Shown here: positions 1-64,000 of the stretch, piece by piece
How the letters are laid out: each line of letters starts with the position of its first letter
How positions within the stretch are numbered: the stretch's first letter is position 1
DNA from: Podarcis pityusensis
Taxonomy: Eukaryota
Direction: 5' to 3' (one strand)
DNA: 64,000 bases
NCBI GenBank assembly: GCA_964106645.2
Contig: OZ067040.1
The notes under the pieces: model-generated
The model's input: only the letters and a program-made list of their open reading frames with translations
The model's database searches: none
Told to the model about the DNA's origin: nothing
Program-made: the position numbers and the translations under genes

Positions 1-707
1 TGCCTTCTGGGGAAAAAACACAGAAGGAGGCTTTCTATAAGCCAATGTCCTGCAGGGAAGATCCTGTTCAAGAAAGTCTCCTGCAGCTCTGACTCCTCTC
101 CTAACAACCCGTTCCTCCGTAAAAGTACCAACTGAAATGAATTATGCAGCAGGAGAGCTTACCCTAACTAGACTGTCTGTACACAGCCTTTGCACATCAC
201 TGAAGGGCTGCTTCCATGATAACTGACCTTGCATGTGTGATTTACGAATTCTGCAGCCCTCAGCGCTCTCTTCCTGCGACTTTATCACACGATAAACCAG
301 AGAGGAAGTGAAGCATAGTAAAGTGAAACTATAAATAGCAGCAATTATGCTGAAGTAATGAATGTGTGACCAAGCAAAGGTATAATTTCCTTTGTCGTTA
401 TTCATGTTATTTTACTGCAGGACAAAAAGGCATTTGCGTTAAGTGCAATTTTCGCAATGATCTACCTAGAAATCAGCATGAAATAAAACAATATCCATCA
501 TCAGTATATCCATTATGTACTGTTACTAAGCACAGGAATTTGTACACTTACCCATGTGCAAGTGCAGCGTTACACTTTTAGTTAGCTGTATTCCTAATTG
601 CCATGACTATTAAGCCTGGCTTAGCTTGTTGTCCAAAGGTGGGATCACAGTTAACCTTTCTCCCACTTAACCATGGTCTATAGCCAGAGAACAAACATTG
701 GCTACAG

Positions 708-853
708 ATCATAGAAACATAGAGTTGGAAGGGACCCTAAGGATCATCTAGCCTAACCACCTGCAATGCAGGAATATGAAGCCGTCCCACATAGGGATCG
801 AACCTGCAACCTTGACATTATCAGCACCATGCTCTAACCAACTGAGCTATCCG
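708..853 (-). mobile_element. tRNA-Ile-derived SINE with CR1-type 3' tail
   Basis: Minus strand reads GGATAGCTCAGTTGGTTAGAGCATGGTGCTGATAATGTCAAGGTTGCAGGTTCGATCCC (A box, B box, tRNA-Ile-like). It is fused directly to the CR1 3' end ...GGTCCCTTCCAACTCTATGTTTCTATGA. Confidence 0.8.
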
Positions 854-3140
854 GGTTAAGGAGAAGAGAGCTTAACCACAGTCCTAGGTTTGGATGACAC
901 ACTACGTCAAACCTTGGCTTAGCTGCCTCACAGTGTACTAAACTGAATGGGTAGGTACAAAGCAAATGTCAGCCTCTTTATGGGAACCAGTGTATTCACA
1001 TGGTCCCAGTAGGCCACACTTTGGGCTTGGCCACTATGAACGCTATTTTTTTTTTTAAGATATCAAAAGACAATATTTCTAGAAAGTGATTGGGTCCATA
1101 TTGGCCGTACTATGCCTGACTGAGTAGTTACATCTGGATTGACAGGATGTGTGTTTTAGCATTGATATACAATAGTAATCTAAATCTGCTGTACGCTTGT
1201 TATTCTGATTCATGCTTGTTTTTTTTTTTCTTTTACCCTCATTCAAGTAGAAGGTTTAATGTCTCACACAGTAGATGCAACTCCTTTTAAAACGAAAAAC
1301 AGTTCAGGTGCTAAAATAATCTACACCAAACACAATACAGCAAGGACAACAAATTACATGCAGAGAAAGTAGATGATTTAGGGGAAATATGACTTTAGGG
1401 GTAATGGAACATACGGCAAGTATTTGGGCCGAATAGGAAATGTTCTAATAGGTCACTAAGCAGATTTGAGCACATTGTGTGCAATGGTACTTACTTTTCT
1501 TCCCTCCCCCGTTCAGCCCCCTATCCAGCCCTACAATCTGCTTCAGAAACTTGGGGCACCCTATAGAGCAGTGAAGGGACAGGAGGAGCTGCAGAAGGTA
1601 GGAAAAGAAAGGGAAGTTTCATCATACCCCGTTATGAGGATTTCACTAGAGTACACCCTTGTACAATGAGGGCCATAGGCTTTGCATTAACCAAAGTGTA
1701 GAGGGAACTCAGTAAAGCTGCCTCCTTCTGATATGGATGCAGAAGAAACAACTTTTCCGAGCCCACGCTTAGTAGAATATTTGTCCAGCAAAATATTGCA
1801 GACTGAAACTTAACAAGAAGTTCGTACAAAAATGCATAGTGTTGATCAGCACAGGGGAATCTTTTTCAGTCTATGGGACACATTAGCTTTTTGAGAACCT
1901 CCTGGTGGGGAAGACAAGGTGGTAATGGGGGTTGGGGTTGGGGCTCTTTCCTTTGTACTTGGCTACTTCGCAGCTGTACAACAACCAGAAGTGCCCAAAA
2001 GCACACATATTTCCAACCCCTATTCATGTAAGCAAGAGGCGTTATGGCAGTTCCTCTATGCATCCCAGCCAAGGAATAACACTAGAAGAGGGTAAAGAGA
2101 GCAGGAGGGATGGCTTGGAGAGGGAGAATAGCCCAGTGACATTGCCAAGGGCAGAAATGGATTGCTGCATTTGGCTCCCAGGCCTGACAATATATTTTAT
2201 AACACTTCTTCCAATGGTGGCTTATTTCTATCATGCAAGCAGAAAGTGCTCAGCCTAAAAACTCTGAACTTAATGTTAGCAACTTGCCTTTTTATGTCCT
2301 TTTCTAACAATGAAGGTATGTTTCTACAAGCCTTTTCCCTTTCCTTTCATGTTCTATCAATTGATACAATAAAGTGCTAGCTTAACGAAAGCTAACTTCA
2401 AAGCGAGAACAATTGTTGCAAAGGATATTAGGGTAGATCACATACAAACAATTACCATTTTGAAAAGCAGGCTTTGAAACAAATTATACGAGGCATGTTT
2501 TGATCTTAACAATTTCATAGTACCAAGGTCTAATCTGCCAATTAATGTGCTGTTTTTCATGTTCTTTCTGTGGAATAAACTGGCTTTTTTCATACTGACC
2601 TGCATCGCAAAGACCTTAGATGTCTGCATCACTTCTCCAGTTATCGTGAAGCTGAAACCTGACATTTTAAGATATGTATCTGGGCAGTAAACAGTCCTCT
2701 TGCAAGATCATGCAACAGCTCTTCTTATTACAACATTTGTGATTTGTGATTTCTCTTTGGCTAAGCTGTGGAAATTCTGGTACCTAGGCTAATGTAACAT
2801 TAGCTCTGAGGCAAATCAATATTGCTTGGCCTAATTTTGTATGAAATTTTGCTATAGCACAGCATTGGGTCTCTTGTTTCCCCACTTTGACCTTGAATTT
2901 CCTTGCGGCATTTTACTGTTTTAAGTTGCATATGGACCATTTAATCAAAGCACCCAAGCTTGCTTATATGTTTGCTCAAAGTAAATGAATGAGCACTTTC
3001 ATTACATGAATAAAACAAGCCAGAGTTAGAGTTAATGTTAAATATTGACTACAACCATGGTCAAGAACTCAAGGCCTGATGATAAACTATTTGAGAATTC
3101 AGCAGTTCCCAGCATAATTTGTTGAGAAGTCAGATATGTA

Positions 3141-3374
3141 CAGTGGTACCTTGGGTTACATACGATTCAGGTTGCATACGTTTCAGGTTATAGACTCCGC
3201 TAACCCAGAAATAGTACCTCGGGTTAAGAACTTTGCTTCAGGATGAGAACAGAAATCGTGCTCCAGCGGCAGCAGGAGGCCCCATTAGCCAAAGTGGTGC
3301 TTCAGGTTAAGAACAGTTTCAGGTTAAGAACAGACCTCCAGAACAAATTAAGTTCTTAACCCGAGGTACCACTG
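3141..3374. mobile_element. Tc1/mariner-type MITE (family A)
   Basis: TA-CAGTGGTACC...GGTACCACTG-TA: terminal inverted repeats and TA target duplication. Homologous copies at 36700, 59061 and 61172. Confidence 0.9.
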
Positions 3375-4390
3375 TATTCTCATCAATGAAGTTTAAGATA
3401 CCAAGGAATGTTCTGATGAGAAAATATATATTGAACCTCTTTGGACAACAAGATAATGCTGATACTGTCAAATGTGAGGGCTTTTAAGTACATTAGTGTC
3501 AAAATTTTGTTGTTTATTGAAATTGCCCAGTTCCTGCTTCACATAGAATGGTAATACCCTTTGCAAAAGACATAATTTATATTTAATTGATTTTGTGCCC
3601 TTTGGTCCAAGATATGGTTGTATCTTCAAGGAACACTACGCCTTGTGATCAGATTTTTTTTTAAAAACCCAAACAAACCATAAGAACCAAGCTAGATCAA
3701 ATCAAGAATCCTGTTTGGAATGCTTCTTTAAGCTTTACAAGCTAGGGCATGAGGGCAATAGCTATTTGCTATAAGTTCCTTCCAATACCTGGCATTAAAT
3801 TGTGCACTGCCTCCGAAAAATGGGCTGCATTTAACTGCTGGTGGTAATAGCTTTTCCTAGAAATAACATCTTTGAATTGTTTTCAAGTTCTCTGGCTGGA
3901 TCTTTCACAAGTTTAGAGTATGGTAATGAGAATAGGAAATAATATGATTATAATTGGCAGATGGAAGAGCAGAAGTATCTCCTTTTCTCTTTTTGTTTTT
4001 CTTATTATTTATTTTTTGATAGTTTTTTATTAATATTAAATTATATTATTATATGGCTGATAAAAAGATACAAACAGAGAGAACATTGATAAAAGATATC
4101 TTTGTGGCAGATAGAATAGAGTTGTTGTTTTTCCTGAATGTGAGGCTGAGAAGGATTGGAGCTGTCTCAGGTGGGAGCTGGGAAGACATAGATCTCTTTG
4201 TGAATTGAAGATTAAGATAGAAGGCTGATAGAATATAAAATTTAGTGTTTGTTTGGGTGTGGGTTTTGTTTTTGCTTTGTTTTTGCTTTTCTTCTTTTGC
4301 TTTCCTTTCCTTGTTATTATTTTGCTCTCTTTAGATATTAGCTTTGTTTGATTTTTTGATTTGATTTTTTTAAGGCAAAATAATATAATT

Positions 4391-4456
4391 GCCTGGCGTG
4401 CTCTGGTCCATGGGGTCACGAAGAGTCGGACACGACTAAACGACTAAACAACAACA
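4391..4456 (+). mobile_element. Extremely 5'-truncated BovB (RTE) 3' end
   Basis: GCCTGGCGTGCTCTGGTCCATGGGGTCACGAAGAGTCGGACACGACTAAACGACTAAACAACAAC matches the 3' end of the BovB at 51355 (opposite strand). Flanked by aatataatt direct repeats. Confidence 0.85.
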
Positions 4457-4611
4457 ATATAATTAACACTCATATTTTCTCCTTTAGTCCACTTTGATCC
4501 TTTGGACATTCACTTTACTAACAGGGAAAATGATTCTCCCTTTGACAGTCAACATGATGCAGCTGTTTCAAGTTCTTGCTCAGCTCCTGCAATCTTTCTT
4601 AAATTAAGAAA

Positions 4612-4737
4612 TACCTGAAGAAGTGTGCATGCACACAAAAGCTTATACCCAGAACAAACTTAGTTGGTCTCTAAGGTGCTCCTGGAAAATTTTTAAATTT
4701 ATTTCAACTGCATCAGACCAACATGGCTACCTACCTG
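4612..4737 (+). mobile_element. Penelope-like element terminal repeat with decayed minimal hammerhead motif
   Basis: CTGAAGA-A-GTGTGC-AT-GCACAC-AAAA-GCTTA, followed by the lizard PLE-type tail (ttagttggtctctaaggtgct...agaccaacatggctacctacctg). Confidence 0.65.
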
Positions 4738-4762
4738 TTTCTTCAACTCAGTTACTCTTACC

Positions 4763-4892
4763 CAGTGTTATCTTTCTAGAAAAAGAGGTGCTGGAACTCA
4801 CCATGAACACCTCCCTTGTTCTCTTATAATGACAACGGTGCCAATCTGAAAGGTGCCACCAGCTGAGTTGTGGCTGGGGGGAAAAAGTCCTG
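4763..4892. mobile_element. Short non-autonomous DNA transposon (hAT-like), degraded
   Basis: CAGTGTT...TTTCTAGAAAAAGAGGTGCTGGAACTCACC...GAAAAAGTCCTG resembles a common squamate CAG-ended MITE. No clean TSD was seen. Confidence 0.45.
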
Positions 4893-5075
4893 CTGCTACA
4901 GGATTCTTATCCAGGTTAAGTTACATTAAAATATTTTGCAACCCATTTCAATATTTTCGCGATATGACAGAAATTGAACTGATACAGATGTTTTCCTTGG
5001 TCATGGGTTTTAAAAACATATGGCTAAAAACAACGTAGGTGCCAATGAAGGGCCAATGCAATATACTGCCACCAA

Positions 5076-5428
5076 CAGTGGGGTGCGGTGACATTTTTGT
5101 AGGGAACAGTTAGGGCTAGAAGCATCAGCTTGCAAAAGCAATTGGGGAGGGGGACGTGAGCATCACGCCTCCCTCCCTAAACCGGGCAGAAACTTCCTGG
5201 GCTTTAAGGAGATGTCAGGGCTCTGACAGGAAGCTGGAGCCCTCTTGCTTCCTTCCGAAAGCCGGGCAGGCTTTGAGAAGATGGTGGGAGGGCTCTTGGA
5301 CCCATCAGAGCATCACACCTCCCTCCCTAAGCCGGGCAGAAGCTTCCTGAGCTTTGGGAAGGTGGTGCCAGGGAACCATTTAGGGGACTAGTCTAGTCCC
5401 CGTAGCCCAGTGACCACATGCCACACTG
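5076..5428. mobile_element. hAT-type MITE
   Basis: CAGTG...CACTG termini and an 8-bp TSD gccaccaa/gccactaa. Internal ~50-bp direct repeat (5158-5210 vs 5308-5360). Confidence 0.75.
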
Positions 5429-7297
5429 GCCACTAATGAAAAATAAAACAGAGGGGGTGTTTTTACTGGTGGTGGGCAGTAACACTACCCTACAGAGAGT
5501 GAAGAATGCTAAAGCCTAGCTCTGAACTGAATTGTAACGACTGTGTATAAATATAGGTCACATTCAAATGGGTTCTATAAGCTTACATTTCTATTGTAGA
5601 AATGGCGCTAAGAACAAACCCTTGAAAGTCAGGCCTCGGATCAGATGATTGACCCGAATGTTAATTATTTAAAAGCCCACATAGAGTTATAACAAAAATA
5701 CAGAAATCCTTATTTCATTTTAATTAATGGTATCAGTGAGTGAAGTGTGAAGATGCCCAGTGTCCCTTTTGGAATTATCATTGTGAGTACTGATGTAGTC
5801 TAACTTTTTCATGGCATTTTCCTTAGCACAGTAGGAATATGTGGAAGGAGGAGAAGTCTTGCATAGTAACTCACCCTAATGCAATTTATTTAATTCCTTG
5901 TTGGCATGCTGCATTTATCTTAATGATAGCTTTACAACCAGCTTGATAGGTCACTGATTTCAGTATGAAGATATAACACCTTTCTCTTGCTATTTCCTGA
6001 CCCATAAAATGACTAGCCAGGCCCAGATCCAGTTCAGAATTACCAGGCTGCCCAGCCATTTTACTGTCAGTTCAGATAAATTCTGATTCCGTGCCCCAAG
6101 GCACCCTGTGGTGTGAACTGTACTAATATGCTTCACTTAAACACAGTAGGCCTCCTGCTCTTTATAGTTAAATTATGAAAGAACAATTACCTGCTGAAGG
6201 CTTTCATTTATCCAAGCTATCTGCATGTCTGAATCCCATACATAATGGCTAGTCAGTTTACATATGAATAGTGCCACACTTACTCATGAAGCATAGAAAA
6301 ATTTGCACGGGCATGTGCATACATGCAAAAGCTTCTCAAGACTGCAAGAGACTAATTATAATTATATTATTTCCTCTTATTTTAAAAGCACAAGATTGTA
6401 GCCTTGGTCCACCATGCACAATAGCTCAAGATGCCTCAAGCATGTGATTCATGCATCTGCTTGGCCTTCACCTCTGTTCATGTATCAAGTAGTTTGACAT
6501 GACCATATCAGATAGAATGTGAGCCATGGGTACGGGAGCTGGCTTGTGCTTGAGCTGGAGGCCATGCAGTTTCTCTGCTTCATCTCCTTTTTTAGCTATT
6601 TCTGGGAGTACATTTTCTTGCCAACACTGCTCTGAACAACTTGCCGCTCAATCTTCATTTGCCACTCAGGCCACTTTTGCAAACCTTTCCACACACACAA
6701 TCTGGTTACACAGATGTGTAATCCAAACAGATTGATTCTTTCATATACTAGTCATAATCTGCTTAAGAGTTTCCTTAAGTAATCTACCTGCTATTATCTC
6801 AACGGCCCTTTAATTTGCCATATAAGGATGAACTGTTACTTTCACCCCCATATTACAGGTGAAACACCTGAGGCTGTAAGACAGCAGGTTGGCAAAGCCC
6901 AGGCCACCAAGGAGAGTGTGTAGTGGAGCTGAGATCTGAACATGCAAAGGCTGAGCACAAACGTTATGCTCTCAACTACCATGCTAAATTATATCACATG
7001 ATCTTCCGGCTCATCTGCACGTAGCACTACAACTGATGTGATGCAGCTCTGAGTTATCTGCCTGTGTAAAATTAGTTTGAAAACTGAAATTAATAATAAT
7101 AATGCTCAAATCCTGTACCTATCTCTCTTCCTTGCACTGTAGTTCTGCTGTTTTGATATCTTCATCCCTATCCCCCATCCCACCCCACTCACCAGTTATA
7201 GTACATGAGGACTAATTTGCAGAGACACCATAAGAAGTAAGGACTAATGGCTGGTATAGCATCCTTGATGGTGTATATATATTTCTTCTTGCTGCAG

Positions 7298-7427
7298 ATC
7301 TAATGCATTTGAAGTACTGGCACTCGATGGAGTTAGCACTGGGATACTTCAGTATTGTTCAACCCAGGAGAGTGTTGACTGGCTGAGAGCATTATCAACT
7401 AACATCAATGATTTGACACTACAAAAT
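7298..7427 (+). CDS. SNTG2: SNTG2 coding exon (PH region)
   Basis: Acceptor tttcttcttgctgcag and donor gtatgt. 130 nt reading (1 nt)+SNAFEVLALDGVSTGILQYCSTQESVDWLRALSTNINDLTLQN, matching recalled mammalian gamma-2 syntrophin NAFEVLALDGVSSGILRFYTAQDGTDWLRAVSANIRELTLQN. Confidence 0.95.
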
Positions 7428-8163
7428 GTATGTTGCTTCCTAGATATTTTTCCCCCTATTTTTTTGTTGTTTGGGTTTTGTTTTTGGTTTTTTTCCTTAG
7501 TGATTCAGAATAATTTTTTCCCACCTGCCAGAGATCAGCGTAATATATTGTTATGTGTTTAAAAAGACATTGATTTCAGGAAGGAAAGGGGAAGAAAAAA
7601 GGCACACCTTGTCAAATTTGATGATGCCTTGCAAACTCTCCAAACATTCATTGTGATCAGTCACACTTTATAAAAGGGAGAATTAGAAAATAACAGCCTT
7701 TTACATTCCAGGAGGGGTGGTGGTCACAGAGTATATCAGTAAGGACCTGCCTTAAGCTTTGCAGTGCTATTAGTCCTGGGAGCTGATGCTTTCACTTCTC
7801 ACATGAATATTTTTTAAATAACAAGGTGAAACGCTTGTAGATTTAAGAATGTATACTTTTGTAACCGCTGTCCCTATACTCTCTCATGTACTTAGCTTAC
7901 TCACTGATACTTTTATGAGCATTCATATTTAGGTCCCTAAACAACATACAGTATTTCATTATTCAAAACCTTTTTTAAGAAATAAAAATGCTTAAATCGG
8001 CCACTTTTATTTTGAAGAAAAAACAACTTGAAGAAAAAAACAAATGGGACTCTTTTTCTGGCATGTTTCAGATAAGGCCTCATGGTTTCTTCCCCACCCC
8101 CACAAATTAGAAGTGTGGATAATTTAACATGTACTTTAGTCCACATGTACTTTAGTCCACATA

Positions 8164-8520
8164 GGGACGCGGGTGGCGCTGTGGGTAAAACCTCAGCGCC
8201 TAGGACTTGCCGATCGCAAGGTCGGCGGTTCGAATCCCCGCAGCGGGGTGCGCTCCCGTCGTTCGGTCCCAGCGCCTGCCAACCTAGCAGTTCGAAAGCA
8301 CCTCCGGGTGCAAGTAGATAAATAGGGACCGCTTACCAGCGGGAAGGTAAACGGCGTTCTGTGTGCTGTGCTGGCTCGCCAGATGCAGCCTGTCACGCTG
8401 GCCACATGACCCGGAAGTGTCTGCGGACAGCGCTGGCTCCCGGCCTTTAGAGTGAGATGAGCGCACAACCCTAGAGTCTGGCAAGACTGGCCCGAATGGG
8501 CGGGGTACCTTTACCTTTAC
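8164..8520 (+). mobile_element. Sauria SINE, full length
   Basis: GGGACGCGGGTGGCGCTGTGGG head with B box GGTTCGAATCC and an (ACCTTT)n tail. Perfect 14-bp TSD ctttagtccacata (8150-8163 / 8521-8534). Confidence 0.93.
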
Positions 8521-8959
8521 CTTTAGTCCACATAAATGCATGGCATTCATAGACATCATCTAGCACTGTGAGAATGTGGCCTTCCTCTGCTTAACCCTTT
8601 CCCACAAACAACCCACAGCCCACCTGTCCCTAAGGACCGCTGTGTCAACAGCTTTAAAAATATCTGATTAACTGGAATGTCTACATAGCTATAGATGCAT
8701 TCATCTCAATAAACAAAAATCACAGCCAATCACTATAGAGGTTTCAAAACTGCAGCTTCTGCTGACTTCAGGTCTCTTCCTTCAGTTGAAAATACTGATT
8801 TTGCAAGTAAAGGTGCAAAACCACAATTTTTCTGAGAATCTGTGGATTGAATCCAGACTTCGTCTTCTGTGGATAGAAAGGCTCCTTCCATCCTCAGAAG
8901 GCTTTTTATCAGGCAGAGTGATCCCCTTAGAGCCAGACTTTACTCCTGTTGATAAATAT

Positions 8960-9475
8960 AGGGTCGGACCACACCTAACGTACTGTGTCCTGTTCGGGAC
9001 ACCACAATGTAAGAAGGATATTGACAAGCTAGAACATATTCAGAGCAGGACAACCAATATGATCAAGGGTCTAGAAACCAAGCCTTATGAGGAATGGATG
9101 AGGGAGTTGGGTATGTTTAGCCTGTATAAGAGGAGGCTGAGAGGAAATATGAAAGCCATATTCAAATATCTAAAATCCTGTGACATGGAAGATGGAGCAA
9201 GCTTGTTTTCTCCTGCTCAAGAGGTTAGAACCTGAACCCAGTGGCTTCAAGTTACAAGAAAGGAGATTCTAACTAAAGATCAGGAAGAACTTTCCGATGT
9301 TAAGAGCTGTTTGACAATGAAACAGTCTCCTGTGAGAAATGGTGGACTCTCTTTCCTTGGAGGTTTATAAGCAGAGGTTGGATGGCCATCTGTCATGCAT
9401 GATCTAGTTGAGATTATTGCATTGCAGGGGTTTGGACTAGATGACTACCTTCCAGCTCTGCCATTCCTTGACTTT
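8960..9475 (+). mobile_element. CR1 LINE 3' fragment
   Basis: PHLTYCVLFGTPQCKKDIDKLEHIQSRTTNMIKGLE...RELGMFSLYKRRLRG is typical of the CR1 ORF2 C-terminus. The degenerate CR1 3' UTR follows. Confidence 0.88.
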
Positions 9476-10079
9476 TGAAGATTCCCTTACCCCTGAAGCT
9501 CCCATTCACACTGTTCCAGAAGGTCCCCCAATGCGCCGAAATAATGTTGCACTAATGTGGCAGGAGTAGTGGAGAAGGAGCATAAGGGACTTCCCTTTCC
9601 GATCTAGCAGGAGTAAAGTCTGGATCTAACCAAGTGTTTTATGAGCTTTAACTTGATACTTCTTTCATTCTCATGAGATCTTAGCAAGTGCCCTAAAAGA
9701 TTATTGCATTGACTTCACACAGCTCTATATAGATTTTGACTTTCACCTTCTGGTTTCACAGAATCTGCTACACATATCAACTTAGTTTATTTGATTTTCT
9801 CTCCCAAACAGTAAACAGAGAGACTTTATAAAGAAAAGACTATTCCAGGTGTTGCTAACATCCGCTGAGTTTCATGGTGCATCCACACACATGGCAGGGT
9901 TTTTTGTGTGTGTGCAGTCTGCTACTAACATTTGTGCAAGGATGTAGCATGGTCCACAGTGCATCTTGTGATCTGTCATTGTAGTGACTACAGATAGGGG
10001 AGGATTTAATTCACTCTACAATACAAAACAAAGTTGCCTGTTTCTCACCTTCTGGACTTACCTCCTGGGTTTGGATACA

Positions 10080-10107
<28 letters not shown>
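10080..10107. repeat. (ATTG)n microsatellite
   Basis: Direct reading. Confidence 0.9.
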
Positions 10108-10110
<3 letters not shown>

Positions 10111-10517
10111 TGGATTGGGTTTCCCTGCTACTTTTCATTCAAATGACTCTCAAAGCAGCTTGCAAACAATAACAACAACAGGACAGAACATAACATAACA
10201 TCACAAATACAGCATAAATCTTATAAAATAACAAATCATGAATAAGACAATTGCAATCTTTAAAACACTATTAAAAAACAGCAACTAAAAAATAAGCTAA
10301 ACATCACAATGTTCGTATTATATAATTAATACGAGCAAAAGTCATATTATATAATTAACAAATCTATATGGCATTCATAATATAAAAAACAATATTTAGA
10401 ACATTAACAAACTAGCAACTAAATAGAAAAAAAAAGCTAAGTGCTGTTAAGGTCATGCACACAATCTCCACGCTCCCATGACTCATCATCTTTCACTCTT
10501 TTAAGTTCAATAAAATA

Positions 10518-10741
10518 CAGTGGTACCTCGGTTTACGAACTTAATCTGTTCCATAAGTCTGTTCTTAAACCAAAGCCGTTCTTAAACTGAGGTGTGCTTC
10601 CCTAAAGAGGCCTCCTGCCGCTGGTGCCCTTCTACCGTTCGGCTTCCGTTCGTAGACCGAGGTAAAGTTCACAAACCGGGACCCTACTTCCGGTTTTGCG
10701 GAGTTCATATACCGAATAGTTCTTAAACCGAGGTACCACTG
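10518..10741. mobile_element. Tc1/mariner-type MITE (family B)
   Basis: TA-CAGTGGTACCTCGGTTTA...TAAACCGAGGTACCACTG-TA. Same TIR class as family A, with a different interior. Confidence 0.9.
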
Positions 10742-10922
10742 TACACATAAAACCCAATGTTAAGCCAGCTCAGTCAGATGTTGTGCCAACTGGTAGTGGG
10801 CCATGGTAGGGCTCTTGGGCCTACTTCCAGTGGTAAGAGGGATGTTAACTCCATGTAGTCTGCCCAGTCACCACTGATGAGGAAGTTACACACATCAGTC
10901 TCGATAATCAGGATGTCCATTT

Positions 10923-11097
10923 CCCACTTGAAGTCCAAGATGAGCCTGTCCCTCCAGGTTCACAAGTTGTGGCTGCACTTGGTGCAGAGGCTGGCCCGGA
11001 GGTACAGCAGCACTTCCACGCTCAGGACTCTCTTGCTGTCCTGTAGCCCATCCACCAGAAGTGATTCCAACTTTTTCAGTTGCTCCTTGGCCGACAT
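10923..11097 (-). pseudogene. CDC42BPB: Decayed copy of CDC42BPB (MRCK-beta) first coding exon
   Basis: ccaccATG Kozak context, then MSAKEQLKKLESLLVDGLQDSKRVLSVEVLLYLRASLCTKCSHNL*TWRDRLILDFKW versus recalled MRCK-beta [58 protein letters not shown]. One internal stop; GC-rich island in an AT-rich intron. Confidence 0.75.
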
Positions 11098-11377
11098 GGT
11101 GGAGGAGGAGGCAGGGCAGCTACTTGAGTGGACACCAGGCAAGAGGGAGAGGCCAAGATAAAGATGTTGAGGGAGCCTCAGCAGGATCCCGGTGGCCTGT
11201 ATGAGCTCATAGCCAGGGACTTGGGGTTGCGCCTTGGTCTTGGCATCCAGGCCACTTTTCTCACATGGATCCGTAATGGGAAGGGAAAGGCTTAAGCCTC
11301 ATTCCTTTGCACCTTGATCCCAATCCCACCAATTTTCAGTGGCATCTGTTATGACCTCTTCTCCCTGCTCCTTTTTC

Positions 11378-12214
11378 TTTTCTTTTCTTTAATTTTTTTT
11401 GAAAAGTTTTTATTGTTAAAATAAGGTAAAGGTAAAGGGACCCCTGACCATTAGGTCCAGTCGTGACCGACTCTGGGGTTGCGGCGCTCATCTCGCTTTA
11501 TTGGCCGAGGGAGCTGGCGTACTGCTTCCGGGTCATGTGGCCAGCATGACTAAGCCGCTTCTGGCGAACCAGAGCAGTGCACGGAAATGCTGTTTACCTT
11601 CCTGCCGGAGCAGTACCTATTTATCCACTTGCACTTTGACGTGCTTTCGAACTGCTAGGTTGGCAGGAGCTGGGACCGAACAATGGGCGCTCACCCAGTC
11701 GCAGGGATTCGAACCGCGACCTTCTGATTAGCAAGTCCTAGGCCACCCACGTCCCAATTGTTAAAATAATTCAGCATTAATACACACATATTGCGAATAT
11801 ACAAGCATACAAACATACATTTCATACAATCCTTAAAAATATTCAAACATACCTACACTCAGTCCCACAGATAATTCCTTTCCCCATCACCATCCACCAC
11901 CCCTCACCCCACCTTTGTGTTAGACTTCCAATCTACTCAATTGCAATTTCTTTCCACTTCTATTACTTTCTTTCACACACCTTTAACCTAATTTCATGCT
12001 TCTTTTTCTATTACACATTGTTATCCATCTTATTTAGTATTTCAGTATTTAAAACAGAACTTGTTTATTCTAATAGGAGTTCTGATTTTTCAATATGGTT
12101 TTGCAAGTATCCTTTAAACACCTTCCAGTCCCTGTCTATCTTCTCTTTCGAGATTCTTCCAATTTCTCCCGTTGTTTTGGATATATTGTAGTACTCCAAT
12201 AATTTGGCAAGCCA
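11378..12214 (-). mobile_element. 5'-truncated L1-clade LINE (3' end) with nested Sauria SINE
   Basis: Minus frame EWLAKLLEYYNISKTTGEIGRISKEKIDRDWKVFKGYLQNHIEKSELLLE* resembles an L1 ORF2 C-terminus, followed by an A-rich tail. Perfect 17-bp TSD ctccctgctcctttttc (11361-11377 / 12215-12231). Confidence 0.8.
11425..11756 (-). mobile_element. Sauria SINE inserted in the L1 tail
   Basis: (AAAGGT)n tail on the + strand and head ...cacccacgtccc. 13-bp TSD attgttaaaataa (11412-11424 / 11757-11769). Confidence 0.92.
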
Positions 12215-12823
12215 CTCCCTGCTCCTTTTTCAGCTCTTCTGGCTTCAGGTTGAGCTCCACACTGAACATGGAAGGTACACAAATGAGACCACATATCTAT
12301 GAACTTTTCCACAGCACTGCTTGCATACAATTTAGCTAGTATCTGAGTTATACCCAGAGAAGTCATGCCCATTAATATAAGTGTATCTGCTCTGAATGTG
12401 ACTAAAATTAGATGCAAACCCCTTGCATTTTTATGAAGGTGTCAGAAGAGCTGCATGGAGAAATCACAGTGTTTGCTGAGCTAGTTGAAAATGTGTATAA
12501 AAGTGGTGGTGCAATTTGATGTGCTGTCCCTTCCTGCGCAATTTCATAGAAAAAAGGTGGCTGCTCCCATGTACCTAGGGGGCAGCCATATTTTCTTCCT
12601 TACAATGTCCCCGCAAGGCCACCAAGGACGTAAAACGGAATAAAAGATTGCTGCCTTTGGAGTGTCAGGGGAGCAGACATCTTTTTTCCTCTAACGGTTA
12701 CCCAGGAAGGGATAGTACGTCATAACGGCACATCCAGGGCATTTTTTAGATTCATTTTCAATAAGCTCAGCAAGTGCTGGGCTGTCTACCTGCTCCATGG
12801 CTGAAAACTGTTGAAAGAAAGTT

Positions 12824-13008
12824 TGTAGCTCAGTGGTAGAACATCTTCTTTGCATGCAGAAGGTCAAAGGTTGAATACTCCTAGCTAGGGCTAGGAAATA
12901 AATAAAAACCCTGTCTGAAACCCTGGGTAGCCATTGCTAATCGATTTAGACAATACTAAACTATATAGATCAGCAGTCTGACTAAGCAAGAGACAGCTTC
13001 CTATGTTT
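12824..13008 (+). mobile_element. Old tRNA-derived SINE with L2-type tail (Squam2/Anolis-SINE2-like)
   Basis: GTAGCTCAGTGGTAGAACATC..TTTGCATGCAGAAGGTC head and ...CAGCTTCCTATGTT tail. Related fragments near 26700, 30800 (-), 44440 and 53760. Confidence 0.65.
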
Positions 13009-13324
13009 ATAAAAGAAATGAGAAAAAACGGCCCTCAGGCCGTTTATACTTTAAAATAAATTAAATTACGTTTTTAAAAATTGAATGCCATGAGAAGCGT
13101 GTTAAAAAAAAAAAAAATTAGGATCCCACCCCAAAAAACCCTGCATGGAAACAAGGCAGAAGACACATTTAAAACACAAACCAGATCAGTTCTATTCCAT
13201 TCATCCCTATTTCTTTATTTTCTCATGAAAAGATTTGTACCTTTTTCAAGAAGTGCAAGCTTTCTGTGAATAAATACCCGTGCAATGTCCATCTACTGCC
13301 CTCTTTCTCTCCCTTTATAGGACC

Positions 13325-13367
<43 letters not shown>
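13325..13367. repeat. (TAT)n microsatellite
   Basis: Direct reading. Confidence 0.95.
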
Positions 13368-14261
13368 TTAAAAATATGCTAAATGTGTAGCAGATTTCAT
13401 TTGTTTGCCCCTTTACTGAATTCCTTTTAGTAGATGCTAAGCCAATCAAGAATGTGGCTATATAACAATCGCATATTACGGTTTCCAGAAACACACACAT
13501 AGTCTATCTCTCCCCCCCCCCCCCGCCCCTTGCTTGGTAGGCTATCTTTTTGCTAACTTTATTGATTCAGCAGTTTGGCACCAAACACCTTAAATGTTTG
13601 ATGCTGTGGGTTTTTGGGGGTGGGGTGACGTATTCATGCATGCTGTTTATTTCATATGTACATACAGAGAGAAAGTGTGGGATTAATGCCCGAAGAATCT
13701 GGCATCTTTTTTAGAGTAGGAGCAGTTGGTTTAGCTCTGAGACTCTACAGCTGCATCTTGCAGAATGGCTAACAGAACGTGGTTCCAGAGGGAATATTTC
13801 TGTGACTGACTTGTAAAGTTGAATTTAAGCATGTGTGGTAAGTGGGGCAAAGGCATATGGTGCCTTCCTGCTGCCTGCCAAATTCTGCTGCCACTGATAG
13901 TGAAATGTTCCTCCCTTCTTCCTCTTTCCAAGTAAGATTCACTCCACTGTGTATACATATGGTATAGTTAAAAATGTGTGCATGGGTAAGCTTGAACAGG
14001 GGAGGAAACATTGCACGTATGCAATATGGTCAGATCTGTGCTAAAATAGGCAAGTATGAAACAGCTTTCGGTGTCAGTTCCACTACAAATATCAGGTCAT
14101 AATAAAGCTGAGGCTTTTCGCTCTTTTACAGGTACGGGAGTTCCAAACGACCTTCTTCATTTCAGTAGACTCATTGTTTAAATTCCAGAACCAATGAGTG
14201 GTTTTGCTGCGCTTATTGAAATGAATGGGGGAAATCCATACATTCCAGAGCTGAATATATA

Positions 14262-15454
14262 ATCATCATCATCATCATCTATTATTTATACCCCGCCTAT
14301 CTGGCTGAGTTTCCCCAGCCACTCTGGGCGGCTCCCAATCGAGTGTTAAAAACAATACAGCATTAAATATTAAAAACTTCCCTAAATAGGGCTGCCTTCA
14401 GATGTCTTTTAAAGATAGGATAGCTGCTTATTTCCTTCACATCTGAAGGGAGGGTGTTCCACAGGGTGGGCACCACTACCGAGAAGGCCCTCTGCCTGGT
14501 TCCCTGTAACCTCACTTCTCACAATGAGGGAACCGCCAGAAGGCCCTTGGCGCTGGATCTCAGTGTCCAGGCTGAATGATGGGGGTGGAGACGCTCCTTC
14601 AGTTATACAGGACCGAGACCGTTTAGGGCTTTAAAGGTCAGCACCAACACTTTGAATTGTGCTTGGAAACGTACTGGGAGCCAATGAAGATCTCTCAGGA
14701 CCGGTGTTATGTGGTCCCGGCAGCCACTCCCAGTCACCAGTCTAGCTGTCGCATTCTGGATTAATTGCAGTTTCTGGGTCACCTTCAAAGGTAGCCCCAC
14801 GTAGAGCGCATTGCAGTAGTCCAAGCGGGAGATAACTAGAGCATGCACCACTCTGGCGAGACAGTCTGCGGGCAGGTAGGGTCTTAGCCTGCGTACCAGA
14901 TGGAGCTGGTAGACAGTCGCCCTGGACACAGAATTAACCTGTGCCTCCATGGACAGCTGTGAGTCCAAAATGACTCCCAGGCTGCACACCTGGTCCTTCA
15001 GGGGCACAGTTACCCCATTCAGGACCAGGGAATCCCCCACACCCGCCCGCCCCCTGTCCCCAAAAACAGTACTTCTGTCTTGTCAGGATTCAACCTCAAT
15101 CTGTTAGCCGCCATCCATCCTCCAACTGCCTCCATACATTCACACAGGACATTCACTGGTTCTGATTTAAGAGGTAGAGCGAGGTGTCATCTGCGTACTG
15201 ATGAACACCCAGCCCAAACCCCTGATGATCTCTCCCAGCGGCTTCATATAGATATTAAAAAGCATGGGGGAGAGGACAGAACCCTGTGGCACCCCACAAG
15301 TGAGAGCCCACGGGTCTGAACACTCATCCCCCAACACCACTTTCTGGAAATGGCCCAGGAGAAAGGAGCGGAACCACCGTATAACAGTGCCCCCAGCTCC
15401 CAGCCCCTCTAGAGGGTCCAGAAGGATGTTATGGTCGATGGTGTCAAAGGCCAG
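14262..15454 (-). mobile_element. L2 LINE 3' fragment (RT C-half plus 3' UTR)
   Basis: AFDTIDHNILL, GVPQGSVLSPMLFNIYM, SRLDYCNALYVGLP and HITPVLRDLHWLPV motifs with frameshifts. (ATG)n tail. Confidence 0.93.
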
Positions 15455-15870
15455 TTTGGTGTGGGTTTTGTTGCTGTTCATTGTTTGTTGTTGTTTTTGC
15501 GCTGGAAGTTGCTCATGGGACAGAGTGGAATCTTTCAATGCCCTGCGTATCAACGTGTTTCTGAGATCATTCTGAAAGGAGCAGATTCCACTAGAATACC
15601 CGTGAATCCTGCAGTAAGCTCCAAAGCAGGGGTGGGCCAAAATTCACCTGACATCACAGTGACATCAGGCGATGCTGCACTTTGAAGCCCCAATTGTTGG
15701 GACTTAAAAGCACAGTGTGGGGCTGTTCAGAACCTCTTTCCCAACAACATTACTCAGCAGCATAAGAGTAGCGCTGGGAAGAAGAAGCAGTTTCCATTAA
15801 ATGGAAAACACTTCCCTTCTTTTGAGCAAGGCTTGCTCCCTCTGCCCTTAAGTTAATTGGCAGATGGGAA

Positions 15871-16305
15871 TGTTAGAATTCCTGCTCCGTGATTGCAGTC
15901 ATGGGATTTTTGTCTATCACATGACGGTGTATGCTTTGACTCCACAGGAAGTGACGGAGACAGGATGTTTGTGTTACTGTGTTCCGTGAAGTGGACTATT
16001 GTCCTTTGTTCTTTCTCTTTGTTGTCTGATGCTAGAGAGAGAGGGAGCCATTTTGCAGTGCTCTGTGTGTGTTTGTATGTAAAGTAGATTAGCCAAAATG
16101 CTGAGTTGCTGAGGTCTGTCATGCAAGCTGCGAAGATTCTGCTGATTCCTAAGTTTGCCGATGTCTGTTGGCATCGGTCACTATGATGTTCGGGCAGAAG
16201 AAAGCTTTTGAAGCTCCCAAACAAAAGACCAGGAGGGAGAGAACATGCCAGTTGGGCATGTGTCTCTGCCAGGGTCCTACTCGAGTGCAGGACGAGCTCC
16301 TGACA
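15871..16305 (+). mobile_element. Probable solo LTR
   Basis: TGTTAG...CTGACA termini, ~435 bp. Flanks gggaa/gagag match only partially. Confidence 0.5.
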
Positions 16306-16807
16306 GAGAGTGCACCTTGCTGAAGCAAAGGAACAACGCTATGCTCCCAACTGCTCCTTTGATGCCCCACACTTACCAGCCCCATCCCTGGTGTCATGTA
16401 TGCCATCAGGCATAGGGCAGGTAGCAGTGGCTTCCCCAAAACAGCCCCACAGGCCAAATGGGGAGGCCTGGAGGGTGAAGTATGGACCATGTTATTGGAG
16501 GTTCCCCCTCTCTTGCTCTAAAGGGACAGGTTGACTTGAAAACAAACATGAAAAAGCAACTCTGCCCCCTTTTCTCATCTCCACTCTAAAGTCATATGAG
16601 CCAGGGAGAAGGCTTACCCAGGGTATATAAAGAGAGGCTAGCTAAGCTTCAGAAGGCTGGGAAGCTTCCCAGAGCCAGACACACAACCCGTCCTCTGAAG
16701 GCTGAAGCTGCAATAGCACTTTCTGGAGACTGCACAGCCTCTCCCTTGAAACTGTGGGGTTTTTTACAAGCCTATCCTGGAGCTTGCACCTCTTAATACC
16801 ACTTGCA

Positions 16808-17587
16808 TGTCGAGGTCCCCCAAGCCACCCCTAAATAAATCACAATTCACACATAATTTTTGTTTAAGGTTTTTGGCATAATTTTGGCCACAACTTTATT
16901 AAAATACATAAATGTGAGTGGTTGCTTAGGCATTGGTTCCGACTATCTGTCCCCAGCCCCAGGACAGAACTGACTTTCGGATTCCAGCGAAAGCCAATAA
17001 GGGAAAACAATATTGAGGAGAGAATGGAGATGGGCACCAGACCCTCACCTCTCCCCGCATGCTCCCAGGGGCTTGCGCAGCCCAGGCCCCATTCAGGGGT
17101 ACGGATGAAAGAATGGCAAGCCCCTGGATTCCTTTAACGAAATTCCCTTGCAGCAGCAGCATTGGAGGGGCAGGCACCACCAATCCTTACCCCTCCACCA
17201 ACCAATTTTTTAACCAATGCCTAACCGCAACCTTACAAGTTGTGACAATTTGCTACGCAGTAGGCAAAAACCAAATGGCACCAGCCAATCAGCCAAATGG
17301 ACACAATTCCTACAAGGCCCCTGCCCCCAAAGCAGATGACCCCCATGACAGACATAACAAGATCAATGCAATAGCCCTAGATTAGGGAGAGTGGGCAGGT
17401 GATCCGATGCACACAGCAAAAGAGCCCAGTCAGTGCTGTGTGACTTGATTTTATAACCTTTGGTCCGTCCCCCTAAATGGCAACACCAAAATTTGCCCAG
17501 TAACCCAACCACCCAGTCACTGCGGATGGTCATCCATACTAACCCACCCAGCAACAGAGGGGTGGCCTGTCAGACCCCACCGCAACA
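16808..17587 (-). mobile_element. Probable solo LTR (Gypsy-like)
   Basis: TGTCGAGG...CCGCAACA inverted termini. Minus-strand TATAAAA near 17450 and AATAAA near 16895. Flanks tgca/cgtg are both derivable from CGCG by CpG decay (inference). Confidence 0.55.
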
Positions 17588-18193
17588 CGTGCTCTATATG
17601 AAGGAGAACACGCTTTATATGAATAGCAATAGTGAGATGAAGAGTATTTATCATTGCTATGTGCCAGTGAGCTTAAAGGGCCAGAAGCAACCCAAATATT
17701 TCTTTATAACTAGCAACAATTGTAAATTTATCTTAATTCGTTGTTACACACACCCAGCAGCTTGGCTTTCTGTTTTAGGAAGAGTGCCATCAAACTGCAC
17801 TTATTTTTCATGATTAGATGAATTGCAGTCTGATCCTAAACATGTTTGCACAAAAACAAGTCCCTTAAATTTTCAATGAGCCTTTGTGCCAGGTGAGCAC
17901 GTTCAGGGCTGCAGCCGTAATCTTTTTAAGAAGGTGCTTTGGTTTCTGTGCTCATCAATTATTTACATATCTCCATAAATAATTCAGTAACTGGAGTGAG
18001 AAGAGGGTGGGGGGGGGGAGAGATTTCTAAAAATATACTTTTAGCATATGTTTAAGGCGGGGGTTGTCCCCATTCAAAAAGTTTTATCTTTCCAACATAC
18101 TGAACATTAGCTCATTTTATTTCCACTGGGCCTTTGTGAACTTGAAACGCCAACTGGGTTGCCTCTTTGTATCTGAAAAACATCCAGCCATCT

Positions 18194-18220
18194 TTGTTGT
18201 TGTTGTTGTTGTTGTTGTTT
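18194..18220. repeat. (TTG)n microsatellite
   Basis: Direct reading. Confidence 0.9.
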
Positions 18221-19077
18221 TTTAAGGATAAAGTCTGCAGCAGATATGGGAGAGGCGGGGCCTGCCACTAATGTAGCAAAAAATCAATAGGTGGGAAAGC
18301 TGTTTTAAAAAGCTGCACCGAGTTGAATCCAAACCTGTTTTTGAACTAAAAAGTTCTTCCTCCAGGGGAATTGCTCTACAGTTAGACAGATATGAAAACC
18401 ACATCTTCTAGTTTAGTTTGCTATTCATAAAGGAACTGTCTCCAAGCTCGTCTGAGGTCATTGTATTGACTGTAACTTTGCATGCCAGCCATCTTGGGAA
18501 TGATAAATTTGTGGCCACAGAACAACTGAGTAAACATAAGGACTAGGAAGAGCAATATCTATTTTTTAAAAAAATCAAGAAGAGTTCTAGATGGCTTGTT
18601 TCTAGCACTTTAATAATAAAGAGCTTTAGAAAGCTCTTTATGCATGCCTTTTATCTAAGTTTTTCCATGCACAATCACCATATTGTATATAATTTGCTTT
18701 CACGTGTTTCTGAAATAAAATACAATACATTAAGATTTCTTCTGAACACAATATGCTGCTATGAGAGAAAGATGAGAGGCAGGAGAGGGTGCTAAGCACC
18801 AGAAAAATATACTATTGACTATATCCAGCTTTCCCCTCCGGTGTAGATTTTTACAGAGTCTACGCTGTAGGGAGCAATTGTATTTGTATTTGGCAATGTT
18901 ATTCTCTAATTTGTGCATATTATGGTAGTATTCTCCACTGCTGATAGGATTTTTATTGCCAAGTAAGCAGTTCCAAACCAAAGACTGAGTTTATATATAC
19001 TTTTATAAAAAATATATAAATTGCATTTTGTGTTGTTGTTTTTTAAAAATGTCACCATGACTTTCTAAGTTCCTCAC

Positions 19078-21801
19078 CATTTACCCCTAAATCTTAAAAG
19101 GACTGAATTTTGGGAACCCTCTAGATGTGGGCTTGCCCCGCAGACTCCTGATCCTAGCGCTTTACAACAAATAGGCAGATCCAGAATTAAATGGTCCCCT
19201 TATGTTAATAACAATTTTGGTATTTGGACACAATCAATGGAAGGTCAACTCCTCTGGGCTGATCTGACTTCCAACGACACTGAAGAGACCTCCCCAATTG
19301 ACCATTATAACACATTAATCCGAAAACTCCAACCGTTATTGTCAAGACCCAGAAGATCTAACCAAAATGACTCCCCTACCAACAAAAAATGGTTTGACCA
19401 TGAATGCACTCAGGCAAAACTTATACTCAGGGAATGCTTTAAGGTCTTCCAGCAAAATCCTAACCCTATCACTAAATTGGAGTTACAACTTAAAAAAAAG
19501 AACTACAAAGAGTTATTAAAAACCAAAAAAAGAACCGCAGACTCTCTCATCTGGCAGGCCCTCATAAAAGCGTCAATAGAAAAAGACAATTCCAACTTCT
19601 GGAAAATTATCTCCAGTCAAACCAAAGCTCCTAATGAGGGCACAATAATCCCTGCAAATTCATGGGAAGAGCACTATAAAGTGCTGTTTAGGGAACATCG
19701 TCCTTCTGCGCCGCTTAACATCCCCTTAGATAATGATACACCATGGCCCCCAACATCTGAAACTGAAATCACTTCGCTAATTCTACAAATGAAATCTGGC
19801 AAAGCCCCAGGAAGTGATTTCATTGTCGCTGAACTTCTGAAAGCGCAAATAAACTGGTGGGCCCCGGTCCTTGCAAATCTATTTTCATATATAGATAAGA
19901 CAACTGAAATCCCTAAAGATTGGGGACTAGCTATAATTGTTCCCATATTTAAAAAGGGCAACCCCTCTGATCCATCTAATTATAGACCAATTAGTCTCCT
20001 GAATGTGATCTGTAAACTTTATACAAAACATCTATGCCTAAAATTATGGGAATGGTTAGATCATAATAACTTGCTAGAAATTGAACAAGCAGGGTTTACA
20101 TCCGGACGTTCCACCATTGATCACTGCTTAGCGTTAGATTACTTTGTCTATAAGTATGCGAAATATTGGAAAAAGTCATTATATGCGGCCTTTGTGGACC
20201 TAAAGGCAGCATTTGATTCTGTATCCAGGAGCAGGCTCTGGGCCAAATTGGCCAATATGGGTATTAACAGAAGGTTATTACTTCTGATGATTAAGCTTCA
20301 TGAGAACAATACCCTCCAGATAAGACTTGCACAGGACGGCAGACTCTCTAGAGAAATCCCAGTCCAAAGAGGAGTTAGACAAGGATGCCTATTAGCCCCA
20401 TTCCTATTTAACATCTATGTTAACTCCCTGGTCACATGCTGCCGTGAAATTGAAACCCACCCCCCTGTGTTCTCTAATGGCAGAAAAGTACCAATTTTAA
20501 TGTATGCGGATGACGCTGTTCTTCTCTCTCAAACCAAAGTGGGTCTGAAACGTGCCTTAGGAAAGTTTAGTGACCAATGTAACACTGAACTGTTAACAAT
20601 TAACTTTGCCAAAACCAAAATTGTACATTTTAACCGCTCCTTCAGGAAGGATAATTGGAGCGTAAAGGGAAACGCCATTGAACAGACTAAGACCTTCCAA
20701 TACTTAGGCATTACTTTCTCTTATAATGCCAAATTCTCAACACACTTGACCACATCAGCTATATCAGCAGAAAGAAGTGCAAATGCTATCCTTAGATTAT
20801 TCAGAAGGAAAGGAGCTGGCTTCCTCCCGATGGCCCTAACAGTCTTTCAGGCAAAATCTTTAGCCCAACTTCTATATGGCTCTCAAATTAGCCCCTCTGC
20901 CAACCTTAAGACCCTTGAAACAGTACAATCTAAATTCTTAAGATCATTATTTGCTACCCCTAAGTGTACACCTAATGCAGTCTTAAGGCAAGAGGCAGGA
21001 CTGCCCAGAGTGGAATTAAAAGTCTGGGAACAAGCAATATCCCTCTGGCTGAAAATCCATTACAATCCTAAGGGTCTATTACCTTGCTTCCTGGCCGCAG
21101 TTCCCTATCCTCCTTGGCTTATGCAAATAACTAACAAGATCAAACAAATTGGCCTAAACCCTGAAAATCTTTTTATTGGAACTCTGAACAAGGCAAAAGC
21201 TACTATCACTCGGAGACTTTATGATATCGAATTACAACAAGAAGGCGCCCTACTCCCAGAGACGTATAGATGTTTAAAAGCTTGGCCTAATTTTGCAGCT
21301 GCCCCTTACTTAACTAACATCACTAACGAAGCCTATAGATGGGCTTTCTCTAGAGCCCGCTTTGAGACAATGCCCTCAGCAGTGCTGTACGGCAAATTCA
21401 CGCGGGTTCCAATGCATGCGCGTCTCTGCCCTTGTATGTCTAATAAGGTAGAATCTGTCACACACATTCTTCTATCTTGCGAATTCTATAGTGAAGAACG
21501 AGTTCAACTTATTTTACCGCTTCTATCAAAATTTATACCCCTTCAATATTATTTGGAATCCTCCCCTGAAATTCTTCGAAAATACCTCCTGGAAGATTCC
21601 TCAAGCTCAATATCATATGAGGTGGCTAAATTTTGCACTTTAGTAATTAAGAAGCGTAAATCTCTTCTGTTGAATGGCACACTGCGAAGTTCCCTTGTGT
21701 AACCTTTTTTCTTTTCTGAAGTTGTTGCTGATTTCTTGTTGTCTGATCTTGTGGTGTTTAGTGTCACTGGCTTTGGCCGCAATAAACTTGAAACTTGCTT
21801 G
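19078..21801 (+). mobile_element. Young 5'-truncated non-LTR retrotransposon, RTE-X-like
   Basis: Stop-free frame 19078-21702. RT motifs KAPG.D, NYRPISLL, FVDLKAAFDSV, GVRQGCLLAP, YADD and YLGI, plus WFDHEC and a C-terminal CPC..ESVTHILLSC zinc knuckle. AATAAA with a short CTTG-repeat tail. Perfect 10-bp TSD agttcctcac (19068-19077 / 21802-21811). Confidence 0.9.
19237..21702 (+). CDS. Reverse transcriptase ORF of the RTE-X-like LINE (endonuclease domain lost by truncation)
   Basis: 821-aa ORF with a complete RT domain and a CCHC-type C-terminal motif. Confidence 0.85.
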   Translation: MEGQLLWADLTSNDTEETSPIDHYNTLIRKLQPLLSRPRRSNQNDSPTNKKWFDHECTQAKLILRECFKVFQQNPNPITKLELQLKKKNYKELLKTKKRTADSLIWQALIKASIEKDNSNFWKIISSQTKAPNEGTIIPANSWEEHYKVLFREHRPSAPLNIPLDNDTPWPPTSETEITSLILQMKSGKAPGSDFIVAELLKAQINWWAPVLANLFSYIDKTTEIPKDWGLAIIVPIFKKGNPSDPSNYRPISLLNVICKLYTKHLCLKLWEWLDHNNLLEIEQAGFTSGRSTIDHCLALDYFVYKYAKYWKKSLYAAFVDLKAAFDSVSRSRLWAKLANMGINRRLLLLMIKLHENNTLQIRLAQDGRLSREIPVQRGVRQGCLLAPFLFNIYVNSLVTCCREIETHPPVFSNGRKVPILMYADDAVLLSQTKVGLKRALGKFSDQCNTELLTINFAKTKIVHFNRSFRKDNWSVKGNAIEQTKTFQYLGITFSYNAKFSTHLTTSAISAERSANAILRLFRRKGAGFLPMALTVFQAKSLAQLLYGSQISPSANLKTLETVQSKFLRSLFATPKCTPNAVLRQEAGLPRVELKVWEQAISLWLKIHYNPKGLLPCFLAAVPYPPWLMQITNKIKQIGLNPENLFIGTLNKAKATITRRLYDIELQQEGALLPETYRCLKAWPNFAAAPYLTNITNEAYRWAFSRARFETMPSAVLYGKFTRVPMHARLCPCMSNKVESVTHILLSCEFYSEERVQLILPLLSKFIPLQYYLESSPEILRKYLLEDSSSSISYEVAKFCTLVIKKRKSLLLNGTLRSSLV

Positions 21802-22030
21802 AGTTCCTCACAAGAAACTGAAACATTGACCTTAAATAACCATTAAAATACAGCGATATACATCTGCAATCACTGGCCTTTGCAAATGAGGATAATTTGT
21901 AGAACATTATCCCCTTACGTATGTGATGTTGGTTATAAATTGCTTGAAAGGCTCTTGAATTCTGGTAAAATTAATGCCAAACTGTACATGACACAGGAGA
22001 TCAATGATCGGAACTCTCAAGGCTGTGTAA

Positions 22031-22059
22031 TAGTAGTAGTAGTAGTAGTAGTAGTAGTA
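22031..22059. repeat. (TAG)n microsatellite
   Basis: Direct reading. Confidence 0.9.
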
Positions 22060-24401
22060 ATAAAAAATAAGTCATTGCAGCCCTTGTGGTTTGGGATCAG
22101 CAGTGCTGAGAGAGTGCTAAACACTTTCCCCTTACTACAACTACCCAAGCCATTATCCCATACTGGTGAAAAGGGGCAGATACAATATTAATTCAAACAG
22201 TGTCAACAACAGCTTCTGGCAGGGTGGATTTTGATCTGGGGAAAGGTGCAGTTGGAAAAGGTTTAGACCCCCCCCTTCCCCAGTGCTGCTGCCCTGATCC
22301 AATTGTTCCCCTTCCCATGGCTAATTTCAAGTCTCTTAAAATAAATTGTATTTTAGGCCTTAGTCATATAGTGAAATCATCATCATCCAGTTTTTGCTGC
22401 CCAGCAGAGGGCAATTCACACAACTGATGTGAAAAAGCCAGGAGTGGCTTGTTTAAAGAGATTAAGAGATCACTTTCTTCATGTGTATATATATGTGTAT
22501 TCCAGCACATAGCCTCGTCATTGCATACCACTTCATGTTGCTGCCAATAACGTCCCTTACTCGTAAGACGTTTGAGAATGAATTAGTGGCATACCATCCA
22601 GAAAGTTGCTGTGGGATTCATACATTGCTATCCTATGTAGATTTCCCTGGAAATCAGTTTCACTGGGACTTAATACTGAGTAAACATTATTTATCAAGGT
22701 TTCTATACTGCCTCTCTTCAACAGTACCAGGGCAATATAACAACATCACATTAAATACAGTAAAATACATCACAATCTGCAGTAGACCATCCAGATGCTA
22801 TCCAGACTCAGAATTAACAACCCGCAAAGCTCATAGGACAGGTATCATGTGTTCATGGGGATATTCATTGTAATGGCTTCTCTGCAGTGTCCTGTGATGA
22901 ACTGAGTGTCTGTACTTTGTCAAAACGAGGTTAATGTGCATCAGTTACCCCATTTCTGAAATAAGAGGTAGGCTTGGAACTCTGACTGTAAGATGAAGCA
23001 GTCTATCTCCAGTCCATATCAGTCTCACAAGTTTTCATTCATAAGTCCGTTCTATCAGTTTTTGCATTATATGCAATATTTTTTAAAAACAACAGGATTT
23101 TTTTTATTTAAACAGGTGTTTTCTCAGAAAATCTGCATTTGTAAATTTATTTAATCCTAAAATACTTGTTTTAATATGTGTTTTATCAAAATAATAATGA
23201 TCAAACTAACCAAGTACTGCATTGCTAAATTTGAAAAAGTGCTAAATACAAAGGTCAACTACATTCAGATCCGCACATTAGTACAGGTTAGTTCATATTG
23301 GAATTTGCAAATAAAAATGAATTCCTTAAGCTACCCTAGTAATAGGTAGATTCTGTAGCAGTTCTAATGGTTGTGCAGCAGCAAATCTTTTTTTACATGC
23401 AACTATCTAGTGTGAGGTATAAAACAGCCCTTCTGTGAATGGAAGGTGCCCTTTTAGATGCAGAAGGGCAGTTTTGGATTTTACCTGCCAGTTCAGGTGC
23501 TCCAAGATTCTTTTCCGCAATAGCCTCAACGTGCAAGGCTTTTAACTAACTGGGTGATCAGTGATGGCTGCTTTTATTACTCTGGTCCAACTGTACTGCG
23601 TTTTAGACTGCTTCTCTTGTTAGAGTACTGTTGTTTATATTATATTTTATGTGATTGCTTAATTGTAGACTGCTTTGGCTATTTTAATAGAAAAGTGATG
23701 TATAAATATTTAAAACACAATAAATATATAAAAAGCTGTGCAAGCATTTTTATGAAAGTGATTGTTCATACTTGGCAGTATGTCCAGTGGTCCCCATAGT
23801 ACAGTACAGGTTTTACTTATTTCGAGAGGGACCCCTGAAGGCAGAAAAATTTTAAGGATCTGATTCAAAGTGTGTTTAATGTTCCACATCACTGAAATCA
23901 ATAGGACATTTTTTTCCTTGCTCACAGAAGTTTCCAGAGGGTTATGCTTGCTGCAAATTTCTCTAGGAATTTGAGTTACAGTACTGCTTAAAAACAAGAG
24001 ACACTTATGGTTTATATACAGTTATATTGTATCTTTCCACAGTTGAGCATCAGTGATAAAGTAAAAGTAAATGAACAACCAGATGAAAATAATTAAAAAA
24101 CACACCTATGAATACCTTATTCAAATGATTTGCTGAGCTGAGGAATGTGTGATATGAGTGAATTAAAGAGTGAACAGTGCCTTTAGTCTCCCCCACACCT
24201 CCCATGAGGATATAATGTACAAAGCTATAGGTTGTTGTTGTTGTTTTTTCATTTTATGTCTCTAATGTGAATATAGTATGTTTGCATCCTAGTTTGCAAT
24301 GTAGATGACACTCTACAGTCAAACTCTAGCTATATACAAAACATGTAAGATACAGTCTGATTTATTATGAAATGGCAGCTATATCTCTTCTTTTTTTGCA
24401 G

Positions 24402-24440
24402 ATGAAGATGGAAAATAAATGCTGTTCTCCCTCAGATCAG
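24402..24440 (+). CDS. SNTG2: SNTG2 39-nt micro-exon
   Basis: ctcttctttttttgcag / gtatga. Encodes MKMENKCCSPSDQ (mammalian MKMANKCCSPSDQ), in phase with the flanking exons. Confidence 0.93.
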
Positions 24441-25702
24441 GTATGATAATTTACTTTGGCTATTGCTAAAAGTCTGCCATTTCACTTCCGCCTTCCAATT
24501 AGTCACCAAAAAAAAAAAGGAGCACATGTAAGCCAAAGTTCAGCACTTTCAAAAGACCCTGATGCCAGTAGGAAAACTGAGCACATATGCACATTGTTTC
24601 CACTGAAATAAATTAATGACAGAAGAGTTTAACTTTGCTTGGACCATGCCAAAAGTTATCTTTTTGCAAGTTGCATAGCAGCGGACACATGTAACTGAAA
24701 GCTCTATATAAGCATTCCTTAAGGGAAAGCATGTTTTATTATCTGATATTCCATCTGTCAAAACAGATTTCAACAATTAGTAGAGGACCCAGGTTAGAAT
24801 TTTGGAAGTTTTCAGAATCACAGCTGACAGTGGTGATAGGGGAGCAACTGTATGATGTAATATGCAATTAGTTAGCTTGCTCTGCAAATGATCGTGTCCA
24901 TTAAGGTGTTTTCAAAACATTTCTCTTCCTAGTTGCCTGGTAGTCTTCCATCCCAGTCAACCAAGCATAAACCACAACCTTGCCATTGGCATGTGGAAGG
25001 CAGGCTGCAGAGATTTTGCACTCATGAGACCAAAAGGTGTTAAGCAAGGGCTAACAGAAAGAGGGAGACTAATAGAAAGTGGCAGCCGAGAAGAAGAATC
25101 CAGCCTACTTCTCTCTGCTTCCTAACACTGCTCTTTCTTGCAGCTTTGTGATGACAAGATCCCCTGCTTTTCCTCCAACAACTAAGAATATTTCAGAGCT
25201 TCCACCCAGCAATTTATTGTGAATTGAGTGTTGCTCATGGGTGCAGGATTGGTGTAGCGTCCCCATTATAACTTCATCAAAATCCCATCCCATATTACTG
25301 CTTCCTAATTTAATAGAGTTTTTACTAGTTTCCAAACGGCATGTCATCCCTCAGGAGATTGACACCTAGACTTTTTGGAAAGGGAAATCCAGGGAGGTGG
25401 GAAAGAGGTGAGCACATGATGCAAAGTGTGTGAACGTCTTTCCAGATATTTATTTAATATCATGTGTTCAACGCATGCAGTTCACTTCTGTAGCACACTT
25501 GGTTGATCAAGAAAAACAATAATTTCTAGATCAAGAAAATGCAAGGCTGATCTCTTATGGGTGTTGTCACCTGTAAGATTAATATGGTGTTGATATGTCT
25601 TATAATTTCATATTTTAACTAAAGCAAACTATCAATTGTGAGGATTTTTGTCTGCATGTGCATGCCACCTTGTGTCTTGCAGCAGGAGAAAGGTAGGATA
25701 TA

Positions 25703-25866
25703 CTGTATTTACTCAAATCTAACGCTCACCTTTTTTGGCCAAATTACGTTGCAAAAATTAAGGTGTGCATTTACATTTGCCAGGAAATACTTTTTTTGGG
25801 TTTCAAGGTTCTGAAAATTGAGGTGCACATTAGAGTCAATGGCACATCAGACTTGAGTAAATACAG
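25703..25866. mobile_element. Tc2/pogo-type MITE
   Basis: TA-CTGTATTTACTCAA...TTGAGTAAATACAG-TA: perfect 14-bp TIR with TA TSD. Confidence 0.82.
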
Positions 25867-27126
25867 TAGATAAAAGGAAAGGAAATAAAGAAATAGATTC
25901 AGTGAATTTGTCTACTATAGCCAACCTCCATATATAAGGAGGAAGGTTTCCAATTAAATTTGAATCCCAGCTATTTTCTTTTTAGAAATTAACTAGTGAA
26001 TCTTTATGAGTGTGCTGTTAGTGCAGTTTGTGAATCATTGATATCAATTATAGTAGCATGGAATATCCAAAGAAAGTAAGAAGGAACGTAGACATGTGCA
26101 GCATGTGTCACTGACGTACCTCTACAATTAGATAACAAATGGCAGGCACTGTGAGCAGTCAGAGACATTAATGAGCTGTTGAAATACAGGAAGCAAAAAT
26201 GAGTCACAGTTCTTGCATCTGTGCATACCATTAATACCAAAAGCGGGGCTCGTTCACACTGATAATACACATATCTTCCCCTAGACAGGAGATGCATGAG
26301 TCTCTGCTTCAATTAATTACATATGAAAGCACTGGAAGCAAGACTTGGAACTTGCTTTCATTCACATCAAGGCTGTAGCTTAGTGGTGAGCCTATAAGAT
26401 AAGCCCATCTAATGCACCAGTCTGTTTACATAGTGGTTAGGCAGATGCCTATGGGAAGCCCACAAGAGAGCAAAGAGTGCAATGGAACTCTCCCACTCAT
26501 GCTCCCCAACAACTGACATTCAGAGATAATAATACTACCATTATATGATTACTACTAGCTGTTGATAGTCTTATTATCCATAGAGTTATCTAATCCCCTT
26601 TTGAAACCATCCAAGTTGGCAGCCTTCACTACCTCTTGTAGCAACAGATCCCATAGTTTAACAACTTGCTGTGTGTCCATGGGACAATGTCCTGGGTTCA
26701 ACCATTCCTGGTAAGCCTGGGAAAGACTCTGCCTAGACATCTGAAGAGCCACTGCCTGACTGTGTAGATATTATTGAGCAAATCAAGCGATGGTCTGACA
26801 CAGTTTATTTCTTACAGGCAACATCACAAAGGATTAGGTATCAATGACTGTTCTGCTCCACTAACATAGACAATATGTCCATGTCTACTAGTTGCTAGGA
26901 ATCACAAATTGGGGGGATACTATTGCAATCAGGTCTTGCTTGGACTGATCCAGCAGTGCTCTTCTTATGTTCTTAAAACAGCTTTCTATGTTCTTTCCAT
27001 TCACATCTGAAATTACCCCTCTTTTTAATGTAACATGTGCTTTGCCTTTGCTGCAAAATTCATTCCAGACATTTGGAAAGGACTGATTCAGCTAAGCCAT
27101 TTTTTGTTGTAATGATTCTTTGAGAC

Positions 27127-27164
27127 GTTTGTTTGTTTGTTTGTTTGTTTGTTTGTTTGTTTGT
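27127..27164. repeat. (GTTT)n microsatellite
   Basis: Direct reading. Confidence 0.92.
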
Positions 27165-28470
27165 AGGCTCATATATTTGCCTCAGTGTGAAAATGAAATG
27201 TCAGCCCCATAGCATAAACTTGTACATCATCTAGTTGGAACTTGTAGAAAGTTAACCATTCCTGCTCTCCAAATATTAGCACTTTTCGAGTCTGCCTTGT
27301 ATAATTTATCAAAATGTTCAGAACACTGAAAGCACTTAATGCTGTGTTATTTTTTGAGGCAGCTAGATTTGTGACTCAATTTCTAATCACACACACACAT
27401 CAATGGATCAGTGGTTTTCTTTACGAAGCATTAAGGATTGTCTCCAACAAAGTTGTCACCTTCACACCAGGGCTTCTGCTTGGGCAATAAAATTTCCCCT
27501 CCCTCTCATCTCCCCATGGGTCCCATGTGACTCCCAATCTTCTCCAGAGGGCTGAGGGAACCCCAAAATAAATTTGGGGAGCAAGCAGGGGAATGAGAGA
27601 GGGGGGCATTTCTGTTGCACAAATGGGACAGCTTCACTGGATAAGTGATATAACCATAAATGTGATGGTGTTATTTATGCAGAGGACACACACGCACACC
27701 CATCTATTCTTTTAGCTTAAAATGAATTTTCCTCTCATTGCTTTATGGGAAGTCTAAAGTGAGGTTTTTAATCGACTTAATATGAACTACTAGCCTGGTG
27801 TCAATCCAGTTTTATTACTATAGTATTTTGAAGTATGTTCAGAGATTGAAAAACAGATTTGTAATGGTTGGCTGGGCACTTGTATTCTATATATTGGAAA
27901 TAAGATATCTCACTGTAGAGAAGCAGATTTTTATTTTTATTTTTTTTAAAAAAGCTCTTGCTTAGACCCACCTTTCATTACCAACTGAAATCAAATTCTA
28001 AGTATAATTAACTGCATTTGCTCACATTAATTGCTTTCTGTTCTTGCCTGTCCTGCCTTTGCCTGTCCACAGCAATTATAGTGGCCACTTATGCATAATA
28101 AAAAGAATGTTTCTCCATCAAAAAAGATGAATAGATGATACAGGTTTGCATAAAATCTACATATACATACTTAGAAATTATTAATAGCATTTAAAATAGA
28201 AATGCAAAACAGCTCCCATAACTAGATGACCCAAGTGCCTTTTCAGTCTGCTGCCCTGTTGCCCCCGTCTTATGGTTCTTTAACTTCAAGCCAGGCTTGG
28301 ACTGGACAGCCCTTCAAAGAGAGGACTCTTCTCTATAAAGTAAGACACATGGCCACCCTACCAGCAGTCAAATTCTAGATTGTAAGCTTGCTGGGGCAAG
28401 GAAGAGCTTGTTTTCTCAAGGAATGTATTGCAAGGTTAAAACAGTACTAAGTGAAGGGTGGGAGATGATT

Positions 28471-28478
28471 GATAGATG

Positions 28479-28511
<33 letters not shown>
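28471..28511. repeat. (GATA)n microsatellite
   Basis: Direct reading. Confidence 0.92.
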
Positions 28512-29880
28512 CTGGATATTATGCAACACATTTTGATGGAGAAGGCTGGTGATAATTTATGGAAGAGCAGTTGATATGCTTTGTGTGCAATAAGTTATGT
28601 AGCTCACATATACGGATCTATGATTTTGAAGTATTTAAAATAGCCCATCATATAATTTGCATGCTAATGCAATGGCAGTCCTCACTGCCAGATGAAGATC
28701 TTGAACTCCCAGCACAGTTTCTGCCAAAGTATCAAATGCATACATCAGATGTATGTATGCATACATAGGCAAGGCACAGGTTAAAAAGTGCAGCAGGTGG
28801 AGAGGCGATATAGATACATGGCTAATCACAATCTAAAGCATTGTTCCAGCAAGCAACATGTCCCCTGCACCTTCCTTTTGAAGAACGGGACCAAGGCAAG
28901 CAAGCAGACACTCCTTCAAGTAGCTTAGGTTTGCAAAGTTTGTTTGCGCTGGCACTAACCCCTCTGTTTGTGGGAATTGGTGCCAATTCGGCATTCGATT
29001 TGCCAGAGGTGGTGGTGCCGGGGTGTGTCTGGTGTCACAGAGGCAGAACACTCTTTTGCCAATCTGCGTAGTCCCTCCCCTGGGTCCAACTCTCAATTTC
29101 TTGGACTACTGGCCTCTTCCTCCCCAAACTCAGACACTTCTTGGGGTCCCAGTTTCACCGCTGGCATCCCACTATGATCCTTCCCAGGGTTGTTCAGCTC
29201 CAACTCCCTAAACTCTTCCCATTCCTCATCAGGATCCAACCATCCCCCTCCATGATATCTCTAACGGGAATCATGACTGCTAACTTTCTTTAGAACTTCA
29301 GGCAACCTGGCAAGTTTATTAGAGTAATCGCCAGTTTTAATTGCCATTTACTTATTCATGTGAGACACGCAAGATTTCAGAAGGGCAAAATCTGCTCCAG
29401 CTTCACTTTTCTCAGTTTCCTCCTCCCTTGTATATAATTGCTGTCACCAACTGCTCATTTGTATTTGAATAAATAGCCCAAACAAGCAACCCTAAGATGC
29501 CTGAAGCTACAACTTTCTTTGCCTTCTTAATTTTTTACTGCAACATGACACACAATGGCATATCTTACTCCTAGTGAAGTCATTGTTCCCGTTTTCAGCT
29601 GCAACCCTGCCAGCCTACATATTATGTTTGTGAAATGCCTATTTCTTCTTCATTTTTATGCTCAGCAGTTTGCCTCCCCTATATTTATTGTAATACTTAT
29701 AATCTCCAAAATAAATTTTACATAAAATAGAGGCTCATGTTTTTGTTCGGTCTTTACAGTATCTCTATGCCCTTTTCAGCTGTTGTTTTTTTAAAAAAGG
29801 ATAAACAGCAATTCATATGCAGAGGATGTCACTGAAGGGGTATTAACATAATGTATTGTTTTGTTTAATCATGGAGATAG

Positions 29881-29968
29881 CAGTGCAATCTTCTACATGT
29901 GTACTCCGAAGTAGGCCTCATTGAGCTTAATGGGACTTACTTCTGGGTTAGCAAGTTTAAGATTGCAG
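29881..29968. repeat. Short palindromic dispersed repeat (MITE-like)
   Basis: TGCAATC...GAAGTAGGCCTCATTGAGCTTAATGGGACTTACTTC...GATTGCA is self-complementary. Related copies near 17823-17915 and 62450-62600. Confidence 0.6.
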
Positions 29969-31208
29969 ATATCCTAAAATCTCTTCATGGAACGCCACTT
30001 TCATATTTATTTATTTATTATTTATATAATGGATTTATACACCTTTCTTCTTGAACACATTATAAAGGAGCCTTAAAAACTCCCCATAAAGCAATACTCA
30101 TGGTTCTTCATACCTGCAGAGTTTTCCCCTTGAAATGTATGCATTTCAAGCATAGCTACTACTTTGAAGAATAATGGGATTGTTGTTTTTCAGTTATTAA
30201 TATGACTTGTTATTAATAGCTGGATAAGGAGTGAAGCTTGGATCAAAAGTTGCCTTGCACCAGTGAAAATGAATTTGTGCTTGTGCAACCACGTGATCCT
30301 TACAGTTTCCACTGATTCCCCCATCCCATCCCATGCCCCATGCCATTCTAGAGGCCCCCTACTTCCCAGGAGTGGCTTTTAAGTGTGTAGGGAATGCCCT
30401 ACTCTATGAGTAAAATGTTAAATGGAGTTCTCTGGACCTGACTCATAATCTTTTGGTGAGAAATATATATTTACTCCATGGTTTTATATAATATTAACTT
30501 TGTAATTTACACTTAGTTTACTTGCTGTATATTCCTTATGATCTGATAAATGTTGATGCTCTTCAGACCGCAGGAGAGCATGACATAGCAGTTGCTTTAA
30601 AATAGATAATTCTTTACAAACAAGGTTACGTTAGCGATATAGGACTTGCCCATATAGCTATCCCATGAATATATGGCATTGTCCTGCCCTTGAATCAAGA
30701 GCCATTCATCAATCCATCTTGCTTCTTTAACTGGAAGCAGATCTACCAAGTTTTGGTCAAGTCTTTCCCAGTCCTACTGTTTGAGATGCCTAATGATAGA
30801 TCTTGGAGATTAAACCTAGGATCTTCTGCATGCAGGGTATGTCCTCTGTCACTGAATGATGGCTATGACATATGTACATATTCTCAAATCCTTGTGGATA
30901 TTTTTGCACATTGCTCAGTTTTTGACAGATGTGCTGCTATGCACATACATCAAATTATGTACTTTATTAAACATTGTTCAGCTTCTATGTGCAATGACTT
31001 TCAGCAGCTAGTTTTAGCGACACCAGAAAGAACCAGGATGCTCTATAGATTGCATAAGTTGAGGGTTTGCACATTAGAGACCTTAGAGCATTGGTGTGCC
31101 CATTGTGCTTTCTTCTTCCATTGTAGAAGTGATGGTCAGCAGGATTATGTAATATATAACTTCTGGTAGACTGAGTTGAAATTCATTTTCAAAGATTTTA
31201 TTCTGCAG

Positions 31209-31325
31209 GTCATTCATATGGGGTGGGTGAATGAGAGGCTCCAGGGCGCAGATTCCCCTCAGCTCTATAAATTCAAGTTCCTGGCATTGAAGGGTTCGTC
31301 ATTCTACATATTCAGCACGCCACCG
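31209..31325 (+). CDS. SNTG2: SNTG2 coding exon (start of PH domain)
   Basis: ttttattctgcag / gtaagc. 117 nt, VIHMGWVNERLQGADSPQLYKFKFLALKGSSFYIFSTPP. Confidence 0.96.
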
Positions 31326-31921
31326 GTAAGCAACCTTTTCGCATGCGATTGTTATTGAAATTCTTTTTGTTGGAACAGAAAATGACCCTTCCTATTGAAT
31401 AATGAAGCACAGTGGAATTTACAAAAGGATGTTCACAACAACTCTTTCAGACACTGTTAATCTTTCTCTCCCATGCATAAAACATGGAGATCACTGGGAG
31501 CAGGACTTATTCAGGGCTTTAATAATGTCATCAGGGCTTTCTTTGCTTTTTGGGCCAAAGTTGAGGCCCAGGTGGCCTGATGCAGGTACCTAAAGCATCA
31601 CTAGCTAACTAATAAATTATAATTGTAGCAGGTTTGTGGTAGATGTGATAGCATGAGATATTAGGAGCAGGAGTACAATTGCATGGTGACTTCTGAATGA
31701 GCAGTAAGGGCTTTTGACCCTTTTCCTCTACAATCCACGTCTCTAGAGAAAAAGGTCACAAGCCTTGGTGCTCATTCAAAATCTGTCTAGAACCATCCTG
31801 AAAGCAGAGTCTCTTGGACAAAATTTTCTTTCGCCACCATCTTTAGAATGAAGCCTTGTATTTTTAGTTACAGCCACTTTTGACAACTGGAAGGCCACAG
31901 GTTCCCTCCTTCATGCTTGTA

Positions 31922-31923
<2 letters not shown>

Positions 31924-31953
<30 letters not shown>
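31924..31953. repeat. (CA)n microsatellite
   Basis: Direct reading. Confidence 0.95.
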
Positions 31954-31955
<2 letters not shown>

Positions 31956-32635
31956 GACGATGCATGGAGATGGAATGGCAAACAATTTAGTGGTGTGGGA
32001 TCTGGCGCAAGATACTGATTTCTTTACTTAACATAAAGGATAGGGAAGTATTTAGTTACAACAATATAATATGACGCTGAAGGGAAAAAATGACACGTGG
32101 AACTTCCACCCGCTTCTTTTTTTAAAAAAAATCCTGGTAACAAGATTGTCTTACGAACAGTGCCAAATCCTTTGCTTGAAAAACTCAGTTTTTTTGGTTA
32201 AGGAAAATAGGGGAATTATGTAAAGCAATAATTTATAAGAACATGCCTATTTTTCACATATTTATGTAACCTGTATGTTTTATTCTTAATCTAATAGTTG
32301 ATATTTTGAAACTTGGAATTCAAAAGTTAGTGTGTTGTGGTGTCAGGAGGTCGAATTTTCACACAATTTGCCAATCTTCTTGTGTTCTTAAGTGCAAGAT
32401 GTTGACTGTCAAAACGTGTTAGCAGTTCCTTTGGCTCCTTATAAACAGGTGTGCCCATCACAAAAAGCAACATTGTCATTATCACTAATTAGTGTTGCTA
32501 ATTTGAAGTTGTTGTTAATCACTTCCTAAATGTGAATAGACTGTGAACACTAAAAATGAGTATGGTAGAATAAGTTTATTTGACTGGTACAAACTACCAT
32601 ATTGCAATTACAAGCTTTGGGCTGTATGCAGATAA

Positions 32636-33110
32636 TTAGCATATGTAATGAGACAGGAATCCAATAGCTCTATTAAGACCAGGTTTCTCCATAGTTTTCA
32701 GCTTAGTGATAAGTTGTAATTCAGCAACTTCTCTTTCAAGTGTGTTTCTGAAATTCTTTTGCAATAAGACTGCTGCTTTGAGCTCCTGTATTGAATGTCC
32801 TGGGAGACTGAAGTGTTCTCCTACTGGCTTCTCTGTCTTGTGATTCCTGATGTCAGATTTATGTCCATTTATCCTTTGGTATAGGGTTTGGCCTGTTTGT
32901 CCAATATAAAGAGCTGAAGGGCACTGCTGGCATTTGATGGCATACACAGTGTTAGAAGATGATCAATTAAATAGGCCTGAGATGGTATGTTTGATGTTGT
33001 TGGCTCCAGTGATGGTGTTGTCTGGGTGTATGTTGCAGCAAAGTTGGCATCTGGGTTTATTGCAGGCTCTGGTACCAGTGTCCATGTTAAGTCTGCTTGC
33101 TGTATTATTG
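32636..33110 (-). mobile_element. Penelope-like element fragment: Cys-rich linker plus GIY-YIG endonuclease (Neptune-type)
   Basis: YAIKCQQCPSALYIGQTGQTLYQRINGHKSDI...EHF...E..LI.KLKT..PGLN, preceded by RACNKPRCQLCCNI. Confidence 0.88.
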
Positions 33111-33377
33111 TGGGTGAGGAGTTGCATTTCATATTATTAGGCAACACTACCATCTTCATTTTCTTTTCTATGAAGAGCCTCCAAATGTGTGTCTGTCTAA
33201 ACTTTGTGGGTGGGCAGCAAAGGACAGTGGGCACTCATCTCCACTTAAGAGCTTCCAAGGACATTTGACCGACTATTATTATAGCGACGAAATGCATTTG
33301 TTTATTCATAGGCATTAAGAGTTGATCCTTCACCATGCTGTTCCAGGAACAGAATATTAGCAAGTGGGTAGTAGTTA

Positions 33378-33810
33378 CCGTATTTTTCGCTCTCTAAGAC
33401 GCACTTTTCCCCTCCTAAAAAGTAAGGGGAAATGTGTGTGCGTCTTATGGAGCAAATGCAGGCTCCATGGCTTCAGCAAAAGCAACGCAAAGCCTCCGGA
33501 GCACAGCGGGAGCACTCCCGCTGCTTCGCGTTGCTTTCACTGAAGCCAGGAGAGCAAGAGGGGTCAGTGCACACCGATCCCTCTTGCTCTCCTGGCTTCG
33601 CTTCGCTGGAGAGGCGCTGCGCAGCTTTCCCTCTCTGCGCAGCGCCCCTTCAGCAAAGCAGGAGGAGAAATGGAAGGGGCTCTGCTTCTCCTGCCGCTTC
33701 ACTGAAGGGGCGCTGCGCAAAGAGGGAGAGAATATTTTTTTTCTTGTTCTCTCCCTCTAAAACCAGGTGCGTCTTATGGTTGGGTGTGTCTTATAGAGCG
33801 AAAAATGTGG
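33378..33810. mobile_element. Tc2/pogo-type non-autonomous DNA transposon
   Basis: TA-CCGTATTTTTCGCTCTCTAAGACGCAC ... GTGTGTCTTATAGAGCGAAAAATGTGG-TA, with a GC-rich internal repeat core. Confidence 0.82.
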
Positions 33811-35429
33811 TACTTAACACTTGGATGTACTGCTATGCTGGACTCAGGGCCCTGCTTATTATGGGCTTCCCAGAGGCATCTGGTTGGCCATTGTGACAAC
33901 AGGATATTAGACTAGATGGGCCTCTGGCCTGGATCCAATAGGTCAGAGGCAGTAACACTTCTAAATACCAGGTGCTGGAAAGTACAGAGATTTCTCTTGT
34001 GCTCCTGTCCTTGTTGGGTTCTTCTCGTAGGCCTCTGGTCGGTTACTGTGATATCAGGATGCTGGACAAGACGGGCCATTTGTCTCATCCAGGAGACCGT
34101 TCTTATGTCCCTACTTTTTAACGTTTTCATGTAACAGTTTGGTAAAGAGAGAAGGAAGCGCCCTAAGCGTTTTGAAACTTTCAAGTCCTGTCTTACCCTT
34201 CCCTAGTGAGAGGTGGAGCAAACAGAAGCCTGGCTTCACTTCTCAGCATGTGTTATCGGAGGGCAAACAGAATGCCATGTTCCACAGCTAGTAAGTCGAG
34301 ACGTTTAAAGGAGAACATTGAACAGAGAATTCTTAGGAGAAACTGGGTAATTCAAGTCATACCCTTTGATTGCCAAGCATCTATGGGTGAGTGAGACAAG
34401 AGCTACCAGTGAACAGTTATACTCACTGACAACAAAAGGTAAAATATAGCAAGCCATGTGCCTCCCTTTCATAGCATATAACTGACAGAGTTCAAATAGC
34501 GATGGAAGAAATTTGACCTCTTGAACACAATTACACACTATGTGGGTTTGCAGCTTCATAGTCATTTCTCTTCATCAGTGCATACAGACACACAGATCAA
34601 TGTAGAGGACAAAAACAGGATTGTGACCCAATCCCAACAGCTCGCAGAACTGAAAAAACAGGTGCTGTAGGAATTTTCCAAAAAACTTTGGAAGGCCAAC
34701 TTTGCTTTTGCATTGTTATATTACATGCACATATTCCGATGAACATGTTCAGAATTGTATCGGAGCAGCTTGATTTAAAACCAGACAGTTAACAACTGTT
34801 TTCAATCAAGATGAAAGGCTTACTTAAACCATCGATTTCATGAAGTTTCCAAACACTGGCATTCCAAGCATGCATACAACACTGGTTGTGAAAACTATTA
34901 AGACAGCTTGGTTTGTGACTAAATAGAAAGTTTATTGTGAGTTTCCACAATGCACATCCCTTTTTTGAACCATCATTTTTGTAAGATTCATGTGTTCAAC
35001 CTCAGTTCTTCTAATACAGCCTCCTTAGGTTAATACACTCATAGCTTCACCCTTACAAAATAATATTTCTAATTTTATTAGAAGGAGACAAAGTTGCTTA
35101 TGCACTGCTACCCTATTTGCCATAATAATGAATTGCTGAGTCATAAACAAATTTGTCATTTTGATTAGAATACTTGCATTAAGATATATTTTAAAGGTTT
35201 TGTTTTACTCATATTTCTTTCTTGCTTTAAAAACCACAAGCACCTCAGCAGGAGGTGTGCTTTTAAATAAGGTTTTGTTGCACTGTTCAGTTTGATTCAA
35301 AACCTAGTTACTTGGCATTCCATAAGATGATGGGGTTGCCTTTAGTCATGCAAAACCTTGTGCATTGCTTAGTACAGGTCGGTAATATTAAGCCTCTGAT
35401 CCAGAGATTTACGTATGCTTATGAAGACT

Positions 35430-35580
35430 TGTGTCCAAAGTGGAGTTTGGGCCTATGCCCCGCAAAAGTCACCCCACACACTTTCGACTGCCTAGCACAA
35501 ACACCACTGATGTGCTAGGCAGTTGAAAGTGTGTGGGGTGACTTTTGGGGGGCATAGGCCCGAACTCCACTTTGGACACA
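35430..35580. repeat. Long inverted repeat: 70-bp arms, 11-nt loop
   Basis: 35430-35499 is the reverse complement of 35511-35580 at 67/70 positions. Confidence 0.97.
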
Positions 35581-36699
35581 TGGACACACCCAAAACGCCC
35601 CCTGAAAATGAAACAGACAGCTGTATGACCGAAAAACTACCATGAATGTCAGGTCTAAACTGTGAGCCACATTTTGTTCAGCCCCCATTTTGTGGGCTGG
35701 GAAAATGGAAGATAACTATATGGCTTTTTCCTGTGATAATCACATCCCGCCCCCCTCCCTTGAAAAAGGAGAGACAAAAACACTTCAAAAAGTACGGTAC
35801 CGACCCCTGTCTTTTGCCAGATAGAAAATGTGGGGTTTAATTTACTTGTTTACATATTTATAATCCACACTTTCATAAAAATGTGTCAGTACAGCATATA
35901 AGAATGAAATCAGCATAAAGCATCTGTAAAAACATCAATACAACATTAAATGCTGATTGGTTAAAATAGAGAAAATTCATATTGCCTGTCTAAACAATGC
36001 AGTTTTCAAAATTACATGAATTTTCTCAAAATGATGGACCAAACAGTCAGAAGGCCTCTGTTGCCTAAAGGGTCCCATCCTTACCAGCAGGATGATGAGG
36101 AAAGCTCTGCTGGATGATTACTTGAGGATGCAGTAAACATTAGGTCCCCAAATACATGTCATTTTAACCCCATGGACCCAAGATTATTGGGAGTCTTAGG
36201 CCTGTACCTTGTCTTGTTGTTTTTTTTCTTGTACTGAACAACCAGGACACCAATCTGGTTCTAGGAGTTAAAACACCATCCTTACTATTTCAGTAGAGAG
36301 AAATTAGCAACCAGCACCCTCATATCAAGCTCCCAACCACCTGAAATAGTAGGGATCTTGCAGAATCCTCATAGATAGGTGTGCCTGCACCTAATGCTAT
36401 ATTGTGGAATCTGTTGGGACTCTGATATGAGATACCCACACAGCAGAAGTTGTCCCCAGTTCCAGTCACTACACAGGCTGCTTAAGGTCCAAAATAGATT
36501 ATTGCTGCAGAAGATAAGGCTTCAGTAATACAGTTCCACATGTTGGTATATACATACAGCTTATATGTGGAAATATATCTGTTGCTTCAGCAATTCAAGA
36601 CATAACACAGACTCCGACTCATGGGCCGATGAATAAGCTGACGTGCCATAATCACTTATATAGAAGGCACTGACCTTGCATCTAATGGCTTATCTTATA

Positions 36700-36941
36700 C
36701 AGTGGTACCTCAGGTTACAGACGCTTCAGGTTACAGATGCTTCAGGTTACAGACTCCGCTAACCCAGAAATAGTACCTCGGGTTAAGAGCTTTGCTTCAG
36801 GATGAGAACAGAAATCATGCTCTGGCGGCGCGGTGGCAGTGGGAGGCCCGGTTAGTTAAAGTGGTGTCTCAGGTTAAGAACAGTTTCAGGTTAAGAATGG
36901 ACCTCCAGAACGAATTAAGTTCTTAACCCAAGGTACCACTG
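36700..36941. mobile_element. Tc1/mariner-type MITE (family A)
   Basis: CAGTGGTACCT TIRs and TA TSD. Same orientation as the copies at 3141 and 59061. Confidence 0.92.
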
Positions 36942-38901
36942 TACATGGGGTGATTTGTGCCCATGCAGAAAATTCACCCCTTCTTCCATGTCCAGTTTCT
37001 CCAACAGAATCTCTATTGCTAGAAGGGGGGCTCACCTTCCAGCCTTGTTCCAGGAGCATTTCTCCTCGTTTAAACTCTTGAAGCTGATACTCTCCCCCCA
37101 CCTCTGCACTCTGCTGAAGTTATTTGAGTTTCTTCCTCTTCCTGTGCTTCTATCCCCTTGACCTTTGGCCACCTTGCATTCTCATACCCATCAGGGTTAC
37201 CAGCACACTGTTCCCTCAAATCCATCTTCTGCTCCCTCATTTCAGTGCAGAGGAAAGCTCTTCACTCCTATGCCTTTCCATGCATAGAATTGTGTTCTGC
37301 TGTGTATTTATATATATTCTTGAAAAATTCACTTAACATCAGCATAGAAAATCTGGCAACTACATGTCAAAGAAGCCCTTCTTGCGAAGATCAGCACATT
37401 CATCAATGCTGAATTATAGGGACAAAGCAGTGTATCAGCACTGTCAATCTAGATGGGTTAAACCAGATTTTTTAAAAAAGCTAATCTGTTATTCAAGAAC
37501 TGTAGGAAGACTTCAGCAAAAACATTCACTAGAAAGGAAAGACTTAATCCCTTGATCACAATGGTACCTTTTTAGCAAAACTGACATATCAGAAAGCTTT
37601 AATCTATTTGCTTGGGTTGTATAGGCTTTGTTGGGTTTGTTTTGTTTGTTTTTATCTATGAAATCTATACTATGAGCAAGATTGCTGAATTTGCTCTTTT
37701 ATTGTTGGAAATATTTGTTTGGAATATGATCAACTGGTTGGGTGTTTTGTTTTTTTCTTTCCATTTTTCTAATGGGAACAATGATTACTTTAAAATTCAG
37801 AGACTCTAGAGAGCTAAGTACTCCTACAAGCATCAAATCCACACACAGAGATATCTGCAACCCATTAGACACCATTCAAGTACATAAGATTGTACATCTT
37901 TAATTTACCATATTATTTTGCTAAAAGAAGAGTACAAGCAATGAAGCTGTCTCAAGAAAACTAGCACAAGGTGTCTCATTTTCAGTGTGGAAATTAAGTT
38001 AATTCCTCTTTTTGCAAGGATTATTTAGCATTTAGATCTAACTATTACTTTTATTTAAAAATAGTTATATCATTTTAAGTAAAATGTTATTTATTTCACT
38101 CAGCCTCACTCAGCTGCATAGTTGTACCCCTTCAGTCAAACTTTTTGAATGCCTATGTTGTGGGATTTTGATATATGTGGTGTTCTGATATATGTGGTGT
38201 TAGGAGTACAAAATCTGTCAAGTTTAGAGATACCACAATTTTTGCTACCTTTGTGGAAAGTAGTTTAATATATGACAGACTTCATAAATGGCACCCAACA
38301 GGCCCCTGTAGGAGTTAAACAACTTTTCATGGATTGGACAGGTGCAGGCCTTGGCAATTATTTTGTAACTGCAGTTGCTCAAGAGGCTAATTAGGGACTG
38401 GAAATTACGTTTTTGCCTGGTTCTGGCAAAGTCTTTTGAACTATTGTCCTCAAGACTATCATGTTAAATAAAACAGCAAACAAATGTGATCACAAAAGAT
38501 TCTCAATAAGCTATTACTCGGCATTTCCCACTTCTAATTCATTTTAATTATGTTTAAATAAAATTAAAGAATTCTGGGAGAGGGGCAAGTCTGTATATCA
38601 ACTTTCCGTGTTCCAGAATATTAACGCTGGGTGTGTCTTGGAGGAAAACACATTTCCTGATGCAACCCTTACGCTATTCTTCCAGAGGACAGGCTCCAGA
38701 AGGAAATGGAGACATTCAGAAACACTGGGAAACTCTGGTATGCTAGAGCAATATAGGTTTGGATGATCTGGAAGGGCTGGTCCCGGAAGGGTACTTCCCA
38801 TGCACAATTAAGCTAAGGTCAAAGGAGTCAGGTTCGGTGACTGTCTGCTTCTTGCATTTTTACAGTGGGTACTGGACTTCACATACAATGTCCTTTCCTC
38901 T

Positions 38902-39126
38902 TGCAGTGGACTTGTAATCTGGTGAACTGGGTTCGATTCCCTGCTCCTCCACATGCAGCTGCTGGTGACCTTGGGCCAGTCACATTTCTCTGAAGTCTCT
39001 CAGCCCCACTCACCTCACAGAGTGTTTGTTGTGGGAGAGGAAGGGAAAGGAGAATGTTAGCCGCTTTGAGACTCCTTTGGGTAGTGATAAAGCGGGATAT
39101 AAAATCCAAACTCTTCTTCTTCTTCT
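38902..39126 (+). mobile_element. MIR/Ther1-related tRNA SINE (Squam3-like), 5' end missing
   Basis: B box GGTTCGATTCCC, core GTGACCTTGGGCCAGTCAC, L2-type tail AGCCGCTTTGAGACTCC..AAAGCGGGATATAAA, then (TCT)n. Confidence 0.78.
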
Positions 39127-39584
39127 ACGGTGAGGCTTGATTAGACTGGAAGCAGTTCAAGATAGGTTGCTTACACTCTCAGGAGTTCCCACACTGAGGA
39201 ATAACAAGTGGATCCGCTTCCTCCTCCATGACGATGGAGACGTTCGGCAGGAAATGGTCTTCATTTGCCCTATGCACTGAGTTCTGTACTAGGCTTTCCT
39301 TTACCAGGCAAACAAAGCACCTAGACTCAAGTTCAGTGAGCAGACACCTATAACACAGTGAAGAAACTTGGTTCTCCAAAGTAGCCAAGGTTATTAAACA
39401 GTATCTCATTTGGACAATATGAATAGGGGTAGTTTCTCTGATGAACCTTAAGCACTTGTGTTCTAGGTTCAAAACAACAAACCTTTTTTAGTCATTTTCT
39501 AATACACATTGTCCATGCAAAGCAGACTCTTCTTAAATAAACTAAATTCTATCTCATTCTTGTGCAAACAGATGAACGGACCTT

Positions 39585-40220
39585 TCCCCTTCTGTGGAAT
39601 GCTCTCCCCAGGGAGGTTCACCTGGCACCTTCATTATACACCTTTAGGTGCCAGGCAAAAGTGTTCCTTATTAACTAGGCCTTTGGTTGATTTGATTGAC
39701 ATCCTATGCCCTTTTAAAAATGTGTTGTGGGTTGTTCTTGGTTTTCTTTTGATTATGTACTTTGTGGTTTTATATTCTGATTTTATCCTGTGAACTGCCC
39801 TGAGACCTACAGGTATAGAGCAGTATAAAGGTAAAGGTAAAGGGACCCCTAACCATTAGGTCCAATCGTGGCCGACTCTGGGGTTGTAGCACTCATCTCG
39901 CTTTATTGGCCGAGGGAGCCGGCGTACAGCTCCTGGGTCATGTGGCCAGCATGACTAAGCCGCTTCTGGCGAACCAAAGCAACGCACGGAAACACCGTTT
40001 ACCTTCCCACTGGAGCGGTACCTATTTATCTAATTGCACTTGACGTGCTTTCGAACTGCTAGGTTGGCAGAAGCAGGGACCAAGCAACGGGAGCTCACCC
40101 CGTCATGGGGATTCGAACCGCCGACCTTCTGATCGGCAAGTCCTAGGCTCTGTGGTTTAACCCACAGCGCCACCCGCGTCCCTATAGAGCAGTATATGAA
40201 TTCAATAAATAATAATAAAT
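39585..40220 (+). mobile_element. L2 3' fragment interrupted by a Sauria SINE
   Basis: CTGTGGAATGCTCTCCCC.. and tail TGTGAACTGCCCTGAGACC..GGTATAGAGCAGTATA..AATAAATAATAATAA, split at the SINE TSD. The same tail is intact at 63345-63404. Confidence 0.7.
39828..40182 (-). mobile_element. Sauria SINE, full length
   Basis: Perfect 14-bp TSD tatagagcagtata (39814-39827 / 40183-40196). Confidence 0.93.
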
Positions 40221-41039
40221 TCCGAAACAAGTGTGCACAGCCTGTGCTACTGGATTAAGCCAGGACCACTTTCTCAATTCACTGCCCATTAACACACACA
40301 CTGCCTTATTAATCCAGAGAAATAATAACATATGACCTTAGTGAAATCAGGGCAGCATCAACAGAATGTTAGTTTTACAAAAACCCAGGAGAAATAAAGA
40401 AGCATTTTTATTTTTATTTTTTGTAAAGGGAGAAAAAGTTATATTACTATTTGAAAAGAGCCATTTTAAATTACTTAGTTTTCTTCAGTTCTGATTTACA
40501 AATGTAAATAGAATCATTTAGATTAGGGACACCCATTTCTTCTAAGCACTTATAGACATTTTGGTAACACTGAAATGTAGTTTTAAGGTCAGCAATTACA
40601 ATTTTTACAGATCAGCATTCTTCATTCCACATTTGGTGTGTGTTTTGCCAGTTCATTCCTATCTACTCTTTCTCATCAAAGATTTACAGATTTTTCTTTT
40701 ACTTAAGGTACTGTAATCCAGTAAATAACTTGTTGATGATTTATTGTACTGAAAAATCTAATAATATGACGGAATAGTTTAAAGTTGATGAATGTTCACA
40801 ATACAAATGAGCTTAATAGGAATTCAGCAATGTTGAAAATGACTGTCTTTTTAGGTGTATAAAATATCAATAATATGTTATGACAACATTGTTCAGTTAA
40901 TTCTGGGGTAATTATTATCATGTTGCAATATTCGCCCCGATTCAGTAACAGCAACCTAATTGTCCATAGTTATAGTAATAGGAGCCACATAACTCCATGC
41001 ACCAATCATAACACTGAACTTACATTCTTCCACTTGTTA

Positions 41040-41660
41040 GTGGTCAAAAAATTTAAATACTTAGACATTCACTTCCAACAGAATGCTTGGAAAAACCATC
41101 GCAAGTTTGCACTAAACATGGCAGATACCTGTGCTTTGGCTATCACCTGTTTGTTTGTTTTTGTTTGTTTGTTTGTTTCCAATAGAGGGAACCAATATGT
41201 TCCTGCTACACTAAAGGTTTTCAATGCCAAAGTAAATCCAAAACTACTGTATGGCATACCATTATGGATTGGTGTTGTTGACCACTCACTGGAACGCAGC
41301 CAATCAAAATCCCTTCGTAAAATCCTGGGTATGCCAAACTGTATCCCATTATGCAGCCATATGCCTGGAAACTGGACAAGGGCCTATGGAAACTAGAGTG
41401 AGGTTTATCACCATAAAATTATGGCTACACCTTCCTTTCAAGTCTGACCCCTCTTCTCTAATTTTTCATATGCTGTTGGAATCCCACCGTTCCAAATGGT
41501 TAGCTTGTATCAAGAATAAAATTTAAACCATTGGCCTATCATTTGATTTGCAACTTATTATTCCACTGTTATAAGTATTTCAAGCAATTAAGAGCAGATT
41601 TGTAGTGATTGAATTCCAAATTCTGAGTTGTGCAGTCAAAAAATCTTGCTCTCTGTTGGA
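41040..41660 (+). mobile_element. Old degenerate RTE-X-like LINE fragment
   Basis: KKFKYLDIHF...LKVFNAKVNPKLLYG...LERSQSKSLRKILGMPNC aligns by eye with KTFQYLGITF...LTVFQAKSLAQLLYG...LETVQSKFLRSLFATPKC of the 19-21 kb element. Frameshifted. Confidence 0.75.
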
Positions 41661-42390
41661 GTTAGGGATCTTACGATGTACCAGTGGTCCGGGTACTATT
41701 TTATAGTTACAAATGGTATGACATATTTTAGGAAGAAATCTGCAAATACTGTCAATTTCCTCTTAGATAACATCTCATTGTATTGTGAGCATTTTGCTGC
41801 TTGAAAGCCCATAAAATGTCACTCATGTTCTAATGATAACCTTGCACACTGGGATACGCAGACAGTTTCAATATAGCTTTAAGTGTTATACTTTTGGGGT
41901 TGCTTTTTTAACACTCAGAATATACTCTGTGCCCTTTGTACCACCCCCAACAATCTTTGCTGCAAAAAGCATGGCAGGCTGCAAGAACATCAGAGAGATA
42001 AAAGGAATCCTAAACATAATAGAGGATGGTGAGGAACCCTAAGCTTTTGTTGATAGGGACAGGGAGCAGGGGGTCATTTGTGACCAATTCAGCTCTGGCA
42101 CCAAGAGCTAAAAGCCAAAGCCATTTTACACAAAGCAAAGGAATGACAGGAAAGGAAAGAACAGCGAAGCAAAAAGGAATGACAGAACCACTTCTTAATA
42201 GGAAGGCTGGCAATTCAGACCACAGTCCAGATGATTGAAAGCAATTGGATTTAAGGAAGTTCTTTTCCCTTCACCCAACTCGGGTTAAACATAGCCCTTC
42301 AGATTCATTGGATAGCAGATTATTCTCGATAACAGCAGTGCAAAGGCAAATAACTGTGCCTGTTTCTTTTTCTTTCATTTTCTTTTGTAT

Positions 42391-42890
42391 TGTTAGGAAT
42401 TTTGGAAGGGGGTTGCCAGGCCCCTCTACTGCATGAATCCAGCACGTGTTAAAAGCTAATCAAGCCTTTTAAATCTGGGAAATAGCCAAGCTGGCTTCCT
42501 GGTGAGCCGATGGGGGCTTAAGGGGCTCTGTGCAAGATAGTAAAATAGGTGGGGACCCCTCCCTCAACAGACAAAGCCAGAGCTTGGAGGTGGAGTTTTG
42601 CAGCAATGTGACCTAAAAGTAAAGCAGCAAGCAGGAGAGAAAGTCAAAGCAATATTTGAGAGCTATGTTTTATTTCTGTTTGAATCTGAGGCTGCTGCTA
42701 TGGGAGAAGCAAGACGCTTTTGGGATTTTATTGCTGTGACTCCCTCCATCATAGCTCAAGTTGTACATATGTGTAAATAAACCATACATCATAAAAACAC
42801 CACAGTATCTACTGTGCCTCATTTCAAAAGGAAACACACCTGGAATCCCTGGAATCTCGCACCGCTCAGTGATCGGGGCAACGTGCAACA
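42391..42890 (+). mobile_element. Probable solo LTR
   Basis: TGTT...AACA termini and flanks gtat/gcat (4-bp TSD with one mismatch). AATAAA about 110 bp from the 3' end. Confidence 0.6.
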
Positions 42891-43927
42891 GCATCACTGG
42901 CTAAAGAAGTCAACTGTCTGTCAGAGCCAGCAGTGATGCCTGTATCAGTAATAAAGATCAGCTATTCAGTGAAGGGGGTTGGGGGTTGGGGAGGGTTAAC
43001 TCCCTCTTCATTAGTTTTTTTTATTATTAATTTAATATATTGATTACCTGCTTCATTGTAATAATAATCCCAGAGAGGGCTATGCAAAATACTTTAGAAG
43101 TCCCATATTTGCCCTTGCAATTATATTTATACCATTATTATGTGGTGTTTTTTTAAATAGCTATTACAATATGTTTTAACTCCATGACCTCAGCAGTGAC
43201 TTAAATGGTGTTAGGATAAAAAAATTCCTTAAGCGGTTTTCCTGAGGTTTGTTTCACAGCGTCTCCAACAGATGAAATAAGCTGCTTTTCAAACAAAAGC
43301 TTGATCCTGCAAGCCTATATGGGTTTTACGGATTGCTGCAATGCCTCGATTTATCAAAATGTTTTAAGACAATGATGAGTCTCTTCAAATTTACCTCCAC
43401 ATTTGCTGCTAGGCATATGCTACCTGCTGAACGGAGTTCACTTTTCCCTTATGGATTTTCCAGAGAGTACTCTATGGGCACATAGCGCTGTCATATTGTT
43501 AGATCTCAACAAGTCACAGCCTATTCAGTGGGGAAACCAACCGGGAGCCCTATGTTAAGCAAGTCTGAGTTCCCAAAAGAAAGCAGGGTGCATGTAATGA
43601 TACATATTTAAAGCCCAGATACGCTGCATCTGTGTGATGCATGAAAAAGAGTTGCTACAGAAGGAATAGCCATTGTACAATGAATAACTGTTCTCAAATT
43701 TCCTGCTTTTTAAAAAATAAAAACAGTATCTATTCTATGTTTGTCTGTTGCTCCAGAGAATGAACACACAGCTTTCAATTAACTAAACAGATTTTTAAAA
43801 AAACAACCAGATTTTTTAAAAAAAATACAAAAAAATTAAAGTTTATAGAATAGTAGGAGAATATCTTTTTTTGGCAAAAAGTATTAGACCCAATGTATCT
43901 AATAATATATTTTCTTTTGTATTGCAG

Positions 43928-43999
43928 GTTAGCACTCTAGACTGGGTACGAGCTGAAAAAACCTATAACCTCTGTGAGGTTCTATTTAAAGTACACAAG
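43928..43999 (+). CDS. SNTG2: SNTG2 coding exon
   Basis: ttcttttgtattgcag / gtaggt. 72 nt, VSTLDWVRAEKTYNLCEVLFKVHK. Confidence 0.96.
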
Positions 44000-44806
44000 G
44001 TAGGTCTCCTGTTAAGTTATGGACTACATTTGAAATGGGAGACTGTGATTTTCAAAAATTAAATTAGAATGTGTTCAGATTAATTTTCTTGAATAAGAAA
44101 TAGTTAGCCAAAACTTACTCTACATTGGGAAGCTAGTTCCCAGCAATGAACTATTGCCATTATTTGTGTTTGATGATCAGGTATTGGCTCATTCTGAACA
44201 AATGCAGACAATTCTTAAACCCAATCTAATTTTTATATCAAGGTTAGCCAACATGGTGCTCTTCAGATATGGCTGCAGTATAACTCACAGCAGTCCCAGG
44301 CAGGAATAATTCAAGTGCATGTTCAACAACATCTGGAAGCACCATGTTGGCTATCCCTATTCAACACAATCTATTTCATATATAATGTATGGTGGGGGGA
44401 GTAAGATTGCCCCTTTCAGCTGATGTTCCTGTGCATAGCTTAGTGGTCTAACAACTATTTTGCATGCATAAGGTTCCAGATTCGGTGCCTAACATCTCAA
44501 GTAAAAATAATTTCAGGTAATAGGGCTGACTGACATCCAGGAGGGGTACTTCCACCACAAGGCTGGATGAAACAAAGGTCTGCCAGTAGAAGGCAACTTC
44601 TAAGGCATGGTTTTGTGCTGGTTCCTGTCCCGTCTTCATGACTTCCTCCAGAAGGCGTGGCTTGGGGAATGTTACCACCCATGCTGTTTTAATACTTGAG
44701 CGAAATTATATGGAGTTTTGGAATGTGTTGCCCTCAGTATGCTGATTATATGCAGTTCTGTTTCTCCTTTACAGCACAAGCAGGTTTGGTGCTGACTTTG
44801 AGACTA

Positions 44807-45232
44807 CAGTGGTGCCTCGCAAGACGAAAAGAATCCGTTCCGCGAGTCTCTTCGTCTTGCGGGTTTTTTCGTCTTGCGAAGCAAGCCCATTAGTGGTTTA
44901 GCGGATTAGCGCTACAGTATTAGCGGCATAGGGGGCTTAGCGGATCAGCTGATAAGCGGCTTAGCGATCAGCTGTTAAGCGGCTTAACGATCAGCTGATA
45001 AGTGGCTTAGCGATCAGCTGTTAAGCGGCTTAGCCGATCAGCTGATAAGCGGTTTAGCGGCTTGGGAAAAAGGGGGGGGAGGAAAAAAAACCCTCAGGAA
45101 CTCGCAAGACATTTTCGTCTTGCGAAGCAAGCCCATAGGAAATTCGTTTTGTGAAGCACCTCCAAAACGGAAAACCCTTTCGTCTAGCGGGTTTTCCGTC
45201 TTGCGAGGCATTCGTCTTGCGGGGCACCACTG
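44807..45232. mobile_element. Tc1/mariner-type MITE (family C) with internal minisatellite
   Basis: TA-CAGTGGTGCCTCGCAAGACGAA...TTCGTCTTGCGGGGCACCACTG-TA. Internal ~23-bp tandem units GCGGCTTAGCGATCAGCTG(A/T)TAA. Confidence 0.9.
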
Positions 45233-47546
45233 TATATATATATATATATTAATATGCAGGTCTAAAACATCAAGCCCAATCAAATCACATATGCCTGAAC
45301 AGTTAACTGGTCACCCAGATAAGCTCCAAGAATCAACTATTTTATGATCCTGGTGGAATGTACATGTTTTGAATTTTGCATGCATTCCCTCATTAAACAT
45401 TACAGCGATGCCTGAATGTCTGATAGCCCTAGAGAAGAGGAATGCACTCTGAATGGCTGGAAAGCTGTGCTCTTGATAGGTAGACACATTCAGTTCTTAC
45501 CCAAGGACTGATGCATGCCCTTTATTTTCTTTATTTCCCTAATATTCTGGTAGGGTTAATTTCAAGATGAAGCCAACTTAACAGCAAATTCTGGTGCTAC
45601 GTTTTCATTTTGAGGTGGGGAGGGAAAGAGTTGGAAATAAGCTGCCCACGATTCAGCCCTTTACATTCCTGACATTTTAATAAATGAACACTTAATTGTC
45701 AGTCTTGATGAATACATTAACTGAAACACAAAAAGCTTCAGTGTACAAGTCTAGCCATTCTTCTGTTGACACTTCAGTATAAATGATAATGAAGGAAACT
45801 TAGAGCAAATCAATTAGGTTGGAGTAAACCTAATTTTCAGAAGAGATTAAAGCTTCTCTATTACAAATTCTAAGGCGCAGTTTGCTCCGCAGAAAATGTT
45901 CCTTTGAGTTGTTTATGCAAGCAAGTTTTTCCTTGCTGACTTTTCAGGATACAAACTTTTTAAAAATGAATAACCTTTAATGCCCTTCATATATTGGGTG
46001 GTCTCAGACCTGCTGTCCACCTGATTCTCCCTGCTCTGCTTAGGGCCATGCATGGACAGAACCATCATCTGCTTTCAAATTCCAAGGCAGAAGTGGGACT
46101 ATGCACAAAAAGAGGAGCTAAAGAAGCCATTGTCCAACTACAAGCATTTGTCCAATGATTCCATATCTGTTTTTTTCACAGTTGTACCACCATGTAGAAG
46201 TAGCATTAAAATAGTTCAGTGTGAATAAGAATAAATGAAGAACCAATAGCAAAAAGTGCCCATAAGACTAATATATTGATATATATTGATATATCATACA
46301 TACATAGCCCAAAATCAGATATGAATATGAAGTCATTTGGTTATTGCATACTGATGAAATACTTGTTAGCCTTTTTTTTGCAGAAGGCATATCCTGTTTG
46401 ATTTCTCCCCTCCTCTTGGTAGGTCTTCTGTCTGTGATTCTCAAAAACAAAAAACTTTACCATCATAATGTTTCCTGGCTCTACTGCTTCACAGGGATGC
46501 CATTATGAAGATATTTAAACAAAGCAATCTGTGAAGCATAAAACTAATATTATATGCTCATAATTAAAAACGCTGCTTGTTTGATTTGCATACCCTGGTG
46601 TGCAGGATCTCTAAAGGGGATACCTTTTATTAAAATATATCAGCGTGACAGTATTGTTTGTCGCAAGCTCCAGTGTTAATTAAAACACACATGGGTGTGG
46701 ATTTAGCATTTTAGCATATTAATATTGCTGTTACTTGTCATTTGAATATCATATTTTTGGGGTTCACCCCTACATTTGTCCACATATCAGATATCTGAGG
46801 GTAGATCACCAATGAGCAAGTCAGTCTGAAATACATTGCCCCCCCCCCCCAGCATTACTCTGGCCTAAATGCTGCAATTCATACACTAAACTTCCAATTT
46901 ATGGGGTTTCCCAGTTCAACACAGGAGTGAGGCTGTGTGACTGTACCTTATGTTGAAGCAAACAGTTTGATCTTGCTTTTACGTACTGGTTGTAAGCTTA
47001 CTGAAGTTCCTCGGGGAATGTTGCGCTAAGTAAAAATATAAAGGAGATTTACACTATGGGTAGACTGAATCTCTGTCATCAAAAACAAATTGCTGTATTG
47101 AATGAGCTATTTCTATTTTCTTGATCTACTTTTGTGGTAATGAGGTTCTTTTTTTACTGTTTTGCATTGCTCTTTGTTAATTTTAATCTGTCTGTCTGTC
47201 TGTTTGTAAGCCATCCAGGAAATATTTGTTGATGAGCAACATTCAATAAATAATCATCATCTCATACTTTAAATTGGTTTTCCCTGGTTCACCAATGGTA
47301 AAGCCAGGAGACTCAGAAAAATAAATATAAAACATATATATTCATACTGCTTTGCTCCTGGTTATTGATGCTCAACATCACAATCAAACTACAGCTCCTC
47401 CTTTTTCTGCATAACTTTAATTCTCAAACTGAAATGCTCACATTCAGCAGGTTATGTTCCTTGATAGAGGGAATCACATTAACAAGAACAAAGAGCAAGT
47501 ATGTACATTTTCCAGCACTCCTTTCTGATTAAAATATGTCTTTCAG

Positions 47547-47756
47547 CTCTGGCTTAATGATGATTGCTGGCTACAAGCAAACCTATATCTAGGTATTCAC
47601 CAAGACTATGAGCTTGAAGACCAGAGGCCATATTGTTTCAGTGTTGTGGTTGGACATGGCAAGAGCCACTATTTCAATGTGGAACTGGGGAGTGACCTGG
47701 CAGTATGGGAGAAATCATTTCAAAAAGCAATTTTTTTGGAAGTTCAGAGAACAGGG
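47547..47756 (+). CDS. SNTG2: SNTG2 coding exon
   Basis: tgtctttcag / gtaagt. 210 nt, LWLNDDCWLQANLYLGIHQDYELEDQRPYCFSVVVGHGKSHYFNVELGSDLAVWEKSFQKAIFLEVQRTG. Absent from the ORF track and read manually. Confidence 0.96.
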
Positions 47757-48252
47757 GTAAGTAATTTAAAATGTACATAGCATGATATTTCAACATCTCT
47801 GTAAGAATAATAACTAATTTTAAAACACATGTCCCATATATATGAGCATGCTGAGTAGCAGCCAGTGGGGCAACAGCCTCCTTCTGACTCCAGTCTCACC
47901 TTAGGTTTACCTGGACATGTTCCTGTCTGGAAGTTACACTTGATCAAGGGAAGTCTCTTGAGAATCCCTCCATTTGGCTGGGATGCAAGGGCAAACCTTC
48001 TCCCTGCTGGCAGTCCAATTTTGGAACTTCCTTCCCTTTGAAATCAGATGGATGCTCACACTGCTGCATCTTAGATGCCAGGTTAAAACCTGACTGTTCA
48101 GTCAGACTTTTGGATAACAATGCTGTTGTCACTTACAATCGTTTTAATAGTTGTTTAAATTGTATTTTTTTTATTTTAGTGTTGCTGAATGAGTTGTGTG
48201 ATTTAAAGTTATTTTTATTGTTAGCGGGCTAGAGATCTGGGGCTGTAGTGTA

Positions 48253-48604
48253 GGGTAAAGGTAAAGGGACCCCTGACCATTAGGTCCAGTCGCGGACGAC
48301 TCTGGGGTTGTGGTGCTCATCTCGCTTTATTGGCCGAGGGAGCCAGTGTACAGCTTCTGGGTCATGTGGCCAGCATGACTAAGCCGCTTCTGGCGAACCA
48401 GAGCAGTGCACGGAAATGCCATTTACCTTCCTGCTGGAGCGGTACCTATTTATCTACTTGCACTTCGTGCTTTTGAACTGCTAGGTTGGCAGGAGCAGGG
48501 ACTGAGAAACGGGAGCTCACCCCGTCATGGGGATTTCGAACCACGACCTTCTGATCAGCAAGCCCTGGGCTCTGTGTTTTAACCCACAGCACCACCTGTG
48601 TCCC
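48253..48604 (-). mobile_element. Sauria SINE, full length
   Basis: Same family as the 39828 copy. TSD tgtagtgtagg/tgtaatgtagg with one mismatch. Confidence 0.9.
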
Positions 48605-51354
48605 TGTAATGTAGGATATTAATGGTCAAAATAAACAGAAGACAATGATTTGACTCTGTTGATGACCTATGTGAGAAGCTTCTGCTTTGATTGATTTACT
48701 TGTTCACAGCGTGGTTCGTAGTCATATGCTTGCACTATTTACTCACTGCACCCAGTTTACCACAGCAAAAGAAGACGAATTTTAAGCCAAATAAATCTGA
48801 TTGCACAAAAGTCAGTGGGTCAATGTCAATAGCGTTCTTTAACTGGACGCAGTTCCTTCTCCTCTGACATTTATTTATTTTTTGGAAATGGAAGTTGAAA
48901 TTTATGCCCCACATCTTAATCTGAACTCCCCTATAGAGCAAACACAGAGGTGGCAAAAATCTATCCATATTAATATTGAGTAATGTACTTTTCCTGTAAC
49001 TTCATTGACACGAATATCACTTCCCGGCAGGTCTGCTTCAGAATAGTGTTGCCAGTCTCATTTTCTTAGCTTGCATTAATCACGTTATTCTAACCACCTA
49101 CCCGATTTGGAGCACATCAGATGCTACATTATATGCCCCTGCTGATGTTTTCCACTGTTGCCTATTATTACACTATCACCTAGTGGTGCTACAAATTCTA
49201 AAGTAGCCTCTATAAAATAAAATAGCTATATTTTTCTACACGCAGGTAAACATTTTAGAAGCCTTAATGTAGTTACATTCTAACAGAGAAATAGTAATGG
49301 CTAACTTCATTCTATATTATAATGATAGGCAGATTTGTGTGGGCGCGCAAACTTTCTTGAAGATTCTTACAGGGTGCCACATAACTTCCAGACAGTGGCT
49401 GGGTTCAGGCATAATGTGAAACCACGGTTTGTTTAGATAAGCCATGGTTTGTTTTAATGGCACATTTTGGACTTAGTGGTTTAGTGTTATTATGTAGTGA
49501 GCACAAATGAACCTTGGGTTCTCATGTTCTTCCTTCTACTCTCCTCCGCTTTGAGAGTTGTTGTTGTTTCAATCAAGCAGTGTCTAAATTTTAGGAAGTA
49601 AATAAATAAATCACGTACTTCTCTATTAATATTTTTCACATTTTAAAATAATGCAAGTTGGATCATATGAGAACTGTCCTCATCATACTTTCTACATTAT
49701 ACAATGGCTTTTCCATCATCCTTGTGGGTAGGGGGAAAGAGAAATTTCTGTGAACTAAATTATTTGAACCCATCAAACGAGCAGTGAAGTCCATAGATAA
49801 GTATGCTAAGTGTTTTATATCAAAGCCATGTCAGTTAACAGCTGCCACTACACCATGTTGCAACGAGTTCCACATCTACCGATGTGGTGTTACATCCCTG
49901 ATAACTTGATTCAGTAGCAGCTACCTCTCATCTGAAGCATATAATTGCTGCCGTGCAGCTAATGCTAAATTCAGGCAGTAGCTAAAATAGTGTTATACTT
50001 TCTTTGGGGGGAAAAATTCAATCATCTCCCTGGGACAACAATGCAAAATAAAACTTTCTATAATGGGCTCTATAAATTCAAATGAGATATTAAAAGCTGT
50101 TTAATTAGGCTAGATTTATGAGGTCATTAAAAGATAATTATCTGTTTGTTGCCAGAAGAATGGCTTTAATTACACAATTAAGGTTTAGATTGTTTTCATT
50201 ATGTATAGTAATGTATTACACTTTCACTTTTCTTGGTCATTTTTATGTCGTTAAGTCCATTTCACTTCAAATCTAATTTTAGAAACCCACAGTCTTAAGA
50301 ATCAATTGCACATTTGCCCTCAGCACTAAATTTTGGCAGTGTGGGGGTAAATTTAAGTCTGTTTGGCTTTTCCATCAGTTACAAAAACAATAAAGCAAAT
50401 TCCATGAATCTCACACAGAGCACCTAAATGTTTAAGCCCCTAACTATAGCACCCTAATACGGTCATGGGGAAACTGGAACCCACCTAATTAGCCCTTTCA
50501 TGGGTCCTAGTTTGGCCCATGAGGTTGTCCCTCTCCCAACCACATCCGCCTTCTGCACACCTGACATGATATGTAATATCAGGTGAGGAGCAAGTAGAGG
50601 AGGTGTCTTAAAGCACATTCCCCCTTGGGCACTGGCAAGAGAGGCTTGCTGCCGCCACCAATCTGTTGGCTGCAAATGAGAGCAAGCCAGTAGGGATCTG
50701 TAGGGAGCCTGCTGAATTCATGAGTGCAACCAATCCTAGTAGAATGCAGAGCTTGACGTCTAATAGGCCCTGAGTGCAGGCTACCTGTGATCAGCTCCCG
50801 CTGTAGAAAGTGGATCCTGAAATCTGCATGGATTGGCGGGAAGTTCAAATCCCCATGTGTTTGGCTTGGCTTGGCTTTTCCTTTGTAGCATAGTATGTCA
50901 GGTGGATGGGTCCCACTCACCTGTCAAAATGGCCTGCCAACAATGGGTGAGGGGTGGGGATCTGATCCACTGGTCACATTCCCCACCCTTGCTCTAACGT
51001 TTCTACAATGCTATGTTCATCTGTGCAGGTGTGTCCCACAGTATTAGTCTTACATAACTTTGCAACCATACTGTTTCCTAAACTATAACAGTGACTATTG
51101 TGTTTTAATCAGTGCATGCCTGATTATATTGGGAAATGGTACGGAAGCTGTCCAGAGGTGCATTCAGGAAGGCAATGAGATATAAGAGGCTTGAAATAGT
51201 GATTCCAAGGAATAATAACCAGTGCTTGAATTATTGGGGGTGGGGGACAACCAAGAGGGTCTATGATGAAATCCACAGTCCAAACCCCTTTAATTCCATC
51301 CCACTTTTAGCTAAAACCTTCCCCTTCCTCTGTTGCTTTGTTTTGCATTACATT

Positions 51355-51926
51355 GTTGTTGTTGTTGTTGTTTAGTCATTTAGTCGTGTCTGACTCTTTG
51401 TGACCCCATGGATCAGAGCACACCAGGCACTCCTGTCTTTCACTGCCTCCCGCAGTTTGGTCAAACTCATGCTGGTAGCTTCGAGAACACTGTCCAACCA
51501 TCTCATCCTCTGACGTCCCCTTCTCCTTGTGCCCTCCATCTTTCCCAACATCAGGGTCTTTTCCAGGGAGTCTTCTCTTCTCATGAGGTGGCCAAAGTAC
51601 TGGAGCCTCAGCTTCACGATCTGTCCTTCCAGTGAGCACTCAGGGCTGATATCCTTAAGAATGGATAGGTTTGATCTTGCAATCCATGGGACTCTCAAGA
51701 GTCTCCTCCAGCACCATAATTCAAAAGCATCAATTCTTCGGCAATCAGCCTTCTTTATGGTCCAGCTGTCACTTCCATACATCACTCCTGGGAAAACCAT
51801 AGCTTTAACTATACGGACCTTTGTCAGCAAGGTGATGTCTCTGCTTTTTAAGATGCTGTCTAGGTTTGTCATTGCTTTTCTCCCAAGAAGCAGGCGTCTT
51901 TTAATTTCGTGACTGCTGTCATCATC
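51355..51926 (-). mobile_element. BovB (RTE) LINE, 5'-truncated
   Basis: MTNLDSILKSRDITL..KAMVFP...RRIDAFELWCWRRLLRVPW...LEKTLMLGK.EG.RRRGRQRMRWLD. (CAA)n tail and TSD tgcattacatt (51344-51354 / 51927-51937). Confidence 0.95.
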
Positions 51927-53872
51927 TGCATTACATTACAATTACATTAGCCACGACTAACTAAAGTGCACTAGTTTTAGTTGGCCTACTCTTACTAAGT
52001 CAACTACAACCCATTGAACCAGACATGGGGAAACCTACAGCCCTCTAGAAGTTGTTGGACTGCAACCCTCATTGGCCATGCTGGCTGGAAAGCCATTGAT
52101 TCCCCACCCCTGAACTGAACAGTAGCTCAAGGGGCCATCACATTATAATTCAAGCACCGATGACAACATGGAACTATATTAAGTTCTTGCCATTGTTTGC
52201 ACAAGGTGATGGTGATCCTTTGCACAACGTGCTAAGTTTGGTATGCTACCCTGATCCACTCATAAATCAAGGCACTATATTGGTATAGGGGGCAGAACCT
52301 TACCCAAATTAAGGCAGAGGAAGGACCAACATAAAAAATAAGATCTCTGCAAGTATCATGTACACTTAAGCACAATAAGGAATGGAACATGCAGAGTGCT
52401 AGATGCCCCACACACAATTGTGCCAATGCTACTGCATAAATATTCAGCCATACTAGTGGTCTAAGAAATGTTATATAAAAATAACTCCCTACATTTCTGT
52501 GTGTTCTATATTCATGTTTTGTTTTTAGGCTGGCAGTGGTTAGTATAGGGTTGTATAGTTCTGATCATACTCATTACCATTTCAGAGGGAAACTGAAATA
52601 AGCATGTAGCATAGTTTTTTGTGCTGTACTAATTTTAGCAAGGTGTATGGAATCAACATGAAAAAAGATCACAGAAGCTGAGTTTGAAGTTGATTTACTC
52701 TGTGATCAAGCCAGCATACTTCTAAAGGTGCTTTTAACGAGTATACAGAAAACTGAAATAAGGCTTTGTTATCACAAGGCAGAAGCAATACTCCCTTGGG
52801 GGGGGGGGGAATGGTACTGAAAAAATGCTGGTGCAGATTCGACTCTAGGAGCACAGAATAATACATCAGCTCCTAAAGGAGATGTGAGGTCCTGTTGAGC
52901 AGAATTCCTCAATTCTAGATTGGTTCTGCCTTGCACTCTGCTCCACCCTAGTTCCAGTTTTTTTATGAAGAATGTCTGATTTCAGAATTGGTGCATGTGC
53001 AACTTTACCTTTTTTCTTTTTCCTTCTTTAAGTAATCCACATGCACAAGAGATTGTGCTTACTGAAATAACATGGTGTAAGCTTTTATTTATTATTTTAT
53101 GGTTAATTTTAAACTGAATTTATCTCTATGGTTTACCTTATTGTACACTACTTAGAGTCTATAGTGTTAAGCAATATGGAAGGGCATTAATCAACCTGTG
53201 TTGCATAAAGGAGAAAACCCCACAGAGTACATATATCAATAAGGTGCACGTTTCTGTGTGCATTTAAAAAAATGTCCCAATGTATATAGGCTGTGCTTTC
53301 AAAATTTCATCTTCGACCAAAATTATTCAGTGGCCTATTTTACGTGTCACTTTTAACAGTAGCTAAAACAAACTGGTTTAAATGCTGCTGCACACAGCTG
53401 AAATCATGTGTGCTTCATTTCTCCCCCACTCCTGCTGCAGCCACAGTGCTGGAAACAACCTATAGTCTGGCCTAGCATTATATCCACACCTGGGCTCATG
53501 GTTTGCTTCCTCTAGACAAACCATAAGCAGTAAGCTAAGAACACTTGTGGTTTGATTGTATGCTATGTGTACATGAAGTGTGAAAACTGATGTGTGTATG
53601 TACTGATGCATGGGTAAGTGTGTGCTGTGTGTGAGAATAAATTGTGTAGCTGTTGTGCATGGATGTGTATAAATGGTTGTGCATGGAAGAAAGTGTGTGT
53701 GGGATATCCCTGTTGGCTTTTTGCATTGACTCCATTCACCACTGGCAAACAGGGCTGGGAGAAATCTGCCTAAAACCCTGGAAACTCTCTACATTACTGA
53801 GCTAGATGGATCATCGGTCTGACTTAGCACAATGCAGTTTCCTATGTTTCTAACTTTCCTGAACCAGCAGTA

Positions 53873-54272
53873 AGCCACTGTGGTGCAGTAGTTAGAGCAC
53901 TGGACCATAGCTGTCAACCTTCCCTTTTTTTGAGGGAAATTCCCTTATTCCAGCGCCGTTTCCCACAGCTAACCCGGATTGTTAGATATCCTGTAGACTG
54001 TCCCCGGGACAGGTGAGGCTGCTGATCCCTTCTTTTCGAGGCTGCCGATCCCTTCTTTTCAAATCTGAAAGTAGACAGCTATGCACTGGACTAGGACCTC
54101 AGAGTCCAGGTCTCAAATCCCTGCTCAGCCATGAAGCTCACTGGATGGCCTCAGGCTGTCCTGGAAGACTGTGACTAGCCTATCTCATGAGGATAAAATG
54201 GGAAGAAAAAGGAACCATGTACATCACCTTGAGCTCCTTATAGGAAAGGTGGAATAGAAATGTAATAGATAA
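53873..54272 (+). mobile_element. MIR-like tRNA SINE interrupted by a hAT MITE
   Basis: TGGTGCAGTAGTTAGAGCACTGGAC|TAGGACC..TCAAATCCCTGCTCAGCCATGAAGCTCACTGG.. is contiguous once 53906-54091 is removed. Confidence 0.7.
53906..54083. mobile_element. hAT MITE
   Basis: CATAGCTGTC...GACAGCTATG TIR and a perfect 8-bp TSD cactggac (53898-53905 / 54084-54091). Confidence 0.9.
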
Positions 54273-54488
54273 TCAATATGCTTTTGGTTATTGGGGAAGA
54301 ATATTGTGGTTATTTTGCATCGTTTTAATGGTGTTTTAGTGTATTGTTGCACACCACTTTTATATTTTTATAAGAGTTGGCAATATATAATTATTTGGGG
54401 AGAAAATAAAAATAAAGTATGTTGGAGTTTCAACAATGTGAAAACAATTTGTTGTTCATCATATATGCTTTCTTTGCTCTTTTCCCAG

Positions 54489-54581
54489 TCTAAAACCTAT
54501 ACATGTAGCTGGCAAGGAGAAAGCTTGTGTTTCACCTTAGACTTTGCTTCGGGATTCACCTGCTTTGACAACAAAACAAAG
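54489..54581 (+). CDS. SNTG2: SNTG2 coding exon
   Basis: ctttgctcttttcccag / gtacga. 93 nt, SKTYTCSWQGESLCFTLDFASGFTCFDNKTK. Confidence 0.96.
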
Positions 54582-57191
54582 GTACGAGGAAGCAGAAGGC
54601 AAAATATAAGAATTTGTTCTGTTATGAAGCACCCATGCTGTTCCTTGAGAAAACAGAACTGTTGCTAATCCTTTTCTGGTGGTGGAAAATTCAGGGTGAA
54701 TCCAATCAAAAACACCTTTGAGCCTATTGGGATGCCTGTTCCATGACATTGAAGTGTATTCTTTCCTGCTGCCATTCCATCAGCAGACCGCTGACCAGTG
54801 CAGCTGTTCTGGTGTGAAAGTCCTTTTATAACCATGTCTGCCCATTCCTGATGATGAACTCTTGACAGCCAGCTGTGACTCATTTGCAAGGCATTTCATT
54901 TTGCCCAGTAAATGGCTCCAGACACATTCGACACTTAGATGCTATAATCTAAGGACAGCATCTTTTATGGAGGTGTCCTATAACTTTGCTTCCCTGGCTT
55001 GAATTATTGTTGCCTAAGGAAGTGCTAACAGTAGGAGTCGTAACTACCTCCCTCCTCCCCACTCCGCTGTTAATCACCAAAATTAACACCTTGAGGCAGA
55101 ATGACCACTATCCTTGAAGCAGGCTGTGGTATGCCCCATGTTCAAAAAGCTCTCTCAAACCTTCCAACTTTCACTTCAGTGCTTTAACAGGTGTACTCTC
55201 AGTGTGACTAACATTGGAAAGAGTCCAGTACCTGCTGACAGCAGAGGGTTCTTTTAGATCTATAAATAACCTGAAATATTTTTAATTAGTTTTTAACAAA
55301 CGGCTTGTAAGTCACTTGGCACATTTTGTTGTTGCATGTAAAAATTAGTAATGTGCCTTTCCCATCAAACTGACCTTATAAGCCACTTCACTGACATGTG
55401 AGCTCAAGGCCCTGAATATGCACACAGGGTCGGCCCTACCATTAGCCGGAGTGAGGCAGCTGCCTTAGGCAGCAGATATTTGTAGTGAAGAGGAATGCTT
55501 CTGTTTATGGGGCTGAGGGTGGGGGTGGAGAGCACCTCAAGCATTAAATGTTTTGGGCTAGTTCTGTAAACATAGCAAGATAAGTTCCAAAACCTTTGAA
55601 TAGTAATTTGGTGAAATTTTATCAGCATGAAGAAGGATGTGAAGAGCACAAAAGTAGAATTTTATATATGAGAAAGACACCAACTATATAAAATTAAGTT
55701 ATTTTTGAAAGCTAATGGAATATCAAGTAAGCCCTTTGCAAACAGCTTGGATTTGAATTTAAAACTTCACGTTTGATTTAAGGGGATATGGCTTGCCTCA
55801 CATCAAATTAGCCAATACACTTTCAGTCAGAAAGAGAAGATTATTACATCTGCATTACCTGTGTCAATGTTTAATGATGGAACAGAATGCTTGATCAATG
55901 AAATACTGCTCCAACTAAATCCATTTATCAGAAAATGCTGTAAAGTGCTCCACCACAGCAGTGACTTCACATTGATTCCCTAATAAAAGGACAAAACGTT
56001 AACCAACAGTAAGGGGGGAAAGTAGAAATTTCATTATGACAGTAAGAAAAGAGAAGCCGAGGCAGAGATACTGTGTACATAAAAGAACTGTGTCAGACTG
56101 ACTACTTTAAAAATATTATTTATACCTTGAAGGTTTGCTATGAGACTGAACAAAGGCCTGTCCAAACAAAAATTCTCCCAAGTAGTCATGTTTGCCATCT
56201 ATGGAAGGTTCCCCCCCCCCCTCGCCACTATTTATTTTTCTGCTTCTTCTGATATTGTGTTCTCTAGGTCGATCTAAGTGACCATTCTCTCAGGCTCGTA
56301 GGAAAGGGAAATGTCTCCCTGCAACATAGAGGACAATCTTAATATCACACCATAGAATTTCATGCGAGTTGGTTAATTGTGCGATGTTCCATTTCCTGTG
56401 CATCTTTTTCTTAGCTACTTTAGCACTTACAGAAGCCGACCATTTCCATCCGAATTCATGGGGTGACATTCATCGTGCTTATTTGCCAGTGCCAGCAGAA
56501 CAGACACTTGCGCAGTGGAGCTACTTTCTTTCCTCTCGCTGCCACCCCCTGCTCCCCAACTCCAAATCTTTTCTAGAGGGTCCCCAATCTGCTGGAGCAG
56601 ATTTTGGGGGCGTGAGGGGGACTGCAGTGGAGAGAGCGGAAGGAGAAACCCTGCTTTGCAAATAAAAATCCAGTCTGTCGGCAGATTAATACAAACGGAT
56701 ATCACCTGTGGAATTCAGATGGAAGTGAACAGCTTCTGTAAGTGCTAATGCAGCTAAGAGGATTATTAGAAATAGGATGTTGCACAAATAAAGAAGATCA
56801 CATCAAAGTCCAAATTATGGTATTAAATAAATAAATATAATTATAACGGTAACGTTCTGTTCAGTGTTTTTAGTGAGAAAATGTCTTCCATTTCAGTTCT
56901 GAAATCACTGAAAATTTCTTTTGAGCATGGAATTTCACCACTGATATGAAACAAGGAAATAAAATCCACACAGAGATAAATACTGTGAAGTAACAATATG
57001 TTGAGTGGCCTCATAAGCATGGTAAACCAACAAACCTTTAGCAGTTTTGTGTGCTGATTGGATGTAATGCATCAGTTTCCCCCCAAAATAGCAATATACC
57101 ATTTATTTCTTCTTTTCTTCTAACCCAAAATGTTCAGTTGTTTTGGGAAAGTGAATATTCAAAATGTTAACTATATTTCATTTCTTTGCAG

Positions 57192-57302
57192 AATGTCCTC
57201 TGGAGATTTAAATTTTCTCAGCTCAAAGGGTCATCAGATGATGGGAAAACTCGTGTGAAGCTGCTTTTCCAGAATACAGAAACCAAACAAATTGAGACAA
57301 AG
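57192..57302 (+). CDS. SNTG2: SNTG2 coding exon (syntrophin-unique domain)
   Basis: tttctttgcag / gttggc. 111 nt, NVLWRFKFSQLKGSSDDGKTRVKLLFQNTETKQIETK, containing the syntrophin SSDDG motif. Confidence 0.96.
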
Positions 57303-59060
57303 GTTGGCAATGAATATTGCTGTGTTATATGAAACTGAATTTGTATCAAGAAAATCTTGATTCCAGTTCACCTTACATAGTCAATTATAATTTCGAGTTT
57401 TCTCTTTTCTGTGCCATGCAAGCCAGGTCACAAATAAGCATCTAGTATTGTTCATAGATTATTACACAAAAACGCCAGAAATTATGGCCACTTTTTTGTC
57501 ACCCAATGTGCAATTGATCTGGCATGGATGCCTGATTTTAACATGCCACAACTGAAAGAAATAATAAAAAAGACAATGTGGCTGGCCTACTCTAGCAACC
57601 TACCTTAAGCCTTCAACACAATACTCAAACCACTGACTATTACTTAGCTTTATTGATCAATACTCATTGACTCCAAACTACTTTTGCCTGCATCTTTCAG
57701 AAGCATCTACTTTCATGAGAAAAATTGCCTTCTTAGGGAATAAATAACACCCTCCCCAACACACATACATGAACTTTCAATCTAAATTGCAGCCTCTCAA
57801 ATCGACATTGGGTTAAAACAGTGGAGAGGTAAAGAATCTGGCTGGCAGGCCTGATCCTGGTGCTCCCTACCCCTTGCAGGCCACAGTCCCTGATTTTCAT
57901 GTCAGCCTGACTAAAATATTAAATTGGTAACTAATCCTGTGCAGTTTTCATAACCCACCTCACCCCATCTCTTCCCTTCTCCACACAGATATTTATCAGC
58001 TTTTGTAAAGTAATTTGAGAATTCCCCAAATTGTCATAACATTTTTGTGCTTGTACAAATCCTCGCGTACGTGTAGCTTTAAGGTGTTACCAGAAGAACG
58101 AAATGGAAGATGATTGATGGGCTCAAGGGACAGGCCAATACTAGCATTCAAGACCTGTTTTGGATTCAGAATCATTGCTAGGACACAGGAGAAAGAAAGG
58201 CTGATAACCTCAACATTTATTATTGATGCAGTTTGTAGTACAGTAGTGACCAAGTTACTGATGGGAGCGATGGATTTTCGGGAGAGGCAGATGGTGCTGG
58301 ACAGGAAAGTGTAGCCAATAATGAGAAACACAAAATGTCATCAAATAATGCAAGTTTCATTCCCCTTGAGTAGATAAGCTAGTAAATGTCAACAGCAGCC
58401 TAGTAAAGAATTATTTCAGCATTTGTTGGGCAGCAAACACTATGGTTAAGTTTATGATAACGTTTTCCCTAAACATTTTTGTTTGAATCTTTATATTAAA
58501 AATTTATATATTCAGAGGGATTCAATTTCACACTATTGACTTTTGGGCAAAGGAGCTGCCCACAGTTTTCCTGTATTAAATATTATGGGGGTTTTATGTT
58601 GCCATTTTATAGAGACAAAACAAGAGCTCCCCACAAATATGCTAGAACCGTGTTGCACACATGTCTCCTCCCTAAGCAACAAACAATAAAAATAAAAATA
58701 TTGAAACAACTGAAGCAAAATTGAAAACTTAGTTTAAAACTGAGAGAACCAGACCGTGAACCTTAGTATGGGTGAGCTGAAGAAAGCATAAAGATGGCAC
58801 CAGGACAACGTCTCTGGTGCCATCTTTTAAAAACTCTTGTGCCACAACCAAAAGCCTCTCTGTCTAGCGCTGGGGTAGTCCTTCAGATGGACTGTTGAAC
58901 TACAACTCCCATCAACCCCAGCCAATTGTTAGGCAGTGGTGCGACTTGTAGTCCAACAACTTCCAAAGTGCAGCCCATTACTTACCCCTGACGTAGCAGT
59001 GACCTGACTCTCTTCATTTGGTTCAGCCACTTTAGAGCAGAGCATCTGAAGATTTCAGTA

Positions 59061-59275
59061 CAGTGGTACCTCGGGTTACAGACGCTTCAAGTTACAGACT
59101 CTGCTAACCCAGAAATATTACCTCGGGTTAAGAACTTTGCTTCAGGATGAGAACAGAAATCGTGCGGCGGTGGCGGGAGGCCCCATTAGCTAAAGTCGTT
59201 CCTCAGGTTAAGAACAGTTTCAGGTTAAGAACAGACCTCCAGAACGAATTAAGTTCTTAACCTGAGGTACCACTG
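59061..59275. mobile_element. Tc1/mariner-type MITE (family A)
   Basis: CAGTGGTACCTC TIRs with TA TSD. Confidence 0.92.
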
Positions 59276-59892
59276 TATTTACATATACAAGAAGGTGCTA
59301 TTTCAGGTAACTTGGTCCCAAGCCACTTAGGACTTTAAAGAATGAAAACAGTAAATTTGGCCTGGAAATGGACTGGGAGCCACTGCAGGTGACAAAGCAA
59401 AGGCATAACGTGATCAAAATGCTATCGCATATTTATTTTCAGGAGCTTGAGTTTGATGGTGTTGAGCTTCCTGTGTGCTTGTTTCTATCGATATCAACAG
59501 GATAACCTATAGATATTACTGATATTGACTGACATCTTGCATCAGTAGCAAGCGGCATTCAAAACAGTTGAAATTCAAAGTAATTTCATTGTTCTGATTG
59601 CTCTGCTGTTATACAGGGACTGTTTTCAAGGTCAGTAATGTGCCATCTGGTAGGAAAGTAGTTTGCTGATTAGTTTACTGCTCAACAAGTATCCTTGAGA
59701 CACATATTTATGTGAAGAAGTTTTGCGCAGAAGGAATATGTAAAATTTAGTGGGTCCAAAAGCAACTAGCTAGCACTTTGATTTGTGCAGAAGTGTGAAG
59801 GGCTATGTTCAATAACTTGACATACCTGTTGGGAAGCCAGGGTGCTTAAAAACATTTATTGAAGCTGAACTGGTACCCCACATACCGTATTG

Positions 59893-60408
59893 ATAAGTAA
59901 GTAAGTAAGTAAATTTTTATTTATACCCCGCCCTCCCCGGCCAAGACCGGGCTCAGGGCAGCTAACATCAAATATCAAATACATTAAAACACAATCAAAC
60001 AATTGATTAAAATACAGCTTAAAAATTAGAATCAGGATAAAATTAAATGACTGCCCATGAATTACAACCATAGGGGTCAGGAACCTCAAGTATTCATCAG
60101 GGCCAGCTATCCATTTTGGTCCCACATGAGCCAATAAAAGGACCCAAGAGGTAACTTGCAGGGTCCCATAGAGGGGGGTCAAACTGGGCCCAGACCGAAG
60201 GCCAGGCAGAACAGCTCCATCTTGCAGGCCCTGCGGAAGAACGTCAAGTCCTGCAGGGCCCTGGTCTCCTGCGATAGGGCGTTCCACCAGCCTGGGGCCA
60301 AAGCCGAAAAGGCCTTGGCCCTGGTTGAGGCCCGGGACTGCCAAAATATTATGATTTGCGGACCGTAAGGTCCTCCGCGGGGCATACCAGGAGAGGCAGT
60401 CCTGTAGC
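59893..60408 (-). mobile_element. L2 LINE 3' fragment
   Basis: LQDCLSWYAPRRTLRSA and RAKAFSALAPGWWNALSQETR..FRRACKMELF (L2 ORF2 end), followed by the L2 3' stem region and a (CTTA)n tail. Confidence 0.87.
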
Positions 60409-61171
60409 ATATGTTATGTTATTGATAACAATAACATAAATGGAACTGCCTTTTCAAGCGGTGGGAATTTTTTCTTCAGTGTATCATAGCTGGCAGATTT
60501 GCAGGGGAAATGATGTAGGTTTAGCGGGGGGGGGGGGGGACAACGACTTATGAACATTGAGAAACGTCCGAGGAATGTGTACACTGGCTTTTAAAAGCAA
60601 ACATTCCACCAATATTTCCTTCCAAATGTAAGCATACAGTACATTTTAAATTTCTTTTTTAAAAAATCAAAAAATCTATATACATAACCCTGGGGCTCAA
60701 AAGCTTACCACCAGCCAAGTTCAAGGTTCTTGTATTAATTCACAAGCCTTCACAAGACTCCCTGATCCCTGAGGTCTTCAAAGCTGCCACTTTTGTGGTC
60801 GCCCATGACTTGAATTCACAAGGAGCTGCATGTTCAGTATGGAGGGCTCAATTTTTTGAAACTGAGATCACTCAGGCCCCCAGTGTTGAACTTCCAGTGC
60901 TTACTGAAGACTTAAAAAAACATTCCAGCAGGCTTTTAAATTGAATTCTGATTTCATACTTTTAACTCATTTCAGTCTCATTGAGTTGCATTGGGACTCC
61001 TGTACAACCAGCTGTGATTGAGTGGTATACTGATTGTTGAAATAAATATTCAGTGAAAAGTATCTGCAGGTAGAAAGAGACATCCCTCTCTTAAACTCCC
61101 CATGTATTTCATTGTTTCACATATTTTGGGGGTACAGATGTCTCCCATCACCACCCCTATCCCTGACTGTA

Positions 61172-61397
61172 CAATGGTATCTCAGGTTAAGAGCTTAATT
61201 CGTTCTGGAGGTCCGTTCTTAACCTGAAACTGTTCTTAACCTGAGGTACCACTTTAGCTAATGGGGCCTCCTGCTACCGTTGCGCCGCTGCTGCACGATT
61301 TCTGTTCTCATCCTGAAGCAAAGGTCTTAACCCGAGGTTCTATTTCTGGGTTAGCGGAGTCTGTAACCTGAAGGGTCTGTGACCCGAGGTACCACTG
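61172..61397. mobile_element. Tc1/mariner-type MITE (family A), inverted relative to the other copies
   Basis: The reverse complement begins CAGTGGTACCTCGGGTCACAGAC..TTCAGGTTACAGACTCCGCTAACCCAGAAATAG. TA flanks. Confidence 0.9.
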
Positions 61398-62917
61398 TAC
61401 AAGATATCAGTTCTAGGAATCTTCATTTGAAGAAGGACACAAACTGTTGTACAAGAACAGGTTAAAGTGCGCACAAAAGCAATTTAAGCATTGCTCATTG
61501 CTCAAGACATTTTCCTTGATTATGTGAAATGGGCCTCTAGTTTTTAACTTGCCACTTGATAGCGCAGATGTGTGACATTCTGGCTGGTGGCTACTGCTGG
61601 AATTGTATCAAGCCCCAGTGTAGGTTGGACCTGAAACAGGGAGAAGGAATATGGGCAGAAGAGAAAGTAAAACCTGCTGTATAAAGTTGGTAAGAGGTTT
61701 CTGGAAGGTGAAAGCAGCTTCTGAATTATAGGGAACAGCACACTGATGGTGCCTGGGGACTAGTAATGCCTCCATGGAGTTTTCCTCCCTTCTGACCAAC
61801 CTCCAGACATAAATCTCCAGTACTCTCTCATTTTACAGGGAAACTTAACTCAGTAGAGAGCTGTTCACTTTGCTACAGTTCAGGGACAGAGGGAGCAGAA
61901 AGCAGTTTTTCCTGCATCAATATCCTTACAAGCCCCTAAATGCAAGTAATCCGTATTGCTTTCAGTGCTCCACAACTGTGTATAGGCCTCCAGTTTAAGC
62001 AGAAGGATTAGCTTTTAGTTATCCTTCTGTAATGTAGTAAGACAAAGTAGTAATTTGAACCACAAAGCTGAAAAAATGAGGATGTAAGAAACCTCCCTGA
62101 GAACTTTTGCTAGCCTTGTGAACACTCTTTTTCTTTTCTTTTTTGTAGCTTCTTTTGAAATTCTTCAGCTGTAATACCAAATGAGGGAATGACAAACCCT
62201 GGCCTAAAGCTTTGAATTTTGCTTTAGGCCAGATCTGGTGACAGCTTAGAGATGTTCCAAGCACCCTAAGAAACTTCACTAGTCTTACTAAAATGGTTCT
62301 GACTTCCTTTGAAATTCATACAGTGTTTCACCTGAGGAGGAACTTGAGCATTTATTTCAAACTTTCCCTTGGCTGACATTTCAGCAGCAGCACTAGAAAT
62401 ATACAAGGTGACATTTTTCTTTAATCTACGAATACATAAAGCAGCTCCCGCAATCCTATCTCCAGCAACTCACACAGAATCTCTCATTTGGATCCAGACT
62501 TATTTCTGAGTAGACATGGTTAGGATTGTGCTCTAAGTCCTATTGAATTCAATGCAGCTTCATCGCTTAGAGTAGACCCACTGAAATCAATGGGACTTCA
62601 TAAAAGGGCCAGGAAGGCTGAAAGCAATATGTGAACCAAAACACATTCCTACTTAGTAATGACTGACTTAAGACCCATTGATTGCATGACTAATACTTGA
62701 ATAACTGTTGGACAAACAGCAGAAGGAAATAAGTGTTTGAGCTTAGTCTAGTGCTGGAAAACAGCCCTGAGCATCTGGTAAGGGCATATGCAGTGTGTGA
62801 TGCACAAATTCTTTTGCAATAGATTACGTATTACCAATAGATCTATAAGTACCATTGTGTATATTTTTGCTCATGCACTCACTGGATGTTTAAGCGATAA
62901 ATAATTAAAGCATTATT

Positions 62918-63300
62918 GAGGCTTCCGGTTCTGCTCTGCTTTAATGGAGGCAGCCCCTGCGACAGTGGGAAATCATTGGCGAAGGAAAAACAAGGATGAT
63001 TTAGGGGCTAATTTAGGGGTAATCATCCTTGCATAATCCCCCCCCCCTCCGGGACAGAGGGGAAAGGGCTTCATTCACAGTCCGCCTCGGTACCTGGGCT
63101 CTCACTCCAGCATGGAATGTGGGGGTCAAGGAGGTGTTGAGTGTAAAAGCACTTCACCTGGTGAAAACCCTCCAACGCCACCGCCATTAAGAAGGAGAGG
63201 CTCTCCTTTTAATTAGAGCTTAGTTGGACTAAAGTACATGTGTGTGCTAGAAGAGATGAGATCACAAACAGCAGAACAAACCAACTGCAAGGACTTTAAG
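62918..63300 (+). mobile_element. GC-rich orphan segment resembling a LINE (L1-like) 5' UTR/internal promoter
   Basis: Begins GAGGCTTCCGG (ETS-like), contains CCGCCATT (YY1-like), and is CpG-richer than its flanks. Abuts an L2 tail at 63345. Confidence 0.4.
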
Positions 63301-63588
63301 GTTTTAACTTAAGAAGACTTCAAAAGACTTCAGTTCAAAAGACGGTGAACCACCCTGAGACTTCTGGGTATAGGGCAGTATATAAATTCTAACAACAACA
63401 ACAATGGTGGGGGAGGGGTGCCTACCTAGAGGGGAACATTATTCTTCATTCATGAGAAAAGATGTATGTTAAAGAAGTTTGCATTTGGCGTATAATTTAG
63501 AAGTTACTTTTTATGGTCTTGATGCATTTTGACCTGTAAAATGTGTGAAACTTTATTTCACCCTTTTTTCCTTTTGCTCTCATTTCAG

Positions 63589-63720
63589 GAATTAGAATTT
63601 CAAGATTTGACAGCAGTTTTAAACTGTATTCACTCATTTATAGCTGCTAAGGTTGCCTCTGTGGATCCATTATTTATTGACAGCCAGAGCATTGCAAGAA
63701 AATATACCTACAGTAATTGA
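63589..63720 (+). CDS. SNTG2: SNTG2 terminal coding exon
   Basis: Long pyrimidine tract plus cag. ELEFQDLTAVLNCIHSFIAAKVASVDPLFIDSQSIARKYTYSN*; the C-terminus fits SNTG2 (...KVASVDP..DSQSLARKYMYSS) rather than SNTG1. Confidence 0.96.
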   Translation, partial: ELEFQDLTAVLNCIHSFIAAKVASVDPLFIDSQSIARKYTYSN

Positions 63721-63834
63721 AGAGATTCTATGTTGTGATTATGACAGATAAATTATTTTCTTAAAGAAAAAAATATTTCATGCACAATATTGCGATCCCA
63801 TGTGATTTTATAAGAGATATATAGTTGTGTTATG

Positions 63835-63840
63835 AATAAA
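63835..63840 (+). promoter_or_regulatory. Candidate polyadenylation signal in the SNTG2 3' UTR
   Basis: AATAAA 115 nt after the stop codon, followed by U-rich sequence. Usage unproven. Confidence 0.45.
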
Positions 63841-64000
63841 AGTTACTAGTTTTCACATTTGATTCATCATTGTTAAATCTGATGAGTTAAACATTTATTC
63901 AAACTGAATCAGTTTGTTGCCTTGCACTTAAATGAATATTTTCACACTATGATGAATGGTAAGTCTTATTTTAAATCTTATTCTCAAGCATTACATATTA

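Follow-up and report, generated by a model that had tools for sequence, protein, structure and literature searches.

On the minus strand of the window analysed here, a 64,000-nucleotide stretch of a lizard genome (assembly GCA_964106645.2, contig OZ067040.1), lies a locus that we interpret, with a probability of about 0.7, as a dead, 5′-truncated copy of a non-coding retroposon family whose chain of host exons was likely put together through repeated rounds of exon trapping, with an L2-type LINE as the likely copying machinery.

Structure of the locus

A 17-bp direct repeat at 11361-11377 and 12215-12231 brackets an 837-bp insert (11378-12214, minus strand), and excision of 11378-12231 leaves 642 nt that run from an ATG at 12269 to a TGA at 10774 as 213 codons with two internal TGA codons. 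These features had been described by an earlier, sequence-only reading of the locus, and they were reproduced with an identical translation. The insertion is a later event and resembles the 3′ fragment of an L1, with a nested SINE-like repeat (11416-11743) that is ~90% identical to copies at other loci. The L1-like assignment is based on an A-rich end and the 17-bp duplication; a family search with the 837-bp insert returned no named family, and L1 and SINE are presumably the correct names for the insert and the nested repeat.

The mosaic itself begins at its 5′ end with the 3′ part of an AKAP12-type coding exon (12232-12260, minus strand). This piece is interrupted by the target-site duplication and the insert, and its remainder continues at 11377-11343 up to a donor, with 60 of 64 bases identical to C3:66434445-66434508. 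The following piece, 11255-11342, is intron sequence of the same gene entered from a cryptic acceptor, and it contains the first TGA. Next, at 11167-11256, comes the 3′ part of CCNL2 exon 1 as far as the donor of that exon (82% identity to the CCNL2 sequence at L034); it marks the point of 5′ truncation of the older element. CDC42BPB exon 1 then extends over 10923-11166 up to its donor, covering some of the 5′ UTR and, from an ATG at 11097, 59 codons, and includes the second TGA. An internal piece of the OTU domain of OTUD1, aligned to L051 and carrying family-wide deletions, occupies 10748-10922. A later MITE-like insertion (10518-10741), bounded by terminal inverted repeats and a duplicated TA, separates this piece from the AT-rich family tail at 10080-10517, which contains a terminal stem from 10163 and finishes in (CAAT)n. 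All pieces of the mosaic and the tail are in the minus orientation. A Pfam search of 13 open reading frames in the window gave nothing above the cut-off for the mosaic.

Exon candidates at 7299-7427 and 63589-63711, both on the plus strand, read like gamma-syntrophin, the putative host gene; if so, the retroposon copy is antisense within an intron. The candidate at 7299-7427 had no match in Pfam or the PDB. The window also contains a young LINE (19069-21702, plus strand) whose 877-aa open frame encodes a reverse transcriptase domain, and a 5′-truncated L2-like element with a reverse transcriptase fragment and a 3′ end (14290-15460, minus strand), which served as a probe. Contigs assembled from DNA runs under other organism labels span the locus at about 97-99% identity. 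A 1-bp difference at 11278 in one run (X9) may originate from the AKAP12-type paralogue and was left out of account. No RNA data set was listed as containing the locus, and a single raw RNA run under another organism label, sampled at 12%, had no reads over 10810-11376, a result of little weight.

A dispersed family with a shared body

A search with 10765-11377 gave 42 matches, and those besides the window were at 65-88% identity. The 42 include two parent genes and two second pieces of one copy, which leaves 38 places with the window counted, and additional searches yielded 12 further copies, so that the family occupies at least 50 dispersed places. A one-off retrogene is ruled out by this number of dispersed copies with a common body and tail. 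The sequence-only reading was right that the locus is an RNA-derived mosaic of gene fragments on a mobile element, and it missed the multi-copy family, whose element reaches to 10080.

Copies start at various points on the 5′ side but finish at a fixed 3′ end, and they have the tail in common. A 35-base tail motif occurred 127 times at two or fewer mismatches, and a query with the tail gave 870 first-look candidates. Of the loci with this motif, 90 were retrieved: the gene-derived body (family A) is present in 11 and a different, tandem-repeat body (family B) in 7, and the remaining 72 break off inside the tail. Family B is a sister family in which the identical AT-rich tail type lies behind a ~110-bp tandem unit; all of its copies are 5′-truncated. 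Its loci include L128-L157 and L066-L079 (for example L130 and L139), and a search for it gave 234 first-look candidates. The tails of the two families form two clean groups (support 100/98, 34 rows), with a younger subgroup present within A; this comparison is unrooted with respect to which family arose first.

The median divergence from the column majority was 18% over 37 copies, and the window copy is at 20%. At CpG sites, differences from the parents are about 2-3 times as frequent as at other sites. The family would appear to be tens of millions of years old. A literature search, with Repbase, Dfam and subscription papers outside its scope, returned no description of the family, and an unnamed library entry may exist.

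The shared chain opens with USP7 exon 1 and ~60 nt from USP7 intron 1, continues with the 3′ part of CCNL2 exon 1, CDC42BPB exon 1 and the internal OTUD1 piece, and closes with the tail; every one of the four source genes of this body was located in the genome. The middle part of the window frame had been proposed to be the N-terminus of MRCK-beta, and this was borne out: a PDB search matched the residues from 11097 onward to MRCK-beta (E 4e-6), and 11158-10923 aligns with the genome's CDC42BPB exon 1 at 172 of 225 bases. The expectation that the similarity would stop at the end of exon 1 also proved correct, as the match ends exactly at the GT donor, with exon 2 of the parent lying 27 kb downstream of exon 1. 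The CCNL2 parent was named through a copy (L027) that matches cyclin-L2 in the PDB (E 3e-10), OTUD1 was identified at L051 (PDB E 4.5e-88), and the USP7 and IMPDH1 parents were likewise named by PDB matches. The next natural exons were located for CDC42BPB, USP7, IMPDH1, CCNL2 and the PLEKHH2-type gene, and the donors of the parents are therefore considered real. The flanking parts of the frame, formerly left unidentified, are now assigned to AKAP12-type, CCNL2 and OTUD1 sequence. A separate observation is that a duplicate of CCNL2 exon 1, together with ~1.3 kb of intron, lies at a distance of 10 Mb (L033, C8:81505831, versus L034, C8:71475985; 98.6% identity), and the 5′ end of this duplicate adjoins a transposon-like end.

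Splice junctions and private captures

In all eight captured exons, the captured sequence ends at the GT donor of the parent. Between 9 and 12 of the 12 bases before the donor match, compared with 0-5 of the 12 after it (12/12 and 3/12 for the AKAP12-type exon), and the chance of eight donor-exact ends is ~3e-13 even when any GT is counted. The alternative of a simple genomic duplication of CDC42BPB is set aside, and the absence of such a duplication agrees with the sequence-only reading; the locus is an RNA-type, donor-exact mosaic of several genes.

The entry points are less uniform. One join is a natural splice; at the other seven, an AG precedes the entry today in three, is ambiguous in one and is absent in three. 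The AG is found at the AKAP12-type, OSBPL8-type and USP7 5′ UTR entries, and none is found at the entries in USP7 intron 1 (CTG), OTUD1 and the PLEKHH2-type gene. The join between CCNL2 and CDC42BPB is ambiguous because of 8/9 microhomology, with a second possible entry that has no AG.

Eight copies, picked for their long 5′ ends and not at random, were tested for private captures, and private exons were found in four of them (the window copy, L014, L240 and L046), with a negative result in three. In the window copy, the 64 nt of the exon at C3:66.43 Mb, whose match at C3:66434445-66434508 ends at a GT donor, are joined to a pyrimidine-tract CAG located 4655 nt into the next intron, and 88 nt of that intron follow (88% identity over 85 nt to C3:66439167-66439250). 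We take this gene to be AKAP12; a 2367-aa frame lying 15 kb downstream contains three WSK motifs. The AKAP12-type piece is present only in the window copy and the parent.

L014 carries two IMPDH1 exons from which the natural 300-nt intron has been removed (0 of 500 shuffles were equally good), and the IMPDH1 donor is joined directly after a CAG in the USP7 5′ UTR. The IMPDH1 piece is treated as a private capture because it is significant only in L014 and its duplicate. L014 and L015 (C8:47.25 and 47.22 Mb) are a recent duplication, 33 kb apart and 99.9% identical over the 3.4 kb compared. In L240, an exon from a gene with an oxysterol-binding domain, presumably OSBPL8, was spliced to a CAG 1532 nt downstream, and L046 has a private exon from a MyTH4 gene that we take to be PLEKHH2. 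In the latter, the join from the donor into the gene's own intron is suggestive, with an 11-mer at the junction where 0.003 are expected. No capture was detected in the 5′ flanks of L011, L039 and L003 or in the sequence beyond IMPDH1 in L014. In the 5′ flank of L004, a 91-nt stretch is 75% identical to a single other place (L268, C6:99042170) and is not clearly exonic. A pyrimidine tract and an AG lie immediately 5′ of the copy at L026, which resembles a pre-capture state and may be due to chance.

A recurrent layout emerges from these junctions. In three cases, and suggestively in a fourth, a donor is joined to intron sequence of the same gene, and 11-90 nt later a non-splice join leads toward a truncated element. 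Within the shared body, the USP7 donor is joined to intron sequence 104 nt further on, a match reached by 0 of 200 shuffles; the eight control regions were reached by 10-178 of 200. A copy residing in the intron, with use of a cryptic acceptor just upstream of it, would be expected to leave this layout of donor, intron piece and truncated element. At two places the fit is incomplete, as 107 nt between the intron piece and the element in L240 and ~12 nt at the USP7-CCNL2 join are not accounted for.

The tail and its probable mobiliser

The tail has no poly(A) and ends in (CAAT)n or (CAAAT)n. Its layout is that of the L2 ends of this genome. The 3′ end of a SINE in L011, which is tailed by (CTT)n, can be aligned with it. 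Flank matches of at least 7 nt were found in 8 of 90 copies compared with 3% by chance, so that target-site duplication is barely above chance. The terminal stem scored z -2.7 in one of three folds and was not significant in the other two. A tblastn search of the window L2 protein against the 90 tail loci gave no reverse transcriptase contiguous with the tail, and a stem-pattern search returned three places, all carrying the family's own loop, and no partner LINE. From the features of the tail we infer that an L2-type LINE would have been the mobiliser. The SINE in L011 fits the published description of Squam3B, an L2-partnered type (PMC7983390).

Rfam detected no Pol III head in L014, L139 and L011, a weak test given that all copies are truncated and one weakened further by ARAGORN, which likewise missed the SINE inside L011.

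Proposed assembly of the exon chain

We propose that a truncated copy would insert in the sense orientation in an intron of a transcribed gene, where an upstream donor would be spliced to an AG just upstream of the insert or inside it. The hybrid transcript would terminate at the tail of the element, and the LINE enzyme would recognize the tail stem and reinsert the hybrid elsewhere, after which the gene-truncating source allele would be lost. Such steps would have built the USP7-CCNL2-CDC42BPB-OTUD1 chain as a master that was then amplified, and the AKAP12-type capture in the window copy would be a single later event. One join stands apart: OTUD1 meets the tail at a 7-8-nt identity with the start of the family B tail, and this is not a splice join and likely has its origin in a template switch or an exonic insertion.

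The main cost of intronic trapping in cis is that the seven source-gene regions scanned, 20-80 kb each, contain no element body and just weak AT-rich matches, although loss of gene-truncating alleles would be expected to remove the source copies. Further costs are the non-natural entries at which an AG is absent or ambiguous today, the two unaccounted stretches described above, the failure to find shorter masters (for example OTUD1 only), and a partner LINE that is deduced from the tail, with no contiguous reverse transcriptase in 90 loci.

The same observations bear on a second explanation, in which the same family gained its pieces without intronic insertion, by a jump of the reverse transcriptase onto other RNAs (free 5′ exons, or mis-spliced or mature mRNA) or by trans-splicing. 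We regard this as possible but rather unlikely. It would agree with a source allele that survives nowhere in the scanned regions, with the several entry points that have no AG, and with the microhomology at the OTUD1-tail (7-8 nt), CCNL2-CDC42BPB and AKAP12-CCNL2 (2 nt) joins, and template switching has a precedent in the U6-L2 chimeras reported in Anolis and platypus (PMC4476161). However, it does not foresee recurrent joins 11-90 nt past a cryptic intronic acceptor, and a switch onto mature mRNA would be expected to give arbitrary exonic join positions.

Coding potential

It had been suggested that the locus may once have encoded an MRCK N-terminal fusion protein. In the corresponding rival reading, the window copy was a translated chimeric gene joining AKAP12, CCNL2, the MRCK-beta N-terminus and OTUD1 that was later disabled by the L1 and two stops. 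Four native frames do align in the window copy, and both internal stops look secondary, since the AKAP12-type parent has GGA at the first and one DNA run under another organism label has CGA at the second. Against this reading, the ATG at 12269 is flanking DNA, outside the homology that begins at 12260. Only 6 of 24 copies have CDC42BPB and OTUD1 in a common frame; the spacing is most often 65 nt and is 63 nt in the window copy, a 2-nt loss, so the in-frame state requires indels that most copies do not have. Within the OTUD1 part itself the frame is broken in 20 of 24 copies, with frame-breaking deletions common to most, and a frameshift lies within CDC42BPB in 9 of 20. A stop lying a few codons beyond the junction, the same one each time, closes the CDC42BPB frame in 8 of 27 copies, which means that the product of the master from the CDC42BPB ATG would have been a peptide of at most ~63 residues.

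The substitution patterns are close to neutrality. Pooled pN/pS was 0.68-0.85, within or near the neutral expectation of 0.74-0.85, and the window copy has 10 synonymous and 18 nonsynonymous changes (p 0.20 versus neutral) and is more diverged than the median copy. Seven copies pooled showed a mild synonymous excess (62 of 173 changes compared with about 27% expected), which is compatible with a briefly open frame and possibly reflects mutation bias at GC-rich third positions. Taken together, the former fusion protein is not supported, and a once-translated chimera appears very improbable.

Comparison with known elements

Exon trapping is documented as the founder of retroposon subfamilies in hominid SVA elements, which are moved by L1. 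In SVA_F1 (human, MAST2 exon 1) and pt_SVA_D6 (chimpanzee, STK40 exon 1), a GC-rich first exon is joined 3′ to the retroposon; the SVA_F1-type subfamily has ~90 copies, many with further 5′ exons, and its acceptor sometimes cannot be reconstructed (PMC6139936). The SVA behind SVA_F1 is described as polymorphic (PMC12593883). The lizard family is like these two subfamilies in its donor-ended host exon, in amplification after capture and in further 5′ captures. In contrast to them, it has no hexamer, Alu-like or SINE-R part, poly(A) or long duplications, its body is wholly host sequence from four genes with an L2-type tail, and its acceptor is often located upstream of the insert, within the host intron. 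The SVA/LAVA domains (hexamer, Alu-like, VNTR and SINE-R) are absent from the body, all of which is accounted for by host exons and tail, and apart from the ~110-bp tandem unit of family B, none of the other SVA/LAVA parts was seen in that family. The likeness to SVA_F1 is one of mode of action, and membership in SVA fails.

The U6-L2 and U6-AnolisSINE2 chimeras (PMC4476161) also join cellular RNA to an L2-type 3′ end in a lizard with short or absent duplications, but they are single snRNA fusions, whereas spliced mRNA exons, several rounds and amplification are found here. Unlike the Squam3 SINE, the family has no visible tRNA head or CORE domain, and its 5′ part consists of exons of protein genes. 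Membership among Pol III SINEs was rejected because no head was detected, a weak test in truncated copies, and because exons make up the 5′ parts. Processed pseudogenes and chimeric retrogenes made by L1 share intron removal and 5′ truncation with the family, which differs in having no poly(A) or long duplication, 5′ exons instead of mRNA 3′ ends, and one common tail; a processed pseudogene is ruled out by the four source genes in the window copy and the missing poly(A).

Helitron and Pack-type elements carry multi-gene mosaics, as this repeat does, yet capture of the fragments at the DNA level by such a transposon is scarcely credible given the precise intron removal, the RNA-level, donor-exact joins, the variable 5′ and fixed 3′ ends, and a tail made of a LINE-type stem and a microsatellite. 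Membership in the Helitron or Pack-MULE classes was likewise rejected, as fixed termini or terminal inverted repeats and retained introns were not found.

The lizard elements are thus probably an exon-trapping retroposon family outside primates, probably driven by L2. We lean, with somewhat less assurance than for the locus itself, towards a self-extending exon trap, a retroposon without an ancestral body in which host exons are swapped in ahead of an L2-type tail through intronic insertion and splicing. In lizard annotation, copies of the family will be mistaken for paralogues of CDC42BPB, CCNL2, OTUD1 and USP7. L2-type LINEs are described as stringent and as seldom copying mRNA (PMC4476161). 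If the self-extending trap is correct, it would be an independent, multi-round counterpart of the primate SVA_F1 in a LINE system thought to be poor in processed pseudogenes, and every copy would record one lost gene-truncating allele and one cryptic splice site. The family would have shuffled exons from eight or more housekeeping and signalling genes by means of an L2-type tail, a general route around L2 stringency. Such a family would supply reptile genomes with chimeric sequence and would document, in nature, how cryptic acceptors are activated by intronic insertions.
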